Origin: Parvibaculaceae bacterium
GTDB taxonomy: Bacteria > Pseudomonadota > Alphaproteobacteria > CGMCC-115125
Direction of reading: 5' to 3'
DNA length: 64,000 nucleotides
NCBI GenBank assembly: GCA_965229975.1
Contig: OZ245936.1
Span: 1,345,539-1,409,538 of the forward strand
This document shows, in pieces, positions 1-64,000 of the stretch. Within the stretch, counting starts at the first letter, position 1, and every line of letters starts with the position of its first letter. The notes under the pieces are model-generated. The model did no database searches and was not told where the DNA came from. It was given only the letters and a program-made list of their open reading frames with translations. The translations under genes and the position numbers were made by a program.

Positions 1-429
1 GACACCCTCGGGCACCTCCGGCTCCATCAGCTCGGCCTCGTAGGCCTCGGCGGCGTCTTCGTCCTTTTCGTCTTTTGCGTCGTCGTCGGAGTCGTCTTCG
101 TCGTCGCCGGACTCCTTCGACTTCGTTTCCTTCTTGTCCTCGGATTTCTTCGCCTTGGGCGCGTCGTCGATGTCGCTTTCGTCCTCGCCCTCGTCGAGCA
201 GGACGGCGATCACGTCGTTGACGGGGACGTTCTCGGTGCCCTCGGAGACGATGATCTTGCCGATGGTGCCTTCGTCCACCGCCTCGACTTCCATCGTCGC
301 CTTGTCGGTCTCGATCTCGGCGATGATGTCGCCGGCCTCGACCTTGTCGCCCTCCTTCACGAGCCACTTGGTGAGGTTACCCTCCTCCATAGTGGGCGAC
401 AGAGCGGGCATGGTGATGTTGGTGGGCAT
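1..429 (-). CDS. pdhB: Pyruvate dehydrogenase E1 beta subunit with N-terminal lipoyl domain (5' part only, runs off the window)
   Basis: Translation from ATG at 429: [47 protein letters not shown] (lipoyl motif ETDKA), then an acidic linker. Overlaps the pdhA stop (TGATG). Could be E2 (pdhC), but the alphaproteobacterial order is pdhA-pdhB. Confidence 0.8.
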
Positions 430-1541
430 CAGCGCGCGCCTCCGGCAACGGTGCCTTCCGGGCCCTCGGCGTAGACGTCGGTCCACAGTTCCCTGGGATC
501 GGGCTCGGGGCTTTCCTGCGCGAACTCGGCGGCAGCGGAGACAATGTCCTTCACCTCGCGGTCGACCTTCTTGAGGTCGTCCTCGCTCGCCCACTTCTTG
601 TCCAGCACCCGCTTGCGCACGAGATCGATGGGATCGTGCTCGGCGCGCATCTTCTGCACTTCTTCCTTGGTGCGGTACTTGGCCGGGTCGGACATGGAGT
701 GGCCACGGTAGCGGTAGGTGAGCATTTCGAGGATGACGGGGCCATTGCCGTCGCGGCACCACTGGGCGGCGCGCTCGGAGGCCTCGCGCACCTTCACCAC
801 GTCCATGCCGTCCACGGCCTCACCGGGAATGTTGAAGGAGCGGCCGCGCCGGTAGAGATGCGTCTCGGCGGCGGCGCGCTCGATGGACGTGCCCATGGAG
901 TAGCGGTTGTTCTCGATCACATAGATGACCGGCAGCTTCCACAGCTCGGCCATGTTGAAGGCCTCGTAGACCTGGCCCTGGTTGGACGCGCCCTCGCCGA
1001 AGAAGGTCGCGCAGATCTTGCCGTCCTCGCGATAGGCGTTGGCGAAGGCCATGCCGGTGCCGATGGGGACCTGGGCGCCGACGATGCCGTGGCCGCCATA
1101 AAAGCCCTTCTCCACCGAGAACATGTGCATGGAGCCGCCCTTGCCGCGGCTGTAGCCGCCCTCGCGGCCGGTCAACTCCGCCATGACGCCCTTGGGGTCC
1201 ATGTCCATGGCGAGCATGTGGCCGTGGTCGCGGTAGCTGGTGACGATCTGATCGCCGTCCTTGAGCGCCATCTTGACGCCGGTCACCACCGCTTCCTGGC
1301 CGATATAGAGATGGCAGAAGCCGCCGATGAGGCCCATGCCGTACATCTGGCCGGCGCGCTCCTCGAAGCGGCGGATGAGGAGCATGTCGCGGTAGGCTTC
1401 AAGCGTGTCGTCCTTGGAGAGATCGGGGTCCTTCGCCCTGGCGGCGATCTCGTCCCATTTCTCCTGCGAGGTCTTTTCCTCCCCGCTGGCGTCGCCGTTC
1501 TTCTTCGGCGCCGATTTCTTCGCGGTGCTGCGCGCCGCCAT
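429..1541 (-). CDS. pdhA: Pyruvate dehydrogenase E1 alpha subunit
   Basis: [21 protein letters not shown]-binding region [26 protein letters not shown]. Confidence 0.97.
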
Positions 1542-1771
1542 TCAATGGCTCCCTCGTGGCTCGTGCGGGCCGGGCATTCCCGGTCCCGCCGCGAAATAAC
1601 GTTTCCCGCGGAGTCTAACGTCCGCGGCCCTTTCAGGCGACGGAAACCCGGGCAACAACACGCCAGAAATACCAGCCATTCCGTCAAAAAATTTTGAAAT
1701 GGCCGCAACGGCGGCAATCAACGTGCGAACGCGTGTTCCGGGCCGGGTATCAAGCAGGACCCCGGGCCCGC

Positions 1772-2122
1772 CTACTCATCTATGAAGATGGTGAGTTCGT
1801 CGGGATGGGCAAATCCAAGCGCCGCACGCGCGCGCTCGTCCAGAAGGTCGGGATCGAGACTTTCGGGGCGCATCAGCGCCACGTCATGCTCCAGCCGTTC
1901 GCGGGTTTCCGTTGCGGCAGCGAGCTGTGCTTCCAGCCGCGCGCTTTCGTCCTGCTTCTCGATCAGGCGGCGCAGGCCATGATTGCCCTCGACGGCGTGG
2001 TAGCCGAAATAGACCATGATGCTGATGCAGATCAGCGGCACCGTGGCCTTGGCCAGCCGCGCGCGCAGGCCAACCTCGTGGCGGGCCTGGCGGGAGGAGC
2101 GAATCGTATCGTGGAGCCTCAT
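1772..2122 (-). CDS. ftsB: Septum formation initiator (FtsB/DivIC family)
   Basis: Single TM (YFGYHAVEGNHGL), coiled coil, SLDPDLLDERAR..LG; conserved position between eno and pdhA. Confidence 0.88.
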   Translation of the reverse strand: MRLHDTIRSSRQARHEVGLRARLAKATVPLICISIMVYFGYHAVEGNHGLRRLIEKQDESARLEAQLAAATETRERLEHDVALMRPESLDPDLLDERARAALGFAHPDELTIFIDE

Positions 2123-2131
2123 GGGCTGAAG

Positions 2132-2205
2132 GAATCACAAAACTGATTCTGCTGGCAAGCCCAATAGAGTCAGCGCGTTAGCCTGAGTCGCTTGGAATCT
2201 GAATC
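2132..2205. promoter_or_regulatory. Cluster of six GANTC (CcrM) sites upstream of ftsB, including GcrA-type TGAGTCG
   Basis: GAATC 2132, GATTC 2145, GAGTC 2167, GAGTC 2185, GAATC 2195, GAATC 2201; the first two form the palindrome GAATCA-N6-TGATTC. Confidence 0.65.
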
Positions 2206-2249
2206 CGGGCCCGCCAAGAGGCCCGCCGAACCCCGGGAGCGTCACCCCC

Positions 2250-2735
2250 ATGATCGAGATACGGGCAGCAACGGAGGCCGACCACGACAGGGTCTGGGCG
2301 ATGCTGGAACCGGTGATCCGCGAGGGGGAGACGCATCCGATGCCGCGCGACATGGGCCGGGCGGATCTCCTCGCCTACTGGTTCAAGCCGGAGAACGAAG
2401 TGTTCATGGCGCTCGATGGCGGGAAGCCGGTGGGCACGTACCATATCCACGCGAACCACATCGGGCTCGGCAGCCACGTGGCCAATTGCGGCTACGTGAC
2501 GGATGCGGCGGCGCGCGGGCGCGGTGTGGGCCGGGCGATGGGCGAGCATTCGCTGGCGCACGCGAAGGCGCGCGGCTTCCGCGCCATGCAGTTCAACCTG
2601 GTGGTGAAGCCCAACGTGGCCTCGTGGAAGCTGTGGCAGAAACTGGGCTTCGAGATCGTGGGCACCCTGCCCGGCGCCTTCCTGCATGCGCGGGAGGGCT
2701 ACGTGGATGCCTACGTGATGTACCGGACGCTCTAG
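2250..2735 (+). CDS. GNAT family N-acetyltransferase
   Basis: Motif A (ARGRGVGRAM), VANCGY, FRAMQFNLVV..N..S..LWQKLGF. Confidence 0.9.
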   Translation: MIEIRAATEADHDRVWAMLEPVIREGETHPMPRDMGRADLLAYWFKPENEVFMALDGGKPVGTYHIHANHIGLGSHVANCGYVTDAAARGRGVGRAMGEHSLAHAKARGFRAMQFNLVVKPNVASWKLWQKLGFEIVGTLPGAFLHAREGYVDAYVMYRTL

Positions 2736-2808
2736 CGGCGCGCGGCACACGAAAGAAGGCCTTCGCGGATGCAAAGGCCTTCCTGTCGCGGGCATTGCTG
2801 GCGGGGAA

Positions 2809-3306
2809 CTAGAGCCCGTTCACCTCGGCCACGGAGACGTGGTGCATGGCGGGCCAGTTTTCTTCGGCCTGGGCGAGGATGCCGGCCTTGTCCTGCTGGT
2901 ACTTCTCGAAGACGGCGGCGTTGAGGAAGACGTAGAGCTTGCCATCGACGATATCGGCGAAGCGCGGGCTGCCGTCGAGCTTCTTGCCGAGCGCGACGCC
3001 GAGGGCGCAGAAGCCGCCGTACTGCGGCAGGTACATGTCCGGGTTTGCCGCGAAGCGCTTCATGGTCTGCGCGGAGGCGAAGTAATAGGCCACGCCGTCG
3101 AGCGCATACATGTGCTCGGCATAGCCGGGGGTCACGTCGAGATTGGTGGCCAACGCTACGGGATCGTTGCCGCGCACGGCGACGCCGTAGCCTTCGACCG
3201 TCGTGCCGGTCGAGACGTTGAACTCGTCGGCCGCGAAAGCCAGCGTGGCGGCAGAGATGGCGCCGAGGAAGGTGAGCGCGGTGACCAGGGTCTGGAAGAT
3301 GTGCAT
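2809..3306 (-). CDS. Secreted YHS-domain protein (YHS-domain (seleno)protein family, Cys form)
   Basis: Signal peptide; G.DPV, YYFAS...KRFAANPDMYLPQYGGFCA.GV, IVDGKLY; AAGGA RBS. Confidence 0.85.
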   Translation of the reverse strand: MHIFQTLVTALTFLGAISAATLAFAADEFNVSTGTTVEGYGVAVRGNDPVALATNLDVTPGYAEHMYALDGVAYYFASAQTMKRFAANPDMYLPQYGGFCALGVALGKKLDGSPRFADIVDGKLYVFLNAAVFEKYQQDKAGILAQAEENWPAMHHVSVAEVNGL

Positions 3307-3455
3307 GTCCGTCGTCCTTTTTCGGTTTGCCGCATGACGCGGCCGGGGGTGATGCCGGCGTGGCCGGCGGGTTGGTCGGCAGGCGTGGCGCGGGCCGAAG
3401 AAGGCAAAGCTGCGCCGTCCGGCTGCGGCGCATTCGGCGCCGTAACCGATGGGGA

Positions 3456-3550
3456 TGCTGGACGGGCGCGGCAGCGCCGGGGGTTACCCTGGGGAGGGGG
3501 CTTTGCCGCGGTGGGGGAGAGGCGGCTTGCGCCGCAGCGCCCATCCAGCA
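3456..3550. repeat. Imperfect inverted repeat element (22-bp arms, 19/22 match)
   Basis: TGCTGGACGGGCGCGGCAGCGC (3456-3477) vs GCGCCGCAGCGCCCATCCAGCA (3529-3550); the G-rich interior resembles fragments of the kdsA-flanking element. Confidence 0.5.
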
Positions 3551-3580
3551 ATTCGGTGTGAGACTTCGAGGCCTTTCCGC

Positions 3581-4396
3581 TTAGCCCTTGAGCGCGCGGA
3601 TGCGCTCGACCGCTTCGGCGGTGGACCAGACGGCGTTGGCCATCATCCGGAAGTTGATGAGGGCGGCGAGGTAGCCATCGCCCTCTGGCACCTTCGCGCC
3701 CGCGGTGGCGTCGCGCACCACAGCGACCTCGAAGCCGTGCTCGAGGAACGAGCGCATGTGGCTTTCCACGCAGAGGTTGGCGGACATGCCGGCGAGAATG
3801 ACCTGGTCCACCTTCAGCTTGCGGAGCTGAAGGGCCGCGTCGTTCTGCTCGGGCCCGTAGACCTTGTGCGGGGAGGTGATGATGGTCTTGCCGTCGAAGA
3901 TGTACTTCTTGTACTCGGCCATGAAATCGGCGCCGGAGCCTTCGAAGCCCTCGAGGTCGAGGGGGCCGGGGCGGTTGAACATGCCAAGGCCGTGCATGAC
4001 CTTTTCCAGCGCGCCTTCGAAGTGCCACTGGTGGTCGTGCGGGTAGTAGTAGTGCGGCGATATCACCACCGGCATGTCGGCCAGCTTGGCAGCGGCGAAC
4101 AGGCTGGCGAGGTTCTGGACGACGCCGTGCTCGGTGACGCTCTCGCCCACAACGTCCCAGGTGACGCCCTTCGGGCTCAGGAAATCGATCTGCGGATCGA
4201 CCACCAGCAGCGCGGCGCGGCCCGGTTCCAGCTTCATGGTCGAAGGCGGCAGCGCCGGGTCGGCGGGGGCCGCATAAGCTTCCTTACCGGCAGCGGCGGC
4301 CCTGGTGGCGGAGAGACCCGTGGCGGCGGCAGCGGCGCCTGCGACACCGGCCACGCCGGCTGTCAGAACGTCTCGGCGGTCGAACGAGGAGGTCAT
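3581..4396 (-). CDS. Tat-exported cysteine hydrolase (isochorismatase family)
   Basis: True start ATG 4396 (AGGA RBS) inside the longer track ORF; twin-arginine FDRRDVL signal; catalytic triad motifs VVDPQIDF, HKVY, GMSANLCVESH. Confidence 0.88.
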   Translation of the reverse strand: MTSSFDRRDVLTAGVAGVAGAAAAATGLSATRAAAAGKEAYAAPADPALPPSTMKLEPGRAALLVVDPQIDFLSPKGVTWDVVGESVTEHGVVQNLASLFAAAKLADMPVVISPHYYYPHDHQWHFEGALEKVMHGLGMFNRPGPLDLEGFEGSGADFMAEYKKYIFDGKTIITSPHKVYGPEQNDAALQLRKLKVDQVILAGMSANLCVESHMRSFLEHGFEVAVVRDATAGAKVPEGDGYLAALINFRMMANAVWSTAEAVERIRALKG

Positions 4397-4434
4397 GGGG
4401 CGGTTCCTTTCAGGAGGGGCTGGGTGCGTGGGGG

Positions 4435-4899
4435 TCAGAGGCCGAGCTCGGAGAGACCCGGGTGATCGGCGGGGCGCGGGCCGAGGGGCCAGCGGAAGAG
4501 GCGCTGGGCCTCGGTGATGGGGAGGTCGTTGATGGAGGCGCGGCGGACGGCCATCAGGCCGTCGGGTGCGAATTCCCAGTTCTCGTTGCCGTAGGCGCGG
4601 AACCAGCGCCCTGCCCCGTCGTGCGCCTCGTAGGCGAAGCGCACGGCGATGCGGTTTCCGGTGAAGGCCCACAGTTCCTTGATGAGACGGTAGTCGTGCT
4701 CGGCCTGCCACTTGCGGGTGAGGAAGGCTTCGACCTCGGCGCGGCCGTTGAAGAACTCGTGGCGGTTCCGCCAGGCGGTGTCCGGCGTGTAGGCGGCGGC
4801 GACCTTCACCGCGTCGCGGCTGTTCCAGGCATCCTCGGCGGCGCGCACCTTGGCGGCGGCGGACGTGGCATCGAAGGGCGGCAGGGGCGGACGGGTCAT
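4435..4899 (-). CDS. DUF1348 / SnoaL-like (NTF2 fold) protein
   Basis: RPPLPPF...[54 protein letters not shown]. Confidence 0.9.
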
Positions 4900-4912
4900 T
4901 GGGGGGCGCTCT

Positions 4913-4969
4913 AAACTGTACTGAGCGGTTCACTCTTGTGATCCGTTATTTAACCGTTCGGTACAGTTT
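4913..4969. promoter_or_regulatory. Two inverted TetR-type operator sites upstream of the DUF1348 operon
   Basis: AAACTGTACTGAGCGGTT (4913-4930) and AACCGTTCGGTACAGTTT (4952-4969) are 16/18 inverted matches; core consensus about TGTACCGNNCGGTNCA. Confidence 0.7.
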
Positions 4970-5052
4970 CGCAAGCGAAAATTCGGGCGACGGACGAAAA
5001 AATTTCGCCGGCGTCCATTATGCAGCTGTTATCGCTGGGTTTTTTGTGAGGG

Positions 5053-5094
5053 CTTGCCCGATGGCGAAAGAGCGCGCATATACCGGTCTGTTCA
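5053..5094 (+). promoter_or_regulatory. Putative sigma70 promoter and third operator of the TetR gene
   Basis: CTTGCC-N18-CATATA; the overlapping TATACCGGTCTGTTCA (5079-5094) matches the other two operators at 11/16. Confidence 0.5.
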
Positions 5095-5109
5095 GTAATG
5101 GAGACCGAC

Positions 5110-5670
5110 ATGCGCCCCAGCAAGCGCGACGAGCTGGTCCGGAAGGCCCTGGGAATCTTCTACCGGGAGGGATTCCACGCGGCCGGCATGGACCTTCTGG
5201 CGGCCGAGACCGGCATCTCGAAGACCACCATGTTCAAGCACTTCGGCAGCAAGGAAGAGCTGATCCTCGCGGTGCTGCGGCTGCGCGACCAGGATTTCAG
5301 GACGTGGCTGTTCCGGCGGATGGAGGAAGCGGGCGAGCCGCGCGCGCAGCTGCTCGCCATGTTCGACGCGCTGGGGGAGTGGTTCGCCGAGCCGACCTAC
5401 AACTCGTGCATGTTCATCAAGGCGGCGTCGGAATACCCGGCCGCGGGGCACCCGATCCATGCGCAGTCGGCGGAGCACAAGCGGCTGCTGTTCCGGCAGC
5501 TGGAGAAGATCGCCGCGGCGGCGGGTGCGCCGGACCCGGCGGACCTGTCACGCAAACTGCTGCTCTTGAAGGAAGGCGCGATCGTCACCGCGCACCTGGG
5601 GCATGAAAAGCACCCGGCGGCGGATGCGAAGGCGGCGGCGGAAGTGATCCTCGCGGCCGCCCTGCCCTAG
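5110..5670 (+). CDS. TetR/AcrR family transcriptional regulator (NemR-like)
   Basis: HTH FYREGFHAAGMDLLAAETGISKTTMFKHFGSKEELI; C-terminal Cys motif NSCMFIKA; GGAG RBS favours ATG 5110 over 5098. Confidence 0.92.
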   Translation: MRPSKRDELVRKALGIFYREGFHAAGMDLLAAETGISKTTMFKHFGSKEELILAVLRLRDQDFRTWLFRRMEEAGEPRAQLLAMFDALGEWFAEPTYNSCMFIKAASEYPAAGHPIHAQSAEHKRLLFRQLEKIAAAAGAPDPADLSRKLLLLKEGAIVTAHLGHEKHPAADAKAAAEVILAAALP

Positions 5671-5867
5671 CTCTTGTTGCGGCGGGCCGTCACCGTCTCG
5701 CCGCCGATGCCCCAGTTGTCGGTCTCGACCTCGTCGATGATGACGACCGTGGTGGCGGGGTTCTTGCCCAGCTCGTCGCGCAGAAGCTCCGTCACCTTCT
5801 CGATGAGGCGGGCCTTCTTCTCGGCGGTGAGGCCGTCGGGCGTCAGCTTGAAATTGACGAGGGGCAT
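5667..5867 (-). CDS. 4-oxalocrotonate tautomerase family protein
   Basis: Pro-1 after Met, 66 aa, K..LI..VT.LL...LGK....T.VII.EV..DNWGIGG. Confidence 0.9.
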   Translation of the reverse strand: MPLVNFKLTPDGLTAEKKARLIEKVTELLRDELGKNPATTVVIIDEVETDNWGIGGETVTARRNKS

Positions 5868-5872
5868 GGGCG

Positions 5873-7222
<1,350 letters not shown>

Positions 7223-7338
7223 CTATAGCGAATGGGGGGAGCAGGGGGAAGGTGGCGGGTCCCCTACCCCGCACGTAATTGGCCACGCCGGACCGGCGGC
7301 GAGAATGGGCGCGGTTCAACCCTTTGGAGGCGGTCACC

Positions 7339-7734
7339 ATGGAAGCAATTTTCGTAGCGGCGCTGCTCGCGATCTTCGGGGCGTTCTGCCTCTACACGGG
7401 AATTGTGAGCTTCACGCGGCCAAGGGCCTTCGCGAAGTCGCTCGGGCTTGGCGCTGACGGGCGCTCGGGCCGCGTGGAAATCCAGGCGCAGTATGGCGGG
7501 TTCTTCTTCCTGGTGGGCCTGGTGCAGCTCGGCGCGCTGGCCGGATTCATGCCGCAGGCGGGCGCGTTCCTGCTGGCCGCCGTGATCTTCGGCGGGCTGA
7601 TCGCGGGCCGCATGCTGGCGCTTGCGGGCACGCCAGCGGATGCGGAAGCGCTGAACCCGACCATCCGGGCGCTCTACGCCATCGACGCCGCCGGTTTCGT
7701 CACCGCGCTGTGGGGCCTGTGGGTGACCGCCTAA
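7339..7734 (+). CDS. Small four-TM membrane protein (DUF4345-like)
   Basis: GGAGG RBS before ATG 7339; hydrophobic segments; E..AQYGG.F, GR..A pattern. Confidence 0.6.
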
Positions 7735-9584
7735 CGGCTGAACTGGTCCACGTCGCGGACCGCGCCGCGGGCGGCGCTGGTGGTGAAGGCGGCGTAGGCG
7801 CGAAGGGCCGCAGAGACTTTGCGGGGGCGCGGCTTGGCGGGTTTCCACGCGGCGTCGCCCTTTGCCTCCATTGCCTTGCGGCGGGCGGCGAGGTCTTCGT
7901 CCGGAAGCTTGAGGTGGATCGAGCGGTTGGGGATGTCGATCTCGATGGTGTCGCCGTCCTCGACCAGCGCGATGACGCCGCCCTCGGCTGCTTCCGGCGA
8001 GACGTGGCCGATGGAGAGGCCGGAGGTGCCGCCGGAGAAGCGGCCGTCCGTCACCAGCGCGCAGGCAGCGCCGAGGCCCTTCGATTTCAGGTAGCTCGTG
8101 GGATAGAGCATCTCCTGCATGCCGGGGCCGCCGCGCGGGCCCTCGTAGCGGATGACGACCACGTCGCCCGCCTTCACCTCGCCGGTGAGGATGCCGCTGA
8201 CGGCGGCGTCCTGGCTTTCATAGACGCGGGCGGTGCCGGTGAATTTCAGGATGCTGTCATCGACGCCGGCGGTCTTCACGATGCAGCCGTCGGTGGCGAT
8301 GTTGCCCCTGAGGACGGCGAGGCCGCCGTCCTTCGAGAAGGCGTGTTCCGCGTCGCGGATGACGCCGCCCTCGCGGTCAAGGTCCAGCTCCTTCCAGCGG
8401 CGGTCCTGGCTGAAGGCGGTCTGGGTGGGCACGCCGCCGGGGGCCGCGCGGAAGAACGTGTGGACCATCTCGCTGTCGGTGCGGCGCACGTCCCAGCGAT
8501 CGAGCGCATCGGCCAGGCTCGCGCTGTGGACCATGGGCACATCGGTATTGAGGAGGCCCGCACGGTCCAGCTCGCCGAGGATGGCCATGATGCCGCCGGC
8601 GCGGTGGACGTCCTCCATGTGCACGTCCGACTTGGCGGGCGCGACCTTGGAGAGGCACGGCACGCGGCGCGACAGGCGGTCGATGTCTTCCATGGTGAAA
8701 TCGACACCGGCCTCGCTGGCGGCGGCCAGCAGGTGCAACACCGTGTTGGTGGAGCCGCCCATGGCGATGTCGAGGCTCATGGCGTTTTCGAAGGCGGCGA
8801 AGCTCGCCACGTTGCGCGGCAGGACGCTGTCGTCTTCCTGCTCGTAGTAGCGGCGCGCGATATCGACCGAGAGATGCCCGGCCTCGACGAAGAGGCGTTC
8901 GCGGTCCGCGTGCGTCGCCAGCACCGAGCCGTTGCCCGGCAGGGAGAGGCCGAGAGCCTCGGTCAGGCAGTTCATGGAATTGGCGGTGAACATGCCCGAG
9001 CACGAGCCGCAGGTTGGGCACGCCGAACGCTCGATGCTTGCGACTTCCTCGTCGGTGTAGCTCTCGTCGGCGGCGGCGACCATGGCGTCCACCAGGTCGA
9101 GGGCGCGTTCCTCGCCCTTGATGACGACCTTGCCCGCTTCCATCGGCCCGCCGGAGACGAAGACCGCGGGGATGTTGATGCGCATGGCGGCCATCAGCAT
9201 GCCCGGCGTGATCTTGTCGCAATTGGAGATGCAGACCATGGCGTCAGCGCAATGCGCGTTGACCATGTACTCGACGCTGTCGGCGATCAGCTCGCGCGAC
9301 GGCAGGCTGTAGAGCATGCCGTCATGGCCCATGGCGATGCCGTCATCGACGGCGATGGTGTTGAACTCCTTGGCAACGCCGCCCGCGCTCTCAATCTCGC
9401 GCGCGACGAGCTGGCCGAGGTCCTTCAGGTGCACATGCCCCGGCACGAACTGGGTGAAGGAATTCACCACGGCGATGATCGGCTTGCCGAAGTCGCCGTC
9501 CTTCATGCCGGTGGCGCGCCACAGGCCGCGGGCGCCGGCCATGTTGCGGCCATGGGTGGAGGTGCGGGAGCGATAGGCGGGCAT
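7731..9584 (-). CDS. ilvD: Dihydroxy-acid dehydratase
   Basis: [61 protein letters not shown]. Confidence 0.99.
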
Positions 9585-9673
9585 GGGGCTCGATCCGTTC
9601 TGTGCGGGGCGGGCGGACGATTCCGGCCTGTATCGCCCGCCGCCCCCGCCGAATCAAGAAATCCCGCCGGATA

Positions 9674-10042
9674 TCAGGCTTCCACTATCGGGACGAAGCC
9701 GCCCCACATCATGCGCTTGCCGTCGAAGGGGATGAAATCCGCGGGCGCCACGCCCTCGGGCGGGTCCATCCTCGGATCCTCCATGGCCTTCTTCGAGGCG
9801 GCGTCGCACACCTCCTTGGAGGGCCAGATCATCCACGAGAAGACGACGGTTTCGTCCGGCTTGCACTTTGTGGCCATGGGGAAGGACGTGACCTCGCCGT
9901 CCGGCACGTCGTCGCCCCACGCCTCCATGATGGCGAGGGCGCCGTATTCCTTGAAGATGACGGCGGCATCCTGCGCCATCTTGATATACGCCTCGCGGTT
10001 GGCGGTGGGCACGGCAAGCAGGAAACCCTGGACGTAACTCAT
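9674..10042 (-). CDS. DUF1428 (YbaA-like) protein
   Basis: YVQGF.LAVP..N..AY, GA....EAWGDDVP.G..TSFP.A......ETVVFSW, PFDGKRMMWGGF. Confidence 0.92.
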   Translation of the reverse strand: MSYVQGFLLAVPTANREAYIKMAQDAAVIFKEYGALAIMEAWGDDVPDGEVTSFPMATKCKPDETVVFSWMIWPSKEVCDAASKKAMEDPRMDPPEGVAPADFIPFDGKRMMWGGFVPIVEA

Positions 10043-10057
10043 CGGGATCGTCTCCGG

Positions 10058-10786
10058 TTACCCGGCCGCACTACAGCAGCCGGGGGTTGAAGCGTTGTCG
10101 TATTCGTCGTGCAGGCGGACCCAGCTCATGGTGCCGTCCTCGTTGCGGCCCTTCGGCACGAGATCGAGGAAGTTGAAGGCCGAGAACAGGCTCTCGGCGC
10201 CGCGGGCATAGGCCGAATAGGTGTGGAAGACCTCGCCGCGGTCATTCCTGGCGAAGACGGACTGGCCGTGGATGTCCTCCATCAGGTAGGGCGTCGTGCC
10301 GTAGTTGTAGAGCGGTTCGCCGCGGTCGATCTGTTCCTTCGTGAAGGCGACGCCGTAATCGTAGTTGAAGCTGGAGCCGTTGGACGAGACCCATTCGAAG
10401 GTCCAGCCCATGCGCTTCTTCGCGGCCTCGATCTGCCCGACGGTGCCGCGCGAGATGGCCACGAAGGACAGGTCGGCATTCTCGAAGTGGCGGCGGGCGG
10501 CATCCACCCCATCAGCGGTGCCGGAACAGCCGGGGCACAGGTGGCCGGTGTCCGGCGGCAGCATGAAGTGCTGCACCAAGAGCTGGCTGCGGCCCTGGAA
10601 CAGGTCCGCAAGGGTCCGGGGCCCGTCCTTCGACTGGAAGACATAGTCCTTTTCCACGCGGACCCAGGGCAGCGCGCGGCGTTCGGCATTCAGCCGGTCG
10701 CGCGCGTGGGTGAGTTCGCGTTCCTTCGCCAGCAGCGCCTTGCGGGCCGCGAGCCATTCGTCGCGGGATACGATCTGTGGGGTCAT
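10058..10786 (-). CDS. DUF899 family thioredoxin-like protein
   Basis: True start MTPQIVSRDEWLAARKALL.KE.ELT (ATG 10786); RR.LPWV, LF.GRSQL, CPGCS, FHTYS.YARG. Confidence 0.92.
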   Translation of the reverse strand: MTPQIVSRDEWLAARKALLAKERELTHARDRLNAERRALPWVRVEKDYVFQSKDGPRTLADLFQGRSQLLVQHFMLPPDTGHLCPGCSGTADGVDAARRHFENADLSFVAISRGTVGQIEAAKKRMGWTFEWVSSNGSSFNYDYGVAFTKEQIDRGEPLYNYGTTPYLMEDIHGQSVFARNDRGEVFHTYSAYARGAESLFSAFNFLDLVPKGRNEDGTMSWVRLHDEYDNASTPGCCSAAG

Positions 10787-10811
10787 CTCGGAGTCCTCGC
10801 TTGTCCTTGTT

Positions 10812-11309
10812 TCAGAGTTCCGCCTCGAGGCGGCCGAGGCTGGACAGCCAGCCGTTCTCGACGCCGTGGCCTGCCATCTCGTCGCGGGCGGCCTCGTCCT
10901 CGACGCGGATGGTGATGGTGAGCTGCGTGCCGCCGGGCACAGCCTCGAACGTGACGATCTGGATGCAGTCGGGCGGCGGCGTGCCGGGCCACGTGTCGTC
11001 GTCGGGGTCCACCACGTCGGTGAAGGCGATGCGCTCGTGGCGCATGACGTCGGTGAAGACGCCCATCGCGTGATAGATGTGCCCATCCGGTCCGCGCATG
11101 TGGATGAGCCACGGGCGGCCTGCTTCCGGCTCGAAGTCGCAGACCGGGGCGGTGAAGCCTTCCGGGCCCCACCAGCGGGCGACGTGCGCCGAGGCGGTCC
11201 ACATCTCCCAGACCTTAGCGACCGGCGCCGTGAACCGGCGCCGGATGATCAGTTCCGAGTCCGCGGGCCATGGCCCGGACGGGCGGATGTTGAGCGCGCG
11301 GTCAGCCAT
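10812..11309 (-). CDS. SRPBCC (Aha1/CalC-like) domain protein
   Basis: R.F.APVAKVW..WT...HVARWWGP.GF......D...G..W...M.GPDG; start ATG 11309. Confidence 0.88.
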   Translation of the reverse strand: MADRALNIRPSGPWPADSELIIRRRFTAPVAKVWEMWTASAHVARWWGPEGFTAPVCDFEPEAGRPWLIHMRGPDGHIYHAMGVFTDVMRHERIAFTDVVDPDDDTWPGTPPPDCIQIVTFEAVPGGTQLTITIRVEDEAARDEMAGHGVENGWLSSLGRLEAEL

Positions 11310-12243
11310 GGGCGCGAAGGCCCTCCACGGTCCCTTCGAGATACGCGCCAAGCGACTCCAGCACTTCGCTCCAGCCTTCGCTGTTGGAGATGCGGACGTC
11401 CGACTTTTCGAACCCGGTTTGCGAGAAGTTGAGGCGCGTGCCGCCATCTTCATCCGCAAACGTGACGGTTATCAGCGTGACGAGGTCGGAGCCGCCCTCG
11501 TTGCGCCACTGGTGCGTCTGGACGATGCGTTCGCTTTCGACGATCTCGCGGTATTCGCCCCCCATCTTCCAGTCGTTGCCTTCGGGGCTGCGCATGGTGA
11601 GGGACCACGTGCCGCCCTCGCGGAAGTCGGCCTCCGACTCCACCACCGTGAAGCCGTGCGGCACCATCCAGTTGTCGATGTGCTCCTTCTTCGACCACGC
11701 CTCGAAGACGAGGGCGCGCGGCGCGTTGTAGTGGCGCGAGAGGCGGAAGCCGGGGCGGGGGTCGGCCAGCTCGATGGCCAGTTCCTCCAGCCGGTCGTAG
11801 GTCTGGCGCATGCCCCATTCCATGCCGGAGGCGAACTGGCCGTCGCGGCCGGCTTCGCTCTCGTGGCGGATGACGAGATGGAGGCGCGTGCCTGCCCCGT
11901 CCGGCGCCAGCTCCATCGTGGCGACCGTGGGGTGCTCGGGCATGGGCTCGTAGATCTCGGTCTGGACGATGCGGCGCGGGGCGTCGATCTCGAGGATCTC
12001 GCCGTGGAAAGCCGCCTCGTGGTCACCGAACTGGCTGACATACCGCCACTTGCCGCCGACGCGGAAGTCGAGATCACAGGTCTTCATCACCGTGCCATAC
12101 GGACCGTACCAGCGGCGGACCTGGAACGGGTCGGAGAGGGCGCGGAAAACGTGCTCGGGCGGTGCGGCAATCTTGCGCGTCGCGACGATTTCCCGGTCGC
12201 CGCGCTTGTCGATGCTGAAGGTATCCGTGTTGGGCGCGGCCAT
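11302..12243 (-). CDS. Tandem two-domain SRPBCC (Aha1/CalC-like) protein
   Basis: Two repeats: R.I.APPE.VF.A..DP..V.RWYGP...DFRVGG.WR and R.YNAPR.LVF.AW...EH...W..P...ADFREGG.W; start ATG 12243. Confidence 0.88.
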   Translation of the reverse strand: MAAPNTDTFSIDKRGDREIVATRKIAAPPEHVFRALSDPFQVRRWYGPYGTVMKTCDLDFRVGGKWRYVSQFGDHEAAFHGEILEIDAPRRIVQTEIYEPMPEHPTVATMELAPDGAGTRLHLVIRHESEAGRDGQFASGMEWGMRQTYDRLEELAIELADPRPGFRLSRHYNAPRALVFEAWSKKEHIDNWMVPHGFTVVESEADFREGGTWSLTMRSPEGNDWKMGGEYREIVESERIVQTHQWRNEGGSDLVTLITVTFADEDGGTRLNFSQTGFEKSDVRISNSEGWSEVLESLGAYLEGTVEGLRAHG

Positions 12244-12245
12244 GA

Positions 12246-12749
12246 CTATGCGGCCTCCTTCAGGGTACGGACGAACTCGCCGAGCTGGTCGAACACGATG
12301 CCCCACCCATGCTCGAAGCCCATCTCTTCGTGCTTTTGCTTCGTGGCGGCATCCGGGTGGAGAACCCACGCGGTGTAGCGGGTGCCGCCCGCTTCATCCG
12401 CCAAGGTCACCACCGCCGTCATGAAGGGCGCGGCAACAGGCCGCCAGCCGGGTTCCATCGCGTCGGTGAAGACGATGCGCTCCATGGGCACAACCTCCGC
12501 AAAGATGCCGTTGCCAGTGTTCCTGGTGCCGTCAGGCAGAGTCATGGTCGTGCCGAAGGCGCCTCCGCTCCGAAAGTCGAACGAGTGGATTTCGAACTTC
12601 ACGGGCTTCGGGCACCACCATTCGGCCAGGTGGGCGGGATCGCGCCAGGCGGCCCAGACCAACTCGCGCGGCGCATCGAAACGCCGGGTCAGCATCAGGT
12701 CACGTTCGGGGTCGAATCCGCCGGGGGTATGATCAGTCGTCGGCGTCAT
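12246..12749 (-). CDS. SRPBCC (Aha1/CalC-like) domain protein
   Basis: DPERDL.LTR.FDAPRELVW.AW.DP..L..WWCPKP, FTDA...GW.P, H..MGF..GWG; start ATG 12749. Confidence 0.9.
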   Translation of the reverse strand: MTPTTDHTPGGFDPERDLMLTRRFDAPRELVWAAWRDPAHLAEWWCPKPVKFEIHSFDFRSGGAFGTTMTLPDGTRNTGNGIFAEVVPMERIVFTDAMEPGWRPVAAPFMTAVVTLADEAGGTRYTAWVLHPDAATKQKHEEMGFEHGWGIVFDQLGEFVRTLKEAA

Positions 12750-13101
12750 TGTCGGTGTCCTTTGCCTGGATTTCATCAAGGTAGGTGGCGAGGCGGTCGA
12801 GGCGGCCTTCCCAGAGGGCGCGCTGGTGGGCGATCCAGTCTTCGGCCTCTCCCAGCCTGTGGGGCTGCATGCGGCAGGTGCGCACGCGGCCCTTCTTCTC
12901 GGTGGTGACGAGGCCGCTGCGCTCGAGCACGCGCACGTGCTGCATGAAGGACGGCAGCGCCATGCCGAAGGGTTCGGCCAGCTCGCTGACGGAGGCCGGC
13001 CCCTCGCAGAGGCGGGAGAGCACGGCGCGGCGCGTGGGGTCCGCGAGGGCCTGGAAGACGTGATCGAGGGCCGGTTCGGCCGCGGTTTGATAGTTAGTCA
13101 T
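12733..13101 (-). CDS. ArsR/SmtB family transcriptional repressor
   Basis: LD.VF.ALADPTRR.VL.RL..G.ASV.ELA.PF.M.LP..MQH..VLE.SGLV...K.GRVR.C. Confidence 0.93.
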   Translation of the reverse strand: MTNYQTAAEPALDHVFQALADPTRRAVLSRLCEGPASVSELAEPFGMALPSFMQHVRVLERSGLVTTEKKGRVRTCRMQPHRLGEAEDWIAHQRALWEGRLDRLATYLDEIQAKDTDNDADD

Positions 13102-13136
13102 TTGACTAACTTATGGCCCGGCCGCCCGTAGCGCAA
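13092..13136 (-). promoter_or_regulatory. Promoter (TTGCGC-N17-TAAGTT) and palindromic operator overlapping the ArsR start codon
   Basis: 9-2-9 palindrome AGTTAGTCA-TT-TGACTAACT (13092-13111); -10 ends 6 nt before ATG; no SD sequence. Confidence 0.7.
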
Positions 13137-13358
13137 CAACAATTAGCCGCTTTACTAAGTTTTTCGGCGCGACCTCCCACACCTTTGATTTCCTTGACGT
13201 TTTACCGGTCCACGCCTTCGGAATTAAGGTTAAAAGGGGGTTTCCGGCGACAATTTCGCACCCGTCCTGTTTCATTTTGGGGCGGAGGCTGCGTCCCGGC
13301 GGTGCGGCATCCGCGTGATTGAGGGGCACTTGCTGCGTGGTCGGGGGGCCTACGCAAC

Positions 13359-14876
13359 ATGGACGTGATCAGGATATTTCTGCGGCGTGCGGGTGTGCGC
13401 ATGGCGGGTGCGCTGGCTGCGCTTGCCGGGCTGATGGCGGCGCCGGCGGCTGCGCAGGTGACCTATGCCGACTGCGAGGCCTTCAACGGACACGTTTTTC
13501 TCAAGGAAACCACGGACGCCTTCACCGAGCAGACGGTGACCGTTTCGACGATCCTCGATGGCGACGCGATCACGATCGATATCCGGGCACTTTCCGGGGC
13601 GCTCGGCGACTACAGCGCCGTCATCGACGTGGGCGGCACAGAGATCTTCAACGAGACGTTTTCCGGCGTCGGCACTTACGACCGCTCGGTTACCTACGAT
13701 CCGCCGGCGGATGCAACCTCGGTGGCTTTCCTGTTCGATACACTGCCCTTCACGACACCGGAGGGGCTCGTGCGGTTCACGGTGAGCTGTTCGCCGGGTA
13801 CGCCGTCCAGCAGTTCGAGTTCCAGCTCGCCCTCCCCCACCGTGATCGCGGCGACGTCGACCAACTTCGTGGCGGAACGGGTGCGGCGCATCCTCGACGA
13901 GGAGCCGGACCGGCCGCGCTACGTGCGCAAGCGCCTGAAGGCGCTGTGGGGCGGCGGCAAGCAGGACAACGTGAAGACGGCGGATGCGAGGGGCGATCCC
14001 GTCCTCGTCGGCATGGCTGCGCGGGAGGCGAGCCTGCGTGCCTATGCCTATGCCAATTCCAACGGCGGCGTGACGGACGGCTGCGGCGAGGACGAGACGG
14101 GCGACCCGGAGATCGGCTGTCTCGACCTGTGGAGCGAGGGGCACTACCTGCGCTTCAGCGGCGACGGCGACCGGGAGGGGCGCTTTGCCGTGGGCTATGT
14201 GGGCGGCGACGTGCACATCAACCCGTCGATGATTATCGGCGTGCTGGCGCAGTTCGACTGGATGGAGGACGAGGTCGGCAGCGTGTCGAGCAAGACGAAG
14301 GGTGTGGGCTGGATGGTCGGCCCCTACGCCTCGGCGCGGCTGACGCCCAACCTGTTCGTCGATGCGCGCGCGGCGTGGGGACGCTCCGATACCGACATCA
14401 ACACGCTGGGCGAGGTCTCGAACTTCCAGACGGACCGGTGGCTGGCGTCCATGCAAGTGACCGGCAACTTCCAGATGGGCGATTTCCGCGTGTCGCCGGA
14501 AGTGTCGGTGCAGTACATCCGCGAGACGCAGGATGCGTTCATGCTGGCGAACACGACGGTGCCGGAGCACACGATCAGCATCGGGCGGGTGCGGTTCGGC
14601 CCGGAGATCGCGCAGCTCTTCGTGCTCGAGAACGGCATGGTGATCGAGCCGCACGCGTCGCTGCGGGGGGCGTGGGACTTCGAGCCGGCGGAGACGGTGT
14701 CGCTGGGGGCCATCAATTACAATGACGAGGTGCTGCGCGGCATCGTCGAGGGCGGCTTCATCGTGCATGGCGGCAACGGCGTGAACATGCGCGTCACCGG
14801 CAAGTATGACGGGATCGGCGTCAACAACTTCCAGGCCTATGGCGGGACGTTGTGGGTCAATGTGCCGCTGCAGTAG
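13359..14876 (+). CDS. Autotransporter (type Va) outer-membrane beta-barrel protein with short passenger
   Basis: Signal peptide (AAPAAA|Q), about 110-aa beta-rich passenger, Ser8 linker, helix, C-terminal barrel with alternating strands (LDLWSEG..., YASARL, W.RS, ..WVNVPLQ); start could be ATG 13401. Confidence 0.85.
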   Translation: MDVIRIFLRRAGVRMAGALAALAGLMAAPAAAQVTYADCEAFNGHVFLKETTDAFTEQTVTVSTILDGDAITIDIRALSGALGDYSAVIDVGGTEIFNETFSGVGTYDRSVTYDPPADATSVAFLFDTLPFTTPEGLVRFTVSCSPGTPSSSSSSSSPSPTVIAATSTNFVAERVRRILDEEPDRPRYVRKRLKALWGGGKQDNVKTADARGDPVLVGMAAREASLRAYAYANSNGGVTDGCGEDETGDPEIGCLDLWSEGHYLRFSGDGDREGRFAVGYVGGDVHINPSMIIGVLAQFDWMEDEVGSVSSKTKGVGWMVGPYASARLTPNLFVDARAAWGRSDTDINTLGEVSNFQTDRWLASMQVTGNFQMGDFRVSPEVSVQYIRETQDAFMLANTTVPEHTISIGRVRFGPEIAQLFVLENGMVIEPHASLRGAWDFEPAETVSLGAINYNDEVLRGIVEGGFIVHGGNGVNMRVTGKYDGIGVNNFQAYGGTLWVNVPLQ

Positions 14877-14933
14877 CGCTTTCTTGACGCCAGCTTGACG
14901 TGAGGGGCCGCAGGGGCTTCAACCTCGCGGGCC

Positions 14934-15668
14934 ATGACCGACACCACTACATCCGCCACCCCGTCGCCTGCGCCGTCGCGCGCGCTCGTGCTGTTTTCGG
15001 GCGGGCAGGATTCCGCGACCGTGCTGGCCTGGGCGCTGGACCGCTATGCGTCGGTCGAGACCATCGGCTTTGCCTACGGGCAGCGGCACTCGGTGGAACT
15101 CAACCAGCGGCCGAAGGTGCTGGCGGGGATGGCCGCGGCGTTCCCTGCGTGGAAGGACCGGCTGGGGGCGGATCATGTGCTCGACATTGCCGAGTTCGGG
15201 GCGATCTCGGAGACGGCGCTGACGCGCGAGGCCGAGATCACCATGACGGAGGCGGGGCTGCCGTCCACCTTCGTCCCGGGGCGCAACCTGGTTTTCTTCA
15301 CGTATGCCGCCGCCGTTGCCTACCGGCGCGGGCTGGAGGTGCTGGTGGGGGGCATGTGCGAGACGGATTTTTCCGGCTACCCGGACTGCCGCGACGACAC
15401 GCTGAAGGCATTGCAGGTGGCGCTGTCGCTGGGGCTCGACCGGCGCTGCGTGATCGAGACGCCGCTGATGTGGCGCGACAAGGCGGACACATGGGCGCTG
15501 GCGGATGACCTGGGCGGCGATGCGCTCGTGGACCTGATCCGCGAGGAGACGCACACCTGTTACCTGGGCGACCGCGCGACGCGGCATGACTGGGGCTATG
15601 GCTGCGGGACGTGCCCGGCCTGCGCCTTGCGGGCGAAGGGCTGGGCCGAATGGCAGGCGCGGCGATGA
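14934..15668 (+). CDS. queC: 7-cyano-7-deazaguanine synthase
   Basis: [39 protein letters not shown]......GCG.CPAC. Confidence 0.97.
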
Positions 15669-16303
15669 CCTATTCGGTCAAGGAGATGTTCGCCACGTTG
15701 CAGGGCGAAGGCGCGCAGGCGGGGCGCGCTGCCGTGTTCCTGCGGTTTGCCGGCTGCAACCTGTGGACGGGGCGCGAGCAGGACCGCGACAGCGCCGTCT
15801 GCAAATTCTGCGATACGGACTTCGTGGGGACGGACGGGGACGGCGGCGGCAAGTTCGAGACGGCGGACGATCTGGCCAACGCGGTGACGGGCAAGTGGGC
15901 AGGCGGAGCCGACAACCGGCTCGTGGTCTGCACGGGGGGCGAGCCGCTGCTGCAGCTCGACGCGCCGCTGATCGAGGCCTTGCACGCGCGCGGCTTCGAG
16001 ATCGCGGTCGAGACCAACGGGACCATCGAGGCGCCGGCGGGGCTCGACTGGATCTGCGTCAGCCCCAAGGCGAATGCGCCGCTGAGGCTGACGCACGGGC
16101 ACGAGCTCAAGCTGGTCTATCCGCAACGGGAGGCGGAGGCGCAGCCGGCGCGGTTCGAAAACCTCGATTTCCGCCACTTTTTCCTGCAGCCGATGGACGG
16201 GCCCGCCCGCGACGAAAACACGCAAAAGGCAGTCCGCTATTGCATCGACCACCCGAAATGGCGTTTGTCCCTGCAAACTCACAAGTTCATCGGCATTCCG
16301 TAA
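15665..16303 (+). CDS. queE: 7-carboxy-7-deazaguanine synthase (minimal radical SAM, CX14CX2C type)
   Basis: Start ATG 15665 (ATGA overlap with queC); F.TLQGEG..AGR.AVF.RF.GCNLW(X)[26 protein letters not shown]. Confidence 0.97.
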
Positions 16304-16320
16304 CGGCAGCCCACCCGGCC

Positions 16321-16686
16321 ATGCGTATCACCAAGCAGTTCACGTTCGATGCGGCGCACTACCTGCCGCACATGCCCGAAGGCCACCCGAACCGGCGGCT
16401 GCACGGCCACTCGTTCCGGGTGATCGTGGCGCTGGACGGCACGCCCGCGCCCGAGACCGGGCAGATCCGCGACTTCTGGTCCGTGGAGGAGGCGCTGGGG
16501 GCGGTGCGCGGCGAGCTGGACCACCACTTCCTCAACGAGATCGAGGGGCTGGAGGCGCCGACGCTGGAGAACATCGCCATCTGGCTTTGGCGGCGGCTGG
16601 AAGGCCCGCTGCCGGAACTTGCCCGGGTGGAGATCCACCGCGACAGTTGCGGCGAGGCGTGCATCTACGAGGGGCCGGCGCAATGA
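16321..16686 (+). CDS. queD: 6-carboxy-5,6,7,8-tetrahydropterin synthase
   Basis: Start ATG 16321: [15 protein letters not shown]...H...RLHGHS, LDH.FLNEI.GL..PT.EN.A. Confidence 0.94.
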
Positions 16687-17138
16687 GCGGCGACGAGCTG
16701 AGCCAGCTGGGCCGCGAGACCGCCCTGCCCGCTTCGCCCGACGAGGCGGAGCTGGAGCGGGTGGCCAACCCGCACCCGGACACGGACTACGTGGCGCGGT
16801 TCACGGCGCCGGAATTCACGTCGCTGTGCCCTGTGACGGGCCAGCCGGACTTCGCGCACCTGGTGATCGACTACGTGCCGGGGGGCTGGCTGCTGGAATC
16901 CAAGTCGCTGAAGCTCTACCTCGCCTCGTTCCGCAATCACGGGGCGTTTCACGAGGACTGCACGGTGGCGATCGGCAAGCGGATCGCCGGGCTGATCGAG
17001 CCGAAATGGCTCAGGATCGGCGGCTACTGGTATCCGCGCGGCGGCATCCCCATCGACGTGTTCTGGCAGACGGGCACCCTGCCGGACGGAATATGGGTGC
17101 CGGATCAAGGGGTTGCGCCCTATCGCGGGCGCGGCTGA
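16683..17138 (+). CDS. queF: preQ0 reductase, type I
   Basis: Start ATG 16683; [41 protein letters not shown]. Confidence 0.96.
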
Positions 17139-17263
17139 CGCACGGGCCCCGGCATTGCCGCAACCATTGGTTCACATACGCAGTTAGCACTCTATCAATC
17201 GGCGATATGTGAGAATTCCTCCCGAAAACCCGTGGTGGTTGTGCCTCGGGAGAAGGAATTTCC

Positions 17264-18639
<1,376 letters not shown>

Positions 18640-18643
<4 letters not shown>

Positions 18644-19599
18644 GCGGCGCGTTCCGCCTTGCGCCGCTTCGCGCGGCGCGCCCTGATCTTTTCCGGCAAT
18701 GTCTGGCCGCTGTAGAGCCGCTCCGGCACGGGCTTGCCGCTCAGCGCATAGGTGCGGCGGCGCAGTTCTTCCGAGAAGGCGGTGCGGTCGCGCAGGTGGC
18801 TCAGGTCGCCCGGCGAAATGGGCGTGCCGATATGGACGCGCACGCGGCTGCCGATGCGGTCGCGCACTTCCTTGAAGAGCAGCGACAGGCGCAGCGTCCG
18901 GCTCAGGTGGCTGGCGATATGGAACAAGCGGCTGTTCTGCCCCTCGAAGAACATGGGCACCACGGTGGCGCCCGCCCCTTGCGCGAGCTGCGCCGTGAAG
19001 GGCTGCCACGCGGGATCGACCGCGCGGCCGAAGGGGCGCGGCGCCGTCGAGACCGTGCCGCCGGGAAAGACCACGATGACGCCGCCCGACCGCAGCATCT
19101 CGCGCGCGGTCCTGCGCGTGGCGATGTTGGTGGCCATCGCCTGCGGCGTCGGGTCGAAATCCACGGGCAGCAGGAACTCGCGCAGCTCCGGCGCCTGGGT
19201 CAGCAGGGCGTGGGTCAGCACCTTGAAGTCGCTGCGCACCATGGAGACCAGGTGGCTGATGACGAGGCCGTCCACCACGCCGAAGGGGTGGTTGGCGACG
19301 ACGACGACCGGGCCCGTGGCCGGTACCTGGCGCAGGCGGGCCATGTCGAACTCGATCTGGAGCTTCAGGTAGCGGATGGCGGCGGCGAAGAAGGTCTCGC
19401 CCGCGACCGGGTTGGCGCGGTTGTCGAGATACATGCGCCGGAGCCGCGGCTGGCCGGTCATCGCCTCGATGGCGCGGATCAGGAACCGCTTGAGGGGGGC
19501 ATCCTCGGTGGACGAATAGGAAAAAGCCGGCACGGGTGCGCCCGGTCCGTCCGCCGGGACCGGCAGATTGGCGTGTTCGACCGGCGCATGCATCACCAT
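18640..19599 (-). CDS. Lysophospholipid/glycerol acyltransferase family protein
   Basis: VVANHPFG..DG (HX4D), VFPGGTVS, VVP.FFEGQNS.LF; AAGGGAG RBS. Confidence 0.87.
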
Positions 19600-19627
19600 G
19601 GATGCGCTCCCTTCCCTCTTGCGGCGC

Positions 19628-19668
19628 CGACTCAGCTTTGGCGACTCGGCGGCGGCGTCCCCGACTCA
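19628..19668 (-). promoter_or_regulatory. Three YGAGTCG (GANTC/GcrA-type) motifs upstream of the acyltransferase
   Basis: Minus-strand TGAGTCG (19628-34), CGAGTCG (19642-48), TGAGTCG (19662-68). Confidence 0.55.
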
Positions 19669-19754
19669 ATTCGGACACGGTGATGACGTGCCCGCAACCC
19701 GGATACGTCAGCGGCGTGAAGGTTGGATGACAGGGGGTGGGGCTCGGCGTTGCA

Positions 19755-19812
19755 GTCGCCGGCGCTGCGGCAAGCGGGAATGCGAGTAGGCCCCCGCTCA
19801 AGGCGGGGGCGG
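19755..19812 (+). repeat. Direct repeat unit with REP-like hairpin (NCAAG loop), copy A
   Basis: GTCGCCGGCGCTGCGGCAAG...ATGCGAGT.GGCCCCCGC-TCAAG-GCGGGGGC; similar to 20028-20108. Confidence 0.55.
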
Positions 19813-19822
19813 TCGGGTTTGG

Positions 19823-20016
19823 GGCAAGCAAGGTGCTGAGTGTGCCTGACTACTCCCTGCTCCACCCTCACCCGGCGCTGGCGCGCCGACCTCTCCCTTC
19901 GAGGGAGAGGTGCGTTGGCGCGTGGGCGATGGCGCTCAAGCCCTCCCCCTCGAAGGGGGAGGGTTGGGTGGGGGTGGAGTGGGGAACCGCACGGCATGTT
20001 CGGCGCGTTGCTTGGC
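19823..20016 (+). mobile_element. 194-bp MITE/REP-like palindromic element, copy 1
   Basis: Terminal GGCAAGCAAG...TTGCTTGGC; internal hairpins CCTCTCCCTTCGAGGGAGAGG and CCCTCCCCCTCGAAGGGGGAGGG; collinear without indels to 21066-21259. Confidence 0.75.
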
Positions 20017-20027
20017 ACGGCGTGGCG

Positions 20028-20108
20028 GTCGCTGGCGCTGCGGCAAGGGCGTCGCGCCGTGCGGCAAGCCGGGATGCGAGTGGGCCCCACGGACAAGCCG
20101 TGGGGCGG
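20028..20108 (+). repeat. Direct repeat unit with REP-like hairpin (NCAAG loop), copy B
   Basis: GTCGCTGGCGCTGCGGCAAG (19/20 to copy A) ... ATGCGAGT.GGCCCCACGG-ACAAG-CCGTGGGGC. Confidence 0.55.
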
Positions 20109-20131
20109 ACGGAAGTGGGGGCTGGGTGGGG

Positions 20132-20968
20132 CTAGGCCGCCTTGGCGAGCTTGTCGAAGTCCTGGAGGCGCTCCAGCAGGCCGGCCATGTCCCTGAGGTG
20201 GACCATGTTGGGGCCGTCGCTTGGCGCGTTGTCCGGGTCCTGGTGGGTTTCCATGAAAACCGCGGCGACGCCGACGGCCACCGCAGCGCGGGCGAGGACG
20301 GGGACGAATTCGCGCTGGCCGCCGGAGGTGGCGCCCTGCCCGCCCGGCTGCTGGACCGAGTGGGTGGCGTCGAAGACGACCGGGGCGCCGGTCTTTGCCA
20401 GTTCCGGCAGGGCGCGCATGTCGGAGACGAGCGTGTTGTAGCCGAAGCTGGCGCCGCGCTCGGTCACCAGCACGTTGGGATTGCCCGCGCTCGTGATCTT
20501 GGTGACCACGTTCTTCATGTCCCACGGCGCGAGGAACTGGCCTTTCTTGACGTTGACCACCGCGCCGGTCTCGGCGGCGGCGACGAGAAGGTCCGTCTGG
20601 CGGCACAGGAAGGCGGGGATCTGGAGCACATCCACCACCTCGGCCACCGGCGCGCACTGGTCCGCCGTGTGGATGTCGGTGAGGACGGGGACGCCGAACT
20701 CTTCCTTCACGTCGGCGAAGATCGGCAGCGCCAGCTCCATGCCGAGGCCGCGCGGGCTGTTGGCCGACGTGCGGTTCGCCTTGTCGAAGGACGACTTGTA
20801 GATGAAGCCCATGCCGAGCTTCGCGGTGATCTCCTTCAGCGCGCCGGCCATCTCCAGCGCGTGCTGGCGGCTTTCCATGGCGCAGGGGCCCGCGATCAGC
20901 GTCAGCGGCTTCTCGTTGCCGATCTCGACGCCGTTCAGCTTCACCACGCTGTTGGGCTTGGTACTCAT
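20132..20968 (-). CDS. kdsA: KDO8P synthase
   Basis: Start ATG 20968; [64 protein letters not shown]. Confidence 0.98.
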
Positions 20969-21065
20969 AACCGGATGCTCCGTAGGCGGAAGGTTGACGC
21001 CCTTCCCGGCCGGGCGCACGGGGCCCGGCAAATCGGCGCTACACTAGGCTTTGTGCGGGGCCGGG

Positions 21066-21259
21066 GGCAAGCAAGACGCTGAAATTGCCGTGCTTTTCCC
21101 TGCTCCACCCCCACCCGGCGCTGGCGCGCCGACCTCCCCCTTCGAGGGGGAGGTGATGTTCCGCTGCCTCCTCGACAGCAAAGCCCTCCCCCTCGAAGGG
21201 GGAGGGTTGGGAGGGGGTGGAGCGGGGAACCGGAAGGCAGGTGCAGAGCCTTGCTTGCC
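21066..21259 (+). mobile_element. 194-bp MITE/REP-like palindromic element, copy 2
   Basis: 10-bp terminal inverted repeat GGCAAGCAAG...CTTGCTTGCC; same two hairpins; different 25-nt spacer. Confidence 0.75.
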
Positions 21260-21311
21260 GCGGCGCGACTGTTGGCCCCAGAGCGATCGAGCGCGGCCCT
21301 CGCCTGCCGCT

Positions 21312-21371
21312 CTGGATGCCGCCCCTCCGGTCGAGCCGGAGGGCTTCGGTAATCCAAGCCGCGGCATGACA
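21312..21371. repeat. Half REP (GTCATGCCGCGG family) interrupted by a second hairpin
   Basis: CTGGATGCCGC[32 nt including CCCTCCGG-TCGAG-CCGGAGGG]CAAGCCGCGGCATGACA vs the reverse complement of 61713-61743. Confidence 0.6.
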
Positions 21372-21379
21372 ACGCGTCG

Positions 21380-23014
<1,635 letters not shown>

Positions 23015-23081
23015 CTAACCTAGCCTGAGTCGACGGGAGCTTGAAGGGCGGGATTCGGTTTTCGGTATTTCGCCGGCCACC

Positions 23082-23468
23082 TTATTCGGGCCGCGGGACC
23101 GAGGGCTCTTCGGGTTCGGCGCCGATGGGGGCGGGAACCGAGGGGGCCTGCGTCTCCTCTTCCTCCAGCGCTGCCGGATCGGGCGCGCCGACCGGCTCGA
23201 GCTGGTCAACGATGGACGAGCCGCCCTGGCTGCCGCCGTGCAGGACGGTGAGCGCGATCGACGTCAGGAAGAACACAGCCGCCAGCACCGCCGTCGCGCG
23301 GGTCAGCAGGCTTGCCGCGCCGCGCGCCGAGAACAGGCCGCCGCCGGCGCCGCCGCCACCGCCGCCGCCTCCCATGCCGAGCGCACCGCCCTCGGAGCGC
23401 TGGAGCAGCACCACGCCCACCAGGGCGATGGCGACGAGCGTATGGATGACAAGCAGGACGTTTTCCAT
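23082..23468 (-). CDS. secG: Preprotein translocase subunit SecG
   Basis: VLLQRSEGG.LG, Gly-rich linker, LTRAT..LA..FF.TSI.L; between tpiA and pyrG. Confidence 0.95.
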   Translation of the reverse strand: MENVLLVIHTLVAIALVGVVLLQRSEGGALGMGGGGGGGGAGGGLFSARGAASLLTRATAVLAAVFFLTSIALTVLHGGSQGGSSIVDQLEPVGAPDPAALEEEETQAPSVPAPIGAEPEEPSVPRPE

Positions 23469-23627
23469 GGCGGTCAGGGTCTCGACGTGTGCGGGTTGGC
23501 GCGGGCGGGCCTCTCAGCGGGGATAACCACCGGCGCGCGGCCTTTTACGCGATGGGAGCGCGGATGGCCAGAGGCGCCCTCTGCATCACCTCGCTGCGGT
23601 GCGGGATATATCGTGGGTTACGGGCGA

Positions 23628-24386
23628 TTACCTGTACGCATCGATGATGCCGTCGAAGTCAGACGCCTTGAGGCTGGCGCCGCCCACCAGCGCCCCGTCC
23701 ACGTTGGCGACGGCCATCAGTTCGCCCGCATTCGCGGGCTTTACCGAGCCGCCGTAGAGCAGGCGCATGCCGGATGCCGCTTCGGACCCGAACCGGCCGC
23801 CCAGCGCCTCCCGGATCGCGCCGTGAACCCGTGCCACGTCGTCGGCGGTGGGCGTGCGGCCGGTGCCGATGGCCCAGACCGGCTCGTAGGCGATCACGGT
23901 GTTCTCGGCGGTCGCCCCATCCGGAACGGAGCCTGCGAGCTGGCCGGTCACCACGTTGATGGTCTCGCCGCGGTCCCGCTCGGGCTCGGTCTCGCCGATG
24001 CAGATGATCGCAACGAGGCCCGCCGCGTGGGCCGCTTCCGCCTTGGCGCGGACCAGGCTGTCGGTCTCCTGGTGGTCCTGGCGGCGCTCGGAATGGCCGA
24101 CGATGACCGCCGTGCAGCCCGCGTCCGCCAGCATCGTGGCCGCGATGTCGCCCGTGTGGGCGCCGGGCGCATGGGGCGAGCAGTCCTGCCCACCGATAGC
24201 AACGGCGGACCCCTTCGCCTTCTCCGCGAAGCCCGCGACCAGCGTGAAGGGCGGGATCACCATGACGTTGCAGCCGCCGGCGGGCTTTGCCTTCAGGGCG
24301 TCGATCAGCGCGGCCAGTTCCGCCACAGCGGCGCGCTGGCCGTTCATCTTCCAGTTGCCGGCCACGAGCGGGCGGGGATCGGCCAT
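23628..24386 (-). CDS. tpiA: Triosephosphate isomerase
   Basis: Start ATG 24386; [41 protein letters not shown]. Confidence 0.99.
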
Positions 24387-24685
24387 GGTGTGGGGTCTCC
24401 TCGGGAATGGCTGCCGGACGGCGGCGCGGGAATCTCCCGCGCGCCAAGGCTGCCGGAGCGGATAGCAAACCCGCTCCCCGCCTGCCACCGCAAAAGCGCG
24501 CAGGCCCGCGGCCCCTGCCCCCCGGGTGTCCCTTGCCCGGCCTCGGCCCGGCCCCATAAGATGCGCCGCTCCGCCGGTAGCGTGCGGAAATTTAAGCAAG
24601 AACCGGCGGCAAGGCTGGCGCGGCAGCGCCCGCGCCTCTACAACCGCCCTACCCGATTCATCCAATCCACAAGCGCCCTATTTCC

Positions 24686-26605
24686 ATGCTCGAACAACTG
24701 CGAAAGAACGCCAGCGGCCTCGTGGCCAAGATCCTGATCGGCCTGCTCGTCATCAGTTTCGCGGTGTGGGGCATCGCCGACATTTTCTCGCCGTCCATCG
24801 ACACGACCGTGGCGGAAGTGGGCGACGAGGAGATTTCGGGTGAACTTTTCCTGTTCGAGTACCGGCGCGACCTGCGCCAGCGTTCGCAGGATCTCAACCG
24901 CCAGATCACCCTCAACGAGGGTCAGGCGCTGGGCTTCGACAAACAGGTGCTGGACCAGATGGTCGGCCGCACCGTGCTCGACGTGACCGCCCGCGAGATG
25001 GGGCTGGGCGCGAGCCAGGAGCTGGTGATCGAAGACATCCGCAACGACCCGGCCTTCGCCGGGCCCACCGGCCAGTTCGACCGCGAAACCTTCCAGCAGG
25101 TGCTGTTCGCCAACGGCATCTCGGAAGCGTTCCTCATCGATGACCGCGAGCGCTTCATCCGCCGCCAGCAGCTGATCAACGCGATCGGCGCAGGCGTGGC
25201 GGCCCCGCAGGGCCTCGCCGAGCGCATGTTCTCCGTCCTCAACGAGCGGCGCATCGCCGAGTACATGGTGCTGACACCGGAAGTAGTGGACATGCCCGCC
25301 GACCCGGACGACGAGACGGTCCAGAAGTTCTACGAGGCGCGGGCTGCCGGTCTCTACCAGGAGCCCGAATACCGCGCCTTCTCGTTCCTACGGCTGACAC
25401 CGGAAATGGTCGCGGAGACAATCGAGATTTCCGAAGAGGTGCTTCGCGAGGAGTACGAGGCGCGCAAGGCCGAATTCGACAAACCGGAACGGCGCGTGAT
25501 CGAACAGATCAGCTTCGACACCCGCGAAGCAGCCGAAGAAGCCCGTGCCAGCCTGTCCGAGGGCAAGACCTTCGCTGCCATCGCTGACGACAAGGGCCTC
25601 GAGCCGGAGGAATACAAGCTCGGCACGCTGGAGCGCCGCCAGATGTTCAGTGACGACCTGGCCGAGGTCGCCTTCTCGATCGACGAGGGGACCGTCAGCG
25701 AGCCGGTCGAGGGACCGGTCGGCTGGCTTCTCATCCATGTGCCGCAGGTGATCCCCGCCGTCGACTCGACCTTCGAGGACGCGCGCGAGCGCCTGCGCGA
25801 TGAGTTGGCAACCGACCGCGCCTACAACGAGCTCTACGATTACGCCAACCAGGTGGAAGACGCCCGGGCGGGCGGCGCCACGCTGGCCGAGGCCGGCGCG
25901 GTGCTCGGCCTTGAACCGACGCCCGTTCCGCCGGTCACGAGCCGCGGCCTTGCACGTAATGGCCAGCGCCCCGCCGTGCTGCCCGCCGATGGCCGTCTCG
26001 TGGTCGAAGCTTTCCAGGTCGAGCCGGGCGACGAAGCGCCGATGGTCGAGACCGATGACGGCGCGTTCTTCTGGGTCGACGTGACGGAGGTCATCGAAGC
26101 CCGCACGCCGCCGCTGGATGAAGTGCGCGCCCAGGTGGTCGAGACTTGGAAGGAAGAAGAGCGCGAGGCAGCGCTGCTCCGCCTTGCCGCCGATCTCGCC
26201 GCGCGGATCAACGGGACGGAGAGCTTCGCGGAGGTGGCGGACGACTATGACCGCGCGCCGCTCGAGACCCAGCCGCTGACCCGCGACATGTCGAACGAAA
26301 CCTTCTCGCGCATCGCCATCAACAACCTGTTCAGCGTCGGCGAAGGCGAGGCGACCTACGGCCCTGTGGGCTTCGGTTCCAGTGTCGTCGTCATGCAGGC
26401 CAAGGAAGTGGTGCCCGGCGATGCTGAGGAAGCGGGCGAGACATTCGAGGACTTCGAAGCCCGGCTCGACGGCGCCTTCGCGGACGACGTGACGGTGCAA
26501 TTCCTCAATGCCCTGCGTGCGCGCGTCGGCGTCGATGTGAACCAGAGCGCCGTCAACTATGTCATCGGCGGGGGCGACGATGGCCGGGGGGCCGGCGGCG
26601 TCTAG
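24686..26605 (+). CDS. ppiD: PpiD/SurA-family periplasmic chaperone-PPIase
   Basis: ML..LR....K.L..LL..SF..WGI, SurA N-domain, rotamase-like region; 639 aa, between tpiA and trpE. Confidence 0.88.
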   Translation: MLEQLRKNASGLVAKILIGLLVISFAVWGIADIFSPSIDTTVAEVGDEEISGELFLFEYRRDLRQRSQDLNRQITLNEGQALGFDKQVLDQMVGRTVLDVTAREMGLGASQELVIEDIRNDPAFAGPTGQFDRETFQQVLFANGISEAFLIDDRERFIRRQQLINAIGAGVAAPQGLAERMFSVLNERRIAEYMVLTPEVVDMPADPDDETVQKFYEARAAGLYQEPEYRAFSFLRLTPEMVAETIEISEEVLREEYEARKAEFDKPERRVIEQISFDTREAAEEARASLSEGKTFAAIADDKGLEPEEYKLGTLERRQMFSDDLAEVAFSIDEGTVSEPVEGPVGWLLIHVPQVIPAVDSTFEDARERLRDELATDRAYNELYDYANQVEDARAGGATLAEAGAVLGLEPTPVPPVTSRGLARNGQRPAVLPADGRLVVEAFQVEPGDEAPMVETDDGAFFWVDVTEVIEARTPPLDEVRAQVVETWKEEEREAALLRLAADLAARINGTESFAEVADDYDRAPLETQPLTRDMSNETFSRIAINNLFSVGEGEATYGPVGFGSSVVVMQAKEVVPGDAEEAGETFEDFEARLDGAFADDVTVQFLNALRARVGVDVNQSAVNYVIGGGDDGRGAGGV

Positions 26606-26626
26606 CGGACGCCTCGGGACCTGACC

Positions 26627-28144
26627 ATGATCGTCGAACCCGACTGCCCAGTCTTTGAACGCGCCTACGACGCGGGCACGCCGCAGGTCGTGTGGACGAA
26701 ACTCGTCGCCGACCTGGAGACGCCCGTCTCCGCCATGCTCAAGCTCAAGGCGGGGCGCCGGAACTCTTTCCTGCTGGAATCCGTCGAGGGCGGTGCCGTG
26801 CGCGGCCGCTATTCCATCATCGGCGTCGACCCGGACCTGATCTTCCGCGCCATGGGCGACGAGGCGGAGATCAACCGCAAGGCGCGCACCGACGACAACG
26901 CCTTCGAGCCGTGCGGTCAGGGCACGCTCGATGCCTTGCGTGCGCTGCTGGACGAATCCGCCATCGACCTGCCGGATGAACTGCCGCCCATGTCAGCGGG
27001 TGTCTTCGGCTACCTGAGCTACGACATGGTGCGCCTGATGGAGCACCTGCCGGACCAGAACCCGGACTCGCTCGGCGTGCCGGACGCCATCATGGTGCGC
27101 CCGACCGTGATCGCCGTTTTCGACAGTGTACGCGACGAAATGGTGCTGGTGACGCCCGTGCGGCCCGAGACCGGTGTTGCCGCCAAGGCGGCCAGGCTGC
27201 GCGCCGAGGAGCGCCTTTCTGCCATCGTGGACGCGCTCGACAAGCCGCTGCCGCACGACGCCAACGTGCAGGCGGACGTCGCTGCCCTGCCCGAGCCAAC
27301 GTCCAACACGACCCCGGCCGAGTATCACGCGATGGTCGAGAAGGCGAAGGCATACATCGCGGCGGGTGACATCTTCCAGGTGGTGCCAAGCCAGCGGCTC
27401 ACGGTGCCGTTCGAGCTGCCGCCCTTCGCGCTTTACCGTTCGCTCCGCCGCACCAACCCGTCGCCCTATCTCTACTTCCTCGATTTCGAGGATTTCTCCG
27501 TGGTCGGCTCATCGCCGGAGATCATGGTGCGGGTGCGCGGCGACGAAGTGACCATCCGTCCCATCGCGGGCACCCGCCCGCGCGGCGCCACGACCGAAGA
27601 AGACAAGGCCCTGGAGGCCGAGCTGCTGGCCGACCCGAAGGAGCTGGCGGAACACCTGATGCTGCTCGACCTCGGGCGCAACGACGTGGGCCGCGTGGCG
27701 CAGATCGGCACCGTGGAAGTCACCGACAAGTTCACCATCGAGCGCTACAGCCAGGTGATGCACATCGTCTCCAACGTGATCGGCAAGCTCGACCCGTCCT
27801 ACGATGCCGTCTCGGCGCTGGTCGCGGGCTTCCCGGCGGGCACGGTGTCAGGCGCACCCAAGGTCCGGGCGATGGAGATCATCGACGAGCTGGAGAAGGA
27901 GAAGCGCTGCCTTTACGCAGGCTGCGTCGGTTACTTCTCGGCGGGCGGCGACATGGACACCTGCATCGTCCTGCGCACCGGCATCGTGAAGGACGGCAAG
28001 CTCATCGTGCAGGCGGGCGGCGGCGTGGTCGCGGACAGCGATCCGGAGGCGGAGCGAATCGAGAGCGTCAACAAGGCCAAGGCCCTGTTTCGTGCAGCCG
28101 AAGAAGCGATCCGCTACGCTAGCACCGTCGGCCGCGGACAGTAG
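26627..28144 (+). CDS. trpE: Anthranilate synthase component I
   Basis: DLETPVSA, LLESVEGG..RGRYS, GDIFQVV.SQR, NPSPY, PIAGTR, AEHLML.DLGRND, AGT.SGAPK.RAM. Confidence 0.98.
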   Translation: MIVEPDCPVFERAYDAGTPQVVWTKLVADLETPVSAMLKLKAGRRNSFLLESVEGGAVRGRYSIIGVDPDLIFRAMGDEAEINRKARTDDNAFEPCGQGTLDALRALLDESAIDLPDELPPMSAGVFGYLSYDMVRLMEHLPDQNPDSLGVPDAIMVRPTVIAVFDSVRDEMVLVTPVRPETGVAAKAARLRAEERLSAIVDALDKPLPHDANVQADVAALPEPTSNTTPAEYHAMVEKAKAYIAAGDIFQVVPSQRLTVPFELPPFALYRSLRRTNPSPYLYFLDFEDFSVVGSSPEIMVRVRGDEVTIRPIAGTRPRGATTEEDKALEAELLADPKELAEHLMLLDLGRNDVGRVAQIGTVEVTDKFTIERYSQVMHIVSNVIGKLDPSYDAVSALVAGFPAGTVSGAPKVRAMEIIDELEKEKRCLYAGCVGYFSAGGDMDTCIVLRTGIVKDGKLIVQAGGGVVADSDPEAERIESVNKAKALFRAAEEAIRYASTVGRGQ

Positions 28145-28180
28145 GTCTGGCTCACTAGCACCACCCAACTCCCGCCACCT

Positions 28181-28274
28181 GTCATCCCGGCCAAGCGAAG
28201 CGCGAGCCGGGATCGCCCTCCTGTGGCACACGCACCCGATCCCGGCTCGGCGCTCAGGCGCCGTCCGGGATGAC
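28181..28274. repeat. REP-type palindromic element (GTCATCCCGG...CCGGGATGAC)
   Basis: Perfect 10-bp outer and 12-bp inner (GAGCCGGGATCG/CGATCCCGGCTC) inverted repeats between convergent genes. Confidence 0.8.
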
Positions 28275-28301
28275 GGTGTGTCCTGAAAAGTGAGGGCCGC
28301 C

Positions 28302-29408
28302 CTACTCTGCCAGCGCCAGCATGCGTGACGGGGCATTCTGAAGGCGGATCGCCTCGGTCACCGGGACGAGCCGCAGGCCCTTGCGTTCAAGCCCCCGCAC
28401 CCAGACTTCCAGCACGTCCAGCGTGGTGTCGTGCGGGTGCGCGATGGCAATGGCGACGCCGTTTTCCCGTGCCCGATCCTCGAGTTCTGAAAGCTGCGCC
28501 AGCAGGAAATCCGGCCCGGAGTTGTGATCGAGGAAAATGTCGCGCGTGGCGAAGGGCACGTCGTGGGCGGCGGCCGCTGCCCGCGCCGCGCTCCGCGCCG
28601 TCGTGAGCGAGTCCAGGTAGGCAATGCCCCGAGAGGATGTCACCGCCATGACCGCATCCATCACGCGCCGGTCGGCGGTGGCGCGGCTGCCCATGTGGTT
28701 GTTCACGCCCGCGACGGGGCCCGCGCGGCCAAGCTCGTCCAGGTCCTCGGCAAGGCGCTCGCGCAGGGTCCTGTCGGACTGGTGGACCATCAGGGCGCCG
28801 GGCCCGGCATCCTCCGGCCCCACGGGCTGCATCGGCATGTGCAGGAAGATCTCGTGGCCCTGCGCGGCCGCGGCCTGCACCAGGATGCGCGACGTGGCGC
28901 CGTAGGGCAGGAACGACAGCGTCACTTCCTCCGGCAGGCCGAGCGAGCGGGCCGAACGGTCGGCCACCACACCGAGATCGTCGATCACCACGGCGATGGC
29001 CGGGCGCGGGTCCACCTTCGGCGTGTTGCTGGCCGTGTCGAAGCCGCCCAGCGTCCTGCGCAGCGGCGGCAGGGTCAGCGAGCGCTTGCCGGACGCGATG
29101 ACGATTTCCGGCAGGTCGCGCGGCGGCGCCTTCACGGTGATGGAGGCCGTCAGCATGCGGGGCGGCACATCGGCAAGCGCGCCCTTGCTGGCGCTTGCCA
29201 CTACCGGACGATGGCGCGGCTTATCGCCGATGGCGACCACGTGGTCGCCCGCCTCAAGTTCCGCGACGGGCGGGGCGCTGCGGTCCAACGGGGCCGCAGC
29301 GACGATCAGCCCAGCGCCCAGCGCGAGCCCCGCCGCGAAGGCCGCGAGCGGCGCCAGCCGGGCCGTCCTGGCCCGCTTGTGCTCGGTTCTGGATTTTCGC
29401 TGCCGCAC
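28302..29408 (-). CDS. Divergent polysaccharide deacetylase family protein (YibQ-like)
   Basis: N-terminal TM; IA.VIDDLG, T.SFLPY, GHEIFLHMPM.P, GVNNHMGS..T, Y.DS.T, FLD, AIAHP. Confidence 0.9.
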   Translation of the reverse strand: MRQRKSRTEHKRARTARLAPLAAFAAGLALGAGLIVAAAPLDRSAPPVAELEAGDHVVAIGDKPRHRPVVASASKGALADVPPRMLTASITVKAPPRDLPEIVIASGKRSLTLPPLRRTLGGFDTASNTPKVDPRPAIAVVIDDLGVVADRSARSLGLPEEVTLSFLPYGATSRILVQAAAAQGHEIFLHMPMQPVGPEDAGPGALMVHQSDRTLRERLAEDLDELGRAGPVAGVNNHMGSRATADRRVMDAVMAVTSSRGIAYLDSLTTARSAARAAAAAHDVPFATRDIFLDHNSGPDFLLAQLSELEDRARENGVAIAIAHPHDTTLDVLEVWVRGLERKGLRLVPVTEAIRLQNAPSRMLALAE

Positions 29409-29445
29409 GTGATCGCCACCCTTGGTAGCCGCATATGCTGCGGTC

Positions 29446-29461
29446 TTAAGGTGTGCTTAAC
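29446..29461. promoter_or_regulatory. CtrA-binding box TTAA-N7-TTAAC
   Basis: TTAAGGTGTGCTTAAC, 38 bp upstream of the deacetylase start, in the divergent deacetylase/trpG intergenic region. Confidence 0.65.
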
Positions 29462-29624
29462 ACTATATGTTGTGCGGGTAAATCGATGGCGCCCCGAAAG
29501 CTGGGGATAGTTGGGTGCGAACGGGGCGTTGCCTTGCATCGCCGCGTTCGAGACCCCTATATGACCCGCTCAACTCAACCACCCCGGTAACGCCGGGGCA
29601 CGGGCGCCGCGGGCCGAATGTACG

Positions 29625-30227
29625 ATGATTCTCCTCATCGATAACTACGACAGCTTCACCTACAACCTCGTCCACTTCCTCGGGGAGCTTGGCGCGAAGG
29701 TGGAGGTCGTGCGCAACGACAAGATCACCGCGGACGAGGCGCTGGCGAAGAAGCCGGAAGCGATCGTCCTGTCGCCCGGCCCGTGCGATCCGGACAAGGC
29801 GGGCATCTGCCTCGAACTGGTGGAGAAGGCCGGCGGCGATGTGCCGATCCTCGGCGTGTGCCTGGGCCACCAGACCATCGGCCAGGTCTATGGTGGCGAC
29901 GTGGTGCGCGCGCCGTCGCTGATGCACGGCAAGATGAGCCGCATCCACCACACCGGCAAAGGCGTGTTCCGCGGCCTCAACAACGACTTTGAGGCGACGC
30001 GCTACCACTCGCTGACGGTGGACCGGGCGACGATGCCGGACGACCTGGAGATCACCGCCGAGACCGACGACGGCGTGGTGATGGGCGTGCAGCACAAGAC
30101 GCGGCCCGTCCACGGCGTCCAGTTCCACCCGGAAAGCATCGCCTCCGAGCACGGGCACCAGTTGCTCAAGAACTTCCTCGACATCGCCGCCGACTTCCAG
30201 AAGGCACGCGTGAGCGAACCGGCATGA
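29625..30227 (+). CDS. trpG: Anthranilate synthase component II (glutamine amidotransferase)
   Basis: [35 protein letters not shown]. Confidence 0.96.
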
Positions 30228-31255
30228 CCGATTTCAAGACCATCCTCGCCCATGTGGGTGCGGGCAACGCGCTGGACGAATCCCATGCGCGCGCGGCGTT
30301 CGAAATCATCATGTCCGGCGAAGCGAGCCCGGCGCAGATCGGCGCGTTCCTGATGGCGCTGCGCGTTCGCGGCGAGACTGTCGCAGAGATCACGGGGGCT
30401 GCGCGCGTCATGCGCGACATGGCGCTTCACGTCCCTGCCCCGGATGACGCCATCGATACCTGCGGTACCGGCGGCGATGCGTCCGGCACTTACAACATTT
30501 CCACGGCCGTGGCCTTCGTGGCGGCGGGCGCCGGGGCGAAGGTCGCCAAGCACGGCAACCGGGCGCTGACCTCCAAGTCGGGGTCCGCCGACGTCTTGCG
30601 CGCGCTCGGCGTGAAGCTCGAACTGACGCCGGACGAGATCGGCCACTGCATCACCGGGGCCGGTGTCGGTTTCATGTTCGCGCCCGCCCATCACGCGGCG
30701 ATGAAGCATGTGGGACCCGTCCGCACCGAACTTGGCACCCGCACGATCTTCAACGTGCTGGGCCCCCTTTCCAATCCGGCGGGGACCAAGCGCCAGCTGA
30801 TCGGCGTCTTTGCGCGCGAGTGGACGGAACCGCTGGCGCACGTGCTGCAAAGCCTCGGCGCCACACGCGCCATGATCGTCCATGGCTCGGACGGGCTGGA
30901 CGAGATGACGACGACCGGCACGACCCATGTGAGCGAGCTCAAGGATGGCGTCGTCCACAACTACGACGTGACGCCGGAGGACGCGGGTCTGACCCGCGCC
31001 TCGCCGGACGACCTCAAGGGCGGCGACGCCACCGAGAACGCGGACGCGCTGCGCGCCCTGCTCGACGGCAAGACCGGCCCCTATCGCGACATCGTGGTGC
31101 TCAACGCTGCCGCGGCGCTGATGGTCGCCGATCTCGCCGACAGCCTGCAGGCCGGCGCGAAGATGGCTGCTGCCGCCATCGACAGCGGCGAAGCTCGCGC
31201 GGCGCTCGATGCACTGATTGAGGCCAGCAACCGGGCGGAAAGCGCGGCGTCATGA
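30224..31255 (+). CDS. trpD: Anthranilate phosphoribosyltransferase
   Basis: [43 protein letters not shown]. Confidence 0.98.
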
Positions 31256-32040
31256 GCGATATCCTTGCCGATATCTGCGCCTACAAGCGCGAGGAAATCG
31301 CTGCCGCCAAGCAGGCCGTGCCTGCCTCCGCGCTCGACGCGCTCGTCAAGGCAGCCTCAGCTGTCCGGCCTTTCGCGGCGGCGCTTGAAGCGGCGCAATC
31401 CTCCGGGTACGGACTGATTGCCGAGATCAAGAAGGCGAGCCCCTCCAAGGGCCTGATCCGCTCGGACTTCGATCCGCCGGCGCATGCGCGCGCCTACGAG
31501 GCAGGCGGTGCCGCGTGCCTGTCGATCCTCACCGACACGCCCTCGTTCCAGGGCGAGCCGGAATACCTGACGGCGGCGCGTGCGGCGTGTTCGCTGCCGG
31601 TGCTGCGCAAGGACTTCATGCTCGATCCCTACCAGGTGGCGGAAGCGCGCGGCATGGGCGCCGACTGCATCCTCGTCATCATGGCCTGCGTGACGGATGC
31701 GGAGGCTGCCGACCTTGCGGCCGCTGCCAGCGAACTCGGCATGGACACTCTGGTGGAGGTGCATGACGAGGAGGAGATGGAGCGGGCGCTCAAGCTCGAC
31801 TGCCGCCTCATCGGCATCAATAACCGCAACCTCAAGACCTTCGAGACGACACTCGAAACGACCGAGCGCCTGGCACCCATGGTGCCTGCCGGGCGGCTCG
31901 TGGTGGGCGAAAGCGGCATCGGCAGCCATGCGGACATGGACCGGCTCGCTCGTGCCAACGTCCGCTCCTTCCTCGTGGGCGAAAGCTTGATGCGCCAGGC
32001 CGACGTGGAAGCCGCCACGCGCACGCTCCTGGCGAGCTGA
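31252..32040 (+). CDS. trpC: Indole-3-glycerol phosphate synthase
   Basis: [38 protein letters not shown]. Confidence 0.98.
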
Positions 32041-32050
32041 AAGCAAAAAA

Positions 32051-32587
32051 ATGACAAACGACATCGCCATTCCCGACGGCTACGCGCTGCGGCTGGCCCA
32101 TGCGGACGAGGCGCCGATCCTGCCCGGCATCGAGGACCGGGCCGGCGAGATGTTCGCCGACTCCACGCACCCGGATGTCGTCGGCCACGAGGCGGGCTCG
32201 CCCGCCCTCTTCCTCGCGCACATCGCGCTTGACCTTTGCTTCGTCGCCATCGATGATGGCGACCGGCCGGTGGCCTTCGCCACGGCGGGGCGGCTGGACG
32301 AGGCGCTACATCTCTACGAACTCTCGGTGGACCCCAAGCACGGGCACAAGGGCCTTGGCCGCGCGCTGATCGAGCGCGTGTGCGAAGAGGCCATGTCGCT
32401 CGGCATCCCGGCGGTGACGCTCTCCACCTTCACGGATGTGCCGTGGAACGCGCCGTTCTACGAGCGCGTCGGATTCCGCATTCTGGACCCGGCGGACTAC
32501 ACCCCTGCCCTGCATCTCGTCGCAGGCCGGGAGGAGGCCGTGGGCCTCACCAACCGCTGCATCATGCGGCGCGATCTCGGGGCCTGA
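32051..32587 (+). CDS. GNAT family N-acetyltransferase
   Basis: ELSVDP.HG.KGLGRALI, TLSTF.DVPWNAPFY...GF. Confidence 0.88.
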   Translation: MTNDIAIPDGYALRLAHADEAPILPGIEDRAGEMFADSTHPDVVGHEAGSPALFLAHIALDLCFVAIDDGDRPVAFATAGRLDEALHLYELSVDPKHGHKGLGRALIERVCEEAMSLGIPAVTLSTFTDVPWNAPFYERVGFRILDPADYTPALHLVAGREEAVGLTNRCIMRRDLGA

Positions 32588-32596
32588 GCGCAATCC

Positions 32597-33088
32597 ATGG
32601 CCAAGGGCGGCAAGCTTACCCACCTCGACGAACAGGGCCGCGCGGCCATGGTCGACGTGTCGGGCAAGCCCGCAACCGCGCGCGAGGCGGTCGCCAGCGG
32701 CCGCGTCACCATGTCCGCAGAAGCCTTCCGCCTGCTGACGGAAGGCGGCGCCCCCAAGGGCGACGTGCTGGCCGCCGCGCGCATCGCCGGCATCATGGCC
32801 GCCAAGGAAACATCGCGCCTGATCCCGCTCTGCCACCCTCTGCCGCTCTCCAAGGTGGCCGTCGATTTCGAGACCGATTCGGAAGCCCACGCCGTCCGTG
32901 TCACGGCGCTTGCCCGCACCACCGGGCAGACCGGCGTCGAGATGGAGGCGCTGACGGCGGCCTCCGTCGCCTGCCTCACGGTCTACGACATGCTCAAGGC
33001 GGTGGACCGGGCCATGGTGATCTCGGACATCCGCGTAGAAACCAAGTCCGGCGGCGCATCCGGCGACTACGTCCGCGGCGGCGAATAA
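32597..33088 (+). CDS. moaC: Cyclic pyranopterin monophosphate synthase
   Basis: [50 protein letters not shown]. Confidence 0.98.
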
Positions 33089-33104
33089 GCCCGGTCCTTT
33101 ACGC

Positions 33105-33158
33105 TTGACGCAAACCGAGAACCAAACTAGAACATTCAAATCAGTTTCTGGTTTGTTC
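33105..33158 (+). promoter_or_regulatory. lexA promoter with two alphaproteobacterial SOS boxes
   Basis: TTGACG-N17-TAGAAC; perfect GAAC-CAAACTA-GAAC (33119-33133); near-consensus GTTT-N7-GTTC (33144-33158). Confidence 0.85.
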
Positions 33159-33261
33159 TGGACTCGGACAAATGAGCGCCGCGGCAAAGGAGCCTGATCC
33201 GCTTACGGATCGGTCGCTCCGGGAGAGGCCCCCGAAGGCGGCGCGGGAAGGCAAAGACGGC

Positions 33262-33978
33262 ATGCTGACGCGCAAGCAGCACGAACTCCTCATGTTCATC
33301 CACGAGCGTATCCGCGAAAGCGGCGTCTCGCCCTCGTTCGACGAGATGAAGGAGGCGCTGGACCTGCGGTCCAAGTCCGGCATCCACCGGCTCATCACGG
33401 CGCTGGAAGAACGCGGCTTCATCCGCCGCATGGCGCACCGGGCACGGGCGCTGGAAGTGCTCAAGCTGCCGGATTCAGCCGCCCCGCAGAATGCCCCTGC
33501 CGCGCGCGGGTTCTCGCCTTCCGTCATCGAAGGCTCCCTGTCGCGCCGTGAACCGGCCGCGCCGGACCGGCACGTGCCGATGCCGGCGGAAGCCGATTCG
33601 CTGCATCTGCCGCTCGTCGGCCGGATCGCTGCCGGTACGCCGATCGAGGCCTTGCAGGACGATTCGAACCATGTGGGCGTGCCCGCCAGTCTGCTTGGCT
33701 CCGGCGAGCATTACGCGCTCGAGGTGAAGGGCGACTCGATGATCGACGCCGGCATCTTCGATGGCGACGTGGTGATTATCCAGCGCGCGGACACGGCCAA
33801 TTCGGGCGACATCGTCGTGGCGCTGATCGACCAGCAGGAAGCGACCCTCAAGCGCCTGCGCCGCAAGGGCGACACCATCGCCCTCGAAGCGGCCAACCCG
33901 GCCTACGAGACCCGCATCTTCCCGTCCGACCGGGTCAAGGTGCAGGGCAAGCTCGTCGGCCTGATGCGCCGCTACTAG
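33262..33978 (+). CDS. lexA: SOS repressor LexA
   Basis: [12 protein letters not shown]....[19 protein letters not shown]; cleavage site IAAG.P; V.GDSMI..GI.DGD; ATLKR. The track ORF starts at 33172, but homologs begin at MLTRKQ. Confidence 0.98.
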
Positions 33979-34001
33979 GCTCGCTACCGGGCCGCCTTCC
34001 C

Positions 34002-34196
34002 TCAGATGTGCTTCAGGGCCGTCTCGATGCCCTGAAGCCGCTTTTCCAGCCTGTCCAGGTTGCGCGAGCGCGTGGCCAGTTCGCCGAGGTGCGCCTCGAT
34101 GCGCAGCAGGATCTCGGTCGCATCGCGGCCGGGGTCGCCGGTCAGCGGCGGGGGTGTGTAGGCCTGCTTCTTCCTGAACGGATTGAACAGGGACAT
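34002..34196 (-). CDS. Small hypothetical protein with C-terminal coiled coil (64 aa)
   Basis: GGGAGG RBS 6 nt upstream; heptad pattern LLRIEAHLGELATRSRNLDRLEKRLQGIETAL; fills the lexA-comEC gap. Confidence 0.65.
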   Translation of the reverse strand: MSLFNPFRKKQAYTPPPLTGDPGRDATEILLRIEAHLGELATRSRNLDRLEKRLQGIETALKHI

Positions 34197-34261
34197 GGGT
34201 GGACCTCCCTTCGTTCCATCTGGTGTTCATTGTCCCGCGTTATGGGGCGCGAATAAGGCCG

Positions 34262-36447
34262 CTAGTCGTCGGCCCGGCAGCGTGTCCAGGGCCTTGCCCC
34301 GGTCACGTCGCAGGCGCTTACGAGGCGCAGGCCTGCTTTTTCGTCGGCATAGATCGCCTGCGCACCGCGCGCGTCCAGCGTGCCCCGGTCGATTATCAGG
34401 GGCGCTGCGCAGTTTCGCGGCGCATACATGTAGGCGACAACGATGTCGGCCCGAGCGAGTCCTCGACCAGCCCGCGCCAGTCGCCGGAGATTGCCGCAAG
34501 CTGCCCCGTTGGCAGCCGCGCCGTACAACCGGCTCCATCGCAGCGGAAGAGGCCCGGCACGAGGTCGCTGTGGCCACGCTTGTCTCCGTCGCGGCGAAGC
34601 CAGACATCGGCGCTGAAACTCCCGGCCCGGGCGTTGCTGAAGGCAAGCGAACCATCGGGCCCGCGAACCGCCATGATGGCGGCCTCCCGCTCGATGAGCG
34701 CGACAGGAGCCGGCTGGACGATTGCGAATCCCAGCCCCGCCACTATCCCCAGCGTCCCGGCCCAGCGCAAAGGCCCCCGCCACAGCGCGAGCCACAGGCC
34801 GCCCAGCACAAGCGCACCAAGCGCTGCCACCGGCATGGCGGGCACGACTGTCACCGAGCCCGGCCAGCTCGCCACGCTCTCCGCCACCCAAAGGATCGCG
34901 CCGATGCCCTGCCCCGCCACCCAGAGCGGGGCGGCTTCGAGGCCCAGCGGCATGGCGAAAAAGGCAGCCAGCGCGGCGGGCATGACGATGATGCCGACAA
35001 TGGGCATGGCCGCCAGGTTGGCGACGAGGCCGAAATCCACGACCCGGTTGAAATGGAACGCGGCAAAGGGCGCGGTCGCCAGCGAGGCGACGAGCGACGT
35101 GAGCCCGATGCCGGCGATGTAGAACAGCGCACGCGCGATGATCCCGCGCTCCGCCGCCCCCTCGTTCCAACGCGCCAGCACGGGCCGCGCTGCTTCGTAG
35201 AACGCGACCAGCGCGGCGGCAGCCGCAAACGACATCTGGAAACTCGCCTGTACCAGGCTTTCGGGTGCGAGGATGAGAACCACCATGGCTGCCAGCGCCA
35301 CGTTGCGCATGGTGATCGCCGGGCGGTCCAGCATCACTGCCGTGAAGATCAGCGCGAACATCACGAAGGCGCGCTGCGTGGCGACCGAGCCGCCGGAGAT
35401 GAGCAAGTAGGCGAAGGCGCCCACAAGCGCGGTGGCGGCCGCCCACTTCTTGATGGGCGCCGTCAGGGCAAGCCGCGGCGACAGGGCCAGGAGCCCGCGC
35501 ACGGTCCAGAACAGCGCACCGGCAAACAGCGCCATATGCAGGCCCGAGATAGCCAGCAGATGTGCAAGGCCCGCATCCCGCAGGTTGCTCAGGACTTCTT
35601 CCGGTATGCCGTCCCGGTCCCCGGTCATCAGCGCCGCAGCCACCGCGCCGCGTGGCGGCGGAAGGGCGGCGACGATGCGTTCCGTCAGGTGCATGCGCAG
35701 CCGTTCGACACCGTGCGCCAGCGTTGCGGCAAAGCCCGGCTCAGCAGCGCGCTCAAGCTGGATCGGGCCCACCGCGTAACCGACCGCCCCGAGCCGCAGG
35801 AAATAGGCCTGCCGCCCGAAGTCAAAGGCGCCCGGCGCCGCGGGGCCCGGCGGCGGCAGGAGGATGCCGAGAACGGACACCACGTCGCCCGGCCGTCCCG
35901 CCGTCGCGTCGGTCCGCACCTTGAGGCGGATGCGTGCCGGGACCTCCGCCGGGTCAAGCCGCGAGATCGTGTCGGGCGCGATGACGATCCGGTAGGCGCC
36001 GCCGTCCTGCCGGGTCTTGGATATGAGCGTCCCCGTGATCCACGCGGGGCCAGTCTCGCGCTCGATCACGGGCGCGGCCACCCGGTCCGCGCGCCAGTCC
36101 GCCACCGCGAAGCCCGCGAGCGACGCCGCAAGGCCGAGAAGCGCGATACGAAGGCCGAAACGCTGGCGCGCGAAGAGCGCCGAGAGCGCGAGAACCGCGG
36201 CAGCCCCTGCGGCAGGCCAGCCAACCGGCTCCACCGGCAAGGCGAAATAGGCCGCGATGCCGGACCCGAAAGCGACCGGAATCCAGAGACCGAGGCGCTC
36301 CGCGTTGGCGTCCCAGCCGGCCCGCAACGCCGCGCCCGCGGCGCGGCCATGCCGGGCGGCCCGGCGATAGACCGACAGGCCCATCCAGTTTTCGGCAGAA
36401 ATCTGCGAGATAGTCGCCCCCGGAGCCGCCTCCACAACCGCTTGCAC
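34262..36447 (-). pseudogene. comEC: ComEC/Rec2 competence DNA-uptake channel with a 1-bp frameshift near the 3' end
   Basis: DUF4131 and Competence domains (GL.HLLAISGLHM, GGSVATQRA, SFQMSFAA). Frame switches at ...LVED|S; the other frame continues ARADIVV...C.APLIIDRG.L...GA.AI...RPW to TAG at 34262. Confidence 0.85.
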
Positions 36448-36670
36448 GCGGCGTTTTCAAGGGCAATTCTATGCCGCAGTGCGGCGTATCGCGCCAGCAG
36501 CCAATATGCTAAAACCGCGCGGGCTTGCGGCAGGCGACCGTCCCCGAAGCGGACTGCCCGAGTTCCATCCCAGCGCGACCCCCGCGTTGCCGGCGCCTTG
36601 GCCGAGAGTGGCCGAAACGCCGCCACGTGCGCAGATGTGCCCAGCGCGCCAGATTGAATGAGGAGACCCG

Positions 36671-38083
36671 ATGGCGGCCAACGCAGCCGTTGTGACCCGT
36701 TTTGCCCCCTCGCCCACCGGCTTCTTGCATATCGGCGGGGCGCGCACGGCGCTGTTCAACTGGCTGTTCGCGCGCCATCACGGCGGGCAGTTCCTGCTGC
36801 GCATCGAGGATACGGACCGCGCCCGCTCGACCGACGAGGCGGTGGAAGCGATCTTCCGCGGCATGCGCTGGCTGGGGCTCGACTGGGACGGCGAGCCCGT
36901 CTTCCAGTATGCGCGCCGCGCGCGCCACGCCGAGATGGCGGAAAAGCTGATCGCCGAAGGCAAGGCCTACCGCTGCTATTCCTCGCAGGAAGAGCTCGCC
37001 GCCATGCGCGAGAAGGCCAAGGCCGAAGGGCGGCCGCAGGGCTATGACGGCACCTGGCGCGACCGGGATCCGGCGGATGCGCCGGCGGGCGTTGATCCCG
37101 TGATCCGCCTCAAGATGCCACGCGAGGGCGAAACGGTGATCCACGATCTCGTGCAGGGGGACGTGACCATGCCCAACGAGGTGTTGGACGATTTCATCCT
37201 GCTGCGTTCAGACGGGTCACCCACCTACATGCTTTCCGTGGTCGTGGACGATCTCGACATGGGCGTGACCCACGTCATCCGCGGCGACGACCACCTGACC
37301 AACGCGGCGCGTCAGCAGAACCTGATCAAGGCGCTGGGCTGGGAACTGCCGCAATACGCCCATGTGCCGATGATCCACGGGCCGGACGGCGCCAAGCTGT
37401 CCAAGCGCCACGGCGCGACCGGTACCGAGACCTACCGCGAAATGGGCTATCTGCCCGAAGCCATGCGCAACTACCTCGCGCGGCTCGGCTGGGCCCACGG
37501 CGACGACGAGATCTTTTCGACCGAGCAGGCCGTCGAATGGTTCGGCCTCGATGCAGTGGGCAAGTCGCCCGCGCGGTTCGACTTCGTGAAGCTTGCCAAC
37601 CTCAACGGTCACTACATCCGCGAGGCGGACGACGCCCGCCTGACGGACGAAACCCTGTGGCTCATGAAAGAGGTGAAGGGCTGGACGTTCGGCGACGACA
37701 TCCGCCCCAAGCTGCTGCAGGCCATGCCGGGCCTCAAGGAGCGCGCGAAGACGCTGGACGAGCTGGCCGAAGGGGCCCGCTTCCTCATCGCGCAGCGTCC
37801 GCTTGCTCTGGACGAGAAAGCGGCGAAGCTGCTGGACGACAAGGGCCGCAGCGTCCTTTCCGGGATCGCGCCGGCGCTTGAGGGCGTGGCGGCATGGGAA
37901 ATCGAACCGCTGGAGAGCGCCGTGCGCGACTTCGCGGAATCCAACAAACTGAAACTCGGCAAGGTGGCGCAGCCCCTGAGGGCGGCGCTGACGGGAACGA
38001 CCACGTCGCCCGGCATCTTCGATGTGCTTGCCGTTCTGGGCCGCGACGAGTCGCTTGCCCGCATCAAGGATCAGGCCGCCTGA
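36671..38083 (+). CDS. gltX: Glutamate--tRNA ligase
   Basis: [13 protein letters not shown] (HIGH), [17 protein letters not shown]. Confidence 0.99.
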
Positions 38084-38214
38084 GAAGCGGCCGCCAACAC
38101 CGGGTCCGGCGCGGCAGCCGCCGTCCACGGGCCCAGACGATCAACCGGGGCACGCCGCCCCAAGGCCACCGCTGGGCGGCCAGACGGCGTGTCGGATACA
38201 ACGGGGCTTGAAGT

Positions 38215-39528
38215 ATGAACGATTATGGAATGACGGCCGGCCCGAAAGGCAGCGCGAAACTGGACGTAGACGGCGATAGCTACGATCTGCCGGTCTATGC
38301 GGGCTCCGTCGGCCCCGACGTCGTGGACATCTCGAAGTTCTACGGCCAGAGCGGCCGCTTTACCTACGACCCGGGCTTCACCTCGACGGCGAGCTGCGAA
38401 AGCAAGATCACCTATATCGACGGCGAAGAGGGCGTGCTGCTCTATCGCGGCTACCCCATCGACGAGCTGGCCGAGAAGGGCGACTTCATCGAGACCTGCT
38501 ACCTGCTCTTGGAAGGCGAGCTGCCGAACAAGTCGCAGTACCAGGAGTTCGAGCGCGCGATCACCTATCATACGATGGTGCACGAGCAGCTGACGTACTT
38601 CTATCGTGGCTTCCGGCGCGACGCGCACCCGATGGCGATCATGACCGGCGTTGTCGGCGCGCTGTCGGCTTTCTATCACGACTCGACGGACATCAATGAT
38701 CCCGAGCAGCGGATGATCGCCAGCCGCCGCCTGATCGCGAAGATGCCGACGATGGCGGCGATGGCCTTCAAGTATTCGCTCGGCCAGCCCTTCGTCTATC
38801 CGCAGAACGGCCTCTCATATGCGGAGAACTTCCTGCGCATGTGCTTTGCCGTGCCCGCGGAAGACTACAAGGTGGACCCGGTTCTGGCGCGCGCCATGGA
38901 CCGCATCTTCATCCTGCACGCTGACCACGAGCAGAATGCCTCTACCTCGACCGTCCGCCTTGCCGGTTCGTCGGGCGCCAACCCGTTCGCCTGCATCGCG
39001 GCGGGCATCGCGTGCCTGTGGGGCCCGAGCCATGGCGGCGCCAACGAGGCGGCGCTCAACATGCTCACGGAAATCGGTTCCGTGGACCGCATCCCCGAAT
39101 ACGTGAAGAAGGCGAAGGACAAGAACGATCCGTTCCGCCTGATGGGCTTCGGCCACCGCGTCTACAAGAACTACGATCCGCGCGCCCGCGTCATGCAGCA
39201 GACCTGCCACGAGGTGCTCGAGACGCTCGGCATCAAGGATGACCCGCTGCTCAACGTCGCCATGGAGCTCGAGAAGATCGCGCTCGAGGACGACTACTTC
39301 GTCGAGAAGAAGCTTTACCCGAATATCGACTTCTACTCGGGCATCACGCTTCGCGCGCTCGGCTTCCCCACCACCATGTTCACTGTGCTGTTCGCGCTGG
39401 CCCGTACGGTCGGCTGGATCGCCCAGTGGAAGGAAATGGTGGAAGATCCCAACCAGCGTATCGGCCGCCCGCGCCAGCTCTACACGGGCTACCCGGAGCG
39501 CAAGTACACGGGCATCGACAACCGCTAA
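38215..39528 (+). CDS. gltA: Citrate synthase, type II
   Basis: [51 protein letters not shown]. Confidence 0.99.
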
Positions 39529-39553
39529 CTGCGGCTGTCGTCAGGCTGCGGAA

Positions 39554-40783
39554 TCAGGCGCCGGGGACCGCGGGCACACCCGCTCCCCGGCGTTTCTGTT
39601 CCTGCTCGGCAATGGCGTTGACGACCTCGGCGGCGCGCTTGGCGGGCGACAGCCCCTCCTCGGCGCCCAGCCGCTCGCGCAACTCGCCCATCGCTTCGAT
39701 GGCCGCGGTGCGCTCGGGCGTATCGGTCAGCAGCGGCAGCAGCGCCCCGGCAAGGTTTGCGGGCGTGCAATTGCCCTGGTGAAACTCCGGCACCGCCCGG
39801 CGGCCGAGCACGAGATTGGCCAGCACGATCGTATCGACCTTCACGAGCTGGCGGACGATGAACCCTGTGAGCCAGTCGATCCGGTAGCCGATAACGGTGG
39901 GCAGGCGCGCAAGGCCGAGCTCCAGCGAGACGGTTCCTGATGCGGCGAGGGCCGCGTTGGCAGCATCGAAGGCTGCGTATTTCTCTTCCTCGTCATCAAG
40001 AACGATCATGGGCAGGCTCTCGCCCGCAAGATGCTCGCGGACAAGGTCTGCAACATTGGGCACAGTCGGAAGAACCACAATGAGGCCCGGCAGCTGCGCG
40101 CGCAGCCTATGTGCGGTTTCCACGAATATCTCGATCAGCCGCTTTACCTCGTTCGGACGGCTGCCCGGCAGCATAGCGAGGACGGGCGCGTCGGCAGGGA
40201 TATTGTGACGCTGCCGGAACTCGGGCCCGCCCCCCAACTTGACGCGTTCCAGCACCGGGTGGCCGACGAAGGTACAGGGCAGCCCTGCCTTCTCGGCATA
40301 GAATTCGGGCTCGAACGGCAGCAGCGCAAGAACGTGGCTCAGATACGTCGCCATCTTCACCGCACGACCCTGGCGCCATGCCCAGACCTGCGGCGACACG
40401 TAATTCACGATGGGAATGTCCGGAGCGCGTTTGGCAATCCTCTTCGCGACGGAATGCGTGAAGTCGGGCGAATCGATGATGACCACCACGTCTGGGCGTT
40501 CGCGCACGGCCAGGTCCGCGGCCTCCCTCATGCGTCTGAGGATCAAGGGAAGGCGCGGGATGACTTCGCCTGGACCCATGACGGCGATATCGGCCATGGG
40601 AAAATGGCTGTCGAGGCCCTGCCCGACCATGCGTGCGCCGCCCACGCCGATGAACTCGACGGGGCCGGCGTGTTCACGGCGAAGCGCCGCCATGAGCTCG
40701 CCGCCCAGCGCATCGCCAGACGGTTCGCCCGCCACCAGCATGACCCTCAGCGCCGGCGTCGCACTCTGCGGCAGGGCGCTCAT
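39554..40783 (-). CDS. lpxB: Lipid A disaccharide synthase
   Basis: VAGEPSGD.LG, ID.PDF, YVSPQVWAWR, LPFE..FY, FVGHP, LPGSR..E, ASGT.SLE. Confidence 0.97.
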   Translation of the reverse strand: MSALPQSATPALRVMLVAGEPSGDALGGELMAALRREHAGPVEFIGVGGARMVGQGLDSHFPMADIAVMGPGEVIPRLPLILRRMREAADLAVRERPDVVVIIDSPDFTHSVAKRIAKRAPDIPIVNYVSPQVWAWRQGRAVKMATYLSHVLALLPFEPEFYAEKAGLPCTFVGHPVLERVKLGGGPEFRQRHNIPADAPVLAMLPGSRPNEVKRLIEIFVETAHRLRAQLPGLIVVLPTVPNVADLVREHLAGESLPMIVLDDEEEKYAAFDAANAALAASGTVSLELGLARLPTVIGYRIDWLTGFIVRQLVKVDTIVLANLVLGRRAVPEFHQGNCTPANLAGALLPLLTDTPERTAAIEAMGELRERLGAEEGLSPAKRAAEVVNAIAEQEQKRRGAGVPAVPGA

Positions 40784-41637
40784 TCGCCCTCACCACCGCT
40801 GACTTCATCATGCGCAAAGGCGTAGACGAACATGCCGGTCTCGTCAGCGAGGCGCGCCACATCGGCGCGGTCGAACACGATGGCCCCGCCCGCCTCGATG
40901 GCGATCCCGGCCAGACCGGCCTCGGCCGCCAGCTCAACCGTGCGCGTTCCCATCATGGGCAGATCGACGCGCCGGTCCTGCGATGGCTTGGGAAGCTTCA
41001 CGAGCACGCCGCGCCGGGACGACGGCGTGCCGCGGACGGCTTCGTCCAGTTGCGGGATCCGCCTCAGCATCTCATCGGTGCCTTCCGCCGCCTCGACCGC
41101 CAGCACCAGGCCGTCGCAGGCAACCGCACCTTGGCCCACGTCCAGGTCGTCGAGTGCATGGACGACACGGGCGCCGAGTGCAATGTCCTGCAGGTCGCTG
41201 TCACCCGGAGACACTTTGCCGACCGCACCCGCAGGGGCGACCAGATCCGAAAGCACATCCTCGGCGCCGACAACCCGGAAGCCTTCGCCCTCCATGTAGC
41301 GCACGAAGAAAGACAGCAGCGCGTCGTCCCCCTTCCGGGCTGCATTGAGGACCTTCGGCAGCAGCTTGGTCGCGGTCCAGTCGAGCTTCAGGCTCGAGAA
41401 GTCCGGGCGCTTTACGGGGCCGATGATGCAGACATCCTCACAGCCCGCCTTGCGCAGAACGTCAAGCGCCTTGCCTATGGAACCGAGAGCGACCCAGGCG
41501 TGTGGGTGTTGCTCTATGTCCCTGCGCGCTTCGCCCTCGATACCGACTACGTGGTAAGCGCGGCCGGACTTGACGCAGGTATCCGCCAGCTTGAGGGGCA
41601 CAGGGCCGGACCCTGCCACGATGCCGAGCTTGCGCAT
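40780..41637 (-). CDS. lpxI: UDP-2,3-diacylglucosamine pyrophosphatase LpxI
   Basis: GIVAG.G..P, G.VKRP, GDD.LL, D.GQ..V, A.EA.EGTD..L.R, K.PKP.QD.R.D.P; between lpxA and lpxB. Confidence 0.93.
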   Translation of the reverse strand: MRKLGIVAGSGPVPLKLADTCVKSGRAYHVVGIEGEARRDIEQHPHAWVALGSIGKALDVLRKAGCEDVCIIGPVKRPDFSSLKLDWTATKLLPKVLNAARKGDDALLSFFVRYMEGEGFRVVGAEDVLSDLVAPAGAVGKVSPGDSDLQDIALGARVVHALDDLDVGQGAVACDGLVLAVEAAEGTDEMLRRIPQLDEAVRGTPSSRRGVLVKLPKPSQDRRVDLPMMGTRTVELAAEAGLAGIAIEAGGAIVFDRADVARLADETGMFVYAFAHDEVSGGEGE

Positions 41638-41663
41638 AGTATTGTCCGGTTGCCGTCCGCGGC

Positions 41664-42485
41664 CTAGTCGTCGTCGCCAAGGCCGGCCTGGCCATTGTCA
41701 GGACGGGGGGTCACGAGCTTGCGCTTCGTGTCCGCGCGAATGAATGAGACGATATCCATCACCGTCTCATTGTCGCCGAACTCGGCCGCGACATCGTCCA
41801 CGCGCTCTTTGAGCGTGCCCTCTTCGGCAAACAGAAGGCGGTAGGCGCGCCGGAGGGTATGGATCTGTTCGCGGGAAAAGCCACGACGCTTCAGGCCGAC
41901 AATATTGAGCCCCTTCAGAACGGCACGGTTGCCCAGCACCGAGCCATAGGGGATCACATCCTTCTCGACCCCGGACATGCCGCCAACGATCGCGTGTTTG
42001 CCGATGCGCACGAACTGGTGTGCCGCGGTGAGCCCGCTCATGAAGGCGAAATCACCGACAATGCAGTGTCCGCCCAAGGTTGCATTGTTCGCGAAGATCA
42101 CGTTGTCGCCAACAATGCAGTCGTGCGCAACGTGAACCCCCGCCATGAAGAGTCCGCCGTCACCAATCCTGGTGACGCGCCCGCCATGTTCGGTCCCGGG
42201 GTTTATCGTCACGCCCTCGCGAATGACGTTGTTCGCGCCTATGACGAGCTCAGTCTTTTCCCCGGAGAACTTCTTGTCCTGCGGAACCATCCCGACAGAT
42301 GCAAATGGGAATACATGAGTCCCCGCGCCGATTGTCGTCCATCCGTCAACGACCACGTGGCTGTGGAGCACGACTCCTTCTCCAAGCACGACGCTTCCGC
42401 CCACGACCGTGTACGGACCGATTTCGACGCCGTCACCGATGGTTGCACCATCGGCCACCACGGCGGTCGGGTGGATTGCGGCCAT
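41664..42485 (-). CDS. lpxA: UDP-N-acetylglucosamine O-acyltransferase
   Basis: IHPTAVV, hexapeptide repeats, PQD.KF.GE, IRE.VTI, HVAHDC, AAHQF.RIG. Confidence 0.98.
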   Translation of the reverse strand: MAAIHPTAVVADGATIGDGVEIGPYTVVGGSVVLGEGVVLHSHVVVDGWTTIGAGTHVFPFASVGMVPQDKKFSGEKTELVIGANNVIREGVTINPGTEHGGRVTRIGDGGLFMAGVHVAHDCIVGDNVIFANNATLGGHCIVGDFAFMSGLTAAHQFVRIGKHAIVGGMSGVEKDVIPYGSVLGNRAVLKGLNIVGLKRRGFSREQIHTLRRAYRLLFAEEGTLKERVDDVAAEFGDNETVMDIVSFIRADTKRKLVTPRPDNGQAGLGDDD

Positions 42486-42985
42486 CAGGCCCCTCCTTTC
42501 GAGCCGGCGCCAAGGGCCGCATCGCGCTCCGCGATCATGGCGCTGAACTCGGCCTCTGCCACCAGCGTATCCCTGACCTTTGCCTTGCCGGAATATTTCC
42601 AGACGGGCCCGCGCGAACGCAGCATGTTTACGTGAAGCTCAAGCACGTCACCCGGAACGACCGGCTTGCGGAAACGCGCGCCGTCGATCGTCATAAAGTA
42701 GACCGTCTTGGTGTCGGCGACCGCACCCATGTCGTGCATCACGAGGGCACCGGCCGTCTGGGCCATCGCCTCGACAATCAGCACGCCAGGCATGACGGGC
42801 ATACCGGGAAAATGCCCGGTAAAGTGTGGCTCGTTGATCGTGACATTCTTGATACCGACGGCCGACCTGTTTCCATCCATGTCGCGGATCCGGTCTATCA
42901 GCAACATGGGATAGCGGTGCGGCAGCAACTCCATCACCCGCATGATGTCCGCCGCATCAAGTTCGGTCTTGGTTTCTTCGCTCAT
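42485..42985 (-). CDS. fabZ: 3-hydroxyacyl-ACP dehydratase
   Basis: LPHRYP.LLIDR, KNVT.NEP.F.GHFP..PVMPGVL..EAMAQ. Confidence 0.98.
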
Positions 42986-43019
42986 CTCGTTCGGTCTCTA
43001 GCGCCACACCGGCCAGTTC

Positions 43020-44063
43020 TCAGGAGTTCTTGCGCCATCCCCGCTTGGCGAGCAGGGCAAGCGATGCAACCTCGCGCCGCCACTGGGCCATCGGCCGCGC
43101 AGGCACGCCGCCATATTGTGCCCCGCCGGGCAGGCTATGCGCCACGCCTGTCTTCGCCGCGATCATTGCTCCGTCTCCGATTTCCACATGGCCGGCAATG
43201 CCGACCTGCCCACCGACCACGACGCAGTCACCAAGCTTGGAGGAGCCGGAAACGCCGGACTGTGCAACGAGAATGTTGTTGCGGCCGACCGTCACGTTGT
43301 GCGCGACCTGCACCAGATTATCAATCTTGGTTCCGGCGCCGATGACCGTATCCGGTCCGCTGCCACGATCGATCGTCACGTTGGCGCCGATCTCCACATC
43401 GTCCTGAACGATGACGCGCCCGAGCTGGGGCACCTTCTTGTGACCTTCGAGGCCCATTGCAAAGCCGAACCCATCCTGACCGATACGTGTTCCAGGGTGG
43501 ATAACCACACGGTCGCCAATCAAGGCATGAGTTATCGTAACGTTGGGGCCAACCCAGCTCTCACGACCGAGAGTGACACTCGAACCAATCACCGTGTTGG
43601 CACCAATGACCGTGCGGGCACCAATCTCTGCGCCCGGTCCCACCACGGCGCCGTGCTCAATGACCACGTCGTCCGCGAGTGTTGCAGTTGGATCGACATG
43701 CGCGGTGCCGCTGATGCCCGTGCCGTCAACCCGCCCCGGCTGGCTTATTGCCCCTGGGTAAAAGAATGCCGCAACCTCAGCGAAGTCGGGGTACGGCGCC
43801 TGCGAGACAAGGAGGGAAATGCCGTCCGGCACCAGATGAGCATTGGCCTCGGAGATGACCACCGCGCCCGCCCGCGTCCGTGCAAGTGCGCTCTTGTACT
43901 TCGGATTATCCAGAAAGCTGACGTCGCTCGGTGTCGCCGCCTCAAGTGGCGCAACATCCTTCACAACGAGTTCGGAGTTGCCGCGCAGTTCCGAACCGAT
44001 GTGACTGGCGACTTCACTTAGCCTGAACGGCCCGGCATTCGTATAGAAGCGGGAATCGGCCAT
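43020..44063 (-). CDS. lpxD: UDP-3-O-acylglucosamine N-acyltransferase
   Basis: SFL.N.KY, hexapeptide repeats, IGQDGFGF, Q.G.V...DDVEIGAN.TIDRG, TKIDNLVQ.AHN. Confidence 0.98.
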   Translation of the reverse strand: MADSRFYTNAGPFRLSEVASHIGSELRGNSELVVKDVAPLEAATPSDVSFLDNPKYKSALARTRAGAVVISEANAHLVPDGISLLVSQAPYPDFAEVAAFFYPGAISQPGRVDGTGISGTAHVDPTATLADDVVIEHGAVVGPGAEIGARTVIGANTVIGSSVTLGRESWVGPNVTITHALIGDRVVIHPGTRIGQDGFGFAMGLEGHKKVPQLGRVIVQDDVEIGANVTIDRGSGPDTVIGAGTKIDNLVQVAHNVTVGRNNILVAQSGVSGSSKLGDCVVVGGQVGIAGHVEIGDGAMIAAKTGVAHSLPGGAQYGGVPARPMAQWRREVASLALLAKRGWRKNS

Positions 44064-44116
44064 TCATCAATCTGCTTTCATTCGGGCCGGCGATCGGTCG
44101 ATCCGCTGCCGTTCTG

Positions 44117-44692
44117 CTAGTTGTTCGACTTGGGCATGTCGACCTTGAGGGTTGGCATGCGCTTGTTCAGTCGCGCAATGACCTCGGACGTGATCTCGTA
44201 GTCGGTTCCGCCTATCAACACCATCGACCTGTCGACGATCATGTTGGCGCCACGCTCCGCGAGGACCTCCTTGAAAATCTCGTTCAGAACGCCGCTCACC
44301 TTGAGGCGGGCCTGGGTGGAAGCGGCCTGAACGGCGGATCGCCGAAGCTGGAACATCTGCTGGCTGCCGGCCCGCTCGGTCTGCAGTCTTTCATAGTCGG
44401 CGCGGACATCAGCTTCGGGCCGGCTCTGGGCGCTTGCGATGAGCGTGCGTTCGCGTTCCGAAAAAGCCGTTTCGGCTGCGTCGGCTTCCTTCTGAATTTC
44501 GCCGAGCATGCCCTCAAGCTGACCTCGAATGTCCTTTCCCACCTCGGAGTCCTTGAAGACGCGATCTATGTCGAGGAATAGCGCACGCGCGGGGGGAACC
44601 TGCGCTTGCGCACCCGCAATGCCCACTATCAGGAATGTGGCGGCGAGCAGGAAAAGGATCAGTCGGATCGGGAAGTTGTCGGCGTGACGCAT
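44117..44692 (-). CDS. skp: OmpH/Skp periplasmic chaperone
   Basis: Signal peptide, D..RV...S..GK, coiled coil, DIT..V..RLN; between bamA and lpxD. Confidence 0.8.
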   Translation of the reverse strand: MRHADNFPIRLILFLLAATFLIVGIAGAQAQVPPARALFLDIDRVFKDSEVGKDIRGQLEGMLGEIQKEADAAETAFSERERTLIASAQSRPEADVRADYERLQTERAGSQQMFQLRRSAVQAASTQARLKVSGVLNEIFKEVLAERGANMIVDRSMVLIGGTDYEITSEVIARLNKRMPTLKVDMPKSNN

Positions 44693-44694
44693 GA

Positions 44695-47061
44695 TCAGAA
44701 ACTCGTGCCTGCACTAAAGCGGAAGAACTGCTCCTTGTCGTAGTCTTCCTTCACGAAAGCCTTGGCAAGGTCGACGCGGACTGGCCCGAAGGGCGATTCC
44801 CACAGGATGCTGAAGCCGCCCGTTGCGCGCAGCGCCAGCTCATCCTTGATTTGTGTTCTCGTGATAATGCCGTTGATCACGATGAACTGGTCTTCGTCGT
44901 CGGTTTTGCCCACCGTGCCGAAGTCGGTGAAGAAAGCTCCGCGGACACCCAGCTCTTCCGGCAGGAACAGGGGCACCTGCATCTGAGCGGTACCAATTGC
45001 AAAGACATTACCGCCAAGGGCGTCATCGGTCGTCAGGTCGCGCGGGCCCACACCGGACGGCTCAAATCCGCGGAAGGTCGAGCCACCCTTGAAGAACCGG
45101 TTATTCAGCCGCACATCGCCGCCGGTGTAGTCGAATACGTAGCCTGCATCCAGCCGGAGAGAGGCGACGAAGTCATCGTTCAACGCGTAGTAGACGGAGC
45201 CGCCGATCTCCGTGCCGAGATACTCCTCATCGCCAAGGGGCGTACCTGCGTCCTGCTCAAAGAAGAACGACCAGCCGTCGGTCGGCTCCTCGGGGTCATT
45301 CCGCTTGTCGACCGAGTAGGTGTATCCAAGCACGTGCGTGTCCGCTATGCCCTCGGCGTTCCGAACGGCGAGCGAAGCATTCGACGCGACGTTCTTGATC
45401 TCTTCGCGCACATAGCTCGTCCGAAGACCGAGCGCCGAGAATTCGCTCAACGGGAAGCCGAACCGGAAGCCGATACCGGTCTGCTGAAAGTCGAATCCCG
45501 ACTCGTCCTGGTAGTCGCTTTCGATGCCGAACACGTCGATGCCGGCCGAAAGATTCCGGCCCATGAAGTACGGCTCGGTAAAGCGGAGATCGATCTGCTG
45601 GCGGTCACCGGAAAGCGACAGACGAAGCCGCAGGAACTGCCCCTTGCCCAAGAGGTTGCGCTCGATGATCGCGAGGTCGGCAATGGGGCCCGAGTCGGAC
45701 GAGAAGCCTGCGCCGATCGAGAGTTCGCCGGTTGCCTTTTCCTCGACATCGACATTGACCACGGTCATGTCTTCGTTCGTGCCCGGCTCCTCTGTGATCT
45801 CAACTTTGGCGAAGAGGTCGAGGGCACGCAGGCGGTCGCGGGACCTGTCGAGCAGCACGCGATTGAATGCGTCGCCTTCGGCAACACGCATCTCGCGGCG
45901 GATCACGCGATCGAGCGTGCGCACGTTGCCGTTGATGTTGATGCGCTCGACATAGACTCGCGGCCCCTCGTCAACGCGGAACGTGATGTTGATCTTGCGT
46001 TCCTCGCGGTCGCGGCGCACGCGCGGGCGCACGTCGGCGAAGGCATAGCCTTCATTGCCCGCCGCAAAGGTCAGCGCATCCACCGCGTCATCGATCTTGG
46101 ACGCGTCGTACTGCTCGCCGGGCTCGATATTGACCAGCTCAAGGAGCATTTCCGTATCGAGGCGCTCGAGTTCCGTCTGGACGTCGATCTCGCCGAACTC
46201 ATACATCTCACCTTCTTCAACCGTGAAGGTGATGAAGAACTCGCTGCCGTCAGGGGCAAGCTCGGCAACGGACGACAGCACGCGGAAGTCGGCATAGCCG
46301 TTGATGAGATAGAAGCGGCGCAGCAGCTCCCGGTCGAAGGTCAGCCGGTCGGGATCGTAGTTGTCGTTGGTGGACAGGAACTTCCACCACGCGGACTCGG
46401 ACGTTGCAATCTCGCTGCGCAGGTCGCCGTCGCTGAAGGCCTTGTTGCCGACGAAACGGATGCTGGCGACGCCGGTCTCCGGGCCTTCGCTGATCTCGTA
46501 GACGAGATCCACGCGGTTCTGCGGGAGCTGGATGATCTTCGGCTCGATGGCTGCGGCGAAGTTACCCTTGCGGCGATACAGCTCGATGATGCGCTGCAGG
46601 TCGCTTTGTACGCGGGCGCGGGTGAAAACGACGCGCGGCTTGAGCTCGGTCTCGGACTTGAGATCGTCGTCGTCGATGCGGTAGTTCCCCTCGAACGCCA
46701 CCCGGTTGATGATCGGGTTCTCAACCACGGTGACAATCAGGTCCTGACCGCTCTGGCGGATCGTGACGTCCGCGAAGAGGCCGGTCGCAAAGAGCGTCTT
46801 GAGGGCTTCGTCGACCTTGCGGGGCGTGGCCGTGTCGCCGGGGCCGACCGTCATATAGGAGCGGACGGTCTCCGCCTCGACACGCTGGTTTCCTTCGACG
46901 CGGATATCCCGGATCACAACGCCCGAGGCCGGCTCCGTCACCTCGGCGGCGGCCTCCTGCGCGCGTACGGGCGCGGAAGCAATCGCCAGCCCGACGGCCG
47001 CCGCTGCTACCAACGCAAAGATGCCGGTCGTGACCCCGCGCATGCTCCCCCGCTTCAACAC
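44695..47061 (-). CDS. bamA: Outer membrane protein assembly factor BamA
   Basis: POTRA domains (I.VEGNQRVE, GN...LDRVIRRE), barrel, FRGF..G.GP, C-terminal F.F..GTSF. Confidence 0.98.
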   Translation of the reverse strand: MLKRGSMRGVTTGIFALVAAAAVGLAIASAPVRAQEAAAEVTEPASGVVIRDIRVEGNQRVEAETVRSYMTVGPGDTATPRKVDEALKTLFATGLFADVTIRQSGQDLIVTVVENPIINRVAFEGNYRIDDDDLKSETELKPRVVFTRARVQSDLQRIIELYRRKGNFAAAIEPKIIQLPQNRVDLVYEISEGPETGVASIRFVGNKAFSDGDLRSEIATSESAWWKFLSTNDNYDPDRLTFDRELLRRFYLINGYADFRVLSSVAELAPDGSEFFITFTVEEGEMYEFGEIDVQTELERLDTEMLLELVNIEPGEQYDASKIDDAVDALTFAAGNEGYAFADVRPRVRRDREERKINITFRVDEGPRVYVERININGNVRTLDRVIRREMRVAEGDAFNRVLLDRSRDRLRALDLFAKVEITEEPGTNEDMTVVNVDVEEKATGELSIGAGFSSDSGPIADLAIIERNLLGKGQFLRLRLSLSGDRQQIDLRFTEPYFMGRNLSAGIDVFGIESDYQDESGFDFQQTGIGFRFGFPLSEFSALGLRTSYVREEIKNVASNASLAVRNAEGIADTHVLGYTYSVDKRNDPEEPTDGWSFFFEQDAGTPLGDEEYLGTEIGGSVYYALNDDFVASLRLDAGYVFDYTGGDVRLNNRFFKGGSTFRGFEPSGVGPRDLTTDDALGGNVFAIGTAQMQVPLFLPEELGVRGAFFTDFGTVGKTDDEDQFIVINGIITRTQIKDELALRATGGFSILWESPFGPVRVDLAKAFVKEDYDKEQFFRFSAGTSF

Positions 47062-47099
47062 CAGGCTCGTCCTCTCAATCCCGCGTGGCCCCCGTCCGC

Positions 47100-48248
47100 T
47101 CAGGACAGGACCGAGCCGATAAAATCAACCACCCGCAAGTGAACGAGATCGTTCCACGTTGCGAATATCATTAACGTCATGACCGCCGCCAGCCCGAAGC
47201 GGAAGCCGACTTCCTGCGCTTTTTCCCCAAGCGGCCGCCCGCGGATGCCCTCGACCGCGTAATACAGGAGATGGCCACCGTCGAGCATGGGCACCGGGAA
47301 AAGGTTAATCAGCCCGATCGAGACCGACAGGATGGCAGCCAGGTTGAGCAGGGCGCCGAAACCGAGCGTCGCCACCTGGCCGGACACCTGCGCGATTCGC
47401 AGCGGGCCGCCGAGCTGATCGGCATTCTGCTGGCCGACGATGATGTCGCCGATGTAACCGACGGTGGCCGAGATGATGAACCAGGTCTCTTCAACGCCCT
47501 TGCCGACGGCGGAGATCGGCCCCTGGCGTACCGTCCGATAGTCGGCGGTGCCGCTCTCCCGGCTCAGGCCGATAAGCCCGATCTGCTGCGTATTGCCGAA
47601 GGGGTCCTCGACCTCGCGCAACTGGGGAATGGCTACAAGGGTCAGCTGGGCACCGCCCCGCTCGACCAGAAACTCAAGCTCCTCGCCCGGGCTCGTTGAG
47701 ACGATCCGCTGCATGTCGCTGAAGCTGTCGATCTGCGATCCGTCGATGGACAGCACCAGATCGCCGGGCTGAAACCCGGCTGCTTCGGCCGCACTGCCGG
47801 CCTGCACCGTGTCAACGCGAGGCGCCGTCACGGTCTGGCCGACGATGCCGTGCATGAAGGCGAAAATGACGATGGCGAGCAGGAAGTTCGCGAAGGGTCC
47901 GGCTGCGACAATCGCCGCGCGGGCGTGCAGCGGCTGGAACTGGAAGCAGCGGCGGCGCTCTTCCTCGGAAAGCGTCTCCATGCGCTCGCGGTCGGGCGTG
48001 CTGGCGGCATCCTCGTCGCCGAGGAATTTCACATAACCGCCGAGCGGCAGCCAGCCGACCTTCCAGCGTGTGCCGACACGGTCCGTCCAGCCCGCGATCT
48101 CGCGGCCGAAGCCGATGGAAAACTTTTCGACGGTGACGCCGAACCAGCGGGCAACAAGGAAGTGTCCCATCTCGTGGATGAACACCACGAGGGACAGGAC
48201 GAACACGAAGGGCAGGACGTACCCGAAGAAACCGGTGATCATGTCCAT
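47100..48248 (-). CDS. rseP: Site-2 intramembrane protease RseP
   Basis: HEMGH, LGGYVKF, AGP.ANF, PDZ domain, NL.PVP.LDGGH; start ATG 48248. Confidence 0.97.
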   Translation of the reverse strand: MDMITGFFGYVLPFVFVLSLVVFIHEMGHFLVARWFGVTVEKFSIGFGREIAGWTDRVGTRWKVGWLPLGGYVKFLGDEDAASTPDRERMETLSEEERRRCFQFQPLHARAAIVAAGPFANFLLAIVIFAFMHGIVGQTVTAPRVDTVQAGSAAEAAGFQPGDLVLSIDGSQIDSFSDMQRIVSTSPGEELEFLVERGGAQLTLVAIPQLREVEDPFGNTQQIGLIGLSRESGTADYRTVRQGPISAVGKGVEETWFIISATVGYIGDIIVGQQNADQLGGPLRIAQVSGQVATLGFGALLNLAAILSVSIGLINLFPVPMLDGGHLLYYAVEGIRGRPLGEKAQEVGFRFGLAAVMTLMIFATWNDLVHLRVVDFIGSVLS

Positions 48249-48315
48249 GAGAACTGTCGTCTCAACCCCGTGCTTCGCGGCCTCTCTTCCGGGCCGTCTT
48301 GTCGTCGTTGCGCCC

Positions 48316-49533
48316 TCAGCGGCCGGCACTCAGGTTCGACACGATTCCGGTGGCGAGCCGCCGTCCGGTCCGGTCGAGTTCAAGCACATCCTCAAGCGAT
48401 GACGGGGCAACCGCCGAGCCCTCGGATATGGAGCGGTCAACGGTCTTCTCGACAACGTCAGCCATGTCGAGAAAGCCGATCTCGCCTGCCAGAAACGCCG
48501 CTACCCCCACCTCGTTCGCAGCGTTGAGGAGTGTAGGGGCGGCCCCGCCCGTTTGCAAGGCGGCCCGGGCCAGCCGCAGGGCCGGAAACCGGCTGAAATC
48601 AGGGGCTTCGAAGGTCAGCTGGGCCACCTGGGCGAGGTCCAGGCGGGGCGACGGCGCGGCCATCCGCTGGGGCCATGCCATGGTGTGCGCGATGGGGGTG
48701 CGCATGTCCGGCGAGCCGAGCTGGGCCAGCACCGATCCGTCCACATAGGCGACCATGGAATGAATGACCGACTGGGGGTGGACGAGGACGTCCAATTGCT
48801 CGATCTCGACGCCGAACAGGTAGTAGGCCTCGATCAGCTCAAGGCCCTTGTTCATCATCGTGGCCGAATCCACGGAAATCTTGGCGCCCATCGACCAGTT
48901 GGGGTGGGCGACCGCCTCGGCCGGGGTCGCCGTCGCCATCCGGGTGCGTTCCCATGTCCTAAACGGGCCGCCGGAGGCCGTCAGAATGATCTTCTCGATG
49001 GCATCGCGGTTGGCGGTCTCGAGCACCTGGAAGATGGCGTTGTGCTCGCTGTCGACTGGCAGCAGGGTCGCATCGGCCTTCTCCACCGCGTCAAGGAACA
49101 CGGTGCCCGCGCTGACCAGGCATTCCTTGTTGGCCAGCGCCACGCAGGCGCCGCGCCGGGCGGCCGTCAGCGTCGGCTCCAGGCCCGCAGCGCCCACGAT
49201 GGCGGCCATGACCCAGTCGGCGTCACGGTCGGCGGCTTCGCTCAGGGCCTTTGGGCCCGCCCCGGCCTCGATCCCCGAGTTGCCAAGCGCATCCTTCAGG
49301 GCCTGGTAGGCGTTCGGATCCGCCACCGCGGCAAAGCGGGCGCCGGTCTCGCGCGCCTGGGCGGCGAGGAGTTCGGCATTGGAATTCGCTGTCAGCGCCT
49401 CGACCTGGAAGCGCTCGGGTTCGCGGCGCACGAGGTCGAGGGTCGACTGGCCGATGGAGCCCGTCGAACCCAGGACCGTGATCCGGCGCGGCGCGGCGCC
49501 TGCGTCAGCGCGCGTCTCGACGGCGACACTCAT
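48316..49533 (-). CDS. dxr: 1-deoxy-D-xylulose-5-phosphate reductoisomerase
   Basis: LGSTGSIG, LANKE.LV, PVDSEH.AIFQ, TASGGPFR, MG.KIS.DSATMMNKGLE. Confidence 0.99.
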   Translation of the reverse strand: MSVAVETRADAGAAPRRITVLGSTGSIGQSTLDLVRREPERFQVEALTANSNAELLAAQARETGARFAAVADPNAYQALKDALGNSGIEAGAGPKALSEAADRDADWVMAAIVGAAGLEPTLTAARRGACVALANKECLVSAGTVFLDAVEKADATLLPVDSEHNAIFQVLETANRDAIEKIILTASGGPFRTWERTRMATATPAEAVAHPNWSMGAKISVDSATMMNKGLELIEAYYLFGVEIEQLDVLVHPQSVIHSMVAYVDGSVLAQLGSPDMRTPIAHTMAWPQRMAAPSPRLDLAQVAQLTFEAPDFSRFPALRLARAALQTGGAAPTLLNAANEVGVAAFLAGEIGFLDMADVVEKTVDRSISEGSAVAPSSLEDVLELDRTGRRLATGIVSNLSAGR

Positions 49534-50395
49534 GCGAAAACCCCCAAACCGATCCCCTGCCCCTTGCCGGCGACAAGGCCGATCAGGGCTGCGAAGCTGG
49601 CGGCGACCGCCGCGAAAATGAGCCCGTCGACCCGGTCCAGCACACCCCCGTGCCCGGGGATCAGGGCGCTCGAATCCTTCACGTCGGCATAGCGCTTGAG
49701 CGCGGATTCCGCGATGTCCCCGATCTGCGCCAGCACCGCCATCATGGCGCTAATGCCCGCCAGAATCCACGGCACGCCCAGTTCCAGCACGAAGGACGTG
49801 CCCGCGCCCGCGACGGCCGCCCCGGCCATGCCGCCCAGCAGGCCCGACCAGGTCTTGGACGGGGAATAGCGCGGGGCGAGCTTGGGGCCGCCGACGGAAC
49901 GGCCAACGACGAAGGCCATCGTGTCGGTCGCCCAGACGACGGCCAGCAGCCAGTAGAGCGTCAGCATGCCCCAGTCGCCGCCCGAGCGGAGCCAGACGAT
50001 GCCGACGCAGGGCAGCAGGATGTAGGGAAAACCGATCATCGGCCAGCGCTTGCCCTCGCCGCGAATAATCACGGCCATGATGGCAACGCCGATCCCTGCC
50101 GCCGTCGCAGCTAGCGCCAGCAGCGGCATGCCGGCACCCGCAAGACCCACCGCAATGATCGCCGTGATCGCGTGGATGACGTAGTCGGCATTGAGGTGCG
50201 TGCGGCGGACCAGCCGGGCCCACTCGTAGGTCATCAGCACTGCCACGAGCATGACGAGCGCGGTGAACGGCCAGCCGCCGAGATAGACGAGGTAGATGGC
50301 GACGGGGGCAAGAACCGCCGCGGACGCGATGCGCACCGCGAGTTCGCGGGTGCGGGGCGGGCGCGGCGGGACGGTCTCCTCGGCGCCGGGTTCGT

Positions 50396-50414
<19 letters not shown>
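49530..50414 (-). CDS. cdsA: Phosphatidate cytidylyltransferase
   Basis: Multi-TM; SPSKTW.G, Q.GD..ES..KR...VKDS..LIPGHGG.LDR.D. Confidence 0.97.
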
Positions 50415-51193
<779 letters not shown>

Positions 51194-51262
51194 GAATACA
51201 CCCTAACACGCGCGAAGCCCGACGGCAGCCGATCCGCCGGAAGGTACCAGCCGGTCCTTAAC

Positions 51263-51832
51263 CTAGACCTGCATGATTTCCGCTTCCTTCGCGGCGAGCG
51301 CGGCGTCCACGTCCGCCACTGACTTGTCGGTCAGGCCCTGGACCTTGTCGGACAGCTTCTTGTGATCATCCTGGCTGATATCGCCATCTTTTTCGGCTTT
51401 TTTGAGGTGGTCCATGGCGTCCCGGCGCACGTTGCGGACGGCGACGCGGGCCTGCTCGGCATACTTGCCCGCCACCTTGGCGAGCTCCGCGCGGCGCTCC
51501 TCATTGAGCTCGGGGATGGGAACGCGGACATTGGTGCCGTCGGCCACCGGGTTCACGCCAAGGCCGGCCTCACGAATCGCCTTCTCGACGGCGCCGACCA
51601 TGGACTTGTCCCAGACATTCACCGAGATCATCCGCGGCTCAGGCACGGAGATGGTCCCGACCTGGTTGATCGGCATCTTCTGGCCGTAGGCGTCCACCAT
51701 CACCGGTTCGAGCAGCGACGCGGAGGCACGGCCCGTACGCAGGCCGCCAAATTCGCTCTTCAGCGTCTCGATCGCGCCTTTCATGCGGCGCTCGACGTCC
51801 TTCAGATCAATGCCGGGAGCATCCTCGGCCAT
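51263..51832 (-). CDS. frr: Ribosome recycling factor
   Basis: LRTGRAS, P.LNEERR, E.ARVAVRN.RRD. Confidence 0.98.
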
Positions 51833-51889
51833 TTTGGCTCTCCTTGGTTCTGCCGGGCGGGGCCGATGTCTTCGCGGGGAGATCCCGCG

Positions 51890-52615
51890 TCAGGCGGCCT
51901 CGTCCTCGACGATTGTGGCGCGGCCCTCGCCGCGAAGGACGCGGCAGAAGGACCCGGTTTCGTGGATGTTGAACACAACGATGGGAATGGAATTGTCGCG
52001 GCAAAGGCTGACGGCAGAGGCGTCCATCACCCTGAGGTCGTCGGCCAGCACCTGCAGGTAGCCGAGCCTGTCATAGCGCGTCGCGTCGGGCACCAGCTTT
52101 GGGTCGGCGGAATAGACACCGTCCACCTGCGTGCCCTTCATCAGCGCGTCGCAGTTCATCTCGGACGCGCGGAGGGCTGCGGCCGTGTCGGTCGTGAAGA
52201 ACGGGTTGCCGGTGCCGGCGGCGAAGATCACCACCCTGCCCTTTTCCATGTGGCGCACGGCCCGGCGGCGGATATAGGGCTCGCAGACCGTCATCATGGG
52301 AATGGCGGAAAGGACGCGGGTGGGCACGCCCTGGCGCTCCAGGCCGTTCTGCATGGCGAGCGCGTTCATGACGGTCGCCAGCATGCCCATGTAGTCGGCG
52401 CTGGCGCGGTCCATGCCTTCGGCGGCCCCCTTGAGGCCGCGGAAGATGTTGCCGCCGCCGATGACGAGGCAGACCTCGACGCCGATCTCCAGCGCCTGCT
52501 TCACCTCTTCGGCAATGCGCTCCACGGTCTTGAGGTCGATGCCGTAAGCCTCGTCCCCCATCAGCGCCTCGCCCGAAACCTTGAGGAGGACACGCTTGTA
52601 ACGGGGTTCGGACAT
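51890..52615 (-). CDS. pyrH: UMP kinase
   Basis: Start ATG 52615; [41 protein letters not shown]. Confidence 0.98.
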
Positions 52616-52761
52616 GGACGGCTCCGAAAGACTGGATGCGGGCAGGCGGCTGCCGGCGACTCGGACCTGCCGGGCCACCGACGGCGCGCATATTGACCGA
52701 TGCTGGCGGCCAGTGCCAGCGCCCTCCGCATTGCTGCCGCGGGCAGCCGGAAAGGCCTGCC

Positions 52762-53688
52762 TTAGGAGTTGGCGGCCGCCGCCACTTCCGCGGCGAAGTC
52801 GCTTTCTTCCTTCTCGACGCCTTCGCCGAGCTCGAAGCGCTTGAAGCCCTTGAGGGTGATCTTGCCACCGGCATCCTTCGAGGTGGCCTCGATGGCCTTC
52901 TCGACGGTCTGGTCCGGGTCAATCACGAAAGCCTGCTTGGTCAGCACGACTTCCTCGTAGAACTTGCGGATACGGCCCTCGACCATCTTGGCGATGATGT
53001 CTTCCGGCTTGCCGCTTTCGCGGGCCTGCTCGGACAGCACCTGGCGCTCGCGCTCGACCACGTCCTGGTCGAGCTCGGCTTCGGTGGCGGAGAGCGGGTT
53101 GGTCGCGGCGACGTGCATGGCGATCTGGCGGCCCAGTTCGGCCACCTTGTCGGCGTCGCCGTCGGACTCGAGGGCAACAAGCACGCCGATCTTGCCGAGG
53201 CCGGGCGCGGCCTGGTTGTGGACGTAGGCCGCGACGGCGCCCTTGGAGACTTCCATGGCGTCCACGCGGCGGAGCGTCATGTTCTCGCCGATGGTGGCAA
53301 CCATGTCGGTCACGTGCTCTTCCACGGACTTGCCGGCGCCGGGGAACTCGGCGGCCTTCAAGGCGTCGATGTCGGTCTTGCCGCCGAGGGCGACCTGGGC
53401 GATGCCGTTGACCATGTCCTGGAACTTCTCGTTCCGGGCGACGAAGTCGGTCTCGGAGTTCACCTCGACGATGACGCCGCGCGGGCCGTCAACGGCCACG
53501 GCCACGAGGCCTTCGGCGGCCACGCGGCCGGCCTTCTTGGCGGCCTTGGCAAGGCCCTTGGTGCGCAGCCAGTCGACGGCGGCGTCCATGTCGCCATCGG
53601 CCTCCGCCAGGGCGGTCTTGCAGTCCATCATGCCCGCGCCGGTCTTCTCGCGCAGTTCCTTCACCATGCTGGCGGTGATGTTGGCCAT
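52762..53688 (-). CDS. tsf: Elongation factor Ts
   Basis: [36 protein letters not shown]. Confidence 0.99.
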
Positions 53689-53806
53689 GACGTCTTGTCC
53701 TCTTGTCTCTCGATCGAATGTCTGTCCGGCGTGCGCTGCGGGCCGAATGGGACGGATGATCCGCCCATACAGCCCGCGCGCGTCGAACGTGTGACAGGTG
53801 CGCGGG

Positions 53807-54595
53807 TTACGCGCCCTGGGCGGCTTCGCCTTCGGCCGGCGTCTCTTCCGGCAGGGCCTCGGCCACGGGTTCCGCCATCTCGCCCGGATCGATGCCGGCC
53901 GAGCCCTGGCTGCGGGAGATGCCGTCGAGCACCGCGCGCGAGGCCAGGTCGCAGTAGAGCGAAATGGCGCGCGAGGCGTCGTCGTTGCCGGGGATCGGGT
54001 AGGTTATGCCGGCGGGGTCCGAGTTGGAGTCGAGGACCGCGGCGACCGGGATGCCGAGCTTGGCGGCTTCCTGAACGGCGATCTGCTCCTTGTTGGTGTC
54101 GATCACGAAGATCATGTCCGGCAGGCCGCCCATGTCGCGGATGCCGCCGATCGCCTGGTCGAGCTTCTCCCGCTTGCGGGTGAGGTCGAGGCGTTCCTTC
54201 TTGGTGATGGACAGGCCCTCGGCATCAAGCAGCTCGTCGTAGTCGCGCAGCTTGTTGATCGAGCCGGACACCGTCTTCCAGTTGGTCAGCGTGCCGCCGA
54301 GCCAGCGGAAGTTGATGTAGTACTGGGCGCAGCGCTTGGCAGCCTCGGCGATCGGCTGCGAGGCCTGCCGCTTGGTGCCGACGAACAGGATGCGGCCACC
54401 CGCGGCTGCCGTGTCGCTCATGGCGACCAGCGCCTGGTGAAGCAGCGGCACGGTCTGCGCCAGGTCGATGATGTGGATGTTGTCGCGGACACCGAAGATG
54501 AACTGGCCCATCTTGGGGTTCCAGCGGTGGGTCTGGTGTCCGAAGTGCACGCCCGCTTCGAGCAGCTGGCGCATGGAATAATCAGGCAGGGCCAT
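53807..54595 (-). CDS. rpsB: 30S ribosomal protein S2
   Basis: [10 protein letters not shown]....WNPKM, FVGTK.QA, RWLGG.LTN, DSNSDP, PGNDDA. Confidence 0.99.
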
Positions 54596-54599
54596 GGTC

Positions 54600-54737
54600 C
54601 CGCGTTCCTTTCGTTTTCCGGTTCAGCCTCCGCGAGGGAATGAGCGGGAAACCCGCACCGGATGGACTGCCGGGAATGTGTGCCGGCCGCTGACGCGGCC
54701 AGCGGGCCCCGGAGGCCCGCCCCTCACGTGTGGAATG
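54600..54737 (-). ncRNA. rpsB-tsf 5' leader (t44 / S2 autoregulatory structure)
   Basis: Minus-strand leader starts ATTCCACACG, contains hairpins and GGAGGCTGAACC, resembling the conserved GGAGGCAUAACC end of proteobacterial rpsB leaders; follows a clear promoter. Confidence 0.55.
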
Positions 54738-54743
54738 GCCGCT

Positions 54744-54772
54744 CGTATAGGGGGTTAGCGGGCATTGCGCAA
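54744..54772 (-). promoter_or_regulatory. sigma70 promoter of rpsB
   Basis: TTGCGC-N17-TATACG on the minus strand. Confidence 0.7.
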
Positions 54773-54872
54773 GCCCGGCCGACTGCCGGGCCACGCCGCA
54801 GGCGACACCTGACTGTTTCTTTGGTAAACTGTTATATGAATGAACAAAAAGACAGTGCCGGGAGGACGATCC

Positions 54873-57104
54873 ATGCCGCAAGTCAGGACAACGTGCAGCC
54901 TGTGCGAAGCGTCGTGCGGGGCCGTGATGACGGTCGAGGACGGCACGATCCAGAAGGTCATGGCCGACAGGGAAGACGCCCTCTCCGGCGGCTTCATTTG
55001 CGCCAAGGGCGCGGCCATTCCCCAACTCGAGGCCGACCCGGACCGGGTGCGCGGGCCGCTGGTGCGCAAGAACGGCGAATTGCAGCCGGCAAGCTGGGAC
55101 GAGGCCTTTGCGCTGGTCGATGAGCGCTTGAGCGCGATCATCGCCGAGCACGGGCGGCAGGCAGTGGCCATCTACGCAGGCAACGCGCTGGCCCATAACC
55201 TTTCCATGGTCACCTATTTCGAAGACCTGGTACGGGCGCTGGGCTCCACCAATTTCTTTACGGCGGGCAGCCTCGACCAGAACCCGCGGCAGGCGGTGTC
55301 CGGCCTCCTCTACGGAGATGAATTCTCCCTCAACATTCCAGACATCGACCGGTGCCAGCTCTTGTGGGTCATGGGCGCGAACCCGGCAGAATCGAATGGC
55401 AGCATGATCGTTGCGCCGGGGTTCGTCGGACGGATGCAGAAGCTGCAGGCCCGTGGCGGCAGGGTCGTCGTGTTCGATCCCCGGCGGACGATGACGGCGG
55501 AGCGGGCGAGCGAGCACATCGGCATCCGGCCTTCGGGCGATGCTGCATTCCTGGCGGGCGTTGCCAACGTTCTGCTGTCGCTCGGACCACCACAGACCAC
55601 CGCGCTGTCGCTGGTGGACGATCTCGGCGCGGTCTCGGACTGGCTGGCGCCGTTCACGCCGGAGCGTGTGGCCGGTGCCTGCAACATCGACGCGGAGACG
55701 ATCCGGCGGCTGGCGACGGAGCTGCGGGAGACCGGGGCGGCGGCGGTCTACGGGCGGATCGGCACGACGACGCAGAGCTTCTCCGCCCTCACCTGCTGGC
55801 TGATCGACCTCGTCAACATCCTCGCGGGCAACCTCGATACGGTCGGCGGCTCGATGTTCGCCAAGCCGCTGCTGGCGCAGCCGAATACGCTGGGGCCCGG
55901 CGGCAGGGGCCAGGGCTTCCAGATCGGCAAGTGGACCTCACGTGTCAGCGGCGCGCCGGAGGCGCTCGGCCAGCTGCCGATGGCGTGCATGGCGGAAGAG
56001 ATCGAGACGCCCGGCGAGGGGCAGATCCGCGCGCTGATCACACTGGCCGGCAACCCGGCCACGTCGAGCCCGGACACCAGGCGGATGCGCGCGGCGCTCG
56101 ACAAGCTCGAGTTCCTCGTCTGCCTCGACATCTACCAGAACGAGACGTCAGCACAGGCGGACGTGATCCTGCCGTCGCCGCCGCGGCTAGCCAAAGCCAA
56201 CTACGACGCGTTCTTCTACCGCTTCGCGGTGCGGAACTACGGGCGCTATACGCAGGCCTACCGGCCGCTGGCTGAGGGTGAGCGGGGTGACCAGGAAATC
56301 TTCCTTCGGCTGATGGCCATCGTGCAGGGCCACGGGTGGGACGCGGATATCGCGGCACTGGATGCCGAGGCGTTCGCCGCCGCCGTCGGGCAGATGACGC
56401 AGCTTCCCGGTTCAGCGATCGAAGGCCGCGATGCCGGCGAGATCCTTGCCATGCTGCGTGACCTGCCGCCGATGGAGCAGCGGCTGGACTTCGGGTTGCG
56501 GATCGGGCCGTTCGGCGATGCGTTCGGCGCGCGCGAGGGGATCAGCCTGCAGACCCTCAAGGACTCACCGCAGGGTGTCGATTGCGGCCCGCTGGTGCCG
56601 CGTCTGCCCGAAGTCCTGCGCACGCAGTCCGGGCGCATTGAGGCCGCGCGTTCCATCTTTGGCGAAGAACTTCGGCGGCTCGAAGCCTGGCTCGGCGAGC
56701 CCCGGCCCCGCTTCGCGCTGATCGGGCGGCGGCAGCTTCGTTCCAACAATTCGTGGTTCCACAATCTGGAGCAGCTGACTCACCGGACGCGGGAATGCAC
56801 GGTGCAGATCAACCCGGCCGACGCACGGGACCTCGGGATCACCTCCGGTGAAACAGTGAGCGTCGCCACGCGGCAGGGCCGCATTGAACTGCCCGCCGAG
56901 GTGACGGACAGCATTGCCTCGGGCGTCGTCTCCATCCCGCATGGCTGGGGGCACGCGTCGCTCGGCGGCAAGATGTCGGTGGCGGCAGCCAACCCGGGCG
57001 TCAACGTCAACACCATCGTCGACTATGACGAGATCGACCCGCTAACGTGGAACGCGCGGCTCAACGGCGTGGCGGTTGAGGTGGCGCGGGTTGCGACGGA
57101 CTAG
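54873..57104 (+). CDS. Cytoplasmic molybdopterin (bis-MGD) oxidoreductase, DMSO-reductase superfamily, uncharacterised clade
   Basis: GGAGG RBS, ATG 54873; TC.LCEA.CG...C.KG 4Fe-4S motif; GANP.ESNGS, DPRRT.TA, NP..S.P, C-terminal N..DA..LG...G, PHGWG; no Tat signal. Confidence 0.9.
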   Translation: MPQVRTTCSLCEASCGAVMTVEDGTIQKVMADREDALSGGFICAKGAAIPQLEADPDRVRGPLVRKNGELQPASWDEAFALVDERLSAIIAEHGRQAVAIYAGNALAHNLSMVTYFEDLVRALGSTNFFTAGSLDQNPRQAVSGLLYGDEFSLNIPDIDRCQLLWVMGANPAESNGSMIVAPGFVGRMQKLQARGGRVVVFDPRRTMTAERASEHIGIRPSGDAAFLAGVANVLLSLGPPQTTALSLVDDLGAVSDWLAPFTPERVAGACNIDAETIRRLATELRETGAAAVYGRIGTTTQSFSALTCWLIDLVNILAGNLDTVGGSMFAKPLLAQPNTLGPGGRGQGFQIGKWTSRVSGAPEALGQLPMACMAEEIETPGEGQIRALITLAGNPATSSPDTRRMRAALDKLEFLVCLDIYQNETSAQADVILPSPPRLAKANYDAFFYRFAVRNYGRYTQAYRPLAEGERGDQEIFLRLMAIVQGHGWDADIAALDAEAFAAAVGQMTQLPGSAIEGRDAGEILAMLRDLPPMEQRLDFGLRIGPFGDAFGAREGISLQTLKDSPQGVDCGPLVPRLPEVLRTQSGRIEAARSIFGEELRRLEAWLGEPRPRFALIGRRQLRSNNSWFHNLEQLTHRTRECTVQINPADARDLGITSGETVSVATRQGRIELPAEVTDSIASGVVSIPHGWGHASLGGKMSVAAANPGVNVNTIVDYDEIDPLTWNARLNGVAVEVARVATD

Positions 57105-57206
57105 GAAGGCGGTCTCAAGCTCTGCGCGAACATGCCTAACCCGGCAAAAGCCACGAGGCTCCTTGAACCTCGCAACTCAGGCTAGGAGGCAATTGACCTA
57201 GTCCGT

Positions 57207-58070
57207 TTATTTACCGATGGCCATCTCGTTTGCCCGAGAGTCTTCGTAGGCTCGCAGCGCTTCGGACGCCGTCATTCCGGCTTTGAGCCAATCTCCACTG
57301 AGAAGCTCCAACGCCCTGAGACTATCCGGCAACAATCCATAAGCTCTGCGAGCCGCCGGATCATCAGAGATGGTTGCGGCCCCGATGACCTGTTCCCCGC
57401 CCATCAACCCTGCGAGCCGCACTATCGTGTCAGCGAGGCAGCTATCCTGATCGTTCTGTGGGCGAGTCCGGTCCACGTAAAGAACATACTTCTTCAACTC
57501 TCCGGACTTGGCGCGGGAGAGGAGCCCGACGCAGCCATTTCCACCGCCATCCAGGAATAGCGTCAGCCGCCGGACGACACTCTCCTTTCTGATCGTGCCG
57601 TCCTTGATCCCCCGAACAAGCGCGCTCTTGTCGTCACTCGATAGATAAGAAATTCGGATGTTGGCGAATCCTGCGATCCACGCCCGGTCGAACGATACTC
57701 CCGACACTGCTCCAACTTCGTTGAAGACGTTGAGGATGTAATCGCGGTCAATCGCCGTACCGCCGTCGACCCAAACGGACACGTTCTTGGGCCACTTCGC
57801 AACGGTCTGTTCGCATGCCTCCGCACCAACGGCGAGTGTTGGGGTAGGCCCGGCAATCGTACTGCTGTCGGGAATGTCACAGCCGAGTACGAGCGCAAGC
57901 AGGGTTTCGAGATCGGAGTATGCTCTCTCACTCGGCACCCCCGCTCCCGAGGCAGTCTGCTGGATGTCGCGATGGAACTTTGGTCCGGACTGTTCCGCGG
58001 ACGCTGCGCCAGCGCTGATCATGGGCCATACAAAAATGGCCAGGCCGACGACGACGCGGCTAACAAGCAT
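57207..58070 (-). CDS. Secreted hypothetical protein, DUF2927-like (degenerate), lower GC
   Basis: Signal peptide MLVSRVVVGLAIFVWPMISAGAASA (ATG 58070); KWP..V.V, C.G, SC...I...GL, L.LL....L.AGMT..EA recall DUF2927. Confidence 0.6.
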   Translation of the reverse strand: MLVSRVVVGLAIFVWPMISAGAASAEQSGPKFHRDIQQTASGAGVPSERAYSDLETLLALVLGCDIPDSSTIAGPTPTLAVGAEACEQTVAKWPKNVSVWVDGGTAIDRDYILNVFNEVGAVSGVSFDRAWIAGFANIRISYLSSDDKSALVRGIKDGTIRKESVVRRLTLFLDGGGNGCVGLLSRAKSGELKKYVLYVDRTRPQNDQDSCLADTIVRLAGLMGGEQVIGAATISDDPAARRAYGLLPDSLRALELLSGDWLKAGMTASEALRAYEDSRANEMAIGK

Positions 58071-58163
58071 GCTTGGCTGCCAAAACCCATCATGCGTCCG
58101 GACCATGTGGCATGTCCGCGGTCTGCCTATTGCGTGGCATTGATGCGGATAAGTCCTGGACAC

Positions 58164-61631
<3,468 letters not shown>

Positions 61632-61712
61632 ACCGGAAGTCTACCGAAGCACCCTGCGGCCCGCCCACCGGCGACCGTGGTTATCCCCAGACTTTTAGGT
61701 TCGTCCCAATCC

Positions 61713-61803
61713 TGTCATGCCGCGGCTTGACCGCGGCATCCAGAGCAACTCGCGAGGGGAAACCCGGATGCCCTGGACCCCGCGGTCAAGCCGCGGGGTG
61801 ACA
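61713..61803. repeat. REP-type palindromic element (GTCATGCCGCGGCTTGACCGCGGCATCCA...TGGACCCCGCGGTCAAGCCGCGGGGTGAC)
   Basis: Two facing hairpins with CTTG/CAAG loops in the small ORF-dnaE spacer. Confidence 0.8.
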
Positions 61804-61816
61804 CGGTTGGACAGCC

Positions 61817-61924
61817 TCAGCCGGCGATGCCCTGAGCCTGGGCGGCGGCGGTGAGGGCGAAGCCGCTCCACATGACGGCGCCGAGAACGATGAGCGCCGC
61901 GGTGTCCTTGATCCATTCCGACAT
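61817..61924 (-). CDS. sidA: 35-aa single-pass membrane protein, probable SidA-like SOS cell-division inhibitor (not in ORF track)
   Basis: MSEWIKDTAALIVLGAVMWSGFALTAAAQAQGIAG*; AAGGAGG RBS; LexA box in promoter; located between lolD and dnaE. Confidence 0.72.
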   Translation of the reverse strand: MSEWIKDTAALIVLGAVMWSGFALTAAAQAQGIAG

Positions 61925-61949
61925 GACCAGCCTCCTTGGTTGAGGCCGC

Positions 61950-61980
61950 ATCATGTTCCTGTTTTGTTCTTTTTGTCAAG
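61950..61980 (-). promoter_or_regulatory. sigma70 promoter with perfect LexA (SOS) box
   Basis: TTGACA-N18-CATGAT on the minus strand, with GAAC-AAAACAG-GAAC (forward 61955-61969) lying between -35 and -10. Confidence 0.88.
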
Positions 61981-62013
61981 AGCCGGTTTGCGGACGGATT
62001 TTTCGCAGGTTTC

Positions 62014-62721
62014 CTAGAGGGAGTTGTCGGTGATCGCGAGTTCGGCGCCGTCGACCAGCCGGCCCTCGTGAAGCAGGACCACGCGGTCCATGGCGCGGGC
62101 AAGGTCGAGGTTGTGGGTGGCGACGAGGGCGGCGACGCCCTCCCCCCGCGTGAGGGCCACGAACTCGTTGAAGACGCCGCGCGAGGTCTTGGGGTCGAGG
62201 TTGCCGGTGGGCTCGTCGGCCAGTAGCACGCGGGGCTGGTTGGCCAAGGCGCGGGCGATGGCGACGCGCTGCTGCTCGCCGCCCGAGAGCTGCGCCGGGC
62301 GATGTTCGAGACGGCCTTCGAGGCCGAGGCGGCCCAGCAGGCGCTCGGCGACGGGGATGGCCTGCTTGCGGCCGACGCCTGCCACCATCTGCGGCAGGAC
62401 GACATTCTCCAGCGCGGAGAATTCCGGCAGCAGGTGGTGGGCCTGGTAGACGAAGCCGAGGGAGACGCGGCGGATGGCCGTCTTCTCGTTGTCTGAGAGG
62501 CCAAGGCAGGGCCGGCCGCCGATAAAGACCTCGCCTCCATCCGGCTTTTCGAGCAGGCCGGCGATGTGGAGCAGTGAGGACTTGCCCGCGCCCGAGGGGC
62601 CGACCAGCGCTACCAGTTCGCCGGGCTGCACGGTGAGGTTGGCGCCGCGGAAGATGTGCAGCGGCACCTCGCCCTGCTGGTAGGTGCGTTCGACGTCGCG
62701 GAGTTCGAGGGCGGCGGTCAT
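62014..62721 (-). CDS. lolD: Lipoprotein-releasing ABC transporter ATPase
   Basis: [43 protein letters not shown]. Confidence 0.95.
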
Positions 62722-62728
62722 CGGGGCC

Positions 62729-63991
62729 TCACTCGTAGCGCAGGGCTTCGACGGGATCGAGGCTCGCAGCCCGCCAGCTTGGATAGATGGTCGCCAGCAG
62801 CGACAGGACCAGCGCCATGATGACGACCGAGGCCGTTTCGCCGCTGTCGATCTCGGCGGGCAGCTCGCTCAGGAAGTAGATCGCCGGGTCGAAGAGCTGT
62901 GCGCCGGTGAGGAAGATCAGCGCCTGGCGGATCGCCTCAATGTTCTCGCAGAAGACGACGCCGAAGACGAAGCCCGCCAGCGTGCCGATGACGCCGATAG
63001 AAGCGCCCGCGATGAGGAACACGCGCATGACGGCGCCGCGCGTGGCACCCATGGAGCGCAGGATGGCGATGTCCGGGCCCTTGTCCTTCACCAGCATGAA
63101 GAGGCCGGAGACGATGTTGAGGGCGGCGACAAGCAGGATCAGCGTCAGGATCATGAACATGACATTGCGCTCGACCTGCAGCGCGCCGAAGAAGGTCGAG
63201 TTGATCTGCTGCCAGTCATAGACCTGCGCGATCTGCCCGGCGGCCTCCTGCACCGCGGGCGTGAACGCCGTCACGCGGTCGGGCTCCTCGATCATCACCT
63301 CGATGCCGGAGACCGAGTCGCCCTTCTTGAAGAAGGACTGCGCCTCGGCCAGCGGCATGAAGATGAAGGAGCTGTCGTATTCCGACATGCCGATCTGGAA
63401 GGTCGCGGCGACCGTGTAGGCCTTGACGCGCGGCGTCGTGCCGAAGGGCGTGGAGGCGCCGCGCGGCGACAGGAGCGTCAGCTGGTCACCCACGTAGACG
63501 CCGAGACTGTCGGACAGGCGCGAGCCGATGATGACGGGCGAGCCGCCTTCCGCCTCGATGGTGCGGAAGGCATCCAGCGAGCCGTCCTTGATGCTGTCGG
63601 CGATGATCTCGAATTCGGCGAGGTCGTCGGTGGCGATGCCGCGGACGAGCGCGCCGCCCGCGCGCTGGCGGGCCGAGGCCATCACCTGCCCTTCCACCAG
63701 CGGCGTCACGCGGGTGACACCGTCCACCTGGCGGATGCGGGCGGCGGCGGCTTCGTAGTCGGGGAAGTCGCCGGTGACGGACTGCACCATCATGTGGCCG
63801 TTGAGGCCGAGGATGCGGCTGATGAGCTCGGTGCGGAAGCCGTTCATCACCGCCATGACGATGATCAGCGTCGCCACGCCCAGCATGATGCCGATGAAGG
63901 AGATGGTGGCGATGACCGAGATGAAGCCTTCCTTGCGGCGCGCCCGCAGGTAGCGCCCGGCGAGGAACCACTCGAAGCGCGAGAACGGCAT
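62729..63991 (-). CDS. lolC: Lipoprotein-releasing ABC transporter permease LolC/E
   Basis: [52 protein letters not shown]. Confidence 0.95.
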
Positions 63992-64000
63992 GGTGGACGC

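Follow-up and report, generated by a model that had tools for sequence, protein, structure and literature searches.

The window analysed here, a stretch of DNA of 64,000 nt, carries directly upstream of the replicative polymerase gene dnaE an open reading frame of 35 codons which, judged by its conservation, is a real, translated and conserved gene, and whose product is, on comparison with intermediate sequences, a divergent positional ortholog of the Caulobacter cell division inhibitor SidA that lies outside the narrow curated model of that protein. The peptide belongs to something much larger: the sidA-dnaE module with a LexA operator in its promoter occurs widely, and without annotation, across many alphaproteobacterial orders, with well-studied genera such as Bradyrhizobium among them, and this wider distribution of LexA-sidA-dnaE is more interesting than the single peptide. 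To our knowledge, SOS-induced division inhibitors are known from few model bacteria and SidA has so far been regarded as a protein of Caulobacter; the model that NCBI curates for it recognises Caulobacter-type sequences only.

The neighbours of the gene in the window are lolCE, a gene for a LolD-like ATPase and the replicative dnaE. In minus-strand order, the promoter region up to the ORF reads cTTGACAaaaaGAACAAAACAGGAACATGATGcggcctcaaccAAGGAGGctggtcATG, followed by the 35 codons. The elements of this region, its upstream neighbour and the lexA operator in the same window are as follows:

61817–61924, minus strand: SidA-family peptide gene, 35 codons plus stop, encoding MSEWIKDTAALIVLGAVMWSGFALTAAAQAQGIAG
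61974–61979, minus strand: -35 hexamer TTGACA of the peptide promoter (promoter scan)
61955–61969, minus strand: LexA (SOS) box GAACAAAACAGGAAC, a GAAC-N7-GAAC direct repeat, exact match of the alphaproteobacterial type
61950–61955, minus strand: -10 hexamer CATGAT (promoter scan), sharing one base (the last) with the LexA box
61931–61937, minus strand: ribosome-binding site AAGGAGG, 6 nt 5' of the ATG (read directly)
62014–62721, minus strand: LolD-like ABC ATPase, the upstream neighbour (top NCBIfam match LolD, under its cutoff)
33119–33158, plus strand: lexA operator region, with the exact box GAACCAAACTAGAAC at 33119–33133 and an inverted imperfect box GTTTCTGGTTTGTTC at 33144–33158

The promoter scan returned TTGACA-N18-CATGAT as the sole promoter-like site in 61400–62300; it matches 10 of 12 positions, and shuffles expect 0.1 sites. 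The LexA box fills the spacer of this promoter, between the -35 and -10 hexamers. The original prediction had proposed the minus-strand ORF with its AAGGAGG site and this arrangement of promoter and exact box, and all of them are present, the promoter being recovered by the scan and the box by motif match. It had also placed the same box at the lexA promoter, and an exact box indeed stands directly upstream of an ORF (33172–33978, likely start 33262) that scores 177.8 bits on TIGR00498; the box at this promoter shows GAAC-N7-GAAC to be the LexA motif that the genome would use. The window contains three boxes of this form where 1.84 are expected, a number that 26 of 100 shuffles attain; the count is not significant by itself, and the operator owes its significance to the comparison with other genomes. 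The third box, at 58935, lies within the dnaE coding sequence and, with the window count at chance, was rejected as functional.

A longer, 45-residue reading of the ORF was dropped: its in-frame ATGs at 61954 and 61951 lie inside the -10 hexamer, and the extension is present in no homolog. Because the upstream ATGs fall in that hexamer and all homologs start with MSEW or MAEW, the 35-residue reading is the correct one. The peptide has a hydrophobic core at residues 9–28, and AlphaFold2, with the family alignment as input, models one continuous helix over residues 2–30 (pLDDT 93.9). This agrees with the single hydrophobic helix noted from the letters alone, and the product is a predicted single-helix inner-membrane peptide.

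The 45-residue upstream-extended ORF served as the query for close homologs and retrieved four clusters (P0001–P0004) of 32–33 residues, all beginning MSEW or MAEW; the homologs of the window peptide comprise P0001–P0006 overall. On their contigs the gene order is proS-lolE-lolD-peptide-dnaE. In the intergenic alignment the TTGACA, the box GAACAAAACA[G/A]GAAC, the ribosome-binding site and the ORF are kept, and third codon positions vary freely. The -35 hexamer, box, ribosome-binding site and ORF are conserved in loci L001–L007 and L020, and the box is identical or one base off in these and in L027, L031, L039, L064 and L072. A ribosome-binding site of the GGAG type is conserved among the relatives, and many of them show a CAT-type motif after the box. 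Pairwise pN/pS is 0.03–0.10 at a pS of about 0.6, where synonymous sites are nearly saturated, which shows strong purifying selection on the amino-acid sequence. Lack of conservation of the ORF in related genomes had been named as a result that would speak against the prediction; the ORF is conserved there, and its promoter, box and ribosome-binding site with it.

For a wider view we gathered 80 alphaproteobacterial dnaE loci with the alignment of the DnaE N-terminus. The closest DnaE is that of an uncultured Parvibaculaceae bacterium (77% identity), with Parvibaculum, Tepidicaulis and Rhodobiaceae at about 62–64%, and by this measure the lineage of the window is Parvibaculaceae-like and not Caulobacterales. 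Of the 80 loci, 38 have an exact GAAC-N7-GAAC box in the 800 nt ahead of dnaE and on the strand of that gene (0.01 expected per locus). The interval between box and dnaE nearly always holds a hydrophobic ORF of 31–47 residues with a ribosome-binding site; 36 of the 80 loci have an ORF of this kind preceded by an exact LexA box and followed by dnaE. In an initial tally 34 loci had both box and peptide, one had the peptide alone, four had the box alone and 41 lacked both (Fisher p = 5e-17). Once corrected for a box in L021 that lay beyond the scanned span and for the peptide locus of L036, which had been omitted, the tally is 36 loci with both and three with the box only. A TTGAC precedes the box by 3–9 nt in 22 of 34 peptide loci, and the layout TTGAC(A)-N3-9-box-AT recurs; with this layout LexA would sit on the core promoter.

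The original prediction had pointed to an HMM search upstream of dnaE across the Alphaproteobacteria as a check. Run on the 80 loci, the full-family HMM matched 36, in every case ahead of dnaE and in its orientation, with zero matches among the other 8047 six-frame segments of these loci. The peptide lies within about 70–470 nt of the DnaE match in 35 loci and about 1.8 kb away in L021. The gap between lolD and dnaE was rejected as the feature that defines the locus: a LolD-like gene stands upstream of dnaE in 38 of the 80 loci regardless of the peptide, 18 with it and 20 without.

The reference for the comparison is SidA of C. crescentus, an inner-membrane protein of 29 residues with FtsW as its target (PMC4211646). 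According to the supplement of PMC12700426, sidA is ccna_02004 and its neighbour dnaE is ccna_02003, in keeping with the adjacency given in the original prediction, and sidA has two LexA boxes, GTTCACAAGATGTTC and TTTCTTGTTTTGTTC, at 49 and 15 nt from the coding sequence. The SidA sequence was recovered by scanning metagenomes for both sidA boxes. This yielded 12 loci, all with a 29-codon ORF, SidA or a close variant, at the published box distances of 15 and 49 nt; in the recovered Caulobacter loci dnaE starts 20–40 nt past the SidA stop. The recovered Caulobacter-type SidA scores 72.3 bits on the NCBIfam model for cell division inhibitor SidA, NF033228.

The alignment of the window peptide to SidA that had been proposed bears out the register but not the similarity. 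Without gaps, K6-D7 of the window peptide falls on R6-E7 of SidA, A10-L11 on A10-L11 and W19 on W19, so the resemblance that had been pointed out at residues 6–7, 10–11 and Trp19 holds. The window box, set against the proximal sidA box of C. crescentus in reverse complement, is identical at 13 of 15 positions. Identity between the two peptides is about 14%, and direct comparison falls short of significance (BLASTP E = 0.054; hhalign P = 0.027 in a single comparison). NF033228 (cutoff 35 bits) has no match to the window peptide at E ≤ 10, and Pfam gave none either. On direct comparison alone the reading would stay at "analog".

The link between the two is made by the lineages in between. ORFs were picked from these loci by position, ribosome-binding site and hydrophobicity, without regard to sequence, and they nevertheless align in one register, [W/F/I]-x-[K/R/Q]-[D/E]-x-A-A-L...F...W. 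A bridging HMM was built from 31 peptides with the window clade and SidA both left out. The window peptide obtains 34.8 bits from it (E = 6e-10) and is the sole match in the six-frame translation of the window, where the next best has E = 3.3; SidA obtains 16.9 bits (E = 2.4e-4). Among composition-preserving shuffles, 0 of 5000 reach the score of the window peptide and 1 of 5000 that of SidA. The same holds for alignment against alignment: hhalign joins the bridging alignment to the window clade with 95% probability (P = 1.7e-8) and to SidA with 83% probability (P = 9.4e-6), and both results map residue i to residue i, the bridging profiles being drawn from 28–31 other lineages. Because an independent bridging profile joins both in the same register, the window peptide is homologous to SidA. 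The original prediction had left open whether this was a SidA ortholog or an analog in another lineage; with the bridging profile, the synteny with dnaE and the LexA box, we read it as a divergent positional ortholog, and the Parvibaculaceae-like lineage is indeed another one.

The family reached through these intermediates is large. A collection of 5.8 billion proteins, searched with its profile, yields at least 706 clusters at E ≤ 0.01, and among the 120 clusters listed every named one is a "hypothetical protein", including one from Bradyrhizobium barranii whose gene lies upstream of dnaE with LexA boxes. NF033228 gave five weak matches on 125 family members, the best at E = 0.013 and all below the cutoff; no curated model covers the family. 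Members come from Parvibaculaceae, Tepidicaulis, Rhodobiaceae, Ancylobacter, Bradyrhizobium, Pseudolabrys, Bauldia and Prosthecomicrobium, and further from Rhizomicrobium, a Rhodospirillales MAG and Caulobacter. Three subtypes are conspicuous among them: one with WIKDxAAL or WIKDxAAG (Parvibaculaceae and Rhizomicrobium), one with MIRxxVQEAAALASIALFVGMIAIW (Ancylobacter, Pseudolabrys and Bradyrhizobium), and Caulobacter SidA. Such divergence may reflect co-evolution of the subtypes with different divisomes. When 1.84 billion representatives were searched exhaustively with a profile of the window-clade alignment, just two clusters were found, so that the wider family is out of reach for ordinary searches that start from this clade alone, and it has been overlooked because the peptides are short and diverge fast. 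The literature searched holds no description of SidA homologs outside Caulobacter; key older papers fell outside its scope, and an earlier partial report is possible. The broadest interpretation, which we rate as slightly less likely than not, is that of an ancient, Alphaproteobacteria-wide family of LexA-controlled membrane peptides of about 32 residues, coupled transcriptionally to dnaE, that in its entirety, well beyond Caulobacter SidA, would form the SOS division checkpoint of the Alphaproteobacteria, tied to polymerase dosage.

The coupling to dnaE depends on what lies between the two genes, which in the window are separated by 185 nt; dnaE and the features of this interval are as follows:

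58164–61631, minus strand: dnaE, replicative DNA polymerase III alpha subunit (NF004226, 1501.8 bits, cutoff 1002)
61706–61810, no strand: repeat-derived 105-nt hairpin with 42-nt arms (inverted repeat), between the peptide stop and dnaE
61681–61689, minus strand: DnaA-box-like 9-mer TGGGGATAA (complement TTATCCCCA), 58 nt before the dnaE ATG

The model for the error-prone DnaE2 scores the window dnaE below its cutoff. The hairpin is missing from relatives, has an RNA fold z of -5.9 and reaches a read depth 18–90 times that of its flanks in sequencing run X1. It has no T-run and no terminator call, and Rfam on 61300–62300 returned sub-threshold microRNA-like hairpin matches alone, on the repeat element. 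Read from the sequence, it is an insertion outside the conserved module, and it might weaken read-through or make the message upstream of it more stable. The DnaA-box-like site is conserved in L001, L004, L005 and L020, and in 25 of 80 loci the 300 nt ahead of dnaE include a DnaA box with at most one mismatch (0.01 expected). The 9-mer probably belongs to a proximal dnaE promoter, which suggests dual control of dnaE in this group, by the SOS promoter and by a DnaA-box promoter.

No terminator-like site was found on the minus strand between the peptide gene and dnaE, and the two are probably co-transcribed. Co-induction of dnaE by read-through, which the original prediction had thought possible, has a documented counterpart in Caulobacter, where the supplement of PMC12700426 gives log2 fold changes for dnaE of 1.18 after mitomycin C and of 1.45 in the lexA sidA double deletion; for the window it would follow from the layout. 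In locus L097 the SOS promoter persists in front of dnaE with no recognisable peptide, a hint that control of dnaE is under selection of its own.

Taken together, we consider it likely that the locus encodes an SOS-induced, SidA-like division inhibitor made from a LexA-occluded promoter, with dnaE co-induced by read-through. In undamaged cells LexA would bind the operator between the -35 and -10 hexamers and occlude the sigma-70-type promoter. On DNA damage, RecA-stimulated self-cleavage of LexA would free the promoter and the peptide would be made. It would then insert into the inner membrane and bind FtsW, with FtsI and FtsN, so that constriction would be held until repair is done. The transcript would run on into dnaE and probably raise the replicative polymerase modestly, and dnaE appears to have in addition its own proximal promoter with the DnaA-box-like site.

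The divisome target in this scheme need not be conserved at about 14% identity to SidA. A SidA-family peptide could instead have diverged in its target and act on elongation or peptidoglycan synthesis, or in a replication function linked to DnaE dosage, rather than on FtsW/FtsI/FtsN. Besides the low identity, this would fit the clear separation of the family into distinct subtypes, the case of L097 and the change at position 17, where the near-invariant Phe (present in SidA and in at least 90% of 125 family members) is Val in the window clade. The conserved position, size, N-terminal motif and regulation, however, favour one function throughout, and no data point to another target, so that we regard a diverged target as unlikely.

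TisB and DinQ of E. coli are LexA-controlled hydrophobic single-helix peptides of about 27–29 residues, which act as membrane-depolarising toxins under antisense small RNAs. A small hydrophobic single-helix peptide behind a LexA-type promoter, as in TisB and DinQ (for DinQ of E. coli, PMC3567139), could likewise be an SOS-induced, membrane-damaging type I toxin that causes depolarisation and dormancy instead of targeting the divisome. We find this quite unlikely for the window peptide: the bridging sequences tie it to SidA, a protein with FtsW as its target, no similarity to TisB or DinQ was found, and it has no Pfam or NCBIfam match to any toxin family. Nor is there a plus-strand promoter-like site in 61400–62300 that could drive an antisense antitoxin RNA, and the stable linkage to an essential gene in many lineages is unlike the patchy, mobile distribution of toxin loci.

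That the ORF is a leader peptide, whose translation rather than its product regulates transcription or translation of dnaE, would suit a short ORF that immediately precedes dnaE, in the same orientation, in 36 lineages, with a stop just about 20–40 nt from the dnaE start in Caulobacter, but is very unlikely given the strong purifying selection (pN/pS 0.03–0.10) and the residue motif kept family-wide across orders, a spacing to dnaE that ranges over about 70–470 nt and can accommodate a repeat of 105 nt or additional genes amounting to 1.7 kb, an unconserved intergenic spacer with no conserved terminator or attenuator structure, and the easing of filamentation of a lexA-null Caulobacter strain by deletion of sidA (PMC12700426), which indicates a role beyond control of dnaE. 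Both the toxin and the leader peptide are thus disfavoured by the homology to SidA, the purifying selection, the variable spacing to dnaE and the lack of an antisense promoter or attenuator.

With SidA the window peptide shares the type of product, a single-helix membrane peptide of 29 residues in SidA and a predicted one of 35 residues here, a LexA-type operator in the promoter (in the window at the level of sequence), and a gene directly upstream of and co-oriented with the replicative dnaE. The two loci differ in how these parts are arranged. The Caulobacter promoter shows no evident TTGACA and carries two to three boxes, of which the proximal one stands 15 nt from the start codon; the window has one box within TTGACA-N18-CATGAT. 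The spacer to dnaE is about 20–40 nt in Caulobacter and 185 nt in the window, where it holds the hairpin and the DnaA-box-like site. The upstream neighbour is not the same, the lineages are Caulobacterales and Parvibaculaceae-like, respectively, and to the low identity is added the lack of a match between the window peptide and the curated NF033228 model.

Other small division inhibitors are more distant. DidA of C. crescentus is a small inner-membrane division inhibitor that is induced by DNA damage (PMC4211646). It is SOS- and LexA-independent and activated by DriD, and by this description it is set apart from the window locus, which has a LexA operator and a SidA-related product. The Gram-positive proteins YneA, SosA, ChiZ and DivS are small, sit in the membrane and are under LexA control; their block falls on late division and not on FtsZ assembly, and their genes are described as unrelated (PMC4211646). 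By description, they resemble the window peptide in LexA control and in being of the small membrane type. SulA is likewise an SOS-induced effector of a division checkpoint, but it is soluble and cytoplasmic and blocks FtsZ polymerisation, in contrast to the hydrophobic helix of the window peptide, and its conservation does not extend widely beyond the gamma-proteobacteria (PMC4211646).

If the broadest interpretation is true, the family would supply the missing equivalent of SulA for Rhizobiales-type bacteria. The peptides are a concrete candidate for the checkpoint that would act on division after DNA damage in the bacteria that carry them. The family alignment is ready for use in annotation, and the members form a natural set of variants with which to map the recognition of FtsW or FtsI by a membrane helix of about 30 residues.

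As to the occurrence of the locus in sequencing data, searches located it in metagenome runs and in runs of undetermined type but in no RNA run, and runs X13–X15, which carry the same species label, gave no reads at the peptide locus. Part of the locus is also present in marine metagenome runs.

Besides its SOS promoter, dnaE probably possesses a DnaA-dependent proximal promoter. The features of the window concerned here and below are as follows.

61681-61689, minus strand: DnaA-box-like 9-mer TGGGGATAA (complement TTATCCCCA), 58 nt 5' of the dnaE ATG
61706-61810: near-perfect hairpin of 105 nt with 42-nt arms, between the peptide stop and dnaE
33119-33158: lexA upstream region, with lexA running from 33172 or 33262 to 33978
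58935-58949, minus strand: third exact GAAC-N7-GAAC match, within the dnaE coding sequence

The 9-mer agrees with TTATCCACA at 8/9 positions and is kept in four of the dnaE-upstream loci compared with the window (L001, L004, L005 and L020). When up to one mismatch is allowed, 25 of 80 alphaproteobacterial dnaE loci carry a DnaA box no more than 300 nt upstream of dnaE, against 0.01 expected.

In Methyloligella solikamskensis (L097, 1850-2010) the promoter TTGACG-N4-GAACAAAATGAGAAC-AT lies immediately 5' of dnaE with no recognizable peptide ORF; dnaE seems to have remained under SOS control in this organism in the absence of the peptide. A Parvibaculum sp. MAG (L021, 1-2000) retains both LexA box and peptide gene, which are separated from dnaE by ~1.7 kb of inserted genes, including those for GFA-like proteins and a Phd/YefM-like antitoxin. 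For the family member of Bradyrhizobium barranii (CP096251; L100, 2500-2660), the annotation places the start further upstream, inside the LexA box region, which gives a length of 52 aa; at the family's usual Met position the gene carries GTC (Val).

Upstream of lexA, TTGACG is followed by the exact box GAACCAAACTAGAAC and then by the inverted imperfect box GTTTCTGGTTTGTTC; this order of -35 and then box resembles that of the peptide promoter, the distance from -35 to box being longer at lexA. The exact match within dnaE is probably not an operator, since the number of boxes in the window is at chance level. In the 12 Caulobacter-type metagenome loci carrying the 29-codon sidA ORF (L008-L019), an imperfect third direct repeat, GAACAAAACCGGAAT, lies between the two published LexA boxes of sidA, ~35 nt 5' of its start codon, and the sidA operator may therefore comprise three tandem sites.

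The hairpin between the peptide gene and dnaE was not found in the loci of relatives, and no T-run follows it. Read depth over the hairpin in sequencing run X1 is 18-90 times that of its flanks, which identifies it as a multicopy REP- or MITE-like repeat. A palindrome resembling the hairpin is present in L001-L003, where it is placed upstream of the promoter.
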